Source: Rickettsiales bacterium UBA1997
GTDB taxonomy: Bacteria; Pseudomonadota; Alphaproteobacteria; Rickettsiales; UBA1997
DNA: 64,000 nucleotides
Direction: 5' to 3'
Assembly (NCBI GenBank): GCA_964202895.1
Contig: CAXNJM010000001.1
Location: forward strand, 176,673-240,672
Positions 1 to 64,000 of the stretch are shown piece by piece. Position numbers and translations under genes: made by a program. Every line of letters begins with the position of its first letter. Within the stretch, counting starts at the first letter, position 1. The notes under the pieces were generated by a model. The model ran no database searches and was not told where the DNA came from. It saw nothing but the letters and a program-made list of their open reading frames with translations.

Positions 1-203
1 ATATTGCTCTTTCAGGAAATGCTGGCATCAATATTGTTTCCGCCCCAATTGCTGAAGCTCTAATCGCAACTGCAATAGGCCTATTTTCTGCAATTCCTGC
101 AGTTCTAGCTTATAATAGCTTTGTCCGTTTTAATCGTTTATTGATTCAAAATCTACGACATATTGCTGAACAACTTACTATCTATAATCGCCCACAAATA
201 TAA
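1..203 (+). CDS. exbB: MotA/TolQ/ExbB-family proton channel, C-terminal part (5' end outside window)
   Basis: Frame 3 is open from the window edge to TAA at 201-203. It reads ...SGNAGINIVSAPIAEALIATAIGLFSAIPAVLAYNSFVRFNRLL..., the conserved last TM helix of ExbB/TolQ. The exbD/tolR-like gene starts 10 nt later. Confidence 0.7.
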   Translation, partial: IALSGNAGINIVSAPIAEALIATAIGLFSAIPAVLAYNSFVRFNRLLIQNLRHIAEQLTIYNRPQI

Positions 204-212
204 TATTTAATC

Positions 213-617
213 ATGCATAATAATTTTGAACGAGAAGATTTTCAAGCTCCGCTTGCAGAAATTAATATGACTCCTTTAGTTGATGTAATGTTGGTTTTGT
301 TGGTTATATTATTAATTACCGCTCCCATTCTCAATAATTCATTAAACATTAATTTGCCCAATGAAAAGGGTTTTGCAGAAGATAATAAAAATCATTTATC
401 TCTAGCAATTGACAAAGCTGGTGTTTATTATTTTAATGATAAGCCTGCGACAATTGATATTATAAAATCGCAATTACAAGCAAATGCCGTTAATAATAAA
501 GATAGCTCTATTGATTTACAAATCGATAAAGAAGCTGAGTTCTCTAAGGTTGCCTCGGTCTTATCATTGTTGCAAGAATTGCAAATGAACAATGTTTCTT
601 TTATTACTAATCGCTAA
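213..617 (+). CDS. exbD: Biopolymer transport protein ExbD/TolR
   Basis: 134 aa with the N-terminal 'INMTPLVDVMLVLLVILLITAP' TM motif typical of ExbD/TolR. Adjacent to the ExbB-like gene, with a TonB-dependent receptor nearby. Confidence 0.8.
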   Translation: MHNNFEREDFQAPLAEINMTPLVDVMLVLLVILLITAPILNNSLNINLPNEKGFAEDNKNHLSLAIDKAGVYYFNDKPATIDIIKSQLQANAVNNKDSSIDLQIDKEAEFSKVASVLSLLQELQMNNVSFITNR

Positions 618-632
618 ATTCACCTTAATTTT

Positions 633-1733
633 ATGTCTGAAAACTTTAAATTATCGCCAATATCTGAAATTATTGAAGATGCAAAAAATGGCAAAATGTT
701 TATTTTGGTTGATGATGAAAATCGTGAAAATGAAGGAGATCTAATAATTCCTGCTTCTGCTTGCAGTCATCAAGAAGTTAATTTTATGGCAATAAATGGT
801 AGAGGGCTTATTTGTCTTGCTCTAACTCAAGAAAGAGTAAAAAAGCTTGGTTTAAGCTTAATGTCCGCTAATAATCAATCAAAAAATAAAACAGCTTTTA
901 CTTTATCGATTGAAGCAAAAAATGGCATTACAACAGGAATATCGGCTTTTGATAGAGCAAAAACTATTGCTGATGCGATAGATGAAAATAAAAGTAGTTT
1001 TGATATAGTTTCTCCGGGGCATATTTTCCCACTACAGGCTGAGGATGGTGGAGTTTTAGTCAGGGCTGGTCATACAGAGGCGGCAGTTGATATTGCTAAG
1101 CTTGCTGGTCTTAACCCTTCAGGGGTTATTTGTGAAATCATGAATGACGATGGCACAATGGCAAGAATGCCTAATTTAATTAAATTTGCAAAATTACATA
1201 ATCTTAAAATTGCTACCATTGCAGATTTAATCGAATATAGACGAAGAAATGAAAAATTAATAAATTTGATTAGTGAAAGAAATCTAGTAACCAAGGAATA
1301 TGGTGAATTCAATATGCGAATTTACCGAAGCCTAATTGACAATATTGAACATATAGCCTTAGTTAAAGGTAATTTAAGAGACCTAAACAACAGTGAAGAA
1401 TCAATATTTGTAAGAATGCATCACCTTAATATTATCAATGATTGCCTTACTAATTTAAACAATCCTAAAAGCGGATTGTTGAATCTCGCTTTACAAAAAA
1501 TTCACAAAAATAATAGTGGAGTTATTGTTATTATTAGACAGCCAAGCGAATCAATAGTCAACCTACTTGATAATAATGATAACTTGCAACAACTTAGAAA
1601 TTATGGAATTGGTGCGCAGATATTAAATGATCTAAATATTACAAAAATGACCTTACTAACCAATTCTCCAAAATCAGTAATCGGCTTCGATGGCTATAAA
1701 ATCAAGATATCTGGATATCAAAAATTAAAATAA
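633..1733 (+). CDS. ribBA: 3,4-dihydroxy-2-butanone-4-phosphate synthase fused to a GTP-cyclohydrolase-II-like domain (RibBA-type)
   Basis: The N-terminal half has the DHBP synthase motifs 'GKMFILVDDENRENEGDLIIPA' and 'RAGHTEAAVD'. The C-terminal half aligns with RibA but lacks the Cys zinc ligands (see findings). Confidence 0.85.
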   Translation: MSENFKLSPISEIIEDAKNGKMFILVDDENRENEGDLIIPASACSHQEVNFMAINGRGLICLALTQERVKKLGLSLMSANNQSKNKTAFTLSIEAKNGITTGISAFDRAKTIADAIDENKSSFDIVSPGHIFPLQAEDGGVLVRAGHTEAAVDIAKLAGLNPSGVICEIMNDDGTMARMPNLIKFAKLHNLKIATIADLIEYRRRNEKLINLISERNLVTKEYGEFNMRIYRSLIDNIEHIALVKGNLRDLNNSEESIFVRMHHLNIINDCLTNLNNPKSGLLNLALQKIHKNNSGVIVIIRQPSESIVNLLDNNDNLQQLRNYGIGAQILNDLNITKMTLLTNSPKSVIGFDGYKIKISGYQKLK

Positions 1734-1773
1734 ATTCACTAATTAAAAATAGTAATCTTAATTAAAGACGGCA

Positions 1774-3951
1774 ATGAATCGTAAGAAAAATAACAAAAAA
1801 TCTTTTAGCAATATTGCTTTAATGGCAGAAATATGCTTTGCTTCTTCGCTCTTATCGGGAGAATTAATCGCCTCAAACGATAAAAGTAACAACTCTAAGG
1901 AGTTATCAACCGTTACTGTAACTGCATCGCAGAAAAATAATTCTTTTATTGTCAATGATTCTAAATTATTTCAATTTCGTAAACCTCTACTTGAAACTCC
2001 GCAATCTATCAATGTAATTTCAAGGCAATTATTAGATGATCAAAATGCAACCAACATGAAAGATAGTCTTAAAAATGTTGCAGGCATTAGTGCTACAGCA
2101 GGAGAGGGCAGTTCACAAGGTGATAATTTGACGATTAGAGGCTTTTCCGCTAGAAATGATTTCTTTATTGATGGCATTAGAGATTTTGGTAGCTATTATC
2201 GAGATCCTTTCAATCTTGAAAATATTGAAGTTATTCAAGGTCCTTCTTCGATTGCCTTTGGCAGAGGTTCCGCTGGTGGAGTTATAGAGCAAAATAGCAA
2301 AGAAGCGGTTCTTGACGATAAAAACAAAGTTAGTTTTGTTGGTGCGACTAATCAAACTTATCGCTCTACACTTGATATAAATAAAAAAATAACATCAATA
2401 AGTGGCTCTGCATTCCGTCTTAATATGATGGCACATCAAAATTCATTTACGAGAAGAAATGAAGTTAAGAATCAAAGATATGGCATCGCACCTACTATTG
2501 GCTTTGGTCTTGATTCGGATTTTCGTTTAACGGTTAGTCATTTATTTCAAAAAGAGAATGATGTCCCTGACTATGGAATTCCTTGGTTTGGTGCTAGGCC
2601 ATCAAATATCAGTCAAAGTAATTATTACGGCTTTAAAGATGATTATCTAAAAACCAGTGTTAACATTACTACTGCTAAAATCGAATATGATATTAGCGAC
2701 ATTGTTAATATCAAAAATCAAACTCGTTATGGCCGTTATATCCGAGATACTAGAGCTACTTACCCTTCTATATCAAGCTCTGTAGGCTTAACAACCCCTC
2801 TTAACAATATAAATGTAAGTCGCAACATAATTGCAGTAAATAGCATTGAAACAATCGCCGCCAATCAATTAGATATTGCTTCAAAATTTAAAATTAAAGG
2901 CATAGATAATCAGCTAATTTCTGGAATCTTGATTTCAAGAGAATCTTCTACCCCTACTCGTTACGACTACAGCAATGTTGCTACGACGAGCTTGACTAAC
3001 CCCAATAATAATGATATTTTTTCAGGAAATCGTTCAACTCGCTTCTCGCTCAAAGCAAATATTGATACTGTTTCGTTATATGCTATTGATGTTATGGAGT
3101 TAAGTAAAAAGCTTAATTTTACAACCGCTATTCGCTTTGATAATTTAAAATCAACTCAAAATCAGTCAATTCCAACCTCACAAAAACTTTCTAGAACCGA
3201 TAATGCAATTAATTATAACTTTGCATTGCTTTATAAATTAAACGAAAATTCTAGTTATTATTTTAATTACGGAACTTCTTTTAATCCCGCTTCAGATCAA
3301 ATAGCTTTAACAGATAGTAGTTCAGTTAGCTTAGTCAATAGTGCGGTGGAAAAAAATAAGATTTATGAAATTGGCGGTAAATGGTCTTGGTTAAAGAAAA
3401 GTCTAAATAGTGCGGTTTCAATGTTTCGTATCGAAAAATATAATGCAAGAGAGAAAAATAGTAGCAATCTGTATGTAGTGGTTGGAGAGCAAAGAGTTGA
3501 TGGAATTCAAGCTCAAATTACCGGCAATATTACCAATAAATTAAAAATTAACACTAGTTATAGTTTGTTAAACAGTAAGGTCGTTAAGTCTTTTGATAGC
3601 ACAAGGTTAGGGCATCAATTAGTTAATGTGCCGTTACATAGTTTTAATGTTTTTAGCAACTATCAAGTGAGCAAAACTATTGAAATTGGGGGCGGTTTTA
3701 ATGCCTTAGCAAAAAGATATGCAAGCACTTCAAATGATACGAATGCTGGTGTTCCAAGAAGTGCATCTGGTTATTTAGTGGCTAATTTTATGGCTAAATA
3801 TACCCCTCCTGCTAAATTAATCGAAGGACTAGAAGTGCAGTTTAATATCGATAACTTATTCAACAAAAAATTTAGTGATCAAATTTATTCTTCTTATGTT
3901 GTTCCTGCGCAGGGTAGAGTAGCGACAATAACTATTAACACTAAATTTTAG
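1774..3951 (+). CDS. TonB-dependent outer-membrane (siderophore-type) receptor
   Basis: 725 aa with a signal peptide. The plug region reads 'ETPQSINVISRQLLDDQ...LKNVAGIS...LTIRGF...DGIRD...IEVIQGPSSIAFGRGSAGGVI', followed by a long beta-barrel and a C-terminal aromatic residue (...INTKF). Confidence 0.85.
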   Translation: MNRKKNNKKSFSNIALMAEICFASSLLSGELIASNDKSNNSKELSTVTVTASQKNNSFIVNDSKLFQFRKPLLETPQSINVISRQLLDDQNATNMKDSLKNVAGISATAGEGSSQGDNLTIRGFSARNDFFIDGIRDFGSYYRDPFNLENIEVIQGPSSIAFGRGSAGGVIEQNSKEAVLDDKNKVSFVGATNQTYRSTLDINKKITSISGSAFRLNMMAHQNSFTRRNEVKNQRYGIAPTIGFGLDSDFRLTVSHLFQKENDVPDYGIPWFGARPSNISQSNYYGFKDDYLKTSVNITTAKIEYDISDIVNIKNQTRYGRYIRDTRATYPSISSSVGLTTPLNNINVSRNIIAVNSIETIAANQLDIASKFKIKGIDNQLISGILISRESSTPTRYDYSNVATTSLTNPNNNDIFSGNRSTRFSLKANIDTVSLYAIDVMELSKKLNFTTAIRFDNLKSTQNQSIPTSQKLSRTDNAINYNFALLYKLNENSSYYFNYGTSFNPASDQIALTDSSSVSLVNSAVEKNKIYEIGGKWSWLKKSLNSAVSMFRIEKYNAREKNSSNLYVVVGEQRVDGIQAQITGNITNKLKINTSYSLLNSKVVKSFDSTRLGHQLVNVPLHSFNVFSNYQVSKTIEIGGGFNALAKRYASTSNDTNAGVPRSASGYLVANFMAKYTPPAKLIEGLEVQFNIDNLFNKKFSDQIYSSYVVPAQGRVATITINTKF

Positions 3952-3952
3952 C

Positions 3953-4660
3953 ATGATTATTACCATCAAGCAATTATTAAGTCAGCAACAATTAACAAAA
4001 TTTAATCAAATTCTTGAGGGTTCTAATTGGTTAAATGGAAAAGCGACAGCTGGTCATCAGGCATTAAAAGTTAAAAATAATCAACAATTATTACCAGACA
4101 ACCCTGTTATTAAATCTTTAAGCGATGAAATAATATCATCTCTTGAAGCTAATGATATTTTTATTTCCGCAACATTGCCAGCTAGAATTTTCCCTCCTGC
4201 TTTTAATCGTTACAATCAAGGAAACTCTTACGGAGCCCATATTGACAATGCTCTTCGCAGTTTTAATAATGCCAACAACTCTTCTAAAAATTGGTTTCGT
4301 AGCGACATTTCGGCAACATTATTTTTAAGCGATCCGGCTAGCTATGAAGGGGGTGAGTTAGTTATTAAGCACGATTTAGGGGTTCAGCAAATTAAACTCA
4401 ATGCGGGCGATATAATTATTTATCCAGCCAATACTATTCATCAGGTAAATGAAGTTAAATCTGGCACGAGGCTAGCCTCTTTTTTTTGGATAGAGTCAAT
4501 GATTAAAAGCACTGAGGAGAGATCTATTTTATTCAATATAGACAATAATATCAGAAATATTTCGCAAAAATTTAGAGAAAAAAATATTTCCGATAATCAA
4601 AATATTGTTGAATTAACTGGTATTTATCATAATTTATTAAGAAAATGGGCAGAAATGTAG
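3953..4660 (+). CDS. piuC: Fe(II)/2-oxoglutarate-dependent oxygenase, PiuC/YbiX family
   Basis: Collinear with E. coli YbiX as I recall it: 'VKNNQQ', 'FNRYNQGNSYGAHIDNA', 'SATLFLSDPASYEGGELV', 'LFNIDNNI', 'YHNLLRKWAEM'. Confidence 0.85.
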   Translation: MIITIKQLLSQQQLTKFNQILEGSNWLNGKATAGHQALKVKNNQQLLPDNPVIKSLSDEIISSLEANDIFISATLPARIFPPAFNRYNQGNSYGAHIDNALRSFNNANNSSKNWFRSDISATLFLSDPASYEGGELVIKHDLGVQQIKLNAGDIIIYPANTIHQVNEVKSGTRLASFFWIESMIKSTEERSILFNIDNNIRNISQKFREKNISDNQNIVELTGIYHNLLRKWAEM

Positions 4661-4661
4661 C

Positions 4662-6629
4662 CTATTTTTTATTTAATGATTGCCAAATAAACTCAGAAGT
4701 GAAAGGTAGCATTGGTGCTACTGCTTCACAAATATTAATTAATACTGTATAAAGAACATTATAAGCATTTTGTTTGTCATTATCTATATTTCCTTCTTTT
4801 ATCGACCTCCAAAAGCGATGACGATTTCTTCTTATGTACCAATTATTTAATATTTCAAAAAATCCAATAAATTGATGAGATGCCTCGATTGTATTATATT
4901 TAGCAAGATTTTCATCGATTGTTTTTATCGCAACTTTCATTTTTGCTAAAATATATTTATCAAGAGGGTTTTCAAGATTGAGGCTGTTATATAAGCGATT
5001 TGCTTTTATTTTGTCTGCATTGGCATAAAGACAAAAGAAATTAAAGCTATTGATAAGTGGTTTTATTGCTAAGCGAAACATTTCTTTGACTACTTTGCCA
5101 TCTTTATCAATTCTTAATTCTTGACCCTGCATCACTGGTTGAGATATCAAATAAAATCTCATAGCATCGCTACCAATAGTTGAAAAAATTTCAAGAGGAT
5201 CTGTATAATTTCTTAATCTTTTTGATAATTTTTGCGATTTTTCATCAAGAATTGTTCCGTGACAAATTACATTTTTGAAAGGTGCTTTATCAAATAGAGC
5301 TGTAGACAAAACCATTAAGGTGTAGAACCAACCGCGGGTTTGAGCTAAATATTCAGTGATAAAATCTGCTGGAAAGTTTTTTTCAAATTTTTCTTTATTT
5401 TCAAATGGGTAATGCATTTGTGCAAAAGGCATAGAGCCACTTTCAAACCAGCAATCAAGGACATCGGTAACTCTTATCATTTTTGAACAATCTTGATGTT
5501 CAGGGTGATTAATGTCAGAACGAGGATCGCTTGGATTCAAACGGGAAAGATTGTCGATATAAGGGCGATGAAGATTGTCAATTTTTATACCAAAATCATT
5601 CTCTATTTCTGTGAGACTTCCGTAGACATCGAGTCTTGGATATTTTTTATCAGTGCTTTTCCATACTGGAACTGGACAACCCCAGAAGCGATTTCTAGTA
5701 ATAGACCAATCTCTTGCATTTTCAAGCCATTTACCAAATTGACCTTCTTGCAAATGATTGGGAATCCAGTTTATTCCAGATTCTAATTGAGATAACCAAT
5801 CGGTTTTACTTAGTTCGTAATAACAAGAAGTATATTTTTTATTTAAACTTGCTTTTGGGTAGCCGTTATCTTCTGTTTTGATTAATTTAAAACCGCATTT
5901 ATCAAGCACTTTTTGTGAAGCGATGTTATCAATTACGGTGCAGGCACATATTTCAGTTATTGGCAAATGTTCAAAACAATATCTTGTAAGACTTTTAGTG
6001 ATTTCAGTGGCATAGCCTTTATTCCATGCTGATTTTACAAGTTGATAAGATATCTCTACCTTTCCTTCTTGAAAATTTTCATAACGAGGATGATAAAAAC
6101 AAATTCCTGCTGTGCCAATAAATTCTAGGGTTTTTTTATCTAAAAGAATAAATCTTGGTAAGTTATGTTGTTTAAAATATTCTTGCCAATAAAGTATGTT
6201 TGCAATAGAAGATTCTCTGCTCATGATTGGCTCATCGGAGAAATAGTAGTATTTTCTAACTTCTGGATCGCTATACATTGATGCCAATTCTTCTAAATAT
6301 TCAATTGACATTGGCTTTGCAATTAATCTTTTTGTTTCAAGAGAAACTATCTTTTTTATTGATGTATTATTTTTGTTTGAATCTTCAAAATCAGTCTTAA
6401 GAAAGGTTTTTCCATTATTTAGTTCGACCATTCTTTCTTTGATATTGCTAACTTTAACATACCAAGAGCTAACCGCTTTATAAATTAATGGTGTATCCGT
6501 TCTCCAACAATGAGGATAATTATGAAGATATTGTTCGGTTTTTAGCCAAGAGCCATTAGATTTAAGATACTTTATGATGTCGTCATTTGTTTCAAAAACT
6601 TGACGATTATTCAATGAAATTATTGCCAT
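4662..6629 (-). CDS. Chimeric protein: internal fragment of an isoleucyl-tRNA synthetase (second half of catalytic core, KMSKS loop, start of anticodon-binding domain) with an inserted RimJ/RimL-type GNAT acetyltransferase domain
   Basis: IleRS motifs: 'YPHCWRTDTPLIY', 'INWIP...ARDWSITRNRFWGCPVPVW', 'DCWFESGSMPF', 'QTRGWFYT', 'KLSKRLRNY'. There is no HIGH region or editing domain. Residues ~72-285 carry the GNAT pattern ('LETKRLIAKPMSIEYLEELASMYSDPEVRKYY', 'AWNKGYATE', 'NIASQKVLDKCGF'). Confidence 0.8.
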   Translation of the reverse strand: MAIISLNNRQVFETNDDIIKYLKSNGSWLKTEQYLHNYPHCWRTDTPLIYKAVSSWYVKVSNIKERMVELNNGKTFLKTDFEDSNKNNTSIKKIVSLETKRLIAKPMSIEYLEELASMYSDPEVRKYYYFSDEPIMSRESSIANILYWQEYFKQHNLPRFILLDKKTLEFIGTAGICFYHPRYENFQEGKVEISYQLVKSAWNKGYATEITKSLTRYCFEHLPITEICACTVIDNIASQKVLDKCGFKLIKTEDNGYPKASLNKKYTSCYYELSKTDWLSQLESGINWIPNHLQEGQFGKWLENARDWSITRNRFWGCPVPVWKSTDKKYPRLDVYGSLTEIENDFGIKIDNLHRPYIDNLSRLNPSDPRSDINHPEHQDCSKMIRVTDVLDCWFESGSMPFAQMHYPFENKEKFEKNFPADFITEYLAQTRGWFYTLMVLSTALFDKAPFKNVICHGTILDEKSQKLSKRLRNYTDPLEIFSTIGSDAMRFYLISQPVMQGQELRIDKDGKVVKEMFRLAIKPLINSFNFFCLYANADKIKANRLYNSLNLENPLDKYILAKMKVAIKTIDENLAKYNTIEASHQFIGFFEILNNWYIRRNRHRFWRSIKEGNIDNDKQNAYNVLYTVLINICEAVAPMLPFTSEFIWQSLNKK

Positions 6630-6658
6630 TATTAATTAAGGTTATTTTATCTTTAAAA

Positions 6659-7990
6659 TTATGATTTTATATAGATATCTTTGCTTATAAAATTTTTTAA
6701 TATTTTTTTGAAAGATAATAAAATATCAGAAGCTGCTTCGCATATTCTTGCATCAAAACTCAAATGTTTAACTGCCCAATCCTTAACCCAAGGCCTAGCT
6801 ATGTTCCACATATTAAGTTTTGGATCAAGCATTACTCCAACGCCTTCGACCAGCATTAAAGTTTTTTGTAATAATAATAGGTTTGGCTTGGTGTCCATTT
6901 GATATTCTCGAGTTAAATCTATTAAAGCAGAAATTAACTTAGAAAGAGATAGTTCTTCAACTGATACATCAACAATAGTTTCGCCAATTTTACGACATGA
7001 TATTGCGAGGCTATCAAGATTTACATTTTCTTTTACTAGACCAGCTTCAATGTGTAGTTTGGCAACATTTTCATAATCGCGATTAACGAAACCAAGTAAT
7101 ATTTGAGCGATTGCAAGGCGAGTTTTTTTATCTATAATACCCATAATTCCAAAATCAACTACTGCGATATCGCTATTTTTCATGAGGAACAAATTACCAG
7201 GATGCATATCTCCATGAAAAAAACCATTAATATAAACTTGATTAAAATAGCTAATCACTAAATTCTTGGCAACTTGTGGGCGATCGAAAGCGATTGTGTT
7301 TAGTTTTTCTTGGTCTGACAAAGCTATTCCGTCTATCCATTCAATAACTAGAATATTTTTACTAGAGAATTTCCAAAAAATCTTTGGGACATAAAACCCT
7401 GAGATATTTTTTAAATCTTCCTTTAATTTAGAGCCATTGGCAGCTTCTTTTAATAGGTCTAATTCTGAGATGCTTGTTTCGACCAACAAATTAGATATTT
7501 CTAGTAAAAATTTAGCAAGAAATTTATCAAAGATTTTTATAATTTTTGCTAAAATTTTTATAGTTTCTATGTCTCTATTGATTACCTTAGATATATTTGG
7601 TCGTAATATTTTTACCGCTACTAATTCTTTGTTGTGAAGCATTGCACGATGAACTTGAGCTATAGAAGCTGATGCAATTGGATTAAATTCAAAATCAAGA
7701 AAGATTTGATGAAATGTTTGTGAAAATTCTTTTTCTAATGCTTTTTTTACTTTATTTTTTGAGAAAGGAGGCAGTTTGTCTTGAAATTTAGCAAGTGTTT
7801 TAGATAAATTATTTCCAATTAAATCTGGTCTTGTGGCAAGGGTTTGTCCTAATTTTATAAATGAAGGACCGGCCGAGTATAAGAAGAAGAAAATGGATTT
7901 ATTTCTTAGGAACGGATAAAGAAAGATTGCGATAATGGCAAGCACCATCAATCTAATAATATTGAAAATACTTGAAATTGGTGTTGCCAT
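6659..7990 (-). CDS. ubiB: UbiB/ABC1-family atypical kinase (ubiquinone biosynthesis)
   Basis: 'GPSFIKLGQTLATRPDLIG', 'ASIAQVHRA', 'VAVKILRP', 'HGDMHPGNLF', 'VDFGIMG'. Confidence 0.85.
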   Translation of the reverse strand: MATPISSIFNIIRLMVLAIIAIFLYPFLRNKSIFFFLYSAGPSFIKLGQTLATRPDLIGNNLSKTLAKFQDKLPPFSKNKVKKALEKEFSQTFHQIFLDFEFNPIASASIAQVHRAMLHNKELVAVKILRPNISKVINRDIETIKILAKIIKIFDKFLAKFLLEISNLLVETSISELDLLKEAANGSKLKEDLKNISGFYVPKIFWKFSSKNILVIEWIDGIALSDQEKLNTIAFDRPQVAKNLVISYFNQVYINGFFHGDMHPGNLFLMKNSDIAVVDFGIMGIIDKKTRLAIAQILLGFVNRDYENVAKLHIEAGLVKENVNLDSLAISCRKIGETIVDVSVEELSLSKLISALIDLTREYQMDTKPNLLLLQKTLMLVEGVGVMLDPKLNMWNIARPWVKDWAVKHLSFDARICEAASDILLSFKKILKNFISKDIYIKS

Positions 7991-7997
7991 TATTTTA

Positions 7998-8396
7998 TTA
8001 ATATTTTTGGGCTTCTGTTGCTGGATTTTGTTGAGAAACTCCTGTTGCTCCAGTATTTGGAATTTGATTACCGTCTACAACTGGTTCAGCTGTAAATGCA
8101 GGCTGGGTATTGTGATTCATATCAACCAACTTAGAGGTGTCTATTTCAGTGCCAGTCCAGCTAACTAAATTATTGAGTAATTGGCCTATAATATGAATTA
8201 AGTTATTTGTTACTTCTTGGAATCTTGAAAAGATAACTCTCAATGCATTGGCAGCATCAGGTGAAAGGTTTAGTATTTTTACTATATCGTCAATGGTTAT
8301 AATGCCAACCATTAGCATGACAAAAGCAACTGAAAAAACACCGGAAGCCATTAATATTACTGTTCTTAGTGCTAAAATATGGAGAATTGATATCAT
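7998..8396 (-). CDS. Hypothetical small membrane protein, probably co-transcribed with ubiB
   Basis: 132 aa. One long N-terminal hydrophobic segment and a polar Q/N/T-rich tail. Only 7 nt from the ubiB start. No motif recognised. Confidence 0.45.
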   Translation of the reverse strand: MISILHILALRTVILMASGVFSVAFVMLMVGIITIDDIVKILNLSPDAANALRVIFSRFQEVTNNLIHIIGQLLNNLVSWTGTEIDTSKLVDMNHNTQPAFTAEPVVDGNQIPNTGATGVSQQNPATEAQKY

Positions 8397-8596
8397 AAGA
8401 ATTTGTGTGAATTATAAATTTATATTAGTATGAATCAAGATATATCTAGATTAAGAAATCAAGAAATCGAGAATTCGAGCAATTATTTTGTAAATAAGAA
8501 AATAAAAAGCAATATTTTTTTAAATAATTATTTCATTTTAAAAAAAATAACTATTATTTAGTTCGAAATAAATTTAATAACTACAATTAAAATAAA

Positions 8597-9604
8597 ATGT
8601 CAAATATTTATAACACTGATATGGTGATAATAGGCTCTGGACCAGTTGGTTTATTTACAATTTTTGAAGCTGGTATGTTAAAAATTAAGTGCCATATTGT
8701 AGATACTCTAGAGGTGATAGGTGGACAATGCTCGGCTCTATATCCAGAAAAACCAATTTACGACATACCTGCTTGCCCTAAAATTTTGGCGAGTGAATTG
8801 ATAGAAAGGCTTGAAGCTCAAGCAGAGCCATTCGACCCAGTTTATCACTTGAATCAAAGAGTGGAAAAACTAATACAAAATTCCGATAAAACATTTACTG
8901 TTGTAACTTCAAAAAATAATGAAATTAATTGCAAGGCTGTTGTTATTGCTGCTGGTTGTGGTGCCTTTGGTCCTCATCGTCCACCGCTTGAAAATATTAG
9001 CGATTTTGAAGGAAAAAGTCTATTTTATTCTGTTCGCTCAAAAGCAGAATTTAAAAATAAAAGAGTTGTAATTGCTGGAGGTGGGGATTCCGCAGTAGAT
9101 TGGGCTTTAAATTTATCAGAAATTGCTGAAAAAATTTTTGTAGTTCATCGTAGAGATAAATTTAGATCTTCGCCAGAAAGCTCTTATCGTTTAAAGAGCC
9201 TTGCTAGTCAAGGTAAAATCGAATTAGTCACTCCTTTTCAGCTTGATGGAATAAATGGAACAGGTGGCATGATAAAAGAAGTTCTTGTAAAAGATTTTGA
9301 TGGTAATATTAAAAAAATAGAAGCAGATTATTTATTGGCATTCTTTGGTTTATCAATGGAGCTTGGTCCAATTGTTGATTGGGGCTTAAATCTTCATAAA
9401 AACTTTATTGAGGTTGAACAATCGACAATGAAAACTTCAATAGAAGGAATTTATGCAGTTGGTGATATAGCTCACTATAAAAATAAATTAAAATTAATTT
9501 TAACTGGCTTCGCTGAATCTGCAAGTGCTTGTCATGATGCTTACAAAGCGGTTTACCCAGATCAAATACTTCATTTTGAATATTCAACTAGTAAAGGAAT
9601 TTAA
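8597..9604 (+). CDS. Thioredoxin-reductase-like ferredoxin-NADP+ reductase
   Basis: 'VIIGSGPVGLF' (FAD), 'GGQCSALYPEKPIYDIP', 'IAGGGDSAVDWA' (NADPH), 'GDIA'. No CxxC redox pair, as in YumC-type FNR. Confidence 0.8.
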   Translation: MSNIYNTDMVIIGSGPVGLFTIFEAGMLKIKCHIVDTLEVIGGQCSALYPEKPIYDIPACPKILASELIERLEAQAEPFDPVYHLNQRVEKLIQNSDKTFTVVTSKNNEINCKAVVIAAGCGAFGPHRPPLENISDFEGKSLFYSVRSKAEFKNKRVVIAGGGDSAVDWALNLSEIAEKIFVVHRRDKFRSSPESSYRLKSLASQGKIELVTPFQLDGINGTGGMIKEVLVKDFDGNIKKIEADYLLAFFGLSMELGPIVDWGLNLHKNFIEVEQSTMKTSIEGIYAVGDIAHYKNKLKLILTGFAESASACHDAYKAVYPDQILHFEYSTSKGI

Positions 9605-9628
9605 ATTAATCAAGCAATAAATAAAAAT

Positions 9629-10429
9629 ATGAAAATCCTTTTTTGTGGAGATGTAGTTGGTAGGTCTGGAAGAAATGCGATTGCAGAAAATATAGAAAAA
9701 ATAAAACAACAACATAAAATTGACTTCACAATTATCAATTGCGACAATGCTTCTGGTGGCTTTGGAATCAATAAAAATACTTACGAAGAATTCATTAAAC
9801 TTGGTGCGGATGTTTTAACGGGAGGAGACCATATTTGGGATCAAAGCGAAATAACTAATTTCATTAATGAGAGTCAATATTTACTAAGACCTCTTAATTT
9901 TCCAAAAAGCACTCCGGGTAATGGAGTGAAAATATTTACCACCAGAGGTCAAAAAAAAATTATGGTAATACATTTGCTTGGACAAGTTTTTATAAAATAT
10001 CAAGTTAACTGTCCGTTTGATGCAGTAAAATCAATAATTGAAAATAATGTTCTAGGAAGAGATGTTGATGCAATTTTCGTTGATTTTCATGCTGAAGCAA
10101 CATCAGAAAAAATGGCACTTGCTAAGTTTTTAGATGGAAAAGTTAGTGCGGTAATTGGTACTCATACCCACATTCCAACTAATGATTGTCATGTTATGAA
10201 ATTTGGAACGGCCTATCAAACTGATGCAGGAATGTGCGGAGATTATGATTCTGTTATCGGAATGGATCAAGATATTCCAATAAAATCTTTTGTTTATAAA
10301 AGAAAATTTGGAAAAATGAAGCCCGCTCAAGGCTCGGGAACATTATGTGGCACTATAGTTGAAATCAATAATGACGGTTTGGCAAAAAGCATATTTCCTA
10401 TAAAAATTGGCGGAATAATAGGGGATTAA
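9629..10429 (+). CDS. ymdB: YmdB-family metallophosphoesterase
   Basis: 'MKILFCGDVVGRSGR', 'GGDHIWD', 'DFHAEATSEK', 'GTHTHIPT'. Confidence 0.8.
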   Translation: MKILFCGDVVGRSGRNAIAENIEKIKQQHKIDFTIINCDNASGGFGINKNTYEEFIKLGADVLTGGDHIWDQSEITNFINESQYLLRPLNFPKSTPGNGVKIFTTRGQKKIMVIHLLGQVFIKYQVNCPFDAVKSIIENNVLGRDVDAIFVDFHAEATSEKMALAKFLDGKVSAVIGTHTHIPTNDCHVMKFGTAYQTDAGMCGDYDSVIGMDQDIPIKSFVYKRKFGKMKPAQGSGTLCGTIVEINNDGLAKSIFPIKIGGIIGD

Positions 10430-10696
10430 TTTTTTGTCTCTTGTTATTTGAATGGTGTTGTAAATTTATTTTATTTAAAATTTAAAAAACTTATTGACTA
10501 ATAAGAAAATAATAATTAAATTTCTGGGAGATTTAATTGCAGAGCTTTTTAGTAGTGTTTTGCTTAGTTTTCTACTTAAAAATAAGAGGTATAAACCCAC
10601 TTTTATACCAAACTTAATGTTTCTGTATTATAAAAATCATTTTATTTTTGTTGTTATTTTTAACAAATTCCTAATTTACTTATATATTTATAAAAA

Positions 10697-11161
10697 ATGT
10701 TTAAAACATATGTAGCAAAGCCTAGTGAAATAACTAGAAAATGGTGGCTTATCGATGCCGAAAATCTCGTGGTGGGCAGATTATCAGCGATAGTAGCAAA
10801 TATAATTCGCGGTAAACATAAAGCGACTTTCACTCCAAACATAGATTGCGGAGATTGTGTAATAATTATAAACGCTGAAAAGGTCAAATTCACAGGGAAG
10901 AAATATGCGAATAAAAAATATTACTGGCATACTGGTCATCCCGGTGGAATCAAAGAAAGAACTGCTAGAGAAATAATCGAAGGAAAATTTCCAGAAAGAA
11001 TAATTGAAAACTCTGTATCGAGAATGATATCTCGTGGTCCACTGCAAAGAGACATAATGACCAAGCTTTATATATACAAAGGCTCAGAGCATAAACATCA
11101 GGCTCAAACTCCACAAAAGCTTGACATAGCTAGTTTAAATCGTAAAAATTCAAATGCTTAA
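10697..11161 (+). CDS. rplM: 50S ribosomal protein L13
   Basis: '[47 protein letters not shown]', '[10 protein letters not shown]'. Confidence 0.95.
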
Positions 11162-11173
11162 AGTTTTATAAAT

Positions 11174-11644
11174 ATGACAATAATAAAAGAAAAAATACTA
11201 GAAATACAATCTAAAAATTCTCCCGAACAAGACAAATATAAACAAAAAATCGATTCTCTTGGCAGGTCTTATGCTACAGGGAAAAGAAAAAATGCGGTTG
11301 CTAAAGTCTGGATAAAAAAAGGCTCTGGTAAAATAACAATAAATAATATGGATGCCAAGCTTTATCTTGGGAGAGAAATATTATTCAACATATCTTGTTA
11401 TCCTTTTGATGCAACTAAAAATACCAACAAATTTGATGTTATAGCTCAAGTTAATGGTGGCGGTAAAAGCGGTCAAGCTGGTGCAGTTGCTCATGGAATC
11501 AGTAAAGCATTGGTTTTATTTGATCCTTCTAATCACCAATTATTAAGAACTGGCGGGTTTTTAACTCGTGATTCTAGGGTTGTTGAAAGGAAAAAATATG
11601 GCCTTAAAAAAGCTCGTAAAGCTCAAACCTACCGTAAACGTTAG
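11174..11644 (+). CDS. rpsI: 30S ribosomal protein S9
   Basis: '[12 protein letters not shown]', '[19 protein letters not shown]', C-terminal '...RKAQTYRKR'. Immediately follows rplM. Confidence 0.95.
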
Positions 11645-11654
11645 TTTTATTATT

Positions 11655-11686
11655 AAGATTGAGGCTTTACTTGCCTCAATCTTTTG
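11655..11686 (+). terminator. Rho-independent terminator after rplM-rpsI
   Basis: Perfect 11-bp stem aagattgaggc (11655-11665) / gcctcaatctt (11673-11683) with loop tttactt, running into a T-rich tail. Confidence 0.7.
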
Positions 11687-11784
11687 CAAACCACGAACAA
11701 CTCCACTAATCTTCACCTCACCTAGAGAATTAATTACTCTTTAACCCACACAACATTTTAATTGTTCTAAACTTATATCAAGGT

Positions 11785-11813
11785 TTGACAATTAAAAAAT
11801 TAAGTGAAATAAT
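11785..11813 (+). promoter_or_regulatory. Sigma70-like promoter candidate upstream of ybaB
   Basis: TTGACA (11785-11790), a 17-nt spacer, then AATAAT (11808-11813), about 45 nt before the ybaB ATG. Such matches can arise by chance in AT-rich DNA. Confidence 0.35.
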
Positions 11814-11857
11814 AACTCTCTTTTTTATTATTTAATTTATCAAGAAACTAAAAGGAT

Positions 11858-12172
11858 ATGGATATAAAATCTTTAATGCGTCAAGCACAAGAAATGCAAA
11901 AAAAAATGCAACAAGCTCAAGAAGATCTTGCAAAAACTGAATTTGAGGGTAGCTCTGGTGGCGGAATGATAAAAATTACTATTAGTGGAGATATGAATGC
12001 AAAAAGAATAGAGATAGACGAATCTTTGTTAAATAAAGCAGAAAAAGACATTCTTGAAGACTTAATAATTGTTGCCTTTAATGAGGCAAAGAAAAAAGCT
12101 GAAGAAGATTCAGCAAATTCAATGAAATCTATCACCAACGGAGTTTCTCTTCCCTCTGGTTTTAAATTATAG
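11858..12172 (+). CDS. ybaB: Nucleoid-associated protein YbaB/EbfC
   Basis: 104 aa. 'LMRQAQEMQKKMQQAQEDLAK.EFEGSSGGGMIKITISGD...IEID' matches the YbaB family pattern. Confidence 0.85.
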   Translation: MDIKSLMRQAQEMQKKMQQAQEDLAKTEFEGSSGGGMIKITISGDMNAKRIEIDESLLNKAEKDILEDLIIVAFNEAKKKAEEDSANSMKSITNGVSLPSGFKL

Positions 12173-12183
12173 GAAATTTAAAA

Positions 12184-12837
12184 ATGAAAGTAAAATTATG
12201 TGGCTTTAAAACTCAGGAATCAATTGCTTCTGCTGTAAAAAAGCATGCAAATTACATAGGATTTGTCTTTTGTCCTGAATCGCCTAGATATATTGAGCCA
12301 GATTTGGCTTTCAAATTATCTAAAGCTATACCTGCAACAATTGATAAGGTTGCAGTTTTTGCAGATATTGATTTAACGATTATAAAAAAAGTTTATAAAA
12401 CTCTAAAGCCTCAATACTTTCAATTTCACGGTAAAGAAACAGTTGGTTTTTTGGAAAAAATTCAAGAAATTTTTCCAAATGTAAAAATTATTAAAGCATT
12501 TCAAATATCTTCTTTTTCAGATTTAAGAAATGTTCATAAATTTCAAAAATGTTGTGATGCCTATCTTTTTGATAGTAAGCCTTTAAAGGGTTCTCCTAGA
12601 ACTATATCAGGAGGTTCTGGTAGAAGTTTTGATTGGAGAATACTTTCAAGTCTTCGTTCAAGAAAGCCTTGGTTTTTAGCTGGTGGAATTAATATAAAAA
12701 ATATTGATGATGCTTTAAAAATAACTGGAGCAACAATGGTCGACATCTCCTCTGGTGTCGAAGTAGAAAAGGGAGTTAAGTCATTAGAAATGATAGAAAG
12801 TTTGATGGATAAAATTCACAATGCTAACCAAAATTAG
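12184..12837 (+). CDS. trpF: N-(5'-phosphoribosyl)anthranilate isomerase
   Basis: 'MKVKLCGFKT...ANYIGFVFCPESPRYI', 'QFHG', 'LAGGINIKN', 'VDISSGVE'. Confidence 0.75.
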   Translation: MKVKLCGFKTQESIASAVKKHANYIGFVFCPESPRYIEPDLAFKLSKAIPATIDKVAVFADIDLTIIKKVYKTLKPQYFQFHGKETVGFLEKIQEIFPNVKIIKAFQISSFSDLRNVHKFQKCCDAYLFDSKPLKGSPRTISGGSGRSFDWRILSSLRSRKPWFLAGGINIKNIDDALKITGATMVDISSGVEVEKGVKSLEMIESLMDKIHNANQN

Positions 12838-14836
12838 AAACATCCTACTTGGAAAACCTCGCGATCCCTTTGATCGTCAAACTCGACACAGCATTTCTTT
12901 AATAGCATTTCTGGCTTGGATAGGTCTTGGTGCTGATGGCATTTCTTCTTCTTGTTATGGTCCTGAAGAAGCATTTTTAGCACTCGGAAAATATAATTCT
13001 CTTGCTATTTATCTTGCGATTGCAACCGCTATAACTGTTTTTATAATCTCTTATGCCTACACTCAAGTAATTGAAATATTTCCAAATGGTGGTGGAGGTT
13101 ATAGGGTTGCGAGCCGTTTACTCGGTAAATATTCAGGATTAGTTTCTGGATCTGCATTAATAGTCGATTATGTCTTAACTATCGCAATTTCTGTTGCAAG
13201 TGGAATAGATGCTATTTTTAGCTTTCTACCAAGTCAAATTCATCAATTTAAACTAATAATTGAAATATTTTTAATATTAATGCTTGCATTTCTTAATTTA
13301 AGAGGAATGAAAGAGTCGATAAAGTTTTTGATGCCTATTTTTATAGGATTTATAATTACTCATATTTTAATCATTATCTACGGAATATTGAGTCATCGCA
13401 CAGGAATAAACGAACTTATTCCTACTGCAAATAAAGCATCTTCTGAAATAACTAATTCTGCTGGAGTGATTTTTTTAATATCACTATTCCTCAAAGCTTT
13501 TTCAATGGGTGGGGGAACTTATACCGGATTGGAAGCGGTTTCAAATAATGTTCACACTCTTGCTGAGCCAAGAATTAAAACTGCCAAAATAACAATGTTT
13601 ATGGTTGCTATCTCTCTAGCATTTATGGCAGCGGGAATAATAATTATTTATTTATTGTGGGGAGTGCAAAAAATTGATGGTCAAACTTTAAATGCCACAG
13701 TTTTCTATAATATAACAAAAGATTGGCAAATTGCAGGCTTTAACATTAGTGGTTTTTTTGTTCCAATAGTATTGATATTTGAAGCTGGCTTGCTAGTCGT
13801 TGCTGCTAATTCAGGTTTTTTAGCTGGTCCAAATGTTGTTGCTAATATGGCTCATGATGAATGGATGCCTAAGTTTCTTAGTTCTTTATCTAGTCGTCTA
13901 GTTGTCAAAAATGGTATATTATTTATGGCGATTTCATCAATTATAACATTGTTAATTACTAACGGTACCGTGCATTTGCTTGTTGTGCTTTATTCTATTA
14001 ATGTTTTTATAACTTTCTCAATGTCTTTATTGGGGTTAACAATATATTGGTTTCGTCACAAGAAAAAAGATGGCTGGATGAGTAAAATGATGGTTGCTAT
14101 ACTTGGTTTTATCGTTTGTTTTGGAATCTTAATAATTACTATTTTTGAAAAATTCTTTCAAGGAGGGTGGATAACTCTTCTAATTACTTCGTTATTCATA
14201 TTTATTGGACTTATGATTAAAAAGTCATATGCAAAACTAAAAATTGCACTTCAAAATAACGAAATGAAATTCGCTTGTTATGAATCTATTTGCGATAGTT
14301 CGGAAATTAATAATTATGGAAATCGAAATGCTCTTACGGCCGCAATAATACTAGAGCAAAATTTTAGTAGTGGTATGAACTCGATATTGCAAATCAACAA
14401 GTTATTTCCTAATATTTTTAATAATTTTGTTTTTGTAACCGTTGGGGAATTAGATGCTAATACTTTTAGAGAAGAGCATAGATGGCAAGATATGAAGCTT
14501 AAAACTAAAAATATATTAAGAAAATATCGAAATTATTGCCATGCAAATTATCATTTTGCTAGATCTTATGTTGGTTATAGCACCGACCCTATTGAAAAGC
14601 TAACTCAACTTGCTGATAGAGTAAAAAAGGATTACCCTAATACTGTGTTTTTTGGAACAAAATTTATTTTTGAGAATGAAAATATTTTTACTCAGATACT
14701 TTATAATCACATTCCAGACATAATTCAAAGAAAGCTTCATAATAAAGGAATGCAAATGGTTGTTTTGCCGATGCAAATTAATCATAAAAACTTACTAGCA
14801 AAACCAAGATTAAGCAATGTCTCAAAATATAATTGA
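12821..14836 (+). CDS. APC-superfamily permease with a cytoplasmic C-terminal extension
   Basis: 671 aa. N-terminal 'LLGKPRDPFD...H.ISLIAFLAWIGLGADGISSSCYGPEEAF' followed by ~12 hydrophobic segments, then a ~200-aa soluble tail. Overlaps the trpF end by 17 nt. Confidence 0.6.
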   Translation: MLTKIRNILLGKPRDPFDRQTRHSISLIAFLAWIGLGADGISSSCYGPEEAFLALGKYNSLAIYLAIATAITVFIISYAYTQVIEIFPNGGGGYRVASRLLGKYSGLVSGSALIVDYVLTIAISVASGIDAIFSFLPSQIHQFKLIIEIFLILMLAFLNLRGMKESIKFLMPIFIGFIITHILIIIYGILSHRTGINELIPTANKASSEITNSAGVIFLISLFLKAFSMGGGTYTGLEAVSNNVHTLAEPRIKTAKITMFMVAISLAFMAAGIIIIYLLWGVQKIDGQTLNATVFYNITKDWQIAGFNISGFFVPIVLIFEAGLLVVAANSGFLAGPNVVANMAHDEWMPKFLSSLSSRLVVKNGILFMAISSIITLLITNGTVHLLVVLYSINVFITFSMSLLGLTIYWFRHKKKDGWMSKMMVAILGFIVCFGILIITIFEKFFQGGWITLLITSLFIFIGLMIKKSYAKLKIALQNNEMKFACYESICDSSEINNYGNRNALTAAIILEQNFSSGMNSILQINKLFPNIFNNFVFVTVGELDANTFREEHRWQDMKLKTKNILRKYRNYCHANYHFARSYVGYSTDPIEKLTQLADRVKKDYPNTVFFGTKFIFENENIFTQILYNHIPDIIQRKLHNKGMQMVVLPMQINHKNLLAKPRLSNVSKYN

Positions 14837-15416
14837 TCATTTAACTCAAATGCTTGCTAAAATGCCTAATATGGGTCCAAAAATGGCAAGAAGGTTAGTT
14901 TTGCACCTTGCCCAAAACAAGGAGTCAAAATTAGAGCCTTTGATTGCATGTCTTAACACTATAAAAGAAGATATCCATCAATGTAATTTATGTGGAAATA
15001 TTGATGAGGGGCATATTTGCAAAATATGCAATAATCAAGATCGTGATAATTCAGTTATTTGTATCGTTGAACAGGTTGCTGATTTATGGGCAATTGAAAG
15101 ATCAAAGAATTATCAAGGTCTTTACCATATATTGGGCGGTAATTTATCTGCTGTTTCTGGCAAAACTTTTGAAGATCTTAATCTTATAAAATTATATCAT
15201 CGAATTGAGCATAATAAAAACCTTAAAGAAGTTATAATCGCAACTAGTGCCACGATTGATGGGCAAACCACCGCTTATTTTATTGCTGAGAATTTAAAGC
15301 AATTCTCTATATCTGTAACTCGCTTAACACACGGAATACCGATTGGTAGTGAGTTAGATTATCTAGATGATGGAACCATATCAATCGCCCTAAAAACTCG
15401 CAGTAACTTTAAATAG
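14817..15416 (+). CDS. recR: Recombination protein RecR
   Basis: 'MPNMGPKMARRLVLHL' helix-hairpin-helix, 'CNLCGNIDEGHICKIC' zinc finger, and a Toprim region 'ICIVEQVADLWAIE'. Confidence 0.9.
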   Translation: MSQNIIDHLTQMLAKMPNMGPKMARRLVLHLAQNKESKLEPLIACLNTIKEDIHQCNLCGNIDEGHICKICNNQDRDNSVICIVEQVADLWAIERSKNYQGLYHILGGNLSAVSGKTFEDLNLIKLYHRIEHNKNLKEVIIATSATIDGQTTAYFIAENLKQFSISVTRLTHGIPIGSELDYLDDGTISIALKTRSNFK

Positions 15417-15475
15417 GCTTAACTATAATCTATTTAGATCCATAATCTCTTCATCCTATAATCGATAGTGCAAAA

Positions 15476-16306
15476 ATGAAAACAAAAATTGTTGGTATTT
15501 TAAATATTACTCCCGATTCATTTTCTGATGGCGGTCGTTTTAATAGCCTAGAATCCGCCTCAAATCAATTGATTAAAGTTTTAAATGAAGGGGCTAAAAT
15601 GATTGATATTGGTGCCGAATCCACAAGACCAAATGCAATAAAAATAAATTCTCAAGAAGAGTGGAGTAGGTTGGAGTTAATTTTGCCTCATTTGATTAAA
15701 ATTGTTCGTAATTTTAATCAAAATAAAAATTTTGATGAAGAGGAAAAGGTGTTAATTAGTCTCGACTCTTATCATTTTGATAATTTATATCTTGCCTATC
15801 AATTGGGAGTTGATGTTATTAACGATGTTAGTGGTTTAGAAGATAAGAGAACAGTTGATTTTATTGCATCAAAACAAATTAAAACAATTTTAATGCATAA
15901 TCAAGAAATTAAATTTAACGATGAGATATTGATAAATAGACATCTAGGCCTTACTAATAAAATTATCAATTGGGCAAGTGACAAAATTTTACAACTTGAA
16001 AATTTAGGATTAAAAAGAGATAAAATAATTTTTGACCCCGGAATAGGTTTCAACAAAGATGCCTTTGCATCGATTAGAATATTGAAAGAAATAGATTGTT
16101 TTAGGGTTTTGAATGTTCCATTATATGTGGGACATTCAAGAAAAAGCTTTCTAGAGCAAATTAATTTAAAGGATGAAAATAATCAAGCTCTAGATCGCGA
16201 TCAAAAAACTATTTTAGTTTCGCAATTTTTAGCTAGAAAAAATATTGAATATTTAAGAGTTCACGATATTTATAAAAACTTTATCGCAGTCGATAATATT
16301 TGCTAA
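15476..16306 (+). CDS. folP: Dihydropteroate synthase
   Basis: 'GILNITPDSFSDGG', 'MIDIGAESTRP', 'INDVSG', 'DPGIGF', 'GHSRKSF'. Confidence 0.85.
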   Translation: MKTKIVGILNITPDSFSDGGRFNSLESASNQLIKVLNEGAKMIDIGAESTRPNAIKINSQEEWSRLELILPHLIKIVRNFNQNKNFDEEEKVLISLDSYHFDNLYLAYQLGVDVINDVSGLEDKRTVDFIASKQIKTILMHNQEIKFNDEILINRHLGLTNKIINWASDKILQLENLGLKRDKIIFDPGIGFNKDAFASIRILKEIDCFRVLNVPLYVGHSRKSFLEQINLKDENNQALDRDQKTILVSQFLARKNIEYLRVHDIYKNFIAVDNIC

Positions 16307-16355
16307 TTTTTTAAGAAAAATAGCTAGAGAATGCTTTAATTTACAGAATGTAATT

Positions 16356-17492
16356 TTATTTAAAAAATTCTGATATTTTTTGAAAAAAACTTTCTGTTTT
16401 AGGATTATTTGCTTTATTTTGCATTAATTTGTCCAGTTTTTCAAGTAATTCTCTTTCTTCGTCGGATAATTTTACGGGAGTTTCAATGTTAACTCTGATA
16501 TACATGTCTCCCCTTCTACCGCCTGAATTCATTACAGACATACCCTTTGATTTTAATCTTAATTGATCGCTATTTTGAGTTCCTTCTTTTATGGTTACTT
16601 TTGCCTTACTGCCATCTATTGTTGGGATTTCTATTTCTCCACCTAATGATGCGGTGGTGAATCTCATTTGCACATCAAAATATATGTCATCCCCTTTTCT
16701 GGTAAAGAATGGGTGATTGCGGATAGTTATGAAAATGAATAAATCTCCTGATTGACCACCTCTAAGACCAGCTTCTCCCTCGTTGCTAATTTTTATTCTT
16801 GATTCTTCTTCTACTCCGGCAGGAATTTTAACTGATAATGTTTTGTTGCGACTTACCCTGCCTTCGCCATTGCAATTTTTGCAAGGATTTTTAATGATTT
16901 GTCCAGACCCATTACAAGAGGTGCATGCTCTTTCAACAATAAAAAAACCTTGTTGAGCGCGAACTTTTCCATGACCGTTGCAAGTTGTGCAACTGCTAGC
17001 TTTTTCATTATTTTTTGCCCCACTTCCGTTACAAACATCGCATTTACAAGGAATGTTAAATGATATTTCGGTGTTGGTGCCATTAAAAGCTTCTTCAAGA
17101 GAAACGGCAAGATTGTATCTGATGTCAGAACCTCGTTGAGAAGAGCTCTTTTTTCTGCCTCCAGAGTTTCTTTCGCCAAATATATCGGAAAAATTACTAA
17201 AAATATCATTGAAATCGAAACCGCCATCGAAACCACCATTTCCGCTTTGTTGTCCGCCGTAGCCATTATTAGCTTGATGCCCATAGCGATCATAGCCCGC
17301 TCTTTTTTGTTCGTCTTTTAGTGTCTCGTAGGCTTCTGATGCTTCTTTAAAATTAGCTTCAGCTTTTTTGTCTCCGGGGTTGCGATCGGGGTGATATTGC
17401 ATTGCTAGTTTGCGATAAGATTTTTTAATCTCATCCGCGGAAGCATTTTTATTTACTCCTAATATTTCGTAGTAATCTCGTTTTTCGCTCAT
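16356..17492 (-). CDS. dnaJ: Chaperone DnaJ
   Basis: J domain 'DYYEILGV...YHPDRNPGD', a G/F-rich linker, and four CxxCxGxG zinc-finger repeats. Confidence 0.95.
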
Positions 17493-17739
17493 AATTTTGA
17501 ATTAAATTTATAAAAATAAAATATTTTTATAGATATTGATTTTATTGTTTTTTTCAAGGAAAATATCTTAAAAAAGCTTAAATTTTTAACAAAATATTGA
17601 TATTTATTTAAAATATTCGTTATTAATCAATATGAAGGTGAATTTTAATTATTTTAAATAGATTTAGACCTCTTATTGGCCGAGAATGCTACTGCATTAT
17701 TTATTTAAAATCAATATTTAAAATCAATAATAAATTAAA

Positions 17740-18579
17740 TTGATGAAACAAAAACCTAATCAAAATTTTTCTCGTTATAGTAAAAACTATCATAAATTGG
17801 CTAAAATTCAACATCTAGTGGCTAAAAAATTAATTGAATTTGCCAATCCTTTTTTGCAAGAAAAATTTGCCAAAAATAGCAGTCATTTGCCAAATATCAT
17901 TGATCTTGGTTGTGGAACTGGCTTTGTTAAGCAAGAATTTTTTAATATTTTTTATAACAATATTACAGCTAATTTTTATGAAGTTGATTTGTCTTTGGAA
18001 ATGCTTAAAAATAATGTTAATGATAAATTATCAAATAATTTATTTACAAAAATTAATGCCGATATTAAAAAATTGCCATTTAAGAATAATAGCTTTGATG
18101 TAATATTTTCAAGCTTTGCTTTGCAGTGGCTAGAGAAATATGAAGTGATTTTTGATAATTTTGCAAAAATACTAAAAAATCATAAAAATTTTCAAGAGGG
18201 TGGGTTATTAATTGTAGCTTTTCCAACCACGGGAAGTCTGCAAGAGTTAAAATTAGCAAATATTGCGAGTGATTGTAATTTTGATTTCTTAAATTTTCCA
18301 GAAAAGCATAATATATTGCTAAACCTAGAAAAAGCTGGCTTCAAACCCTTATTTGATTATGAGCAAATTATTGATCAAAATTTTTCTAGCGGTACCGAGG
18401 CTTTAAAATCAATTAAAGATATCGGAGCTAATTATGCTAATGCAGGCAACATTATTAATAAAAATAAACTCAAAAAATTTAATCAATTTTTATATGAAAA
18501 TTTTAGTGATATAAAATTAAACACCTCTTTTACAAAAATTTCTTGGAATGTTGCTTATATTATTGCTAAAATTAAATGA
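17740..18579 (+). CDS. Class I SAM-dependent methyltransferase, BioC-like
   Basis: 'YHKLAKIQHLVAKKLIEF', 'IIDLGCGTGF', 'FDVIFSSFALQW'. The architecture resembles malonyl-ACP O-methyltransferase. The called start is TTG. Confidence 0.55.
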   Translation: MMKQKPNQNFSRYSKNYHKLAKIQHLVAKKLIEFANPFLQEKFAKNSSHLPNIIDLGCGTGFVKQEFFNIFYNNITANFYEVDLSLEMLKNNVNDKLSNNLFTKINADIKKLPFKNNSFDVIFSSFALQWLEKYEVIFDNFAKILKNHKNFQEGGLLIVAFPTTGSLQELKLANIASDCNFDFLNFPEKHNILLNLEKAGFKPLFDYEQIIDQNFSSGTEALKSIKDIGANYANAGNIINKNKLKKFNQFLYENFSDIKLNTSFTKISWNVAYIIAKIK

Positions 18580-18599
18580 TAAAACTAAATAAAATTATT

Positions 18600-18628
18600 T
18601 TGACTTTAAATTTACTCTTAGCTATATT
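18600..18628 (+). promoter_or_regulatory. Sigma70-like promoter candidate upstream of gyrA
   Basis: TTGACT (18600-18605), a 17-nt spacer, then TATATT (18623-18628), about 170 nt before the gyrA ATG. Confidence 0.35.
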
Positions 18629-18795
18629 CTGTAATTAATAAAAAAGTGCTTTTTTGCAAGCGATACCAATTTTCATTTAAATAACTAACTTACTAATAAA
18701 AAGCTATTAAATTTAATAGTTTTTAATGTTTTATATAAATTAGAATCCATTATTAAAAAGCCTTATACTAACTTGATAAAAATAAAAACCGCTAA

Positions 18796-21651
18796 ATGTC
18801 TATCAAAAAAACAAATTCTACAGATCCTTCTCAATCATTGCCTTTAGTAATTGCAACTGGTAAAGACATTGAATCAGTGTCTCTAATTGGGGAAATGAAA
18901 AAATCATATCTTGATTATGCGATGAGTGTTATTGTTGCTAGAGCCATACCTTCTGCTTGCGATGGCTTAAAGCCAGTTCACCGCAGAATCTTATATGCTA
19001 TGTATGAAGGTGGATACGACTACAACAAGCCTTTTAAAAAATCGGCAAGAATAGTTGGTGAAGTAATGGGTAAATATCATCCTCACGGAGATTCTGCAAT
19101 ATATGAATCACTTGTTAGAATGGCTCAAGATTTTTCAATGAGGGTTCCTTTAATTGATGGTCAAGGTAATTTCGGTTCAATTGATGATGATCCACCTGCG
19201 GCGATGAGATATACAGAATCAAGATTAGCTAAAGTTTCGCATACTATGCTTGACGATCTCGATAAAGATACTGTCGATTTTGTTCCCAATTACGATGGCA
19301 GTGAAAGTGAGCCAAAAGTTGTTCCTGCTCGTTTTCCTAACCTTTTAGTTAACGGTTCTGGTGGAATCGCGGTGGGAATGGCAACCAATATTCCTCCTCA
19401 TAATCTTGGAGAAGTTATTGATGGCTGTCTTGCCTATATCGATAAGCCAGATATTACAGTTGATGAACTTTTAGCTATTATTCCTGCTCCAGATTTTCCA
19501 ACTGGCGGTATAATTCTTGGGAGAAGTGGTTATAATTCTGCGGCACATACGGGAAGAGGCTCTGTTGTTATGAGGGGTCGTCATAAAATTGAAAAAATTA
19601 ATGCCCATAAGAATGCAATTATCATTAATGAAATTCCTTATCAAGTCAATAAAGCTAAATTAGTTGAAAAAATCGCTGAATTAGTTAAGGAAAAAAAGAT
19701 TGAAGGCATTACAGATTTAAGAGATGAATCCGATAGAGATGGCATTAGAGTTGTTATTGAGCTTAAAAAAGATGCTATGGAAGAAGTTATTATTAATCAA
19801 TTATACAGCTTTACTGAACTGCAAACCAGCTTTGGAGTCAATATGTTGGCATTAAATTATGGCAGACCAGAATTGATGAATCTGCTTACAGTTATAAAGA
19901 TTTTTGTTGAATTCCGTGAAAAAATTGTTAATCGCAGAACTAATTTCTTGCTTAATAAAGCAAGGGATAAAACTCATATCTTAATTGGCTTGGCAATTGC
20001 TGTTGCAAATATTGATGAAATTGTTGAATTGATAAAAGCTTCTAAGGATGTTGCAGAAGCTAGAGAAAAGCTTCTTTCAAAATCTTGGAGTGCTGGAGTC
20101 GTTGAAGATATAATTAACCTCGTTCAAGATAGAGGAAACATTGTAAGGGAAGGCAGATTCTACTTCACTGAAACTCAAGCAAGAGCGATTCTTGAAATGA
20201 GGCTTGCGAGATTAACTGGCCTTGAGATGGAGAAGATAACCAATGAAATCAAAGAGCTTGCAATTGAAATTAATCACTATCTTGATTTGCTTGCTAATCG
20301 AGAAAAGTTATTGTCTCTAGTAAAGCAAGAATTAATCGATGTCAAGGAGCAGTTTTCTACTCCTAGAAAATCAACTATTGAAGCAAGTGAGTTTGAAGTT
20401 GATGTTGAAGATCTTATCCCTAAAGAAGAAATGGTCGTTGTTGGAACTATGAATGGCTATATAAAAAGAGTTGCTCTTTCTTCTTATCGTACCCAAAGAA
20501 GGGGGGGCAAGGGCAGAAGTGCGATGGATGTCAGAGACGAAGATGTTGCAACCGATATATTCGTTACTAATACCCATGCTCCAATTTTATTTTTTTCCAC
20601 TAAAGGCAAGGTCTATAAATTAAAAACCTATAAATTGCCTCTTGGCAACCCTCAAGCAAGAGGTAGAGCATTAGTTAATTTATTACCACTGGAAGCAGAT
20701 GAAAAAATTAGCACAATTCTTGCTTTACCTGAAGATGAGTCGCTGTGGGATAGCTTAAGCATTGCATTTGCAACTTCAGATGGTAATATTCGCAGAAACT
20801 CAATGGATCAATTTGTTGATATTCGTTCAAGCGGTAAAATTGCAATGAAGCTAGAAGGAGACGAAGCTTTAATAGGTGTAAATTTATGTAATGAACAAGA
20901 TGACATAATGCTTTCTACTAAAAATGGCAAATCAATTCGTTTTCCAGTGACTAGCCTAAGAGTTTTTCAGAGTAGAAATTCTACGGGAGTTAGAGGAATA
21001 AAGCTTGGAAAAGAAAATAAAGTTATTGCGATGTCAATTTTGAAGCATATTAGCGAAGATTCAATTGCTAAAGAAAATTATTTAAAAATTGATAATGACC
21101 TTCGTTTGTCAATTAAAAATGCATTGATTTATAATCAAAAATTGCAGGAAATCAAGCAAGATAGCAATATTTTACCAGATTTATTACAAAAAGAAGAAAT
21201 GTCAATTCCAACTGTTGAAACATCTGAATTAACGGTTGAGCAAATTCATAAAATGGCATTAAGCGAGCAGTTTATATTAACAATTACTGAAAATGGCTAC
21301 GGAAAAAGAAGCTCTGCTTTCGAATATCGCATTACTAATCGCGGTGGAGTTGGTATCACCAACATTATTACCTCAAAAAGAAATGGTAATGTAGTAGCGA
21401 GTTTCCCAATTGAAGATACCGACCAAATAATGATTATTGCTAATAAAGGAACTTTAATCAGAACCGATGTTTCAAATATAAGAATTACAGGCAGAAACAC
21501 ACAAGGAGTTACTCTAATAAAAACTAAAGATGAATCAGTGGTTGCGGTTGCAAGAATTGCTCATAGTGGCAACAAAGAGATTGATTCCGCTGAATTAGGC
21601 GAAGATTGCGATAATAACAATCAAGAAGAAATAATCACGGCAGTTGAATAG
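18796..21651 (+). CDS. gyrA: DNA gyrase subunit A
   Basis: '[29 protein letters not shown]', '[21 protein letters not shown]', and C-terminal beta-pinwheel repeats. Confidence 0.97.
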
Positions 21652-21709
21652 TAGGTTGAGTAATCAAAAACAGCCGTGATTTTTAAATTCTTTAAATTAT
21701 CACCCTAAA

Positions 21710-22327
21710 TTAGCAACTCAAAAATTGCCTGAGCTTTAAGTACAATGCTTGATAACATGTTAATGGTTGTGTTTTATTATCTGGAATATCGTTATTTCCA
21801 TCTGATTTTTTTATTTGTACGGCGGGTTTGGCGAGTTTGGCTGTTTTTATCAAATTATTTTGAAAGCTTTCATAATCATAATAAGTAATAGTTTTATTTC
21901 TCTGGTTGTAATCCATAATTTGCATTGCGACTGTGGAATTTTCCTCTGCAACTTCATCTGCAACATCAACTTCAGAGTTAATAATATTATGGTTAAATGT
22001 AGAGATATGTATTTTATTAATATTATCATGTTTATTAGTATTATCTTGTATTTTTTGCCGTTCTGATTCTTTATTTTCCTTCCGGGACATTTTTAGCTTA
22101 TAATAATAATTATACTGGGTTATGTTTTTATAATAGCTATTCATTGCAATATCTAGCTTTTCTTTTTGCTTATCATCTGTAATTTTAAGGTCATCAATAA
22201 AAGTTGATAAATTTTCTGAAGTTATTAAATCATAAGCTATAGAAGGTCTCAGCTTGATTATTGCAATTGCTAGATCTATTTTTTGCTCATCATCTTCAAT
22301 TCCAAGGTTATTAATCAAAATTGACAA
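21710..22327 (-). CDS. Hypothetical N/K/D-rich protein. The frame stays open a further 93 codons upstream, to 22606.
   Basis: The called ORF starts at TTG (22327). I translated the upstream minus strand, and the same frame is stop-free up to TAA at 22609-22607. No family motif recognised. Confidence 0.5.
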   Translation of the reverse strand: MSILINNLGIEDDEQKIDLAIAIIKLRPSIAYDLITSENLSTFIDDLKITDDKQKEKLDIAMNSYYKNITQYNYYYKLKMSRKENKESERQKIQDNTNKHDNINKIHISTFNHNIINSEVDVADEVAEENSTVAMQIMDYNQRNKTITYYDYESFQNNLIKTAKLAKPAVQIKKSDGNNDIPDNKTQPLTCYQALYLKLRQFLSC

Positions 22328-22691
22328 TAGTCCTGATGAGTTAATTGTAGAATGATTCTGCTTAATTATTTCAGTTATGAGCTTTTCTTGAAAAAATTCA
22401 TGTTTCAGCTCGCAATTTTTATAAAAAGTTAATAAATCTGTTGTCCCTTTGATATTTTTGATTATATTAGAATAACCAGTAATTGCTTGATATAATGCTT
22501 GAAAATCTGCTGCAGTAGGTTCATCTTTATTATGCTTCTTAATGTGATCGATTAATTCTTGCTTTGTTTTTATTATTGGGTTTTCTATATTTATATGTTT
22601 GTTAAATTAATATTATTAAGTAATAGAAAATATTACTAAGTACTAAGTTAAATCATATTAATTTAAGAATCAAATTGTTTTTTAGGGTGGA

Positions 22692-23360
22692 TTATTTTTG
22701 ATTATTGAATTTTGTAATAATTTTAGACATTTCATCAAAGCTTTGATCAATAGTTTGTGTTCCGTTATCAATTATTATAGCATCCGCAACCTTTATTAGC
22801 GGGGCATTGATTCTGTTTATATCGTTAGAATCTCTACTCTCTAGCTGTTTGAAGATGGTTTGATATTCGAGATTTGGATTGTTTTTTACAAGCTGTGCGA
22901 ATCGTCTTTTTGCTCTAATTTCAAGGTCGGCAATAATAAAAAATTTTATATCCGCTTGTGGATAAACAATGCTGGCGATGTCTCTACCATCAATAATTGC
23001 TCCATTATATTTGCAGTTTGGTTGTTGATTAATAGATATAAAATCTCTTTGAAATTTTAATAAATAATCTCTTAAAGTTTGATTTTTTGCTATTTGCGAT
23101 GCAATAATGCCCACCTCTTCACTGAATAATTGAGGATTTTCTAAATTATAATTATGCAAATTATTGACTAATTTTTCTAAATGAATATTCAATTTTTCTA
23201 ACTCAATCTGTGATTCGATTATTTGCATTGCAACCGCTCTGAATAGGGCTCCGCTGTTAAGATAGGCAAGGTTAAAATATTTGGCTATTTTTTCTGCCAA
23301 TGTTCCCTTTCCTGAAGATGAAGGGCCGTCAACGGCAATAATTAAAGGTTTTTTTATCAT
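22692..23360 (-). CDS. cmk: Cytidylate kinase
   Basis: 'IIAVDGPSSSGKGTLA', 'YLNSGALFR', 'DGRDI'. Confidence 0.9.
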   Translation of the reverse strand: MIKKPLIIAVDGPSSSGKGTLAEKIAKYFNLAYLNSGALFRAVAMQIIESQIELEKLNIHLEKLVNNLHNYNLENPQLFSEEVGIIASQIAKNQTLRDYLLKFQRDFISINQQPNCKYNGAIIDGRDIASIVYPQADIKFFIIADLEIRAKRRFAQLVKNNPNLEYQTIFKQLESRDSNDINRINAPLIKVADAIIIDNGTQTIDQSFDEMSKIITKFNNQK

Positions 23361-24505
23361 TGATAATTTTTATAAAATATTAAAAAAGTTAAATATGAAA
23401 TACAGCCGATTATGATGGCAATTGGAAAGCCATTATGGCCAAAAATATCAATTAAAACACCGCCTAACAAGCCTCCGCAGATTGAGCCTAGGCCCCCGAT
23501 TCTTTGAAATGTAGTATTGGCACTGATTAATTCTTGGCTTTTATATGAATCATTGGTGATTTTAAATACTGAAACAAAAATGCAGGCTATTCCTACTCCA
23601 AATAAAAAATATAGAATCAGCAATAATTGATAATTATGACTAAGTATAACAATTAGAAAGCAAGACAAGCAAATAAGGAAGCCGACATTGATAATTTTAT
23701 ATGGATTATATTTTCGTAGCATAATTCCAATTATTACATCGCTAAAACCGCTTGCCATGTAGGAGCTAATTAAGATTCCTGATTTTTCAAAGCTTAAACC
23801 TATTTTATTGCCAAATACGACAGTAAAGGAGATTAAGCAAAATGTTTGAAAATCGAGAAAAAATCTTGCAAAACTTAATAAAGGATTGTTTTTAAAAAAT
23901 GTTTTTAGGGGAATATTTTGATTATTTATCGTAAATGTTGATTTGGTTTTAAATAACAGCATAGCAACTAGCGACAAAAAGGATAGTATGCCAGATATAA
24001 TAAAGCTAAGATAATTCTCTGCACCGCTAAAGTTGACAATGAGAGGCCCTATCGCCAAACCAGCGGAAATTAACATGCTGAATATGCCGATAACAGTTCC
24101 TCTCTGCTTATTATCAACCAAAGAATTTAGCCAAGCTTGTCTAATAATTACACAAGTAAACCAACACATTCCCATTGTAAATATTAATAATAACCAGCAC
24201 CAAAAATTAATAAAAAAATAAGCAACAATAATTGCAATGCTGTAAATTATAGAAGCAACGGTAATTGAGGGGATGGGTTTAAATTTTGCAATTATTTTAG
24301 GTAGAGCGAAAGAAATAATTATTCCAGAGCCTATTTCTATTATTGTTGCAAAACCCATTGCCCTAGGGCTAATATTGTTTATGGTAAGCAGTGCAGGGAA
24401 TATTACAGCATTTATTCCCGTTGCTGTTGCAAAAATGAAAATGCTAAGAAATAGCAATTTTAAATTTCCTATTATTTTGAGGTCTTTAATTATTTGTTTT
24501 GGCAT
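23357..24505 (-). CDS. MFS transporter
   Basis: 382 aa, ~12 hydrophobic segments. Paralogous to the next gene. A 4-nt overlap with cmk. Confidence 0.7.
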   Translation of the reverse strand: MPKQIIKDLKIIGNLKLLFLSIFIFATATGINAVIFPALLTINNISPRAMGFATIIEIGSGIIISFALPKIIAKFKPIPSITVASIIYSIAIIVAYFFINFWCWLLLIFTMGMCWFTCVIIRQAWLNSLVDNKQRGTVIGIFSMLISAGLAIGPLIVNFSGAENYLSFIISGILSFLSLVAMLLFKTKSTFTINNQNIPLKTFFKNNPLLSFARFFLDFQTFCLISFTVVFGNKIGLSFEKSGILISSYMASGFSDVIIGIMLRKYNPYKIINVGFLICLSCFLIVILSHNYQLLLILYFLFGVGIACIFVSVFKITNDSYKSQELISANTTFQRIGGLGSICGGLLGGVLIDIFGHNGFPIAIIIGCISYLTFLIFYKNYQ

Positions 24506-24602
24506 TATTTAGATTTTTTATATTTTATAGCGATATAATAGTTCTAATTAATATTAAAAAACAACTATCAATATCAATTAAATATCATCAGAGAAGAAAT
24601 TG

Positions 24603-25907
24603 TTATTCTTGTTGAATTGACTCTTCTTTTTTAATAAAAATTCTTGTTGACCATTCAAATTGACCTTTTTTAACTTTCATAAAGTAATCGCTAAGGCAAA
24701 TTACTAAAAAAATCGTTAAAATTAAACAAATTGATACCCATAATCCTTGGGGCCCAATTGATTTCATTAACAAACCCGTTGAAAAAAGCCCAAATATGTT
24801 TCCAGTGAGGCTAAACCTAGCAAAGGCTGTGTTAACACTAATTCTTTGAGTTTGTTTATATTTTTCATTAATTAAAACGATTGCAGGTAATTTTACTCCA
24901 GCTAGAAAACCAAACAATAAAAACAAAGCAAGATGTATTTCATTTACATTATTTTGATATAATAAATAAAAAGAGCAAATGAGTGCCATAAAAGCAGAAA
25001 ATATCATTAATAATCTACGATTTATTATGTCGGCTAAATAGCCAATTGGAATTGATAATATAGTGCCAAAAAGCAATGTAGAGAGGAGCATTGCAGAATC
25101 TCGAGTTGATAAGCCAACTTTGATACCATAAATTATTAAAAATGCATTAGTCGACGATAGTGCATAACTAGTACAAAAGCCTGCCAACATTATTTTTGGT
25201 GAGTTTTTGATATATCGAAAAATGGTTATTTTTTTCTCTTCGCAAATATTGTTGCTACTAAAATTTAATCTAAGAATTGGTATAATTGAAACTAAATAGA
25301 AACCGCAAGCAATTAAATGGATGATTAATTGATTGTTAAAATTAACGATGTTATAAATCAATGGGCCTAAGCTATTGCCAATAGAAACTACCATGGTTCC
25401 ACAAGAAATAATAATTGCCCGCGATTTAACGGGAGCAATATCTATCATAATTGTTTGACGAACGACACCGCAAGAAAATAGAGAAATGCCAAATGTCAAT
25501 ATTACAATTAACCACCAAAAATAATTAAAATAAAAACATAAAATTACCGCTGATAATGCTGAGATTATTGAATAAAAACGAATGGTTTGTAATGCCCCGT
25601 ATTTAGCAACTATGCCCGGTAAGAATCTTGCGAAAAATACTCCCGAACCAATTTGAGTTGCCGTTGAAATTGAAATTAATATTTCGTTTTTGATATGATG
25701 TTCAACTTGTAGAGATATAAGCACTATCAATATTCCATATCCAATTGAAGAAAGAAATATTGAAGAAAAAACAGCAATAAAATTATAAAGAAAATTAGCT
25801 TTATCAATATTTTCTGAGCTTTTATTAGATGTAATGTTTGGAATTCCAAATTGAGCAGAGTCGTAATTTCTTGCTATTGGCTGTTGAGATGTTTTAAAAA
25901 TTATCAT
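24603..25907 (-). CDS. MFS transporter (paralogue of 23357-24505)
   Basis: 434 aa, ~12 hydrophobic segments. Collinear motifs with its neighbour, e.g. 'QIGSGVFFARFLPGIVAKYG' vs 'EIGSGIIISFALPKIIAKFK'. Confidence 0.7.
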   Translation of the reverse strand: MIIFKTSQQPIARNYDSAQFGIPNITSNKSSENIDKANFLYNFIAVFSSIFLSSIGYGILIVLISLQVEHHIKNEILISISTATQIGSGVFFARFLPGIVAKYGALQTIRFYSIISALSAVILCFYFNYFWWLIVILTFGISLFSCGVVRQTIMIDIAPVKSRAIIISCGTMVVSIGNSLGPLIYNIVNFNNQLIIHLIACGFYLVSIIPILRLNFSSNNICEEKKITIFRYIKNSPKIMLAGFCTSYALSSTNAFLIIYGIKVGLSTRDSAMLLSTLLFGTILSIPIGYLADIINRRLLMIFSAFMALICSFYLLYQNNVNEIHLALFLLFGFLAGVKLPAIVLINEKYKQTQRISVNTAFARFSLTGNIFGLFSTGLLMKSIGPQGLWVSICLILTIFLVICLSDYFMKVKKGQFEWSTRIFIKKEESIQQE

Positions 25908-25908
25908 T

Positions 25909-26388
25909 TTAGAACTTTAATTTGTGGCTATGAAAATGGCAAATTGCAGTTGCGAGTGCGTCTGCTTCATCTTCAGTTTTAAATTCTGCTTTTGGCATTA
26001 GCATTTTTACCATTAATTGAATCTGTTTTTTATCTGCTCTGCCATTGCCAACTATTGTTTTTTTGATTGCGGTTGTTGAATATTCTGCAATTTCCAAGTT
26101 ATAATTCGCAATAGTTAAAATTAATGCACCTCGAATATGTCCTAATTTTAAGGAAGATAAAGGATTAACATTTATAAACACTTCTTCTATTGCTGAAAAT
26201 TCTGGTCGATATAATTCTATAACCAAAGATAATTCTTTGTAAAAATGTTTTAATCTTTTGTCGATGGTTTCTGTTGCTTTTGAATAAATAGTTCCGCAGG
26301 CAATAAATTGCAATAGATTATTTTTGTTCACTTCAATTATTCCCCAGCCGGTTTTAGTGAGGCCGGGGTCAATTCCAATAATTTTCAT
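25909..26388 (-). CDS. ruvC: Holliday junction resolvase RuvC
   Basis: 'MKIIGIDPGLTKTGWGII', 'AIEEVF', 'GNGRADKKQI', 'EDEADALA'. Confidence 0.92.
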   Translation of the reverse strand: MKIIGIDPGLTKTGWGIIEVNKNNLLQFIACGTIYSKATETIDKRLKHFYKELSLVIELYRPEFSAIEEVFINVNPLSSLKLGHIRGALILTIANYNLEIAEYSTTAIKKTIVGNGRADKKQIQLMVKMLMPKAEFKTEDEADALATAICHFHSHKLKF

Positions 26389-26406
26389 TTTTCGATTGTA
26401 ATTTAT

Positions 26407-27099
26407 TTATCTTGAGTTTTCAATTATTTTAGAGATCGCAAATACTGAGCCAATAAATGATAATATTGCCATTCCCAGCAATATTTCAATATCAAATATG
26501 ATGTTATTATCTAGAGTTTGAATTAATGCGATTTGTCCGATTAAGATGGTTGGTATCATTAAAGGCAGTGCTATTATTGCGGAAAGAGGAAATGAGCTAC
26601 CAGCAATAGAAATGCTTCCCGATAAACTTGCTATTGAATTCAGAATAAAGCTAATAATTGAGAAAACTAACATTATTTTAAAAATGAATTGATATTTATT
26701 GACTGCAATTTGACTAAAATCAAAAACAAAATTTATGTATATCGGTAAGATAATTAGAGTTAGCCAACTTGATTTTATCCAATTAGCGAAAACTTTTGCT
26801 CCAATTGCTATTTCAAGCCTTTCGCAAGATAAAAATATTTGATCAATTGATCCGTCTTCGAAATCTTCTTTTATAAATTGATAATTGAAGCCATTAATCA
26901 TGGTGATAAAACAGATGTTGATAACTGTTAATGTTTGCACCATTTGGGTTTTTAGATCTTCTTGATTAGGGATGGTTAAATTTAAAATCATAATAAAGAT
27001 AACAAAAAACATAGAATTGGCAACTAAGCCAGCAAAATTGCTAATTCCTAGCTTTAAATCGTTGATTAAGATTAGATAAAAACTAATTAGGTAATTCAT
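26407..27099 (-). CDS. ccmB: Heme exporter protein B (cytochrome c maturation ABC permease)
   Basis: 230 aa with six hydrophobic segments and the CcmB-type loop 'FIKEDFEDGSIDQIFL'. Confidence 0.7.
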   Translation of the reverse strand: MNYLISFYLILINDLKLGISNFAGLVANSMFFVIFIMILNLTIPNQEDLKTQMVQTLTVINICFITMINGFNYQFIKEDFEDGSIDQIFLSCERLEIAIGAKVFANWIKSSWLTLIILPIYINFVFDFSQIAVNKYQFIFKIMLVFSIISFILNSIASLSGSISIAGSSFPLSAIIALPLMIPTILIGQIALIQTLDNNIIFDIEILLGMAILSFIGSVFAISKIIENSR

Positions 27100-27110
27100 T
27101 GAAAATTTTT

Positions 27111-28547
27111 TTAGCGACCATATAAATCGTCAAACCTTGTAATATCATCTTCTTCGAGATATTTTCCAGTTTGAACTTCTATTATTTCCAGAAAATTGTC
27201 GGAATCATTGATGATTCTGTGTTTGGTTCCAGATTTTATATAGGTTGATTCATCGGTATTTAAGATAAAAGATTGATCGCCTTTTATAACTGTTGCAACC
27301 CCATTCACCACTATCCAATGTTCTGAACGATGATTGTGTAGCTGTAGAGATAATGCTGAATGCGGTTTAACAATAATTTTTTTTAATTTAAAGTTATTGC
27401 CAACATCAATAATTTCAAAACTTCCCCAAGGCCGAAATTTTTTTGGCATTGAATTAACCTCTTCAATATTTTGCTTTTGCAAAATTTCAACCATTTCCTT
27501 TATTTGTTGAGCATTGTTTTTACTAGCAACAAGAAGGGCATCTTTTAGATTTACGACCAGTAAATTATCAACTCCTATAATTGCAGTTATTGATTTTAAA
27601 GAATGGACATAGCAATTTTGACTATTAAGACTATAAGCTTTACCTATTAAGCTATTGCCATTATTGTCTTTTTCACTAATATCAGCGACCGTTTTCCAGC
27701 TTCCGACATCGTTCCAATCAAGATTTATAGGCAATACAGCAACATTTTTTGATTTTTCAATTATTGCATAGTCAATGGAGACATTTTTAACTTGTTCAAA
27801 CGAATTGCTAAGCCTTGTAAAATCAAGATCTTTTGATGATTCTAGATAAGATTTTTCGCATTTCTCAAAAATATCGGGGCAGATTTTTTTTAACTCCTCT
27901 AAAAAAAACGATGCTCTAAAGGCAAATATTCCGCTATTCCATAAATTTAACTGATTTTTTATTAATTCTTCAGCCTTGATTTTATTGGGTTTTTCAATGA
28001 AGTTTTTTACTTTATAGATTTCATTTTCGCTGTTAATTTCGTTAAATAAGGGGGTGCTTTCTCTTTCGATATAACCATAGCCAGATTCTGCATATTTTGG
28101 CTTTATTCCAAAGGTTAATAGCATTTTATTGAAATCAATTTTTCTAAGATTTTTTACTTTTTCTATAAATAAGTCATCATTTTTAATAAGGTGGTCGCAG
28201 GGCATTGTTATGACTAAATCCTCACCTTGATGATTGTTATTGATTGTTGCCATCGAACCAATTGCAATTGCTGGAGCGGTATTTTTAGGGGTTGGTTCAA
28301 GGATTATCTCTCTTGCTTGGTAATTTAGTTTTTGCAATTCCTCTCCAACAATAAAGCGATGTTCGTGATTAATAATTATGATTGCAGGGTTGAAAAATGA
28401 GCTATCTCTAACTCTAGAAATAGTTTGTTGAAAGAGGGATTTCTGATTAAAAAGACTAAGAAATTGCTTAGGATAATTCTGACGAGAAAGTGGCCATAAT
28501 CTAGTGCCAGAGCCTCCGGACATTATTATTGGGGTGATTTTTTTCAT
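27111..28547 (-). CDS. manC: Mannose-1-phosphate guanylyltransferase / mannose-6-phosphate isomerase
   Basis: 'PIIMSGGSGTRLWPLSRQNYPKQF', 'GYGYI', and a C-terminal cupin 'RPWGSFE...LSLQLHNHRSEHWIVV.G'. Confidence 0.88.
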   Translation of the reverse strand: MKKITPIIMSGGSGTRLWPLSRQNYPKQFLSLFNQKSLFQQTISRVRDSSFFNPAIIIINHEHRFIVGEELQKLNYQAREIILEPTPKNTAPAIAIGSMATINNNHQGEDLVITMPCDHLIKNDDLFIEKVKNLRKIDFNKMLLTFGIKPKYAESGYGYIERESTPLFNEINSENEIYKVKNFIEKPNKIKAEELIKNQLNLWNSGIFAFRASFFLEELKKICPDIFEKCEKSYLESSKDLDFTRLSNSFEQVKNVSIDYAIIEKSKNVAVLPINLDWNDVGSWKTVADISEKDNNGNSLIGKAYSLNSQNCYVHSLKSITAIIGVDNLLVVNLKDALLVASKNNAQQIKEMVEILQKQNIEEVNSMPKKFRPWGSFEIIDVGNNFKLKKIIVKPHSALSLQLHNHRSEHWIVVNGVATVIKGDQSFILNTDESTYIKSGTKHRIINDSDNFLEIIEVQTGKYLEEDDITRFDDLYGR

Positions 28548-29236
28548 AAATTTTTAAATAAGTCAATGCCGGCAAAACCAGATATATTAAGCCTTGATAA
28601 TGGTTTAATGTTTTTTTTATTGATTCCGCCGAGCGGATATATCTCTTTAAATTTATTGCTACAAATTTTTTTATTTTTAGTAAAAACATTATTTTTTAAT
28701 ATAATTTTTTTTAATTGCAACATTCCAATTGGCAAATCTCCTTGATGGCTGGTTGTTGCAAATATTGGAGAAATAAATATTTTTGTAAAATTTTCATTAT
28801 TTTGCAATTTATTAAAGGATGATAAATTGTGGCAACTACAGCTATAAATAAAAGAATGATTTTTGTTAATTAAATTATACCGTGAAAAAATACGAAATTT
28901 AATATAATCTAGCCATTCTTCAGAGCCAAATTTTTGCCTGTCTGAGTAGTGATAGCCATCGGCATTGATTTTTCTTGACAAAGAAAAATTTTTCCCAATT
29001 AATATTTTAATTTTCAGTTTGCGGGCTTGTTTTAATAGTTCAACAACGATAGCTTCTCTAGTTTCTGGAGGTAAGTTATATTCGCGAAAAATAATAGCTG
29101 AATTAATAGGTAATTTTCTTAAAATTTTTTCAATATCATCGATTTTATTTTTGTCGCTAAATAAAAAATTAATAATATTTTTTTTATTTTTCTGTAAAAA
29201 TTTATTACCAATAAAATTAAAATGTAATGTTTGCAA
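28544..29236 (-). CDS. Thiamine-phosphate synthase (ThiE/TenI)-like protein
   Basis: Weak but collinear ThiE pattern: 'ADGYHYSD', 'SCSCHN', 'IFISPIFATTSH', 'PLGGIN'. A 4-nt overlap with manC. Confidence 0.5.
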   Translation of the reverse strand: MQTLHFNFIGNKFLQKNKKNIINFLFSDKNKIDDIEKILRKLPINSAIIFREYNLPPETREAIVVELLKQARKLKIKILIGKNFSLSRKINADGYHYSDRQKFGSEEWLDYIKFRIFSRYNLINKNHSFIYSCSCHNLSSFNKLQNNENFTKIFISPIFATTSHQGDLPIGMLQLKKIILKNNVFTKNKKICSNKFKEIYPLGGINKKNIKPLSRLNISGFAGIDLFKNL

Positions 29237-29303
29237 TTGAATAATGAATTATTAATAGTGAATAGATTTTGTAATAATAACTTTAAAACTCGATAAATCA
29301 ACC

Positions 29304-30191
29304 TTGAAAAATCAATTTAATAACACAGTAGTCATAGATAATAAAAACAACAATCTGGCTATTCGACAAGATTTTGCAAATATTATTCTTACACAATCAA
29401 AATTTGAAAATAATCAAGATAAAGAAAAGTTAGTTGATATATTTATTAAATTATATCGTATTGAAATTTTTAAAGATGGTTTGGATCTAATTCTTTCAAA
29501 GCTTAAAGAAAAAAAATTACAATTTGAAATTAGGGTAATTAAAGGATGGGACACTAATCAAGGATGTTTTTTAACTCAAAAAAAGAGCTTTATTGATAAG
29601 ACTGTTGAAAAAATTGATAAAATATTTTATCGCCAAGAGCTGAAAATCATAATTCGCAACCTTTCTTATAATGTACTAGCTCATGAAATGGCTCATTGCT
29701 TTGAATTTGAAAGCGGAATCTCCCTCAATGAAAAGTTTCGTGAAGCAATCGCCCTTGATATGAAAGGTCGTGAAGCGGATTTTTTACCTCTTAAATATCA
29801 AATAAAGAGATTAATGATTGATGCTTTAAAAAATTATAAACCAGATCAGTTTTTATCTGAATTATTTGCAAGGTACTTTGAATTGTTAAGCATCTCAAGA
29901 AATGTGTGTCAAAATGGAGATTTTCAAACTCAAGAAGTTATGGATTTTTTTGTTAATACTACCAATTTTATCAATAAAATCTTTAATCCATTAATTAAAA
30001 AGCAAATTAATATTGATATTGCAGATAAATCTTCTTTATTAATTGAACAAATAAAGCTTGATGTTAATGAAAAAAAATTTCAAAAGAAGTTTAATTCTTG
30101 TGCCGAGAAAGCAGAGTCGAAAAAATGGACGGGCTCTATTAATTCAAATGCAAGATGGCTTAATGACTGGAAAAACTCTAATAAAAACTAG
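29304..30191 (+). CDS. Hypothetical protein with HExxH zinc-metalloprotease motif
   Basis: 295 aa with a TTG start. 'VLAHEMAHCFEFESG' (HEMAH at nt 29682-29696), with Glu residues about 20 aa downstream (gluzincin-like spacing). No other family motif recognised. Confidence 0.5.
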   Translation: MKNQFNNTVVIDNKNNNLAIRQDFANIILTQSKFENNQDKEKLVDIFIKLYRIEIFKDGLDLILSKLKEKKLQFEIRVIKGWDTNQGCFLTQKKSFIDKTVEKIDKIFYRQELKIIIRNLSYNVLAHEMAHCFEFESGISLNEKFREAIALDMKGREADFLPLKYQIKRLMIDALKNYKPDQFLSELFARYFELLSISRNVCQNGDFQTQEVMDFFVNTTNFINKIFNPLIKKQINIDIADKSSLLIEQIKLDVNEKKFQKKFNSCAEKAESKKWTGSINSNARWLNDWKNSNKN

Positions 30192-30296
30192 TCTTAAAAT
30201 AAAAATCAGTTTATTTTCATTGTTGCCCAAAAAACTCTTGAAAATTTAATAATCTAATTCATACTGAATTTCAGAATCCACAAATTTATAATTTCA

Positions 30297-31538
30297 ATGC
30301 CAAATCTTCAATTCTTGCTAGTTATGACAAACAAAACAAACTTTTCCATCTTCTGCATTTGTTGCTTTACTATTTTTGCTAATCAAGCATTTGGTGCTGG
30401 TTATTCAACAGATGTATATTCCGCCTCACAAATAGGAAATTCTTATGCTGGTTCAGTTACCGGCGTGCATGATGTTAGTGATATATTTTTTAACCCTTCA
30501 GTAACTGCCGGAAGTGATAAAACTCAATTAGTTGCATCTTTTAGCTATTTAAGCTTAAGAATAACTCCAAGTGTAACAAGCCCCAATAACAGCAATCAAT
30601 CCAACGATGCTGGGAGTAATAATTTTTTGCCAGCACTATATTTAACAACTCCAATTAATAAAAAAACAGCCTTCAATCTATCAATAAATTCGCCATTTGG
30701 CTTAGCAACAAAATATAACAAAAATTGGCAAGGTAGATATTCTGCAATCGAAAGCTCTGTTTATACTGCAAATATTAATCCTTCTTTATCTTATAAAATA
30801 GCCGACGATCTATCAATTGGGGCTGGTTTTGTAGCTCAATTTTATCAAGCAAACTTAAATCAAGCGGTGAATTTTGGTGCCGGTGATTCAAAAGCTGGGT
30901 TAATAGGAAATGATTGGGGTTATGGTTATAATTTAGGTGTGAATTATAAAATAAATGATAAATTAAAAATTGGCGCTGGATACAGGTCAAAAATTGATTA
31001 TCAATTGTCTGGCACAACAAAAATTAAGGATCTCAATCTTTATTCTAAATTCACCGCCAAAACATCAACTCCAGAATCTTTTACTACCGGATTTTCTTAT
31101 CAACTAAATCAAAAATTTGAATTAGTGTATGATTTAACTTGGACAAAATGGTCTCGCTTACAAAATTTGCAAGTTAACGCTGTCAACCCTTTAATGAGTA
31201 ACAATGTAAAATTTAACTGGCGAGATTCTTCTCTTAATTCACTTGGAGCTAACTTTTTTTTAGAAAATAAAAATATCATTAGAACCGGTGTAGCTTTTGA
31301 GAAAGATGCTATCACGGATAATAATAGGGGCCCTAGAATTCCTTCTGGAAATAGAACGTGGGCTTCTGTGGGCTTTTCTCAACAAATAGAAGATAGTCTT
31401 GCCATTGATTATAGTTTTTGTCATCAATTTCATAGAAAAACAAAAATTAATAACGATTTAAATTCTCCTACTTCTTATAATGCAGAATATAGAACTCAAT
31501 CTGATGCTCTATCAATAGCAATTAAAAAAGATTTTTAA
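30297..31538 (+). CDS. FadL/OmpP1-family outer-membrane transport protein
   Basis: Signal peptide 'MTNKTNFSIFCICCFTIFANQAFG', so the more likely start is 30321. Then 'AGYSTDVYSASQIGNSYAGSVTG', a beta-barrel pattern, and a C-terminal aromatic residue (...KKDF). Confidence 0.75.
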   Translation: MPNLQFLLVMTNKTNFSIFCICCFTIFANQAFGAGYSTDVYSASQIGNSYAGSVTGVHDVSDIFFNPSVTAGSDKTQLVASFSYLSLRITPSVTSPNNSNQSNDAGSNNFLPALYLTTPINKKTAFNLSINSPFGLATKYNKNWQGRYSAIESSVYTANINPSLSYKIADDLSIGAGFVAQFYQANLNQAVNFGAGDSKAGLIGNDWGYGYNLGVNYKINDKLKIGAGYRSKIDYQLSGTTKIKDLNLYSKFTAKTSTPESFTTGFSYQLNQKFELVYDLTWTKWSRLQNLQVNAVNPLMSNNVKFNWRDSSLNSLGANFFLENKNIIRTGVAFEKDAITDNNRGPRIPSGNRTWASVGFSQQIEDSLAIDYSFCHQFHRKTKINNDLNSPTSYNAEYRTQSDALSIAIKKDF

Positions 31539-31603
31539 ATGCTATTGTTGTGTTTTAGATTTATAAAAAACTCTACCTTATCAACCATTTAATAATTTAG
31601 GGA

Positions 31604-32899
31604 TTGAAACTTTTTCGTTTTTATTTAGATAGTATTAAAAAATCAAATTATACTGATTATATCGACGAAGACAGGATATTATTGGTTGATGATCAGGAGA
31701 TTAACCTCATAACAATAAAATCAAAAATAGAAAAGTTTTTGGTTGGTTTAAAATGCGATATAGCAAGAAGCGGCAAAGATGCAATTGATATTATTAAAAA
31801 AAATAATTATCAATTAGTGTTAATGGATGTTCAAATGTTAGGAATGAATGGTTTTATAACCGCAAAAACAATCAAAAATTACAATAAAAACATAACAATT
31901 ATCGCTCTTACATCTTTAAGCAAAAAATCATTTCGTAAAGAGATAGTCAAAGAATTTGATAAAAATTATTTTGATTTTTATGTTAGTAAATCCGCTCCAG
32001 ACAATATCCTCTTTCGTGGAATCGCAAAATGGCTTTATCATTTTAAAGATAATTTTTATTATTTAGGAGAAAAAAAAGATTATATTAAAAATTTACAAAA
32101 CAAAAGGGTTATTCTTGCTGATGATCAAGCGGTAAGTAGGGTTATTATTAAGAAATTTTTAGAAGATGTTGGTTTAGAGGTTGTTGAGGCTGAAGATGGC
32201 GGTAAGCTATTAGAAATATATCGACATAGTCTTGATGATAAAGGAAAAACAAATATCGATATAATCATTACAGACATTAATATGCCAATAATTAATGGCG
32301 ACGAGGTGTCAACAATAATTAGACAAATTGAGAATTTTAACGAAATAAATTATCACCAAGAATTGCCAATTATTGCCTTAAGCGGAGATGGCGAAAAAGA
32401 CGATATTAAAAAATATCTCGATTCTCAAATGACTGATTATTTTATTAAAGGCGATGATTATGAGTTATTGATAAAAATTATATCTAATTATCTAACAAAA
32501 AGGTATAGCATTGCACTAGATGAGCTTCCTTCTGATCTTAAATTTTTTGCAGAAATTAATAATTTTTTATCAATTGATGATGTTAAAATTTTTAATGAAA
32601 GTGCTTTATTATTATTTGATAAAGATGAGAAAACAAAGCTTTTTTCTTTATTTATAAAAGAAAGTGCAGAATTAATCAATAATATAATAAAAAGCAATTC
32701 TAACGATAATATAAAAGATGTTTTATTTTACATGCATTCAATAAAAGGAATCTCAAGAAGTATTGGAGCAGAGAGGTTGTTTTGCAACGTCAGAACAATA
32801 GAATCTTTATTAAAAAATAATAAAATTCTAGTAGATTGGTTGCAAGTTATTATTGATTCCCATCAAGAATTTATTAAGGAAATTCAAATATTTCTTTAA
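31604..32899 (+). CDS. Phosphorelay protein with two receiver domains and a C-terminal HPt domain
   Basis: REC1 'LLVDDQEIN...LVLMDVQMLGMNG...ALTS'. REC2 'ILADDQAVS...IIITDINMPIINGDE...IALSG...FIKG'. HPt 'LFYMHSIKGISRSIGAERL'. TTG start. Confidence 0.75.
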   Translation: MKLFRFYLDSIKKSNYTDYIDEDRILLVDDQEINLITIKSKIEKFLVGLKCDIARSGKDAIDIIKKNNYQLVLMDVQMLGMNGFITAKTIKNYNKNITIIALTSLSKKSFRKEIVKEFDKNYFDFYVSKSAPDNILFRGIAKWLYHFKDNFYYLGEKKDYIKNLQNKRVILADDQAVSRVIIKKFLEDVGLEVVEAEDGGKLLEIYRHSLDDKGKTNIDIIITDINMPIINGDEVSTIIRQIENFNEINYHQELPIIALSGDGEKDDIKKYLDSQMTDYFIKGDDYELLIKIISNYLTKRYSIALDELPSDLKFFAEINNFLSIDDVKIFNESALLLFDKDEKTKLFSLFIKESAELINNIIKSNSNDNIKDVLFYMHSIKGISRSIGAERLFCNVRTIESLLKNNKILVDWLQVIIDSHQEFIKEIQIFL

Positions 32900-33065
32900 T
32901 AGCTAAAAATATTACAAAAATTTACAAATCATTACTAAAAATAACAATTTCATTAAAAAATATAAAAATTACTATAGAATGAGTCCTTGGAGTATATTAT
33001 TTTAGGGCATTTTCTTTTTCTAAAATATAATTAGAAAGATTGTTAAATATTAAAATATAGCTATA

Positions 33066-34913
33066 ATGTGCGGAATAGTTGGAGTAATTGGTTCTAATAA
33101 TGTCATCGATGTTGTTATAGATGGATTAAAAAAACTTGAATATCGAGGTTATGATTCTGCTGGTATTTTATTGATTGAAAATAATAGTTTTTCTGTTTTT
33201 AAAGAGCAGGGGAAGATTTTAAATTTAGAATCACTATTTCAGAAAGAAAATAAATCTTTATCATCAAAAATTGCTATTGGTCATACTCGTTGGGCAACTC
33301 ATGGCAAGCCAAGCAAGAATAATGCTCACCCACATTCAAGTAGCTTTGTTGGTGTAGTTCATAATGGTATAATTGAAAATTACCAAGAAATTAAGCAAAT
33401 GTTAATTTTAGAAGGGGTTGAGTTTTTAAGTCAAACAGATAGCGAGATTATACCTCATTTAATTCAAAAAAACTTTTTAAAATTAAAAGACTACAAAGAA
33501 TCTATATTGAAAACAGTAAAAGAATTAGAGGGTAGCTTTGCTTTGGCGATTATATTTCTTGATAATCCGAATCAAATTTTTGTTGTCAAAAAAGGCTCTC
33601 CGCTAATTATTGGAATAGGTGATGATCAAAATTTTATCGCTTCTGATTATCAAGCAATTGCAAAATATTCTAATAAAATCATTGTATTAGAGGATAATCA
33701 AATTGGCATTATTGGAAAAAGCAATTGTGAAATTTATAAATTTAATGGCAATAAAGTTTTGCCAAATATCCGCCAAATGAAAACTCTTAATAAAAATATT
33801 AATAAAGGTGATTTTCCGCATTTTATGTTAAAAGAAATCTATGAGCAACCTAATGTTATCGCTGAAACAATCGAGACATACATTGATCTTGAAAATTATA
33901 ACATTAATTTACCTAATTTTAGCTTTAATTTACAAGATATTCAAAAAATTACTATTATCGCCTGCGGAACTTCTTATTATGCTGGTTTGTGTGGAAAATA
34001 TATAATTGAGAAATTTGCTAGAATTCCGGTTGAAGTTGATATAGCCTCTGAATTTAGATACAGAGATGCTATATTTTCTAAGAATAGCTTAATAATTTTC
34101 ATTTCTCAATCTGGTGAAACTGCTGATAGCTTGGCATCACTTAAATATTGCAAAGAAAATAATCAAAATAGTTTAGCAATTGTTAATGTCGATATTAGTT
34201 CAATGGCTGAAATATCTGATGCAATAATTAAAACAATTGCTGGTCCAGAAATTGGCGTTGCATCAACAAAGTGCTATATTGCTCAAATTGCTGTTTTATC
34301 GATATTAGCAATTAAAGTTGCAGAAATTAAAGGCACTATTAATAATGATAAAAAAATCTCCTTGATTAAGGAATTGATTCATTGTCAAGAAAAAATAACT
34401 CAAATTCTTGATGATGACAATGTAAAAAAAATAAGCGATATTGCTGAAAATTTAAAGAATAGTAAACAAATTTTGTTTACAGGTAGAGGGGTTTCTTCGG
34501 TTAGTGCACTTGAATCTTCTTTGAAAATGAGAGAGCTTTCTTATATTAATGCTCAAGGAATAGCATCTGGAGAGTTAAAGCATGGAACGATTGCCGTAAT
34601 TGATGAGGATACACCTCTAATAGCAATTGGAGTAGATACTGCTGAAAATTCTTTAATCGATAAAATCATTTCTAATATTGAGGAAGTTTGTGCAAGAGGT
34701 GCTAAAGTTACATTCGTATCTGATAAAAAATCAATTAAAAAAATAAAAAACTTAATCAATAACTCAATTGAAATTCCAGATATTGATGGCATTATTCAAG
34801 AATCAATAATACCAATAGTTGCTACTCAATTGTTAGCTTATTTTACTGCTTTAAAATTAGGTAACGATGTTGATCAGCCAAGAAATCTTGCAAAATCAGT
34901 TACTGTAGAGTAG
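33066..34913 (+). CDS. glmS: Glutamine-fructose-6-phosphate aminotransferase
   Basis: 'MCGIVGVIG', 'GHTRWATHG', two SIS domains, and C-terminal 'PRNLAKSVTVE'. Confidence 0.97.
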   Translation: MCGIVGVIGSNNVIDVVIDGLKKLEYRGYDSAGILLIENNSFSVFKEQGKILNLESLFQKENKSLSSKIAIGHTRWATHGKPSKNNAHPHSSSFVGVVHNGIIENYQEIKQMLILEGVEFLSQTDSEIIPHLIQKNFLKLKDYKESILKTVKELEGSFALAIIFLDNPNQIFVVKKGSPLIIGIGDDQNFIASDYQAIAKYSNKIIVLEDNQIGIIGKSNCEIYKFNGNKVLPNIRQMKTLNKNINKGDFPHFMLKEIYEQPNVIAETIETYIDLENYNINLPNFSFNLQDIQKITIIACGTSYYAGLCGKYIIEKFARIPVEVDIASEFRYRDAIFSKNSLIIFISQSGETADSLASLKYCKENNQNSLAIVNVDISSMAEISDAIIKTIAGPEIGVASTKCYIAQIAVLSILAIKVAEIKGTINNDKKISLIKELIHCQEKITQILDDDNVKKISDIAENLKNSKQILFTGRGVSSVSALESSLKMRELSYINAQGIASGELKHGTIAVIDEDTPLIAIGVDTAENSLIDKIISNIEEVCARGAKVTFVSDKKSIKKIKNLINNSIEIPDIDGIIQESIIPIVATQLLAYFTALKLGNDVDQPRNLAKSVTVE

Positions 34914-35131
34914 TTTTTAAATAATTTATGTGTCAGTTTAATTTTTAATTCAAATAAATCTTGCTATTTCAAAAAACAATATTTTAATTAATTTACAAAT
35001 TCATTCGAATAATGTTTAATCTAAAAAATGTTTTTAAAATTTATTATTTTAAAAATTGAATTAATCATTTTTTATCGATAAACATTTTGCTTTGATTACA
35101 TAAAACTTTTTAATTTATAATTTACTAAAAT

Positions 35132-36007
35132 ATGACTAAAAAAAACAAAAAAATTAGCAATAAAAATCTTGCTATCATAGCCGTAGCAGTAGCTGTTATA
35201 GGTTTTGCTTCTTTAATTATTGCAAAAACTGGTTCTAAATCAGCAGATAATTCTGAAGATAAAGCTAAGCAAGAAAACTCAGTTGAAAACATGATGGAGG
35301 CTAAATCTGTAGCTTCTGGAGTTGATCCTGATAAAAAAATTGAAAATGCAAAAGATGTTGAAGAGGTTGTATCCAAATGGGTTGAAAATAATCCTCAATT
35401 TATCATCTCTGCAGTTATGAAAATGCAAAAAAAGGCAATGGAAGATCAGATGAAAAATGCCCAAGCTAAAATTGGTGAAAAAAAATCAGAGTTATTTAAA
35501 GATAAAAATTCTCCTGTATTTGACCCTTCTGGTTCAAACATAACAATTGTTGAATTCTTCGACTATTCTTGTGGTTATTGTAAAAAAGCAAATGAAGTTT
35601 TATCTAAGTTATTCGCAGAAGATAAAAAAGTTAAAATCGTTTATAAAGAATATCCTGTTCTTGGTCCTAATTCTGAAGAGCTAGCTCGCATTGCTCTTGC
35701 GGTTAATATTATTAAGCCTAAGCTTTACAAAGAATTTCATGACAAATTAATGTCAAGCAAAGTTTCTTCGAAAGAAGAGGCGTTAAAAATTGCTGAAGAA
35801 GTTGGTGTGAAAGCTGATAAAGTAACTTCTACCCTTGATAAAGAAAAAGAGCAAATATCTAACATGATCGAAGCAAACCGCAAGTTAGCTTCTGAAATCG
35901 GTGCCAATGGCACCCCTGCATTTATTATTGGTGATGAATTTATTCCTGGTATGCTTGATTTAGAAACTTTGAAAGGAAAAATTGCACAAGCCAGAAAAAA
36001 GAAATAA
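35132..36007 (+). CDS. DsbA-family thiol:disulfide oxidoreductase (Com1-like, membrane-anchored or secreted)
   Basis: N-terminal hydrophobic anchor, thioredoxin-fold active site 'FFDYSCGYCKK', and 'GTPAFIIG'. Confidence 0.75.
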   Translation: MTKKNKKISNKNLAIIAVAVAVIGFASLIIAKTGSKSADNSEDKAKQENSVENMMEAKSVASGVDPDKKIENAKDVEEVVSKWVENNPQFIISAVMKMQKKAMEDQMKNAQAKIGEKKSELFKDKNSPVFDPSGSNITIVEFFDYSCGYCKKANEVLSKLFAEDKKVKIVYKEYPVLGPNSEELARIALAVNIIKPKLYKEFHDKLMSSKVSSKEEALKIAEEVGVKADKVTSTLDKEKEQISNMIEANRKLASEIGANGTPAFIIGDEFIPGMLDLETLKGKIAQARKKK

Positions 36008-36041
36008 TAACTAATTAAAATAATAATTTAGTTAAAAATCG

Positions 36042-36077
36042 CCCCCTTCCTTGTTTTAACTAGGAAGGGGGTTTTTC
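36042..36077 (+). terminator. Rho-independent terminator after the dsbA-like gene
   Basis: A 9-bp GC-rich stem, cccccttcc (36042-36050) / ggaaggggg (36063-36071), followed by TTTTT (36072-36076). Confidence 0.8.
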
Positions 36078-36122
36078 TTAACTTTAATTTTAAAATCAAA
36101 TAACTTAATAACAATAACACCC

Positions 36123-37397
36123 TTGCAACAACTCTCTACAGAACAACAGGCTGTTATTAAATCATTAGAAGATGGTAAAAACATTCTTGTAACCGGAGGT
36201 GCGGGCACAGGAAAATCATTTATATTAAATTTTATTAAAAAAAAATATTCAGGAATCGGTCTAGAAGTAACTGCTAGTACCGGTATTGCCTCTGTTAATA
36301 TAGGAGGTTCAACTATATATTCTTGGGCGGGGATAGGTCTTGGAAATTTGCCGGCTCAACAAATTATAGAGAATTTGTTTAGTGCTAGGGGCTCTAAAGC
36401 AAGATATAGAATTAAAAAAACAAAAATTTTGGCAATTGATGAAATATCAATGATATCTGCTAACTTGCTTGAGTTGTTAGATGTAGTATTTAAAGCGGTA
36501 AGAAGCTCTAACTTGCCAATGGGTGGAATGCAGGTTTTATTCTTTGGTGATTTTTTGCAATTGCCTCCTGTTAATAAAGGTGGTGAAGAGGTTAGTTTTT
36601 GCTTTACTTCTCCTGTGTGGAAAGAATTAAATTTAAGTAATATTATTTTAAAGCAAATTTTTCGTCAACAAGACATGAAATTTATCAAGATTCTCAATAA
36701 TCTTAGAGTTGGTAAAATTGATGATGAAGATAAAGAGGTTCTAAAATCAAGAATTAAAGGTGATGAAAAAAATAATGATGCTATTAAACCAACAATTCTA
36801 ACTACTCATAACCATAAGGCCGAATCAATAAATAACGAGGAGATGGGTAAAATAAAATTACCAAAGCAACTATATCAAGCAATTTATGAAGGAGTTGTCG
36901 ATAAAATTGAGCATTTAAAGAAAAATTGTTTAGCTCAAGATAATTTATTGCTTAAAATTAATGCTCAAGTGATGATGATAAAAAATACTTATCAAAAAGA
37001 TGGTATCATTAACGGCTCTTTAGGTGTTGTAAGGGATTTTTCGGTTAAAAAAAATTATCCAATAGTTGAATTTGTTAATGGTAGCTTATTGACTATTTCT
37101 CCTGAAGAATGGTTGATAGAAAGATTCGATGAATTAAAGCAAGAAATGATTATTGAAGCAAAAATGATGCAAATCCCGCTTGTGGCTTCTTGGGCTATAA
37201 CAATTCATAAATCGCAGGGCTTAACTTTAGATAAAATATATTGCGATTTATCGGATATTTTTACTGCAGGGCAGGCTTATGTAGCTCTATCAAGAGCCAG
37301 AAATATTGAAAATGTTTTTATTAAGGGAATTAATTTTAATAAAATTTATGCCAATAAAAATGTTATAGATTTTTATCGTAACATCGATGAAATTTAG
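36123..37397 (+). CDS. PIF1/RecD-like SF1B DNA helicase
   Basis: Walker A 'VTGGAGTGKSF', Walker B 'LAIDEISMIS', 'FFGDFLQLPPV', 'TIHKSQGLTLD', 'YVALSRAR'. TTG start. Confidence 0.75.
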   Translation: MQQLSTEQQAVIKSLEDGKNILVTGGAGTGKSFILNFIKKKYSGIGLEVTASTGIASVNIGGSTIYSWAGIGLGNLPAQQIIENLFSARGSKARYRIKKTKILAIDEISMISANLLELLDVVFKAVRSSNLPMGGMQVLFFGDFLQLPPVNKGGEEVSFCFTSPVWKELNLSNIILKQIFRQQDMKFIKILNNLRVGKIDDEDKEVLKSRIKGDEKNNDAIKPTILTTHNHKAESINNEEMGKIKLPKQLYQAIYEGVVDKIEHLKKNCLAQDNLLLKINAQVMMIKNTYQKDGIINGSLGVVRDFSVKKNYPIVEFVNGSLLTISPEEWLIERFDELKQEMIIEAKMMQIPLVASWAITIHKSQGLTLDKIYCDLSDIFTAGQAYVALSRARNIENVFIKGINFNKIYANKNVIDFYRNIDEI

Positions 37398-37435
37398 ACT
37401 ATTGAATGTTGGTTGGTTTTTATTTAAAAAGTAGC

Positions 37436-38167
37436 CTAGCTTCCGTTGATTTCTTTGCAACCATTCTCAATTGATTCTTGAAGCTCTAGTAAAAAATCTT
37501 TTTTACTTAGGCCTTGTTTTATTGCTGGTAAGAATTTAATGATAATGGTTCCAGATTTCTTTTCTATTTTATCTTTTGACCAAAATTCTCCAGAATTAAG
37601 TGCTGTTGGAATTATCTTAACATTGAAATTATTATATAATGCCGCTATTCCTGATTGATATGGGTAATCTGCTATGTTTGAATTTATAGGGGTTCTTGTT
37701 CCTTGAGGGAAGATGATAATAGTTTGCTTTTTATCAAGATAAAATTTTGTTCTTTTTAAGAGGTATTTAATAGAGCTTGCGCCTCCTTTTCTGTCAATAG
37801 CGATGCTACTCATTTTTGCTACAAACCAACCGTAAAAAGGTATTTTTAATAGCTCTTTTTTATATGTATAAACTGGTCGGTCAAAAATTATGTGCATAAT
37901 TATTGTTTCCCACATCGATTGATGTTTGCAAGCTATGATAAAAGGCTGATTATTGGGTATATTTTCTTTGCCAATTATTTTATAATCAACATTACATAGT
38001 TTTCTTAATAACCAAATACTAGTAACTGACCATAATTTTGCCCCTTTGTCAGCGAGATAAGAATTTTTGATGAAAAATGAAGAAAAAAATAAAATTGGAA
38101 CTAATGCTCCCAATAAACCAACTAAAAAAGAGAAAATTATTGATAATATTAGATTTCGTGAAGGCAT
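37436..38167 (-). CDS. plsC: 1-acyl-sn-glycerol-3-phosphate acyltransferase
   Basis: N-terminal TM, 'CKHQSMWETI' (H-x4-E/D acyltransferase motif), and 'FPQGTR'. Confidence 0.8.
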   Translation of the reverse strand: MPSRNLILSIIFSFLVGLLGALVPILFFSSFFIKNSYLADKGAKLWSVTSIWLLRKLCNVDYKIIGKENIPNNQPFIIACKHQSMWETIIMHIIFDRPVYTYKKELLKIPFYGWFVAKMSSIAIDRKGGASSIKYLLKRTKFYLDKKQTIIIFPQGTRTPINSNIADYPYQSGIAALYNNFNVKIIPTALNSGEFWSKDKIEKKSGTIIIKFLPAIKQGLSKKDFLLELQESIENGCKEINGS

Positions 38168-38185
38168 TAAGCGATTATATTTTTG

Positions 38186-38262
38186 TGGTGCCGAATGTCG
38201 GATTCGAACTGACGACCTACTGTTTACAAGACAGTTGCTCTACCGGGCTGAGCTAATTCGGC
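38186..38262 (-). tRNA. tRNA-Thr (anticodon UGU), CCA encoded
   Basis: Minus strand reads GCCGAAT-TA-GCTC-AGCCCGGTA-GAGC-A-ACTGT-CTTGTAA-ACAGT-AGGTC-GTCAG-TTCGAAT-CCGAC-ATTCGGC-ACCA. The acceptor, D and anticodon stems are perfect. The T stem has one A.C mismatch. Confidence 0.9.
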
Positions 38263-38357
38263 TAAATTGTTGTTCTAATTATCTGGAAAGATAAGTTCAG
38301 AAATTTAGAGGCTGTTATTTTTAAGAAATAAAATAACATTTGTCAAGAAAAAAATAA

Positions 38358-39302
38358 TTATTTATTACTGCTATTCATTAAAAATTCTAATAATGCTTTT
38401 CGCACTGCGATTCCTGATTCTACTTGCTCTAAAATTACCGAGTATTTTTTATCATCAGCTATCTGCGAAGAAATTTCTACTTCGCGATTTATTGGCCCTG
38501 GATGCATAATTATTACATCTTTTTTAGCTAAAATAATTTTCTTATGATTAATTCCAAAGTTATTAAAATATTCTTCTAATGAAGGAATATAACAGCCAGA
38601 CATTCTCTCTTGCTGTATTCTGAGCATCATCACAACATCTGCATCTTGAATTGCTGACTCAATATTTTTAAAAATTTTAATTTGAAATCTATCTGTAAGC
38701 CATTTTTCATATTGATTGCTAATTAAAGTGGCTGGAGTCGCCAAGGAAATATTGGCACCAAATTTTTTAAGTAATTTAATATTCGAATGAGCTACTCTTG
38801 AGTGTAATATATCGCCACAAATTGTAATTTTTATACCTGTTAGTGTTTTTTTGTGCTGTAAGATTGTAAAAGCATCTGTTAATGCTTGAGTAGGGTGTTC
38901 GTTAGTGCCGTCTCCTGCATTAATTAGATGACAGTCGATGTTTTTTGAAAATAATTCAGCAAATCCACTAGATTCATGCCTTGTAACTATAAAATCAGGG
39001 TTCATCGCATTAATTGTTTTTGCGGTGTCGATTATCGATTCTCCTTTTTTTATCGATGAATTGTTAACATCAAAATTAATTATTTTAAAATCTAAAAGAT
39101 GGGCAGATATTTCAAAGGAAGTTCTTGTTCGTGTTGAATTTTCAAAAAAAAGATTAATTAATGTTTGTGTTTTTGAATAATTGCTATTTTTAATAGATGA
39201 TTGGTTGGGATTTCTCAATTTAGTTAAATTTTCTTGTGCCCTAGAGAATATTTCTAGAACCTGCTCTTTATTGAGTTGGTCTATAGTTATTAAGCCTTTC
39301 AT
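38358..39302 (-). CDS. pyrB: Aspartate carbamoyltransferase catalytic subunit
   Basis: 'FENSTRTRTSFE', 'NEHPTQAL', 'HSRVA', 'MHPGPINR'. Confidence 0.92.
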   Translation of the reverse strand: MKGLITIDQLNKEQVLEIFSRAQENLTKLRNPNQSSIKNSNYSKTQTLINLFFENSTRTRTSFEISAHLLDFKIINFDVNNSSIKKGESIIDTAKTINAMNPDFIVTRHESSGFAELFSKNIDCHLINAGDGTNEHPTQALTDAFTILQHKKTLTGIKITICGDILHSRVAHSNIKLLKKFGANISLATPATLISNQYEKWLTDRFQIKIFKNIESAIQDADVVMMLRIQQERMSGCYIPSLEEYFNNFGINHKKIILAKKDVIIMHPGPINREVEISSQIADDKKYSVILEQVESGIAVRKALLEFLMNSSNK

Positions 39303-39380
39303 AGTTATTGAAATTTATGATTTTAATGTAATTATCCGTTTTTATTGAATTAGCAAGACTTAACTAAATTAATGATAAAA

Positions 39381-40577
39381 TTATTTTGATAGTGCTAAAA
39401 TTCCAGGTAGGCTTTTCCCCTCTAGCCACTCTAAGAATGCTCCGCCAGCAGTTGAAATATAGCTAAACTCATTGATTAGACCAGATTCATTTAATGCAGA
39501 AACAACATCTCCACCTCCTGCAATTGAAATAATCTTTTTTTGATAAGTTGAACTAGCAATAATTCTGGCGATATTTTCTGTTCCTATATTAAAAGGCTTA
39601 ATTTCAAATGCTCCAACTGGTCCGTTCCACAATACTTTTTGATGATTTTGCAGTTCTTGATTAATGTTGCTAGTTGTTGAAAAGCCTATGTCAGCGATGA
39701 TTTCATTATCTTCAATATCGTTGATATTTTTTACCTTGCAGTGCGAATTGCTAACTAATGATTTTGTAACAACAACATCGATTGGTAATATAATTTTGCA
39801 TTTATTTATTTTCGCTTTTTGAATTATTTCAAGAGCGTCGTCTTTGAGTTCTTTTTCGCATAATGAGTTTCCAACATTGTAGCCCAATGCATAAAGAAAG
39901 CTATTTGCCATTCCTCCGCCAACAACCAAGCATTTTACTTTACCTACTAAAGATTTTAAAAGATTGATTTTTGTTGATACTTTTGAACCACCAACAATTG
40001 CCATCATTGACTCTTCTGGATTATTAAAGATGTTGTTAAGATTGTTTAATTCTTTTTCCATTAATAGCCCGGCACAAGATGGCAATAAAGCGGGAATTCC
40101 TGTAATAGAGCTGTGCGATCTATGAGAGCAAGAAAATGAATCGTTAATATATAAATCTCCAAAACTAGCTAAATTTTTTGAAAAAGTTTCATCATTCTTA
40201 GTTTCTTCTTTGTAAAATCTAAGGTTCTCAAGGATTATTATTTCTCCGTAATTAGTTTTTTCTATTGCATTTTTAACTTTTTCACCAATGCAATCGTCAA
40301 TAAAGTTAACTTTAATTTCTGGGATTAAATCTTTTATTCTTTGAATAAGTTGAGAAATTGACATTTCTTTTTTAAATTGACCTTCTGGTCTGCCAAAATG
40401 AGAAATTACTATTACTTTAGCATTTTGCTTTGTTAGATACTCTAAGGTTGGTAATACCGCTTTAATTCTTGTGTCGTCAGCAATTAGACCATTATTTATT
40501 GGCACATTGATATCTACTCTGACAATAACATTTTTATTAGTTACTGAAAAATCTGTGATTTGGTTGAATTTTAGCAT
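39381..40577 (-). CDS. pgk: Phosphoglycerate kinase
   Basis: 'VRVDINVP', 'ISHFGRP', 'NLRF', 'GGSKVSTK', 'VGGGMANSF', 'WNGPVGAFE', 'GGGDV'. Confidence 0.95.
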   Translation of the reverse strand: MLKFNQITDFSVTNKNVIVRVDINVPINNGLIADDTRIKAVLPTLEYLTKQNAKVIVISHFGRPEGQFKKEMSISQLIQRIKDLIPEIKVNFIDDCIGEKVKNAIEKTNYGEIIILENLRFYKEETKNDETFSKNLASFGDLYINDSFSCSHRSHSSITGIPALLPSCAGLLMEKELNNLNNIFNNPEESMMAIVGGSKVSTKINLLKSLVGKVKCLVVGGGMANSFLYALGYNVGNSLCEKELKDDALEIIQKAKINKCKIILPIDVVVTKSLVSNSHCKVKNINDIEDNEIIADIGFSTTSNINQELQNHQKVLWNGPVGAFEIKPFNIGTENIARIIASSTYQKKIISIAGGGDVVSALNESGLINEFSYISTAGGAFLEWLEGKSLPGILALSK

Positions 40578-40758
40578 TGTTAGGTAATTATATTAAAATA
40601 ATTAAAATTAATTAATAAAAAACTTGATTTTACAACTAATTAAAATAAATTTTGCAAGTAAATTTTTAAAATTTTCTTAAAAGTTTAAATTAATTTTTCT
40701 AAAATACTACATGTATTAGAAAATAAATAATCTTATCACAATCAAAATTAATTAAATT

Positions 40759-40959
40759 ATGGGCACTAAGAATAACCCGAAGAATCGTACAAAAAACATT
40801 GAAAAAAAGAAATTTAATGGCAAAGAAGTTGAGCCTGTGCTTTATAACGGTTCGCATGTCGGTCACGGAAAATACATGGCTGTTAAATATTCTGGAACAA
40901 CTCAATTAGCAACTGATAAAGATTCATCTCGCCCCATGCAATGGGACGAACTCAACTAA
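40759..40959 (+). CDS. Hypothetical small basic protein
   Basis: 66 aa with a K/N-rich N-terminus and its own terminator hairpin downstream. No family recognised. Confidence 0.45.
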   Translation: MGTKNNPKNRTKNIEKKKFNGKEVEPVLYNGSHVGHGKYMAVKYSGTTQLATDKDSSRPMQWDELN

Positions 40960-41003
40960 ACAAATCGCTTTAGTAATATCGGTTTAAATAGTAAAAAATT
41001 CAA

Positions 41004-41039
41004 TTAATAAGCCATTGCAATTAACGGCTTATTAATTTT
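41004..41039 (+). terminator. Rho-independent terminator after the 66-aa ORF
   Basis: A 10-bp stem, ttaataagcc (41004-41013) / ggcttattaa (41026-41035), followed by TTTT. Confidence 0.6.
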
Positions 41040-41122
41040 GTTAAGAAGCGAAAAATGCTGTAAAATTTGTCAAGCAAAAATGCTAACAAAAAACACTAAT
41101 AATTGATTTATAGGTTTATTTA

Positions 41123-41890
41123 ATGGCTGAAGTAATTATAAATGGTCCTGCCGGCAGAATTGAAGGCAGATATCATCAAAGTGATAATCCTAATGCTCCA
41201 GTAGTATTAATTTTGCATCCACACCCTTTGCACGGTGGAACGATGAATAATAAAATAATCTATAATCTTTACAAAGTTTTTGTTGATAATGGATTTTCGG
41301 TTTTACGAATTAATTTTCGTGGGGTTGGAAAAAGCGAAGGCAGATTTGATAATGGAGTTGGTGAACTTCTCGACTCAACGGTAATATTAAATTGGTTGCA
41401 TGACCAAAATATGCAAGCCAGTGATTTTTGGGTTGCGGGCTTTTCATTTGGCTCTTGGATAGCATTGCAACTAGTAATGAGAAGACCAGAGCTTGAGAAC
41501 TATATTTTAGTTGCTCCGCCAGTTTCAAAATATGACTTTAATTTCATTGTTCCTTGTGATTCTTGTGGTCTTATCGTTCAAGGAGATCAAGATAATATCA
41601 GTAAAGAGCTTGACACCTCTAGATTGGTTGAAAAATTATCAATTCGTAAAAATGCAGAAATAGAATATCAAGTCATTAATAATGCTGATCATTTTTTTGT
41701 CAATAAAATGGATGAACTAATAGAGGTATTTGATTCTCATATTAAATCTCGTCTCAACCTTGATTCTTCTAAGGTTCGTAAAGTAAAAAGAGATAGAAGA
41801 AGGAGAAGAAAAAAGAAATTAATTAACGAAGTAAAGCCAGAAAGAAATCACAATCCAGTGAAGTCACTTGCTGATTTTGAGGAAATGTAA
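41123..41890 (+). CDS. Alpha/beta-fold hydrolase with an Arg/Lys-rich C-terminal extension
   Basis: 'GPAGRIEGRYH...APVVLILHPHPLHGGTMNNK', 'LRINFRGVGKSEG', nucleophile elbow 'AGFSFGS', and the tail 'KVRKVKRDRRRRRKKK'. Confidence 0.75.
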   Translation: MAEVIINGPAGRIEGRYHQSDNPNAPVVLILHPHPLHGGTMNNKIIYNLYKVFVDNGFSVLRINFRGVGKSEGRFDNGVGELLDSTVILNWLHDQNMQASDFWVAGFSFGSWIALQLVMRRPELENYILVAPPVSKYDFNFIVPCDSCGLIVQGDQDNISKELDTSRLVEKLSIRKNAEIEYQVINNADHFFVNKMDELIEVFDSHIKSRLNLDSSKVRKVKRDRRRRRKKKLINEVKPERNHNPVKSLADFEEM

Positions 41891-41915
41891 AATTGAAAAT
41901 AATACTTAACTAATT

Positions 41916-42047
41916 ATGAATTTTTGTAATTTTTTTAAAATATTTTTATTGCTTACTTTGATAATTCTTCAAGATTGTGGCAGGAAAGGAAGCTTACAAC
42001 ATAAAAAAAAATTATCGCCAGATTTCGATTTGGTGGTAGATGAGTAG
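41916..42047 (+). CDS. Small lipoprotein (43 aa, below the ORF-track cutoff), YifL/LptM-like 'CG.KG' type
   Basis: ATG 41916 to TAG 42045-42047. Product: MNFCNFFKIFLLLTLIILQDCGRKGSLQHKKKLSPDFDLVVDE. A hydrophobic signal is followed by Cys-Gly-Arg-Lys-Gly, as in small entericidin/YifL-type lipoproteins. Confidence 0.45.
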   Translation: MNFCNFFKIFLLLTLIILQDCGRKGSLQHKKKLSPDFDLVVDE

Positions 42048-42073
42048 TTAAAAAAACAATCTAAAATAGCAAA

Positions 42074-43285
42074 ATGATACAAAATCAATTTATTGAATCT
42101 ATTAAATCTGAAATTAAGGACTTAAAAGATAATGGTCTTTATAAAAATGAATATCAAATAACTGGTTCACAATCTGCAAATATTGAAATTTTTCATAATA
42201 AACTTAAAAAGAGGGTTTTGAATTTTTGTGCAAATAATTATCTTGGATTAACAAATAACTCTAATTTAATTAATATTGCTAAAGATTCGCTTGAGAAATA
42301 TGGAATTGGTACCGCTTCGGTTCGTTTTATCTGCGGAACAATGGATATTCATCGTGAATTTGAAAATAAAATATCAGAATTTCTTGGTTTTGAAGATGCG
42401 ATATCATTTTCATCTTGCTTTTCTGCCAATGGCGGAATTTTCTCTGCTCTTTTAGATTCTGAAGATGCAATTATTTCTGCCGATCTTAATCATGCAAGTT
42501 TAATAGATGGAATTAGGCTTTGTAAGGCAAATAGATATTTTTACAAATTTGACGACATGTCGGATCTTGAGCAAAAATTGCAAGAATCTCAAAAACATCG
42601 CTATCGTTTAATAGTTACAGACGGAGTTTTCTCAATGGATGGAGACATAGCTAAATTAAAAGAAATATGTGATTTGGCAGAAAAATACTCTGCAATGCTA
42701 ATGGTTGACGATTCTCATGCAACGGGATTCATTGGCGAAAATGGCAAAGGAACCTTTGAAATGCTTAAAGTTGAGGGTAGAGTCGATATTTTATCTAGCA
42801 CTATCGGTAAAGCTTTAGGAGGTGCTGGTGGCGGTTTTATTGCATCTAAAAAAGAAATAATTGAAAAATTAAGAAATAAATCTCGTCCATATTTGTTTTC
42901 TAACAATATTTTACCTATGGTTGCTGCGGTTGGAATTGAGATTATTAAAATGCTTCAAGACTCAAAAAGTTTAATTAAAAAACTAGCTGAAAACACCTCA
43001 TATTTTCGCAGTAAAATGTTAATGGCTGGCTTCGATTTAAGAGATAGTAGTGCGATTCATCCTGTTGTTCCTGTTATGATTTATGATGCATTATTGGCAA
43101 GTAAATTTGCTAAAATGATGATAGAAGAAGAGGGGATTTTTGTTGTGGCATTTTCTTTTCCTGTTGTGCCAAAAAATGAGGCTAGAATTAGAGTTCAAAT
43201 TTCTGCAGCTCATCAAAAAGAGCATCTAGATTCTGCAATTACTGGTTTTATAAAAATTGGTAAAAAACTAGGCGTCATCAAATGA
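42074..43285 (+). CDS. kbl: 2-amino-3-ketobutyrate CoA ligase (glycine C-acetyltransferase)
   Basis: Collinear with E. coli Kbl as I recall it: 'LNFCANNYLGL', 'ASVRFICGT', 'SSCFSANGG', 'LNHASLIDGIRLCKA', 'TDGVFSMDGDIA', 'VDDSHATGFIGENGKG', 'RPYLFSN', 'KIGKKLGVI'. Confidence 0.85.
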   Translation: MIQNQFIESIKSEIKDLKDNGLYKNEYQITGSQSANIEIFHNKLKKRVLNFCANNYLGLTNNSNLINIAKDSLEKYGIGTASVRFICGTMDIHREFENKISEFLGFEDAISFSSCFSANGGIFSALLDSEDAIISADLNHASLIDGIRLCKANRYFYKFDDMSDLEQKLQESQKHRYRLIVTDGVFSMDGDIAKLKEICDLAEKYSAMLMVDDSHATGFIGENGKGTFEMLKVEGRVDILSSTIGKALGGAGGGFIASKKEIIEKLRNKSRPYLFSNNILPMVAAVGIEIIKMLQDSKSLIKKLAENTSYFRSKMLMAGFDLRDSSAIHPVVPVMIYDALLASKFAKMMIEEEGIFVVAFSFPVVPKNEARIRVQISAAHQKEHLDSAITGFIKIGKKLGVIK

Positions 43286-43653
43286 ATAAAGAAAATAATA
43301 ATTCTTTGCGGGAGTTTAATGGAGATAACCCTATCAATCAAGAACCTAGCAAAAATAACGATCTAAGACTAGAAAAGATTGCTAAAATAGTTGCTGTAGC
43401 GATGTTTTTTGTTTTAACTATTTTAATTTTTTATATTTTATTTAATTTTTCTGGTAAAAAAGAAATTGTGGCTAAGTCAACAAAATCAAATGTTGTAAAT
43501 ATAAAATTAAATGGCAGGGTTGTCAAAACTAGTTTAGAAAATCAATTTATAATAATTGAAACAACTTATAATCCATCTAGTAAAACTCAAGAAATTATAA
43601 AAATTGACAGCAAAAATGGCAACGAAATATCAAGAATTATATTAAATTTTTAA
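43282..43653 (+). CDS. Hypothetical single-pass membrane protein
   Basis: 123 aa with one TM segment ('[19 protein letters not shown]'). ATGA overlap with kbl, and dut starts 3 nt after its stop. Confidence 0.45.
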
Positions 43654-43655
43654 CT

Positions 43656-44099
43656 ATGACTACTCTAAAAATAAAAAAACTACAACATTTTAAAGATCTT
43701 CCATTGCCAAAATATGAAACTCCTGGTAGTGCTGGTCTTGATTTAATGGCTTGCATTGACGAAAATTTAATAATTAAATCTCAAGAATTCAAATTAATTC
43801 CTACTGGAATATCGATTGCTTTAGAAGAAGGGTTTGAAGCTCAAATTAGACCAAGAAGTGGTCTTGCTTTAAAAAATGGCATAACAGTTCTTAATAGTCC
43901 GGGTACTATTGATTCAGATTATCGAGGCGAGATATGTGTTATTCTCATTAATCATTCAAAAATTGACTTCGTAATTAATAGAGGTATGAGAATTGCTCAG
44001 ATGATAATAGCTCCATATCAGCAAGCTAATTTGCTAGAAATTGAGATTTTAACCGAAACTAAAAGAGGCTCTGCTGGCTTTGGCTCCACAGGAGTATAA
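43656..44099 (+). CDS. dut: dUTP diphosphatase
   Basis: 'GSAGLDL', 'RPRSGLALK', '[10 protein letters not shown]', '[10 protein letters not shown]'. Confidence 0.95.
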
Positions 44100-44137
44100 A
44101 ATAGCAAAATAATAGATTAATAAAAACAGAACTATAA

Positions 44138-47100
44138 ATGTCAATCGTTAACACATCAATTAAAAGGCCAATTTTTGTAACTTGCTCGATGTTAATAATT
44201 ATTGTGTTGGGCATTGTATCTTTTAAAAAGATGAGTGTTGATTTGTTTCCCAATGTTAACATTCCTGTAATATTTGTCATGACAAGCTACGAAGGAGCTG
44301 GTCCTGCTGAAATAGAATCTTTAATTACCAAGCCTCTAGAAGAGGAAATTAGCACAATCTCTGGAATAAAAAGACTCAACTCTCGCAGTTTAAAAGATTC
44401 TAGTCAGGTTATAGTTACGTTTTATCAAAATGTAGATATAAAATATGCTGAACAGCAATTGAGAGATAGAATTAATCGTGCAAAATATAAATTACCGGAA
44501 GATGTAAAAGACCCTGTAATTCGTAAGGTTGACCCTGCTGATCAGCCAATTATTACAATTGCTCTTGATGCAAATTTAGGGCAGGGCGAACTTTATGATT
44601 TAGCTAATGATTTTGTTAAGCCAAGAATTGAGCAGGCTAACGATGTTGGTTTAGTTGAAATTATAGGTGGCAGAAAAAGAGAAATTCATATTTTGCTTGA
44701 TATTGAAAAAATGAAACAAAAGCAACTATCGCTTTCTGAAATAGAAAGGCAATTAAGAATGTCTGGCAAGAAAGTAGGTATAGGAACTAGAGATAATGGT
44801 AATCAAGAATTATTCTTCACTAGCGATAATGAACTAAGCGATATAGAGCAAGTAAAGAATTTGGTAGTTAGTTTTTATGGCAATGAAAAAACCACTAGAA
44901 TAAAAGATATAGGTGAAGTTGTTGATACATTAGAAGACGAAAAGTCTCGGGCATTTTTTAATGGCAAGAAAAGCCTGTTTATTGATATTTATCGTCAATC
45001 TGATTCTAATCTAATTGCGGTTTCTGATGCTGTTAATGTTGAACTGAAGAAAATATCTTCTCAAATAAATCAAATGAATGGTGATCCAAAAATTACTATT
45101 TTTAAAGATGCTAGCAAATATATTCGCGATAATATTTCTGATGTTTATGAAAGTATTACTATATCTTTAATATTAACAATTATAGTGGTTTTCTTATTTC
45201 TTGCCAATGTTCGATCTACTTTTATTACCGCCATTTCATTGCCAATTGCTTTAATTAGTGCTTTTATTTTAATGTATGTGGCTAATTTTTCTTTAAATGT
45301 TATCTCTTTGCTGGCCTTAAGCCTTGCTGTTGGCTTATTGGTTGATGATGCAATTGTGGTGACTGAAAATATCTATCGTAAAATTGAAGAGGGAATGACT
45401 CCTAAACAGGCTTCAATCGAAGCAACAAACGAAATATTGCTTGCAATTATAGCAATAACTTTAGTTGTTATTTCAGTATTTACCCCTGTCGCCTTTATGA
45501 AAGGCACGGTTGGTGAGTTTATGAAGCAATTTGGCCTAACGATGTCTTTTGCAATGATTGTTAGTTTTGTTGTTGCTATTACAATAATCCCAGTATTGTG
45601 TGCTTACTTATCGGGAACTAAGGTGGTCGAACAAAATAAAAACTCAATTATTAAGAAAATTTTACAATCTTTTAATAATTTTCAAAATAAATTAGAAGGA
45701 TATTATGAAAAAATTCTTACTTTTTCAATCAATAGACCTATTATAATTATTTCAATTATTGTCGCTATTTTTGTTGCTAGTATTTTTGCCTTAAAATTTG
45801 TTCCTAAGAATTTTTTACCAGAAAATGATAACGGAGAAATCGTTGTTTCTCTTGAGTTGGAGGCTGATGCTAATATAAATTACACCAATCGAATTGCTAA
45901 TGAAATAGATGAAGTAATTCGCTCAAATCAAGAGGTTTTATTAACAGCTTATAGTGTTGGTTTTTATGGCTCTAGTCAGTCAAATCGCTCTAATTTTTAT
46001 GTTAAATTAAAACCTAACAAGGAGAGAGATATAAAAACTAGTGATTTTAAAAACAGGCTTCGTGAACAATTGAAAATATTTAAAATTGCCAACCCTATTG
46101 TTAAGGATTACGATCCAGCAGGAACTGGCTTTAGAGGTCAGCCATTTAATTTGCTCTTAATTTCTCCAAATCAAAAAATTCTCGAAGAAAACGCTTTGAA
46201 AGTTATTGAAAAACTTAGGTCTGATTCCCGTCTTAAAGAAGTAGATACTAGCAATAAAAGCACTAGATTAGAGTTTAAGGTAAATTTAAAGGAAGATAAA
46301 GCCAAATTATACGGAACTAATTCGCAATTGGTTGGAGAAGAATTGAGAGGCTATATTGAGGGCTATAAGACAACGAAATTTAAGCAAAATGACAAAGAAT
46401 ACGATGTTCGCCTGAGATTACAAAATAATCAAAATGATTTATTGAAAAACTTTAATCAAATTTATGTTTCAAACATTAATCAAAAATTAATAAAATTATC
46501 CGACATATCAACAATTAATCAAGCCAGAGCTCCTGCTGATATAAATAGACAAGATAGAGGTAGGTATATCCAAATTAGTGCCAATTTGGCTCCTAAAGTA
46601 GGTCTTGGTAATATTATTGATGAAGTCACAAGCGAACTAACGGATGGTAAATTAAAATTACCGCCAGAAGTAAGGTTTACATTTGTTGGTGAATCGGAAA
46701 ATATGAAAGATTTACAAGAGTCAACGGGTGTTGTAATGGGGTTGGGTATATTATTTATCTACCTGATATTAAGTAGTTTGTATGAATCTTTTATAACTCC
46801 TTTTACCATTTTGTTATCTTTGCCTTTAGCTCTCTGTGGTGCTTTTATCGCTCTTTTTATAACTCAACAAAGTTTTAATATTTTTACCATTTTGGGAATA
46901 TTCCTTTTGATTGGGGTTTCGAGTAAAAACTCAATTTTATTAGTTGATTTTGCCAATCAAGCAATTGAGCAAGGAAAATCAAGGACTGAGGCAATTCTTA
47001 TTGCTGGTAAAACAAGATTGCGACCAATTTTAATGACTTCATTCGCATTAATCGCAGGAACGATTCCAATTGCAATTGGTTTAAGTGAGGCATCAAAGCC

Positions 47101-47242
47101 AAGAATTGCGATGGGTATAGCGATTATTGGCGGAATGATTTCCTCTACAATTTTTAGCTTAGTTCTTGTTCCTGCAATATTTAGTTATGTTGATCGCTTT
47201 CGAGTTTGGATAAAAGAAAAACTTAGTCGATTTGTAGGTTAA
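44138..47242 (+). CDS. RND-family efflux transporter permease (AcrB/HAE1-like)
   Basis: 1034 aa. 'IKRPIFVTCSMLIIIVLGIVSF', two large periplasmic loops, 12 TM segments, and 'VDDAIVVTENI'. Confidence 0.88.
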   Translation: MSIVNTSIKRPIFVTCSMLIIIVLGIVSFKKMSVDLFPNVNIPVIFVMTSYEGAGPAEIESLITKPLEEEISTISGIKRLNSRSLKDSSQVIVTFYQNVDIKYAEQQLRDRINRAKYKLPEDVKDPVIRKVDPADQPIITIALDANLGQGELYDLANDFVKPRIEQANDVGLVEIIGGRKREIHILLDIEKMKQKQLSLSEIERQLRMSGKKVGIGTRDNGNQELFFTSDNELSDIEQVKNLVVSFYGNEKTTRIKDIGEVVDTLEDEKSRAFFNGKKSLFIDIYRQSDSNLIAVSDAVNVELKKISSQINQMNGDPKITIFKDASKYIRDNISDVYESITISLILTIIVVFLFLANVRSTFITAISLPIALISAFILMYVANFSLNVISLLALSLAVGLLVDDAIVVTENIYRKIEEGMTPKQASIEATNEILLAIIAITLVVISVFTPVAFMKGTVGEFMKQFGLTMSFAMIVSFVVAITIIPVLCAYLSGTKVVEQNKNSIIKKILQSFNNFQNKLEGYYEKILTFSINRPIIIISIIVAIFVASIFALKFVPKNFLPENDNGEIVVSLELEADANINYTNRIANEIDEVIRSNQEVLLTAYSVGFYGSSQSNRSNFYVKLKPNKERDIKTSDFKNRLREQLKIFKIANPIVKDYDPAGTGFRGQPFNLLLISPNQKILEENALKVIEKLRSDSRLKEVDTSNKSTRLEFKVNLKEDKAKLYGTNSQLVGEELRGYIEGYKTTKFKQNDKEYDVRLRLQNNQNDLLKNFNQIYVSNINQKLIKLSDISTINQARAPADINRQDRGRYIQISANLAPKVGLGNIIDEVTSELTDGKLKLPPEVRFTFVGESENMKDLQESTGVVMGLGILFIYLILSSLYESFITPFTILLSLPLALCGAFIALFITQQSFNIFTILGIFLLIGVSSKNSILLVDFANQAIEQGKSRTEAILIAGKTRLRPILMTSFALIAGTIPIAIGLSEASKPRIAMGIAIIGGMISSTIFSLVLVPAIFSYVDRFRVWIKEKLSRFVG

Positions 47243-47260
47243 TAATCAATATCTATAATT

Positions 47261-48331
47261 ATGTTTAATTGTTTATTTTGTAGTAGTGATCTTTTTTTCT
47301 TTCTCAAGATCATTTTATCTTCCGCTACTTCTTTTTTAGTAACTTTTTTTGCGATTAAGTTATTTTTAAGTAAATTAAAGCAAAAATTTATTCAGCCAAT
47401 TAGGTTGGAAGGTCCAAAAACTCATATTATAAACAAAAAAAATACCCCCACTATCGGCGGTTTGTTTATCGTATTGGCAACCGTAATAAGTACCGCAATA
47501 TTTGCAGGGCTAAAGAATCAATATGTTTTAATCACATTATTTCTTTTCTTGTCATTTGCAATAATTGGTCTCATTGATGATTTAATGAAGGTTGTTTATA
47601 AAAATCCTAATGGTTTTCGTGGTTCAATAAAACTAGTAATTCAATTTTTAATTGTTGGAGTTGTCTTATTATGGCTTGGGAGTGTTAACTTAATTCATTT
47701 TAACTACATACTAAGAATTCCTTTGTTGAATGAAGTTTATCAGCTTGATCTTGGTTATATTTATCCATTATTTATAACTTTTTTTATCGTTGGAATTGCT
47801 AATGCCGTTAATTTGACTGATGGTCTAGATGGCTTAGTTTCTGTGCCATCAATTATTGCATTGCTATTTTTAGCCTTCTTAATTGCTATAGCTAACAATA
47901 ATTATTTAGCTAATTTATTTTCTACAAACATTATTTTTGATTCAAAGCCTTTAATAATTTTTACAAGCTCATTAATATTTGCAATTATTGGTTTTCTTAT
48001 GTTCAATATTAGGCCTGCAAAAATTTTTATGGGAGATGTCGGTAGTCTTGCAATTGGCTCTACTCTAGCCTTAATGGCAGTAATAATAAAACAAGAATTG
48101 ATCTTCTTAGTTATCGCTTTATTGTTCTTAATTGAAGCTGCATCAGTATTTATACAGGTTATGTCTTATAAAATTCGTAAAAAAAGAGTGTTTCTAATGG
48201 CTCCATTACATCATCACTTTGAAAAAAAAGGTTGGAGTGAAAATAAGGTAGTAATAGTTTTTTGGTTTTTTGCGGTTTTATTTGCAAGTTTTGGAATGTT
48301 GATTTTATATATTTTATCTTTACATTCTTAA
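47261..48331 (+). CDS. mraY: Phospho-N-acetylmuramoyl-pentapeptide transferase
   Basis: 'TPTIGGL', 'IGLIDDL', 'NAVNLTDGLDGL', 'FMGDVGSLAIG', 'MAPLHHHFE'. Confidence 0.93.
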   Translation: MFNCLFCSSDLFFFLKIILSSATSFLVTFFAIKLFLSKLKQKFIQPIRLEGPKTHIINKKNTPTIGGLFIVLATVISTAIFAGLKNQYVLITLFLFLSFAIIGLIDDLMKVVYKNPNGFRGSIKLVIQFLIVGVVLLWLGSVNLIHFNYILRIPLLNEVYQLDLGYIYPLFITFFIVGIANAVNLTDGLDGLVSVPSIIALLFLAFLIAIANNNYLANLFSTNIIFDSKPLIIFTSSLIFAIIGFLMFNIRPAKIFMGDVGSLAIGSTLALMAVIIKQELIFLVIALLFLIEAASVFIQVMSYKIRKKRVFLMAPLHHHFEKKGWSENKVVIVFWFFAVLFASFGMLILYILSLHS

Positions 48332-48355
48332 TTCATATAAATTTTTATTAAAATT

Positions 48356-49975
48356 ATGTCAAAAAAACCTCGTATTTATCTATATGATTCAACTTTAAGA
48401 GATGGTGCTCAAACTAGCACGGTCAATTTTACCCTTAATGATAAAATTGAAATTGCTAAAATGCTTAACGATCTAGGAATTGACTACATAGAAGGTGGTT
48501 GGCCAGGATCAAACCCACTCGATGATGAGTTTTTTTCTAATTTACCACATTTAAACAATTCAAAATTTGTTGCTTTTGGAATGACGAGAAGAAGCAAAAT
48601 CTCAGCACAAAATGATGAAGGAATTAATTCTCTTGTTAATAGCAATGTTGGCTCTGTTTGTATCGTTGGTAAAAGTTGGGATTTTCAATTAAATAATGCT
48701 CTTAACATTACTCAGGAAGAGAATCTAGCGATGATAGGAGAATCAATTGCCTATATTAATAAAAAGAAGAAAGAGGCTATGTTTGATGCAGAGCATTTTT
48801 TTGATGGTTACAAATCTAATCGAAAATTTGCTTTAGAATGTTTAAAAACGGCTTTCCACAATAAAGCTAGATGGATAATATTATGCGATACCAATGGCGG
48901 TACTTTACCAAATGAAATTGAGCAGATTATAAATGAAGTTACTAAGGAAATTCCAGGAGAGTACCTAGGAATTCACTGTCACAACGACACTGGGAATGCG
49001 ATAGCAAACTCCCTAATAGCGGTAAAAGCAGGAGTTAGGCAAGTTCAAGGCACGATTAATGGTCTTGGTGAAAGATGCGGTAATGCCAATCTTATCTCTA
49101 TTATTCCTAATCTTGTTTTAAAAATGGGTTATGATGTTGGTATTGAAGATTCTCAATTAAAGAATTTGGTAAAAACCTCTAATTTTCTTGATGATTTATT
49201 AAATCAAGAAAGAAACAAATTCGCTCCATTTGTTGGTAAATATGCTTTTGCTCACAAGGGCGGGCTTCATGTTTCTGCGGTAATGAAAAATCCAGAATGT
49301 TATGAGCATGTAAATCCTGAATCCGTAGGCAATAAAAGACAAATCATGATATCGAATCAAGCCGGTCGCTCCAACATTATCTCTCGCCTTAAAGATATAG
49401 GAATTGACCCCGATAAAGATATAAAATTTAGTCAAATATCTGATTTAGTTAACAAAGTAAAAGATCTTGAAGCTAAAGGTTATGCTTTTGATGGTGCTGA
49501 TGCAAGTTTTGAATTATTGGTTAACAGATCTCTTTCCGTGGTTCCGAGCTTTTTTGAATTGATTAGTTTTAGAGTCTTAAATGAAAGAAAATTCAATAAA
49601 AATGGCAAAATAACTACCACTGCTGAGGCAACAATTAAAATTAAAATTGAAAATAAAACAATAATGGCGGTAGCTGAAGGGAATGGTCCCGTCAATGCTC
49701 TAGATAAATCGCTTCGCAAGGCATTGATAAAAAAATATCCAGCTCTAAAAAGTGTTAAGTTGATTGATTATAAAGTGAGAATTTTACCTTCTTCGCAAGA
49801 TTCAAGTCAAAAAAAGCACCAAGGAACTAAGGCAGTTACAAGGGTTCAAATTGAATCTGGAGATAATTTTGGCAATAAATGGTCAACAATCGGAGTTTCT
49901 GAAAATATTGTTGATGCATCATTTTATGCAATTTACGATAGCATAAATTACAAACTAATGAAAGAGTTGAAATAA
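48356..49975 (+). CDS. cimA: Citramalate synthase (LeuA/CimA family)
   Basis: 'IYLYDSTLRDGAQ', 'YIEGGWPGSNP.D.EFF', 'HCHNDTGNAIANSL', and a C-terminal LeuA-dimer-type regulatory domain. Confidence 0.7.
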   Translation: MSKKPRIYLYDSTLRDGAQTSTVNFTLNDKIEIAKMLNDLGIDYIEGGWPGSNPLDDEFFSNLPHLNNSKFVAFGMTRRSKISAQNDEGINSLVNSNVGSVCIVGKSWDFQLNNALNITQEENLAMIGESIAYINKKKKEAMFDAEHFFDGYKSNRKFALECLKTAFHNKARWIILCDTNGGTLPNEIEQIINEVTKEIPGEYLGIHCHNDTGNAIANSLIAVKAGVRQVQGTINGLGERCGNANLISIIPNLVLKMGYDVGIEDSQLKNLVKTSNFLDDLLNQERNKFAPFVGKYAFAHKGGLHVSAVMKNPECYEHVNPESVGNKRQIMISNQAGRSNIISRLKDIGIDPDKDIKFSQISDLVNKVKDLEAKGYAFDGADASFELLVNRSLSVVPSFFELISFRVLNERKFNKNGKITTTAEATIKIKIENKTIMAVAEGNGPVNALDKSLRKALIKKYPALKSVKLIDYKVRILPSSQDSSQKKHQGTKAVTRVQIESGDNFGNKWSTIGVSENIVDASFYAIYDSINYKLMKELK

Positions 49976-49991
49976 TTGATGACTTTTTATT

Positions 49992-50441
49992 TTATAAATC
50001 AATGGCAAGGGTTAAGAATTCTTGCTCTTGACTGAATCCAAAAGATTGATATAAATTTTGAGCGGGTTGATTATTTTTTGCTGTTTGTAAAATTATTTTT
50101 GTAATATTTTGAGTTTTTGCAACCTCTAGAGCCTTAACCAGCATTGCTCGACCAATTTTTTTATTTCGATATTTTTCAGCAACATATAAATCATTTAAAA
50201 TATATATTTTTTTTAATCCAACCGAGGAAAAAGATTGATATATTTGCATAAATGCCACAGGATTATTTTCTATCAAACCCAAATAAACTAGAGACTCATT
50301 GTTAATAATTCTTTCTGATAAGAAATCATAACAACCTCTAATATTGGGCTGTTGATTATAAAAAGTTCGATAATCATTAAAAATTAGAGATGCTATATCA
50401 ATATTTTCTAGCTCAGCTCTTATAATTTGTAGCTCTTTCAT
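49992..50441 (-). CDS. GNAT-family N-acetyltransferase
   Basis: 149 aa with the acetyl-CoA motif 'VAEKYRNKKIGRAML' and '...NQPAQNLYQSFGF'. Confidence 0.75.
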   Translation of the reverse strand: MKELQIIRAELENIDIASLIFNDYRTFYNQQPNIRGCYDFLSERIINNESLVYLGLIENNPVAFMQIYQSFSSVGLKKIYILNDLYVAEKYRNKKIGRAMLVKALEVAKTQNITKIILQTAKNNQPAQNLYQSFGFSQEQEFLTLAIDL

Positions 50442-50472
50442 TAAAATTACTATTTTTTGGAAGTTTTCTAAA

Positions 50473-51108
50473 TCATTGCGAAGTCATGCAGAACGAACTC
50501 CAGCTGGGGATATTAAAATTAACTTCAATTTTTTCTGGAATATCACCATCTTGCTTTTGTTGCTTTGTTGATGGAGTCTCCTTAGTTGAGTAGTAATAGA
50601 GCGGTTTTTCAACTAAACAACTCGCCGCCTTTTCAGGTTTTAAGGTTGCATTTTCTGTATCAAAATAATCAGTAAGAAAAGTATCAGGATTTATTTTTTT
50701 ATTATCGCTAGAAGGATCATTGCTATTCAAAGTAAACCTTTTTGTTGTAGCATCGTATGAAGCTGGATAACAGCCTCCTGTTTGAACAAAAATCCTTTTA
50801 TATTCCTCTTGGTTGAAATGCATTTTTATTGTATTTCCACTGCCATCAACATATTCAACAACATACATATTAAACAATTGGTAAATTGATTTAAGGAGAG
50901 ATTGTTGTTGTTGCGGTAGTTGCTGGGAGTTGCTTAGGGAGTTGTTTAGGTATTCTATTTGAGAATTATCTTGTACTTCTTGTTGCGATGGTTGCTGGAA
51001 GCTGTTTAGGTCTTCTATTCGAGAACTATTTTGTGAAGATGGTTCCGATTTTTTTCTGTTATATTCTTCTTGATGAGATGTTTTATTAAATTGAAAATTT
51101 GTTTTCAT
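50473..51108 (-). CDS. Hypothetical protein with a Q/S/N-rich repeated N-terminus
   Basis: 211 aa. Starts 16 nt after the stop of the giant ORF. No family recognised. Confidence 0.5.
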   Translation of the reverse strand: MKTNFQFNKTSHQEEYNRKKSEPSSQNSSRIEDLNSFQQPSQQEVQDNSQIEYLNNSLSNSQQLPQQQQSLLKSIYQLFNMYVVEYVDGSGNTIKMHFNQEEYKRIFVQTGGCYPASYDATTKRFTLNSNDPSSDNKKINPDTFLTDYFDTENATLKPEKAASCLVEKPLYYYSTKETPSTKQQKQDGDIPEKIEVNFNIPSWSSFCMTSQ

Positions 51109-51124
51109 AGTTTTAAATAATTTA

Positions 51125-53920
51125 TTATCTGATATTTTGAATATTTTTATTCAAATCAGTATATTTTGTATTTTTAATATCACATTGTATTGATATCGGT
51201 TGTGATTCTTTATTATTTTGATAAATTTGACAAATTAATTTATTATTACTAATATTATTTAGATAACAAGGATAATCACTTTTCTTAGAAATAATTTCAT
51301 TTTGATTGAATTTTAGTTCCACAACATCAAGTTTTTTATAAATGTCACGTTTATCATCAATATTTGCAAAAGTAATATTAACTTGATCTTTGTTTTTATC
51401 ATTTTCTTTCATATCGCAATAAATTGAAATATTATTATTGATATAAAATATTTTTTTATCATCTCTTTCAAAATAATATAATTCTTCTTTTGCTTTTTTT
51501 ACATCAAAATTTTTATCTAATATCTCAATAACTCCAATAATTTCATCTTTTTCATATATGCGAAGTTGTAAGTCATCGCCTTTTTGATTTTTGTCTTTAT
51601 CAGTCTCTATTCTATATTCACTATTTGCTCTTAGATTAATTAGTTTAGCTTGACGACACAATGAACTAGGCACCTTTTTTTCAATTTGTTGCTTTAAACC
51701 TAAATTTTCTTCTATTTTCCTTAAATCTTTTAAAATATCATCTTTATTACGATTTTTTATTTCCAATAATTTTGTGCAAAAATTTTCTAGCTGATTACTG
51801 ATATCAAATTCTTCATCTCCGACCAAAGAAAGACCATCCATATATTTTTTTGTTAATTCTTTTTTAAAGATATCAATTACTTCATTAGAGAATTTTATGT
51901 TTTTAAGTTCTTTTTCATCAATTTTTTCAAGATATTTGATTACTTTTTCAAGAATATTGGCAGTTACTTTTCTTGCAATTTCAACATTAATAGCATTATT
52001 TTTGTTATCAACAGGCAATTCAAAAAGCTCCAGCAACTGCTCGTCGGCGGTTCTTGCTTGGATTTTTTCTAAATCTTTGCCAAGTTTATCGTAAATATTG
52101 AATTTTAAGTTGTTAAAATGAGTTAGATTATCTCTTGGATCCAACATCTTCAAGTTAAATTCTTGTATTTTTGCACTGAAATAGCCAAGCTCTTTAACAA
52201 TAGATTCTTTCAAGTCTTTATTAGGATCTATTTCTTCATTAAGATCTATTTTTGTTTTTATCGCATCAATCTTTTGATTTATTTCTTCTATATGCTTTTT
52301 TCCCCCCGAGCCAAGACCAAGAAAATTTTTCGAATTATTATATTGATTAACCAGCCCACCAATTTCTTGCAATAAATTGCCGATATTTTTATCTTTATCT
52401 GGGGCATTATCAGCAGTTTTTACAATCTGAAACTGCGAAAGAAGATCAACATATTCCCCTAGTGGAGTATCTTTAATAGATGATTCTGTTAATTTTTGCT
52501 TTAAATCTTCCAAAGCAAGAGGTTGCAAGCCATTTTCGAATTTTCTTATCGATCTTTCCCTATCAAGATTTGTAAGCCCAGATTTATCAATAAATTGCTT
52601 GTTTTTATGAGAAAACCAGGTGTAAAGCGAAGCAACTCGATCAGATTCAGAAGTAGCAACCTTGCCCACTTGCGAATTTTTTATTTCTCTATCATAATTA
52701 AAGCTTTTATGTAAAGTAGTATCAAACATTTGCCCTAACATTGTCTTTACTGGCTCAACAACATTATTATAATTAACAATTTTGTTATATTCAGTATTTT
52801 TAGTGTTATTTTTAACATTTTTAGCAAATATTTTTTCTATTTCCTCTTTTTTATTATCGCCTCTATTAAAATTACTTGCCTTATTGCCAATATTATTATT
52901 AACATATTTATTGATGCCTTTATTAATTCTATTTTCAGAGAAAATTAGCAATGACTCATTAATATATTCTGCTACAGTCAATTCTCTTTTTATATTAGAT
53001 TTAGAAATTAATAAATCTTTATTGAAGCCAATCTCATCATTTATATTTATATCTAATTTTGTATCTAGAATCTTATTTATTATTTCGCTATTAATGCCAT
53101 TTTGCATCATTTTTATTGCATTAATTTTATCATCTAAATCAATTTCAATTTTTTTAATATCATTTACATCCTGCCTCAGATATTCTAGAGGTAAATTAAT
53201 TGATATATTTTTATCGTCATATATTATTAAATCTTGGTATCCAGAAATTTCCCACTGCAATTTATCCAAGGATTCCAATATATTGCTTTGTATAAAATAA
53301 CTATCGAGTAAAGTCTGATTTTCATTATTTATTATTTGAGGAATTTTTTTCTTTAGATATTCAATTTTATTATTGCAATACTCTTTTGACATTATCTTAA
53401 ACAATGCTCGATTTGGCTCCGTCATAAAATCTTTTCCAAATTCTTCAATAAAATTACTATATCTTGCTTTTTGCGAATTAATAAATATTGATAATAGTTT
53501 TTTATTATTTTTTTCATCTTTTGCCATTCCAATTATTTTATTGAAGTCTTGTTTTAGAACATTAATAGATTTAATAATTTTTTCTTTAATATTTTCTGTA
53601 TTTTGTTGTTTTATAGAGAAGAATCTAATAATTTTATTCTGTATTGGCAATTTATCGTTATGATCAATTGCCTTGGCTAAAATCAGCTGTTTTTCTAAAT
53701 TTTTAAGATCATTTTCATTTTTTAAGATATCTTTCTTGGCGTTTTTAATATAGATTTCTATATCAGCTTTTATTATCTTATTATTAGTATTAAATGGATA
53801 TTTTTTCTGAGCAAATAATTTTGAATATTCTTCGCCATTTTTAGCAATATACTGCATCAAAAAATTAAAGTTGGAAATTAATCTATTCCTATCAATATAT
53901 TGCTCTAAATCATTTTCCAA
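51125..53920 (-). CDS. Giant hypothetical N/K/I-rich protein, segment C (frame open upstream to 54109)
   Basis: A 931-aa ORF called from TTG. The same frame continues stop-free to TGA at 54112-54110. No recognisable domain. Confidence 0.6.
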   Translation of the reverse strand: MENDLEQYIDRNRLISNFNFLMQYIAKNGEEYSKLFAQKKYPFNTNNKIIKADIEIYIKNAKKDILKNENDLKNLEKQLILAKAIDHNDKLPIQNKIIRFFSIKQQNTENIKEKIIKSINVLKQDFNKIIGMAKDEKNNKKLLSIFINSQKARYSNFIEEFGKDFMTEPNRALFKIMSKEYCNNKIEYLKKKIPQIINNENQTLLDSYFIQSNILESLDKLQWEISGYQDLIIYDDKNISINLPLEYLRQDVNDIKKIEIDLDDKINAIKMMQNGINSEIINKILDTKLDININDEIGFNKDLLISKSNIKRELTVAEYINESLLIFSENRINKGINKYVNNNIGNKASNFNRGDNKKEEIEKIFAKNVKNNTKNTEYNKIVNYNNVVEPVKTMLGQMFDTTLHKSFNYDREIKNSQVGKVATSESDRVASLYTWFSHKNKQFIDKSGLTNLDRERSIRKFENGLQPLALEDLKQKLTESSIKDTPLGEYVDLLSQFQIVKTADNAPDKDKNIGNLLQEIGGLVNQYNNSKNFLGLGSGGKKHIEEINQKIDAIKTKIDLNEEIDPNKDLKESIVKELGYFSAKIQEFNLKMLDPRDNLTHFNNLKFNIYDKLGKDLEKIQARTADEQLLELFELPVDNKNNAINVEIARKVTANILEKVIKYLEKIDEKELKNIKFSNEVIDIFKKELTKKYMDGLSLVGDEEFDISNQLENFCTKLLEIKNRNKDDILKDLRKIEENLGLKQQIEKKVPSSLCRQAKLINLRANSEYRIETDKDKNQKGDDLQLRIYEKDEIIGVIEILDKNFDVKKAKEELYYFERDDKKIFYINNNISIYCDMKENDKNKDQVNITFANIDDKRDIYKKLDVVELKFNQNEIISKKSDYPCYLNNISNNKLICQIYQNNKESQPISIQCDIKNTKYTDLNKNIQNIR

Positions 53921-54000
53921 AATACCTTTTTCTAATAATTTATCTTTTAAATTAGCAATATTATTTGCAACTTCTCTTTTTTGTTCTTTATTTTTATCAT

Positions 54001-55374
54001 TCAGATAAATCTTATTTTTATAATCTTTGATAATTGCATCATTAATATTTTTTTCTCTTCTGCTAACTTTTTCTTCACCTCCTCTTCTACCCTTCTCTTT
54101 TCCTCTTCCTCAGCCTTTTTCTTTTCTTCCTCGAGTTTCTTTTTTGTCTCTAATTCCACTTTCTTTTTTTCCTCCTCAGTCTTTCTCTTAGCCTCTTCCT
54201 CCTTGGCTCTTTCTTGTTTGAAGTTGTTGATTATGTTGTGGAGATTGGCTTGATTGTTGAGTTGGTTGTTATTGATGGGTTGGATAAGGAGATTATCGAT
54301 GATTGATAATCGTTTGGTGATTAAATCTTGTTGTTGTGGTTTGATTTGTTTTGATTGATTGATTTCTTTGCTAAAATTATTAATGAGGAGATTAGCTTGT
54401 TCTTGTAGTTTGCCTTGGATTTCTTGATTAAATATTAGTTTGAATAATAGTGGATTTTCTGTTTTAAGATGATTAATGATAAGGGAGTAATTGGCGATTT
54501 CACTCAGTGAATCATTAATTTGTTGGTTATTGCCGTTATTAATGATTTGAGTAATAATAGGAGTAATGTGGTTTTGGAATAATTGGCTTTGAGTAAGGAA
54601 GTAGTTGGCAATGAAGAGGTTTTCTGCTATTTGTTTGTTATTTTCTTGTTTATTATCTCCTTGTTTATTATTGATAAAATCATTATGGAAGACGTTGGTA
54701 ATATTATTATATTTGATATTTACTGATTTTTTAATTGGTAGTAATTTTCTGTTCTTTTCAATGGTGATGAGGTTTTTTGCTTCATCGATTTTGGTTATTT
54801 TTGCTTCTTGGTTTTTATATTTATGAAGGAATTTAAAATAACGATTAGCATCTATTTCATTATCGATAACGATGAATTGCGGTGAATTATCTTGATTATT
54901 GGCTTTATAGATGATTTTATTGGCTTTGTTATTACTGATAAAAATGAGATTACTATTAATATTGATTATCTCATTGATTCTTGGCTGTTGGCTGATAGTA
55001 AAAACACCTTTGGCTAATTGTCCGTTTTTAATGCTGAAGTTGTAATTATTGGTAGTTTCTTGATTATTATTACTATAAATGTTATGAGCTGATTTAAATA
55101 ATAAGTTATTACCAACTTTTTGTAAAACAAATTCATCACTTTTAGCGGGGTAATTATCAATATTAGCAAGATTAGCTAGATGATTATATTGATTGAGATA
55201 AGTCTTTTGAAGTAATTTATTAACTTCTTTTTTTATCTTATTAATATCAATCTTATTATTGCTGTTAAATTGTTTAATGATTTCTGCTGTATTAATTGTA
55301 CTAGGTAGTTTTAATATTAATGGCTGTTGATTATTGTTATCAACAATGCCAATTACTTTATTAATTGTAAAATA
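54001..55374 (-). CDS. Giant hypothetical protein, segment B: a 457-codon open frame with no ATG/GTG/TTG start (absent from the ORF track)
   Basis: Hand translation of the minus strand: ...GIVDNNNQQPLILKLPSTINTAEIIKQFNSNNKIDINKIKKEVNKLLQ ... FKQERAKEEEAKRKTEEEKKKVELETKKKLEEEKKKAEEEEKRRVEEEVKKKLAEEKKILMMQLSKIIKIRFI*. It is bounded by TGA (55377-55375) and TGA (54003-54001). An open frame this long is highly unlikely by chance in DNA this AT-rich. Confidence 0.6.
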   Translation of the reverse strand, partial: YFTINKVIGIVDNNNQQPLILKLPSTINTAEIIKQFNSNNKIDINKIKKEVNKLLQKTYLNQYNHLANLANIDNYPAKSDEFVLQKVGNNLLFKSAHNIYSNNNQETTNNYNFSIKNGQLAKGVFTISQQPRINEIININSNLIFISNNKANKIIYKANNQDNSPQFIVIDNEIDANRYFKFLHKYKNQEAKITKIDEAKNLITIEKNRKLLPIKKSVNIKYNNITNVFHNDFINNKQGDNKQENNKQIAENLFIANYFLTQSQLFQNHITPIITQIINNGNNQQINDSLSEIANYSLIINHLKTENPLLFKLIFNQEIQGKLQEQANLLINNFSKEINQSKQIKPQQQDLITKRLSIIDNLLIQPINNNQLNNQANLHNIINNFKQERAKEEEAKRKTEEEKKKVELETKKKLEEEKKKAEEEEKRRVEEEVKKKLAEEKKILMMQLSKIIKIRFI

Positions 55375-56111
55375 TCACCAAGATTCTTTTTATGTATTTG
55401 CTGTTTATGAAGTAGGATATTAGAAGCACTTAGTGATTTATTAATATAGCTTTTCTCATTATAAAATGATACAGGATATTGCTTTTGTTGTTCTTTTTGC
55501 TGTTGTAAGTTAAGCTGTTGATAGGTATCATTATCTCTTTGCCCCATAGAATCGCTGAGAATGTTGTCACCAATTCTAAAGGTTTTATTATGAATATTGC
55601 TTTTATCTAGCTGGCTATGAAAGCTTTTATTATTTAAATCCTGAGCTTTATCATCTTTACTTTTATCTAATTTATCAAATTTAACAAAAAGAGTGAGATT
55701 GCTATTGGAGTTGTTATTAATAGTAACAAAGCCATAATTAGTGAAATTATCATCACGATTAGCAATAATTGAAGTAATAATGCCATTATCTTTCTCCTTG
55801 CTATCGTTAATTTGCAATACCAGCTGGAAGTTAAAACCTAAAGCCTCTTCTTGCCCCGGATAATCATAATTTAAATTATAAGGTAAATTATGATTGTTAT
55901 TTTGATTAGCAATCTCTTCATTACTATCAATTTCTTCTTTGATTATATCTCTTCCTAATTTATCAATATGTCTATCAAGATTACGATTAATATTCTGCTG
56001 ATTACTTATGCCAAATCTAAAATTATCATATTCATTATCAAATGATGATTGATTAAGTAAATTGATGATTGAATCTTGTCCTTGATTTTGTAGATTATTT
56101 TGATTTTTCAT
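55353..56111 (-). CDS. Giant hypothetical protein, segment A (N-terminal 252 aa, N/Q/D-rich)
   Basis: ATG-initiated ORF. Its stop overlaps the beginning of open frame B by 22 nt. Confidence 0.55.
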   Translation of the reverse strand: MKNQNNLQNQGQDSIINLLNQSSFDNEYDNFRFGISNQQNINRNLDRHIDKLGRDIIKEEIDSNEEIANQNNNHNLPYNLNYDYPGQEEALGFNFQLVLQINDSKEKDNGIITSIIANRDDNFTNYGFVTINNNSNSNLTLFVKFDKLDKSKDDKAQDLNNKSFHSQLDKSNIHNKTFRIGDNILSDSMGQRDNDTYQQLNLQQQKEQQKQYPVSFYNEKSYINKSLSASNILLHKQQIHKKNLGDILQLIK

Positions 56112-56321
56112 GGCGATAATATGATTAAGTTAGAATTAAGTTATAATTAATTTGAAGTTAAATTAGAACTAAAAAAGTGAGATTATGAGATAGTCTCATT
56201 ATTTAATAAAATAGAGCTTGGTAAGTAGTGGAAGCCTCAAACTAAAACAGTAAAAATAAAAATCTAGCTTTTTTAAGATAAATTTTTTTGAGATAAAGCT
56301 GAGAATAAATTCCCCTTTCTT

Positions 56322-56369
56322 AAAATAAAAATAGGGGGGGTGGATGCGAAGCAGACCTCGCTCCCCTAT
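56322..56369 (-). terminator. Terminator-like hairpin with a G7/C7 tract (minus-strand orientation)
   Basis: Arms atagggg (56331-56337) / cccctat (56363-56369). On the minus strand the hairpin is followed by TTTTATTTT (complement of 56322-56330). Confidence 0.4.
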
Positions 56370-56420
56370 AAACTATAAAATAAAAAAGAATAATTCAAAA
56401 AATCAAAGCCAATTTCACTT

Positions 56421-56512
56421 GGCAACAAGGGGTTTTAACCCCCCAAGATAATAGGCAACAAGGGGTTTTAACCCCCCAAGATAATAGGCAACAAGGGGTT
56501 TTAACCCCTTGT
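56421..56512. repeat. 33-bp tandem repeat (2 identical units plus one diverged unit), each unit holding a GC-rich palindrome
   Basis: ggcaacaaggggttttaaccccccaagataata at 56421-56453 and 56454-56486 are identical. The third unit (56487-56512) ends in the perfect palindrome caaggggtt-tt-aaccccttg. Confidence 0.9.
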
Positions 56513-56611
56513 CAAGCAATGAAAACAGGCTAATAAGACCTAATACTAAATCCCATCTTTAAAATTTTGAAAAATATTAAAATTCTAACTTCATATTTTT
56601 GGCTAAAAATC

Positions 56612-56644
56612 TCTAAAAAGCCTTAGCTGTATGGATATACAGCT
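56612..56644 (-). terminator. Rho-independent terminator after the purD / 230-aa gene pair
   Basis: An 8-bp stem agctgtat (56625-56632) / atacagct (56637-56644) with loop ggat. On the minus strand it is followed by aaggcTTTTT. It lies about 30 nt downstream of the stop at 56676. Confidence 0.65.
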
Positions 56645-56675
56645 TCATTTTTTAAAGATTTTTATTGTAAAAATG

Positions 56676-57305
56676 TTATTTTGAAAAATTTATTTTATTA
56701 ATTAATTTGTCTCTTAAATCGGGGAATCTAGCCTTTTCACCAAGCCATATCTCCATAAAATCTTTGATTATTAAAGGGTTGTTAATTTTTTCAATAAATT
56801 TTGAATTATGAAAAATTAATAAGTTATTTGAATCGATTTTGAGGGCAATTTTAATGTCTCCTTTTTTAATATCCTGAAAAGTTCTATTAAATGCCAGTTT
56901 ATATTCTAATTTTTGTTGCTGAGTAAGGCTTTTAAATCTTAATATTTCATCAATAGTTTTTTCAACTAAAAATTTTTTACTAAAATTTTGATTATATTTT
57001 ATTGCGATCGCAATTTCTGGATATTCTGCAATTGCAGGGCTTGCCGAACTCTGATTGAAGCGATTTTGTTTATTGAATTCGTTGTTTGAATATAAAAATA
57101 TGTCATAAATTTTTCTTCCAAAAAATTTTAATTCACCTTCTCCAATAAGAATTGAATTTTTTATATATTGATTAGTTGTTTTTTCTACTTCTTGCTTGAC
57201 CTCAGTATAGCTTGCATTTGCATTTATTGATAGAAAAATTACAATAAATGCAACAATCAAAAAGAACAATTTATGAAATATATTTTGTTTATTGATTAAT
57301 TTCAT
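56676..57305 (-). CDS. Exported protein, possibly chalcone-isomerase-like family
   Basis: The called ORF reaches 57368 but overlaps the purD 3' end. The internal ATG at 57305 gives 'MKLINKQNIFHKLFFLIVAFIVIFLSINANA' (a signal peptide). 'GEGELKFFGRKIYDIFLY' resembles the bacterial chalcone-isomerase-like pattern. Confidence 0.45.
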   Translation of the reverse strand: MKLINKQNIFHKLFFLIVAFIVIFLSINANASYTEVKQEVEKTTNQYIKNSILIGEGELKFFGRKIYDIFLYSNNEFNKQNRFNQSSASPAIAEYPEIAIAIKYNQNFSKKFLVEKTIDEILRFKSLTQQQKLEYKLAFNRTFQDIKKGDIKIALKIDSNNLLIFHNSKFIEKINNPLIIKDFMEIWLGEKARFPDLRDKLINKINFSK

Positions 57306-57313
57306 TTTAATTT

Positions 57314-58597
57314 TTAAAAATTTTCTGCTTTTTTTGCTATATCTGTTCGATAAAAACCATCTTGCCAATCAATTTTATCTATCGCTTCATAGGCAATAGA
57401 TCTGGCTGTTTTAAAGTTGTTTGCTTTAGCGATAATATTCAACACTCTTCCACCGTCAGAAGTCAATTCTTGATTATTTAATATTGTGCCCGCATGCAAA
57501 ATAGACAAATTATTAACTTTATCAAGACTTTCATCTATTTTTATCGTTGTGCCTTTTTTATAATTTTCAGGATATCCCTTACTTGCCATTACAACGCAAA
57601 CCAATTTTGATTGCTCGTCAAATTCAATTTTAATTTTATCTAGATCTTGATTTATTGCAGATTCAATAATTGAAAGAAAATCGGTTTTAATTCTTGGTAA
57701 AATAACTTGAGCTTCTGGGTCTCCAAAGCGAATATTAAATTCAATTAATTTTGGTTCATTTTTAACAATCATTAGGCCAGCGAACAATATGCCTGTAAAG
57801 CTTGCATTTAATCTATCCATAGCCTTTAAGGTTGGTCTAATGATTTTTCTAATTATTTTTTCCTCAAGATTTTTATCAACAAAAGGTGAGGGTGAGTATG
57901 TTCCCATTCCACCTGTATTTAAGCCAGTTTCATTTTCGCCAACTTTTTTATGATCATGAGCAAATCCAAGTGGAATAAAGTTTTTTCCATCGCAAATTAT
58001 AAAATAACTAACCTCAAACCCCTCCATAAACTCTTCGATGATTATTCTTTTACCGGCATCGCCAAATTTTCCACTAAATATTTGATTTATTGCTTCCTTT
58101 CCTTCTTCGAAGTTTTTTGGAATTATTACTCCCTTACCAGAGGCTAATCCGTCTGTTTTAATAACGGTTGGAAATTCAACTTGTTTTAAAAATTCAATTG
58201 CAAGATTTGCATCGTCAAATGTTTTGTAATGAGCCGTAGGTATTGAGTTTCTTGAAACTAAATCTTTCATAAAAATTTTTGAACCCTCTAATTGTGATGC
58301 AATTTTAGAGGGGCCAAAAACTTTAATTTTATTTTCGTTCAATATATCAACCAATCCATCAGTAAGAGGCTTTTCTGGACCTATGATTACAATATCGATA
58401 TTATTGCTGTTGCAAAAATTAACAATTTCAATGTAATTGTCTGGCTGTATAGATAGCACATTTTCTGCTATTTTGCCTATTCCTGCATTTCCAGGAAGTG
58501 CAAAAATTTTTATTTTCTGCGAAGAATTTAATAATTGCTTGCAAATAGCATGCTCTCTACCGCCAGATCCAATAACTAGAACTTTTTTTATAATCAT
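57314..58597 (-). CDS. purD: Phosphoribosylamine-glycine ligase
   Basis: 'KVLVIGSGGREHA', an ATP-grasp region 'GKGV', 'EEFMEG.E.S', 'NIRFGDPE'. Confidence 0.93.
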   Translation of the reverse strand: MIIKKVLVIGSGGREHAICKQLLNSSQKIKIFALPGNAGIGKIAENVLSIQPDNYIEIVNFCNSNNIDIVIIGPEKPLTDGLVDILNENKIKVFGPSKIASQLEGSKIFMKDLVSRNSIPTAHYKTFDDANLAIEFLKQVEFPTVIKTDGLASGKGVIIPKNFEEGKEAINQIFSGKFGDAGKRIIIEEFMEGFEVSYFIICDGKNFIPLGFAHDHKKVGENETGLNTGGMGTYSPSPFVDKNLEEKIIRKIIRPTLKAMDRLNASFTGILFAGLMIVKNEPKLIEFNIRFGDPEAQVILPRIKTDFLSIIESAINQDLDKIKIEFDEQSKLVCVVMASKGYPENYKKGTTIKIDESLDKVNNLSILHAGTILNNQELTSDGGRVLNIIAKANNFKTARSIAYEAIDKIDWQDGFYRTDIAKKAENF

Positions 58598-58681
58598 ACG
58601 GTAATTTTAATATTCTTTTTAAAAATAAAATACCAGCAAAGCTTTATACTTAAATATTTAAAAAAATTGTTGCTGTGGTAA

Positions 58682-59740
58682 TTAATTTTTTTTCTTTTTA
58701 TCATTATCAGTGGATTTATCAGTTGATTTTTCTTCTGTTTTATTTTGTTTTCTTACGGATAAGCCAGCTTTTTTTCTTACTTCGACATCAATTTCTTCGG
58801 AAATTGAGGGGTTTTCTTTTAAGAATTTTTTGACATTTTCTTTGCCTTGTCCAATTTTATTGCCTTTATAAGCATACCAAGAACCAGATTTTTCAATGAT
58901 ATCATGCTTTGAGCCAAGTTCAATTAATTCTCCAAGATAAGAAACTCCTTCGCCATATATTATTTCAAAATCTGCAGTTCTGAAAGGCGGGGCAACTTTA
59001 TTTTTTACCACCTTAACTCTAGTTTCATTTCCCAAAACCTCTTCTTGTTCTTTGATGGCAGTTCCTTTTCTGATATCCAATCTAACTGAAGCATAAAATT
59101 TTAAAGAATTTCCGCCAGTTGTGGTCTCTGGAGAGCCAAACATAACCCCTATCTTCATTCTAATTTGATTGATAAAGATGATAGTTGAATTTGCCTTTGA
59201 AACTGTTGATGCGAGCTTTCTAAGAGCTTTACTCATAAGTCTGGCCTGTAGACCCATTTGATTATCTCCCATTCCGCCTTCTAGCTCAACTTGCGGAACC
59301 AATGCAGCAACAGAATCGACTACTATTAAGCCTATTGCTCCAGATCTAACTAGTGTGTCTGCAATTTCGAGTGCAGCTTCACCGTTATCTGGTTGAGAAA
59401 TTATCATTTCATCAAGGTTGATACCTAGGTTTCTTGCATAAGATGGGTCAAAGGCATGTTCAGCATCGATAAAAGCACATGACAGCCCTGCTTTTTGAGC
59501 TTCTGCTATAGCATGAAGAGTTAGAGTTGTTTTTCCTGAAGATTCGGGGCCGTAAATTTCAATTATTCTTCCTCTAGGATATCCACCAACTCCTAATGCC
59601 ACATCAAGAGATAAGGAACCTGTGGGTATTACTTCTATATCGGAAATTGGTCTTTGTCCAAATTTCATTGCTGAACCTTTGCCAAATTGTTTGTCAATTT
59701 GTAGTAATGCGGCATCTAAAGCCTTTTTTCTTTCTTCCAT
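58682..59740 (-). CDS. recA: Recombinase RecA
   Basis: '[17 protein letters not shown]', 'AFIDAEHA', 'VVDSVAAL', '[27 protein letters not shown]'. Confidence 0.98.
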
Positions 59741-60114
59741 TTTTTCTCCTTTATGTTTTGTTGTTGAATATGTTATTATAGCTTAATGGAATTGCATTAA
59801 AACTAGTTAAATAGTTTTAAAATGCCATAATAACTGTTTATAGAAATATAATCTAATTTTAGAAAACAAAAATTTGTATTATATTTCTATACTTTGTGGT
59901 GAAAATTTTGTATCAAATTATTAGTTTTAATATTTTTTATTAAATTTATCAGTAATTTTTGATAAATATCTATAGATGAATCGTTTCCCCTTTTTATTTG
60001 CAGATTCTTATTATCAAAAGTCTTTCAATATAACTGCAAGAAAACTGCAATTGAGTTATATATTCATGCACCAAAACAATTATTTAATAGATTATTTCGG
60101 TGCATGAAAACTCA

Positions 60115-60999
60115 TTATTTTTGCAACAATTTTAACATTGTTTCGCCTAATTTCGCAGGGCTATCTGAAACTGAAATTCCAGCAAGCTTCATTGCTTCTA
60201 TTTTATCTTCAGCACCGCCTTTACCGCCAGAAATTATTGCACCAGCATGGCCCATTCTTCTACCGGGAGGAGCTGTTTTCCCTGCTATAAAGCCTACTGT
60301 AGGCTTTTTTCTGCCTTTTTTAGCTTCTAATCTAAGGAATTCTGATGCTTCTTCTTCATCTGTTCCGCCAATTTCGCCAATCATAATCATTGCTTCAGTT
60401 TCTGGATCCGATAAAAACATATCTAAGCAATCGATAAAATTAGTTCCGTTTACTGGGTCTCCACCAATTCCAATACAAGTGGTTTGTCCTAATCCAACTT
60501 TTGTTGTTTGATGTACCGCTTCATAGGTTAGGGTTCCAGAGCGAGATACTATTCCGATTTTACCTCTTTTATGTATATGGCCCGGCATTATACCTATTTT
60601 ACATTCTCCTGGGGTTATTATTCCTGGGCAGTTTGGCCCGATTAATCTTGATTTAGAACCGCAAAGTGCTTTTTTTACTTTAACCATATCAAGAACCGGA
60701 ATTCCTTCTGTTATGCAGATTATTAACTCAATTTCGGCATCAATTGCCTCAATGATTGCATCAGCTGCAAAAGCTGGCGGAACATAAATTACCGATGCAT
60801 TGCATTCAGTTTTTTCCTTAGCTTCAAAAACTGTATTAAAGATTGGTAAGTTAAGGTGAGTAGCATTTCCTTTTCCAGGAGTTACACCGCCAACCATTTT
60901 TGTTCCGTAAGCAATTGCTTGTTCTGAATGAAAAGTGCCTTGCGATCCAGTAAAACCTTGACAGATTACTTTGGTATTTTTATTAACTAAAACTGACAT
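60115..60999 (-). CDS. sucD: Succinyl-CoA synthetase alpha subunit
   Basis: '[14 protein letters not shown]', 'GPNCPG', 'SRSGTLTYE', 'MGHAGAII'. Confidence 0.97.
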
Positions 61000-61013
61000 A
61001 TTTTTTTATAATT

Positions 61014-62198
61014 TTAAAGAGTTTGATTGTTATTTACTGCATTTACAATTTTTTGTGCCGCATCATCTAAATCATTAGCGGAAATGATTGCTAGCCCTGA
61101 TTTTTCAAGAATTTCTTTCCCTAAATCAACATTGGTACCTTCAAGTCTTACAACTAAAGGAATGCTAAGATTAACCTCTTTTGCAGCCTCCAATATTCCA
61201 TTAGCAATAATATCGCATCTCATAATGCCTCCAAAAATATTAACTAATATTCCTTTAACATTGGGATCTGATAATATAATTTTAAAAGCGGCAGTTACTT
61301 TTTCTCTAGTGGCACCACCACCAACATCTAAAAAGTTGGCTGGAGAAGATCCGTATAGTTTTATGATGTCCATGGTTGCCATCGCTAAACCTGCACCATT
61401 AACCATGCATCCAATTTTACCATCCATTTTTACATAGTTAAGGTCATGATTTGATGCCTCTACTTCAAGAGGATCTTCCTCATCTAGGTCTCTCATTGTT
61501 TTTATTTGATCGTGACGATAAAGACTATTATCATCAAAATTAATTTTGGCATCGAGAGCTATTATTTCTCCTTCCACAGTTTCAACTAGGGGATTAATTT
61601 CAATTTGCGAAGCATCGGTTTTTATGAAAGTTTCGTATATCGCAGATACTAGATGAGAAAACTTTTTTATTAATTCTCCTCTAAGCCCAAGAGCAAAAGC
61701 CATTTTTCTGCTATGACAAGGCTGAATTCCAGTAGCTATATCTATTTTTACTGAAATAATTTTTTCCGGATGTTGTGATGCAACTTCTTCAATTTCAACA
61801 CCACCTTCAGTCGAGGCCATAAATACTATTGCCTTACTTTTGCGATCAACCACCACCGATAGATAATATTCTTTTTTGATGTTTGAGCCAGCTTCTATAT
61901 AAAGCCTTTTAACAATTTTACCTTCTGGACCAGTTTGAGGAGTAATTAATTTCATGCCAAGGATCTGGCTAGCTTTTTCTCTAACTTCGTCTATTGATTT
62001 AACAACCTTTACACCTCCAGCTTTGCCTCTTCCGCCAGCATGGATTTGAGCTTTTACTACAAAAACTTTATGTCCTTCGCTTTCAAGATTTTTAGCGGCT
62101 TCAACCGCTTCTGGTACTGAGAATGCAGGGTGACCGCTTGGAACTGGTGCTCCAAACTTTTTTAGCAAACTTTTTGCTTGATATTCATGAATATTCAT
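61014..62198 (-). CDS. sucC: Succinyl-CoA synthetase beta subunit
   Basis: '[13 protein letters not shown]', '[18 protein letters not shown]', '[15 protein letters not shown]', 'NIFGGI'. Confidence 0.97.
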
Positions 62199-62370
62199 TT
62201 GAAACTTATAAAATTATTGGTTAATAATTGATATTACTGCATTTTTATTGCTTTTAAAATTTTAACTATTTATTTGGATTAAGTTATTTTTTTATTGATA
62301 TTTATATCTTTATCTAGTTAAAAACCGTTTAACATTAAAATTTAATTTTAACTTCGCAACAAAATTTTAG

Positions 62371-63156
62371 ATGAAAATATTACTGATAAGGGATATAGAT
62401 AAATCAAGAATAATGGCTAGAGACCTTGCAAATAAAGGGCTAGAAGTTATAATAGAGCCAGTTTTTTTAATAAAAAAATTAAAATTTAATATTAATAAAT
62501 TTGAAAAAAATTTAATTAATGTAATAAATAAAAATAATCTTAAAGATTTTAAAATAGCAATTGCTAATCATAATTTTGGAATCATAATAACTAGCTGTAA
62601 TAGCTGTGAGGCTATAATTCAAAGCGGAATACCACTAACAACAAAAATTTTCTCGCTTAGTAAAAAAATTGCAAATTATCTTGAAAATAAGGGTTTTAAC
62701 AATATTTTGATAGCTAGAGAAGAAAATGCTTTGAGTCTTAAAAATTTAATTTTGGAAGAAAATAAAAACTTGCCATTGCTTTATTTTAGGGGTTCAAACA
62801 TTACAATTGATTTCTCTAAAGATCTCTATAAAATGGGTTTTTTAATTGGTGACATAATTTGTTATAATGTTATAAATAAAAATGATTTTTCAAATAATTT
62901 TAAGAATTTTGTTATAACAAACAATTTACAACAAGCAATATTTGAATCCTTATTTATACCTATCTTATCAGAAAATACCGCAAAAATTTTTGTTAATTTA
63001 TTGATAAAAAATAATTTTTCTCAATATTTTAAAAAATCTAACTTTTTATGTTTAAGTAAAAAAATAGAAAATTTTATACTCTTAAATGGCTTTAAAAATT
63101 GCCAACTCTTGCCCGTTAATTCAATCGCTAATATTAGTGATTATTTGAAAAAGTAA
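62371..63156 (+). CDS. hemD: Uroporphyrinogen-III synthase-like protein
   Basis: 261 aa. 'MKILLIRDIDKS...LANKGLEVIIEPVF' and an overall two-lobed HemD-like layout. The sequence is divergent. Confidence 0.55.
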   Translation: MKILLIRDIDKSRIMARDLANKGLEVIIEPVFLIKKLKFNINKFEKNLINVINKNNLKDFKIAIANHNFGIIITSCNSCEAIIQSGIPLTTKIFSLSKKIANYLENKGFNNILIAREENALSLKNLILEENKNLPLLYFRGSNITIDFSKDLYKMGFLIGDIICYNVINKNDFSNNFKNFVITNNLQQAIFESLFIPILSENTAKIFVNLLIKNNFSQYFKKSNFLCLSKKIENFILLNGFKNCQLLPVNSIANISDYLKK

Positions 63157-63165
63157 ATTTGATTT

Positions 63166-64000
63166 ATGATTGAAAAAAATACAATTAAAAGAAAATTAAA
63201 AATTGCCAATGTCTTTTTAATAAATGTCGTTATCGCATTAGTTGTTTTTTTGATAACGCAATATTATCAAAAATTAAAAACAAAACAAAGTAACCAAACC
63301 ATTAAAAGCGAAAGCTTAGAAGAAGATTTTTTTGATATTTCTGACGAATATAAAAAATCAGAAAATAAAAAAGACGAAGATCTGCCAGATATAACGGCAA
63401 CAGAATTACAAGAGAAGGGGGTTGATTTTTTTTATCGAGTTTTTTTAAAAAATCAGGTTCAAATTAATTCTTTACAACAAGAAATAGCAAGCCTTAGAAG
63501 CGAATTTACAAATTATAAAAATAGCGAAAAATCAATTCAGATAATCTTTTCTTATATCGAGCTTCGAGAAAAATTATTTAAAAAAAATTTTTTAGATTTA
63601 GATTTTCAAAAGTCTTTTGAAAACTTTGATGCAATTACTAAAAATGACAATTTCCTCTCCGAGAGAGCAAATAAATTAAGGGTCTCATTATCTCTAGTAA
63701 GCACACACAGAGAGATTCTGCAAATGTTTGAAAAATTGATACCAGAAATAATTGCCACAAAGAAATTTGACAAAAAAGATAGTTGGTTTAACAATTTTCG
63801 TCATTATCTTGCTAAAATAATTGTCATTAGAAAAATAGATGATGAAAATTTATCTGATGTTGATGGAATAATAAGGTCTACCGAACACTTACTAAAACAA
63901 GAAAATTACAACGAAGCATTGAATGTTTTTATCAAAATCGATGAAAAATATTCACAAATTTCACAAGATTTTATGTCAACTCTTAAAAATTTAGCAGAAA
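63166..64000 (+). CDS. Membrane-anchored coiled-coil protein, 3' end outside window. Possible alphaproteobacterial Mic60/HemX-like protein.
   Basis: ATG at 63166. The frame is open to the window edge (278 codons), which is why the ORF track did not call it. It has an N-terminal TM ('IANVFLINVVIALVVFLI') and heptad-like regions, and sits directly after hemD. Confidence 0.5.
   Translation, partial: MIEKNTIKRKLKIANVFLINVVIALVVFLITQYYQKLKTKQSNQTIKSESLEEDFFDISDEYKKSENKKDEDLPDITATELQEKGVDFFYRVFLKNQVQINSLQQEIASLRSEFTNYKNSEKSIQIIFSYIELREKLFKKNFLDLDFQKSFENFDAITKNDNFLSERANKLRVSLSLVSTHREILQMFEKLIPEIIATKKFDKKDSWFNNFRHYLAKIIVIRKIDDENLSDVDGIIRSTEHLLKQENYNEALNVFIKIDEKYSQISQDFMSTLKNLAE

Follow-up and report, generated by a model that had tools for sequence, protein, structure and literature searches.

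Three head-to-tail palindromic units, probably of the REP type, in a flexible islet of a Rickettsiales genome

Why does an AT-rich spacer in a Rickettsiales genome hold a cluster of short palindromic repeats, just ahead of a giant gene? The window (the whole stretch of DNA that was analyzed, 64 kb) has a spacer of 564 nt (56112-56675) that runs from a chalcone-isomerase-like gene (stop at 56676, minus strand) to the start of the giant gene (56111, minus strand). A first-pass annotation had singled out a GC-rich island of about 190 nt in this spacer and offered three kinds of explanation: a small structured RNA, a stacked terminator or attenuator, or a family of short palindromic repeats. The island does stand out from the spacer, with a G+C content of 39.8% versus 24.4% for the rest of it. 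Since the G+C of the island is reached or exceeded in 3.3% of 191-nt windows across the 64 kb, it is conspicuous only relative to non-coding DNA. We propose that the array of repeats in the island is three head-to-tail, solo REP-type units (REP, repetitive extragenic palindrome) that came with a flexible islet or entered it, and that any effect as a terminator or insulator is incidental. We consider this reading to be probable. The features that we discuss are:

50457-56664, no strand: strain-specific insertion (flexible islet) of 6,208 bp, which carries the island-bearing spacer, the giant gene, and a gene of 211 aa
51125-56111, minus strand: giant gene rich in N, Q, and K, located downstream of the island and split over three reading frames (56111-55353; about 55400-53993, which lacks a start codon; and 53920-51125)
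56322-56369, minus strand: hairpin AUAGGGG...CCCCUAU (56331-56369) around GCGAGG-UCUG-CUUCGC, followed by UUUUUAUUUU; -15.4 kcal/mol, terminator-like
56397-56423, minus strand: small hairpin GCCAA-GUGAAA-UUGGC (56408-56423), followed by UUUGAUUUUUU; -6.7 kcal/mol, weakly terminator-like, with a GGC that is common to unit 1
56421-56453, plus strand: candidate REP-type unit 1, with a truncated 3' arm, GGCAAC-AAGGGG-TTTTAA-CCCC, and then a linker of 11 nt, CCAAGATAATA; 22.7 bits from model R1 (described below), E = 3e-5
56454-56486, plus strand: candidate REP-type unit 2, with the same sequence as unit 1; 22.7 bits from R1
56487-56513, plus strand: candidate REP-type unit 3, complete, GGCAACAAGGGGTTTTAACCCCTTGTC; arms at 56491-56500 and 56503-56512; 47.7 bits from R1, E = 6e-14
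56615-56644, minus strand: terminator of the recA-purD-chalcone-isomerase-like operon, an 8-bp stem and then a U-run; it lies within the insertion, 21 nt from its boundary

The array is the strongest tandem repeat in the window: Tandem Repeats Finder gave it a period of 33, 2.7 copies, 100% match, and a score of 176 (56421-56508), while every other tandem repeat scored 75 or less. It had been described as two identical 33-bp units and a diverged one, and this was confirmed by a repeat search as well: 56421-56453 and 56454-56486 are identical, and 56487-56519 is 73% identical over 33 nt, with the first 22 nt unchanged. AAGGGGTTTTAACCCC occurs three times, versus 0.05 occurrences expected from shuffled sequence. 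Each of the three units contains the palindrome GGGGTT-TT-AACCCC. Unit 3 forms a perfect palindrome whose arms are 10 nt each (ACAAGGGGTT/AACCCCTTGT), one pair more than the nine that the annotation had reported. With a length of 27 nt and these arms, it has the size and form of a REP (a short imperfect palindrome or stem-loop of 20-40 nt). The minus-strand RNA hairpin of unit 3 has a folding energy of -16.2 kcal/mol (z = -4.8), while units 1 and 2, if folded alone, are no better than shuffled sequence (z = -0.76). The array comprises three family units in the same orientation within a strain-specific islet; the 64-kb window contains no inverted partner for them and, by tblastn with two probes, no gene for RayT (REP-associated tyrosine transposase).

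Units of the same form are dispersed in AT-rich contigs from lake metagenomes and in lake MAGs. The family unit is 22-27 nt long (GGCAAC-AAGGGG-TTTTAA-CCCCTTGTC). We found ACAAGGGGTTTTAACCCC in at least 119 stretches among 185,579 species genomes, and several genomes have multiple copies; almost all of the matches listed continue into TTG, which completes the palindrome. A 22-mer that includes the non-palindromic GGCAAC end (GGCAACAAGGGGTTTTAACCCC) is present in 19 JGI metagenome contigs, with G+C contents of 30-37% for the Rickettsiales-like contigs and up to 42% for Ga0224506, where the sequence context is different. The 22-mer is also found in lake MAG loci L014, L042, L057, L064, L070, L085, and L109; the lake MAG loci that bear it are labelled as Rickettsia or Rickettsiales. 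The exact 27-mer of unit 3 is in L042, L057, and L157. Furthermore, the junction of hairpin, linker, and hairpin in L014 and L158 (AACCCCCAAGGTTAAAGGCAAC and AACCCCCAATATAAATGGCAAC) is homologous to AACCCCCCAAGATAATAGGCAAC in the window. The only part of the spacer that matches any fetched locus is 56420-56515; the hairpins at 56397-56423 and 56322-56369 match none of these loci.

Elsewhere, two inverted units form REPIN- or RPE-like elements, in 80-nt and 128-nt classes, with ends GGCAACAAGGGG...CCCCTTGTTGCC. The density of hairpins in 92 kb of lake contigs is about one per 2 kb. Units of the family can be oriented either way, and they lie within ORFs and in contexts that are unrelated; for instance, a 127-nt copy in L042 is in frame within the ORF of an NPPY methylase. 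Module content differs among loci that have common flanks (L085, L150, L153, and L154). A twin architecture, with a TTTTAA hairpin and a CTGAAG hairpin, recurs in several unrelated MAGs, one of which has it nested within a 196-nt MITE. The family elements have inverted ends of 12-25 nt, and no target-site duplication is visible in their flanks.

Judging from their sequences, the units are truly homologous and are more than random palindromes, because they have a uniform loop polarity and a specific stem. When the units are oriented with GGCAAC first, each of the 40 loops is T-rich (28 TTTTAA, 7 CTTCAG, 4 TTTCAA, and 1 CTTTAA) and none of the 40 units has a reverse-complement loop, so the units have a polarity. 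The stem is specific in that the fetched loci (1.06 Mb) contain AAGGGG-N6-CCCCTT 157 times, versus 0 or 1 times for each of fifteen control stems. The oriented consensus is [GGCAAC]-AAGGGG-YTTYAR-CCCCTTG. The pair that closes the loop shows covariation (U-A versus C-G) in 6 of the 37 distinct units, and the remaining pairs are invariant. Columns 13-18 and 14-17 stay complementary across the family, so the palindrome runs through the "loop" to a 2-nt core.

We built a covariance model (R1) from 35 foreign units, with the window sequences excluded. R1 assigned 47.7, 22.7, and 22.7 bits to the window's units; the next-best site in the window scored 11.9 bits, and the best score in 98.6 kb of relatives was 13.7 bits. 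Another repeat, CGTCATCC, occurs 34 times in the 92 kb of lake contigs versus 0 times in this lineage. Together, the dispersed unit, the REPIN- or RPE-like elements, the R1 matches, and the same-stem hairpins at RayT genes (see below) support the proposal of a short palindromic repeat family. According to the annotation, a lack of extra copies elsewhere would count as a refutation. In the DNA sampled from the lineage there are indeed none: no further copy lies elsewhere in the 64-kb window or in the 98.6 kb of relatives. Across other genomes, extra copies do exist. With one cluster in 64 kb and none in the relatives, a native, proliferating REP family is unsupported in the sampled DNA.

By exact look-up of the purD product, we found contigs from other samples (L001-L004) and compared them to the window with blastn. 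Their flanks are 98.9-99.6% identical to the window, but the islet segment is absent: L004 lacks 50457-56664, and in L001-L003, about 190 nt replaces 49987-56683. Because the island is absent from contigs with such similar flanks, it is not a conserved feature of the purD region but part of a flexible islet. Nor is the repeat a conserved regulator, as the whole segment is missing from near-identical contigs. The junctions of the islet have no inverted or direct repeats, and only CAA/AA microhomology. In relatives that are 85-90% identical (L163-L169), the same slot lies between the chalcone-isomerase-like/GNAT genes and cimA, and it contains other large unassigned genes that are unrelated to the window's giant gene. 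The island marks a recombination-prone slot, from the chalcone-isomerase-like gene to cimA, with large unassigned genes that differ between strains.

The ORFs of the giant gene and the 211-aa gene do not match any Pfam, NCBIfam, PHROG, or PADLOC family. In a search for other contigs that bear the islet, no exact protein was on record for the 252-aa ORF, the 209-aa chalcone-isomerase-like protein, or the 931-aa ORF. The 931-aa ORF has just one homologue (41% identity, in locus L162), and the 2.2 kb of L162, including 332 nt upstream of the homologue, has no such hairpins. The gene content (a TonB receptor, an RND pump, purD, and citramalate synthase) is typical of a free-living cell. Proteins with an identity of at least 90% bear the label "Rickettsiales bacterium."

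REPs and REPINs have been described together with RayT (Nunvar 2010; Bertels & Rainey 2011, PMC3116915, PMC3337134; Ton-Hoang 2012; Messing 2012, PMC3479197), and inverted REP hairpins around a RayT gene are the canonical arrangement (PMC3337134, PMC3733652). We found this arrangement with the family's stem at six loci in four distinct places (L061, L650, L652-654, and L655), where CAAGGGG-loop-CCCCTTG hairpins flank RayT (Y1_Tnp) genes in inverted orientation. The RayTs at these loci are only 45-76% identical.

We reached these loci from an IS608 TnpA sequence that we used solely as a tblastn probe. It had a single weak match, in L082 (Acidobacteriaceae), which was then confirmed as Y1_Tnp with Pfam (49.9 bits). 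The gene in L082 is flanked by related hairpins in inverted orientation (GGGCTTCAGCCCC and GGCATGGCTTTAGCCGTGCC), with GGGGTTAAAACCCC units 220-340 nt upstream. Using the L082 protein as the probe identified Y1_Tnp genes in L061 (Pfam, 42.7 bits) and in L006 (29.6 bits, cut by the contig end), so that Y1_Tnp genes adjoin these hairpins in L061, L082, and L006. In L061, CAAGGGGCTGAAGCCCCTTG and CAAGGGGTTAAAACCCCTTG precede the gene, and CAAGGGGCTTTAGCCCCTTG, with the opposite loop polarity, follows it. JGI gives homologues of the L061 protein the name "REP element-mobilizing transposase RayT." In other samples (L650 and L652-655), CAAGGGG-loop-CCCCTTG is upstream of a RayT homologue and a hairpin of opposite loop polarity is downstream; L651 has a 50%-identical RayT homologue with variant stems. 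The hosts of the 45-76%-identical homologues have G+C contents of 46-65%. A profile search found 3,782 relatives of RayT, and the named ones include Anaerolineales, Nostoc, Zixiibacteriota, and Terracidiphilus. In these sequences, the association with RayT is seen only for same-stem hairpins in other phyla, and it would apply to the GGCAAC subfamily by extension. We also considered that a conserved "ATGAAACACGCT" after the Acidobacteriaceae hairpins might be the start of a transposase ORF, but the downstream ORFs are short and unrelated, so we rejected this idea.

How well does the array fit the known kinds of palindromic repeat? Like the elements of REP/REPIN-RayT systems, the window unit is a short imperfect palindrome with a non-palindromic end, and it is downstream of a coding region. 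The family elsewhere forms inverted doublets that make long hairpins (REPINs), same-stem hairpins flank a gene of about 165 aa for a Y1_Tnp protein in inverted orientation, and tandem clusters occur. In contrast, the window has solo units arranged head-to-tail, and neither a RayT gene nor an extra copy is present in the sampled DNA of the lineage. Also, one stem flanks RayTs that are just 45-76% identical, in hosts of 46-65% G+C, whereas the REPs described so far are treated as lineage-specific. The REPIN form and genome-wide multiplicity are found in the family elsewhere; the window copy lacks the REPIN form, and it is the only cluster in the sampled DNA of the lineage.

Unlike the GTAG-tagged REPs (PMC3733652), the unit ends in GGCAAC and GTC and has no GTAG; GTAG adjoins AAGGGG once in the 92 kb of lake contigs. 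The CGTC-tagged REPs include the Rickettsia palindromic elements RPE-4 and RPE-6 (Di Nocera 2013, PMC3733652; Ogata 2000). They share with the family a stem of 8-9 bp that starts with two A-T pairs, a 4-nt loop, and a presence in alphaproteobacterial and Rickettsiales-type genomes, where they are common. RPEs are 100-150 nt and can lie in frame within genes, as does the 127-nt family member in L042, while the window copy is intergenic and only a partial element. The family also co-occurs with the abundant CGTCATCC repeats in the same lake contigs. However, the unit has no CGTC, TGTC, or CCTC tag and no CCA tail, which sets it apart from these elements as described, and CGTC does not adjoin AAGGGG anywhere in the 92 kb of lake contigs or in the window. 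Furthermore, CGTC REPs reportedly have no transposase of their own (PMC3733652), while this stem flanks RayT genes. The lack of either tag is a point against a fit with the two described REP superfamilies.

Clustered palindromic units with short, defined linkers are also a feature of the enterobacterial BIMEs (bacterial interspersed mosaic elements), as are strain-to-strain differences in modules at one locus (L085, L150, L153, and L154 in this family). But BIME units alternate in orientation, and the window's three units all point the same way. MITEs (such as Correia) and SPRITE-type terminator-like elements are small and non-autonomous, have terminal inverted repeats, and can supply terminators, which is similar; however, the ends of the window copy are all of one type, and the associated enzyme is Y1/HUH rather than a DDE transposase. 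Overall, the array appears to work like a REP cluster. Its tag does not suit the GTAG or CGTC superfamilies, and its stem-loop geometry resembles that of CGTC REPs and RPEs. A literature search with the 14-mers found no relevant paper, and the repeat family does not appear to be catalogued, although it would be an element of an ordinary kind.

By analogy to characterized REP-RayT systems, RayT would recognize the folded hairpin in single-stranded DNA and would cut and rejoin it, thereby spreading the units. The window's units could then derive from REP or REPIN DNA that was mobilized by a RayT. Most likely, the islet brought them along or was invaded by them, and the array might then have grown from two units to three by slippage, because units 1 and 2 are identical, linker included. 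REPs are found mostly downstream of coding regions (PMC3733652), which is consistent with the location of the array. However, the head-to-tail order is rare for REP dimers (PMC3733652), and this counts against the REP reading. For the locus, our proposal is deflationary: it would be selfish repeat DNA plus terminators in a dispensable islet, and annotation as an attenuator, riboswitch, or small RNA should be avoided.

On the sense (minus) strand, the local effect would be three stable stem-loops and two unrelated motifs with a hairpin and a U-run. Together, these structures may terminate or insulate transcription from the purD operon into the giant gene, or they may protect the 3' end of the upstream mRNA. 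Going further, the hairpins might be a functional stack of intrinsic terminators, or an insulator, that is kept so as to stop read-through from recA-purD into the giant gene or to stabilize the 3' end of the operon. A REP origin is compatible with this reading, and what sets it apart from our proposal is just the claim that the function has been under selection. From the sequence, it is plausible that the hairpins serve as stacked intrinsic terminators for the minus strand. There are four terminator-like sites in 56000-56800, versus 0.6 expected, and all of them are usable on the minus strand. The combination of a G+C-rich hairpin and a U-run is found on that strand at 56514-56489, 56423-56408, and 56369-56331. 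The two hairpins that had been noted beyond the array are both present, namely the one with the G7/C7 tract (56331-56369, -15.4 kcal/mol) and the small one with a T-run (56408-56423), whose DNA (GCCAA-GTGAAA-TTGGC and then TTTGATTTTTT) scored as terminator-like. Also, the RNA from the minus strand folds better than that from the plus strand (-76.3 versus -65.4 kcal/mol), and the stems of units 1 and 2 are lengthened by G-U pairs on the minus strand only. REPs are known to have been co-opted for termination and for mRNA stabilization (PMC3733652, PMC3337134). The array may have been co-opted for a regulatory role. However, a normal terminator (56625-56644) already stands ahead of the array, units 1 and 2 on their own fold like shuffled sequence, and the region is dispensable in strains that are 99% identical. 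We therefore think it rather unlikely that the stack has been kept for its function.

A gene for a small structured RNA, or a 5'-leader attenuator of the giant gene that works by mutually exclusive pairings of the C7 run, seems improbable. The fold z-scores are -3.8 on both strands, but this is due to the repeated palindrome itself. At the gathering threshold, the only match to Rfam in the window is the tRNA at 38189. With permissive thresholds (E up to 10), the best match for 56000-56800 is to an animal miRNA model (E = 0.14). So, the Rfam check that the annotation had proposed did not find a known family at either threshold. Nineteen related loci do not match Rfam either, and ARAGORN did not find a tRNA or tmRNA in the spacer. 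We did not find a consensus promoter upstream of the island on the minus strand. As for the attenuator, the alternative pairing is thermodynamically real: if 56300-56321 is added, the minimum-energy fold changes, and the C7 run pairs with the downstream GGGG (56312-56315). But this pairing lies downstream of the U-run and can form only once the U-run has been transcribed, so it cannot be a classical anti-terminator, and the attenuator idea is weak. The region's absence from near-identical strains argues against both versions, as does the fact that family units can be oriented either way and lie within ORFs and in contexts that are unrelated. In addition, the non-repeat part of the island matches nothing among the fetched loci, and the homologue of the 931-aa ORF in L162 lacks such hairpins in the 332 nt upstream.

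We also considered that the array might bind a protein as duplex DNA (an operator, iteron, or centromere-like site), with the 33-bp spacing setting three GGGGTT-N2-AACCCC sites on one face of the helix. Indeed, 33 bp is about three helical turns, the palindrome reaches the 2-nt core as expected for the binding site of a dimer, and the AT-rich surroundings have 11-bp and 15-bp repeats. However, other tandem arrays of the unit have different spacings (32 nt in L014, 41 nt in L031, and 58 nt in L053), which makes this idea weak; the islet has no gene for replication, partition, or regulation; and by BLAST, the array does not match any plasmid or phage record. We consider this very improbable. Finally, direct repeats in tandem, each about 33 nt, with a terminator-like hairpin after them might recall a type III toxin-antitoxin system, in which the antitoxin is a repeat RNA, or else a CRISPR-like array that has degenerated. 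We give these almost no credence, because there is no ORF of at least 40 aa between the array and the giant gene (56112-56420) to encode a toxin, the downstream proteins match no toxin family in PADLOC or Pfam, and the 11-nt "spacers" are identical, which is not CRISPR.

To return to the REP reading, it has a broader form, which we offer tentatively, as a possibility that we would not bet on. The family might belong to an uncatalogued REP-RayT lineage whose stem (CAAGGGG-YTNNAR-CCCCTTG, with no GTAG or CGTC tag) has stayed nearly unchanged across many phyla, despite divergence of the RayTs to 45%, and which has repeatedly entered MmeI/Eco57I-type methylases in frame. The cluster in the window would then be a footprint of horizontal movement in a streamlined genome that is otherwise free of REPs. 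If true, this would depart from the current view, in which REPIN-RayT systems are specific to a lineage and passed on vertically. If the conservation across phyla holds, it would bear on the horizontal movement of REP-RayT systems and on how elements enter reading frames. A REP family outside of both tag superfamilies can be searched for by this signature, which consists of the oriented unit, model R1, and the clade of flanking RayTs.

The cross-phylum signal calls for some caution. The palindromic 18-mer has only about 11 free positions. We scanned viral contigs for the target stem and for three control 7-bp stems, and each of the four scans gave at least 120 matches, so these counts are not comparable. 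Given the few free positions and these control scans, some of the exact matches in distant phyla may be convergent hairpins. Among the matches listed from viral contigs, YTNNAR loops were in 17 of 136 for the target stem versus 1-4 of about 120 for the controls, which is a modest excess. In contrast, the specificity of the stem in the fetched loci (157 versus 0-1), the twin TTTTAA/CTGAAG architecture, and the RayT flanks were not forced by the search.

In two genomes, we found REP elements inserted in-frame within methylase genes. In an Anaerolineales contig (JALHTO010000037; locus L656, 1501-2325), a gene for RayT, a Y1_Tnp transposase, together with one REP unit, is fused in-frame within a MmeI/Eco57I-type methylase. 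The insertion lies just ahead of the methylase's GGFDAVIGNPPY, and its REP unit encodes NKGFKPLV. In a lake MAG (CAMAYG010000005; locus L042, 700-850), a 127-nt REPIN (two inverted units) of the window's subfamily lies in-frame directly before KGFDVVVGNPPY, and its host gene is a methylase similar to the one in L656. So the same inter-motif linker has been struck in two phyla. The common hairpin loop CTGAAG matches the recognition site of Eco57I/AcuI (REBASE); this match may be a coincidence.

The lake contigs that bear the window's unit (L057, L064, L070, L109, and L143-L161) are also dense in CGTC-tagged palindromes (CGTCATCCTGCGCGAAGTCGCAGGATCC, CGTCATCCCGACGAAAGTCGGGACCCAG); for instance, CGTCATCC occurs 34 times in 92 kb of these contigs. 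None of these palindromes is present in the window or its relatives. They fit the CGTC REP / RPE class (PMC3733652).

We compared the window with four near-identical contigs (L001-L004) and with relatives that are 85-90% identical (L163-L169). The chalcone-isomerase-like gene and cimA are separated by a hypervariable slot (window 49987-56683). Among the 99%-identical contigs, the slot is empty, contains a GNAT gene only, or contains the GNAT gene and the 6.2-kb islet. In the 85-90%-identical relatives, it is occupied by unrelated genes without known function, which encode either 856 amino acids or 715 + 860 amino acids.

The giant gene within the islet (window 51125-56111) spans three reading frames, with changes near 55360-55395 (close to a T4 run) and 54046-54052 (at an A7 run, gaagagaaaaaaatatt). 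The middle ORF, of 457 codons, has no ATG, GTG, or TTG start, and the protein entry in the NCBI record covers the last 931 amino acids only. The frame changes could mean that this is a pseudogene, or they could stem from programmed slippage or from an error in the sequencing. Two tandem repeats are associated with the gene, and no Shine-Dalgarno-like sequence lies ahead of its ATG:

54050-54132, inside the giant gene: 3.5 copies of a repeat with a 24-nt period, encoding an E/K-rich stretch
56124-56172, immediately upstream of the giant gene's ATG: 4.5 copies of an 11-bp tandem repeat, ATTAAGTTAGA

We also noticed other repeats. Downstream of the RayT gene of an Acidobacteriaceae locus (L082, 6100-6500) is a tandem repeat of at least four copies with a period of ~101 nt, comprising the gene's last 13 codons and both flanking hairpins. 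Many Acidobacteriaceae MAGs share a conserved dispersed element of ~110 nt (TTGTATCAGGGCACGACTTCAGTCGTGCC...ACAAGGGGTTTTAACCCCTGAGGGA...CATTTATGAAACACGCT), with several copies per MAG (L005, L016, L022, L033, L116, and about 20 other loci); it is not the start of any conserved ORF. Finally, MAG SRP141376_co1_276 contains a MITE-like repeat of ~196 nt (L026, L090, L105, and L112) that has inverted ends of its own, GAGGCCGTTGCA...TGCAACGGCCTC. Nested within it is a 50-nt twin hairpin with loops TTTTAA and CTGAAG, which also stands alone elsewhere in this MAG.
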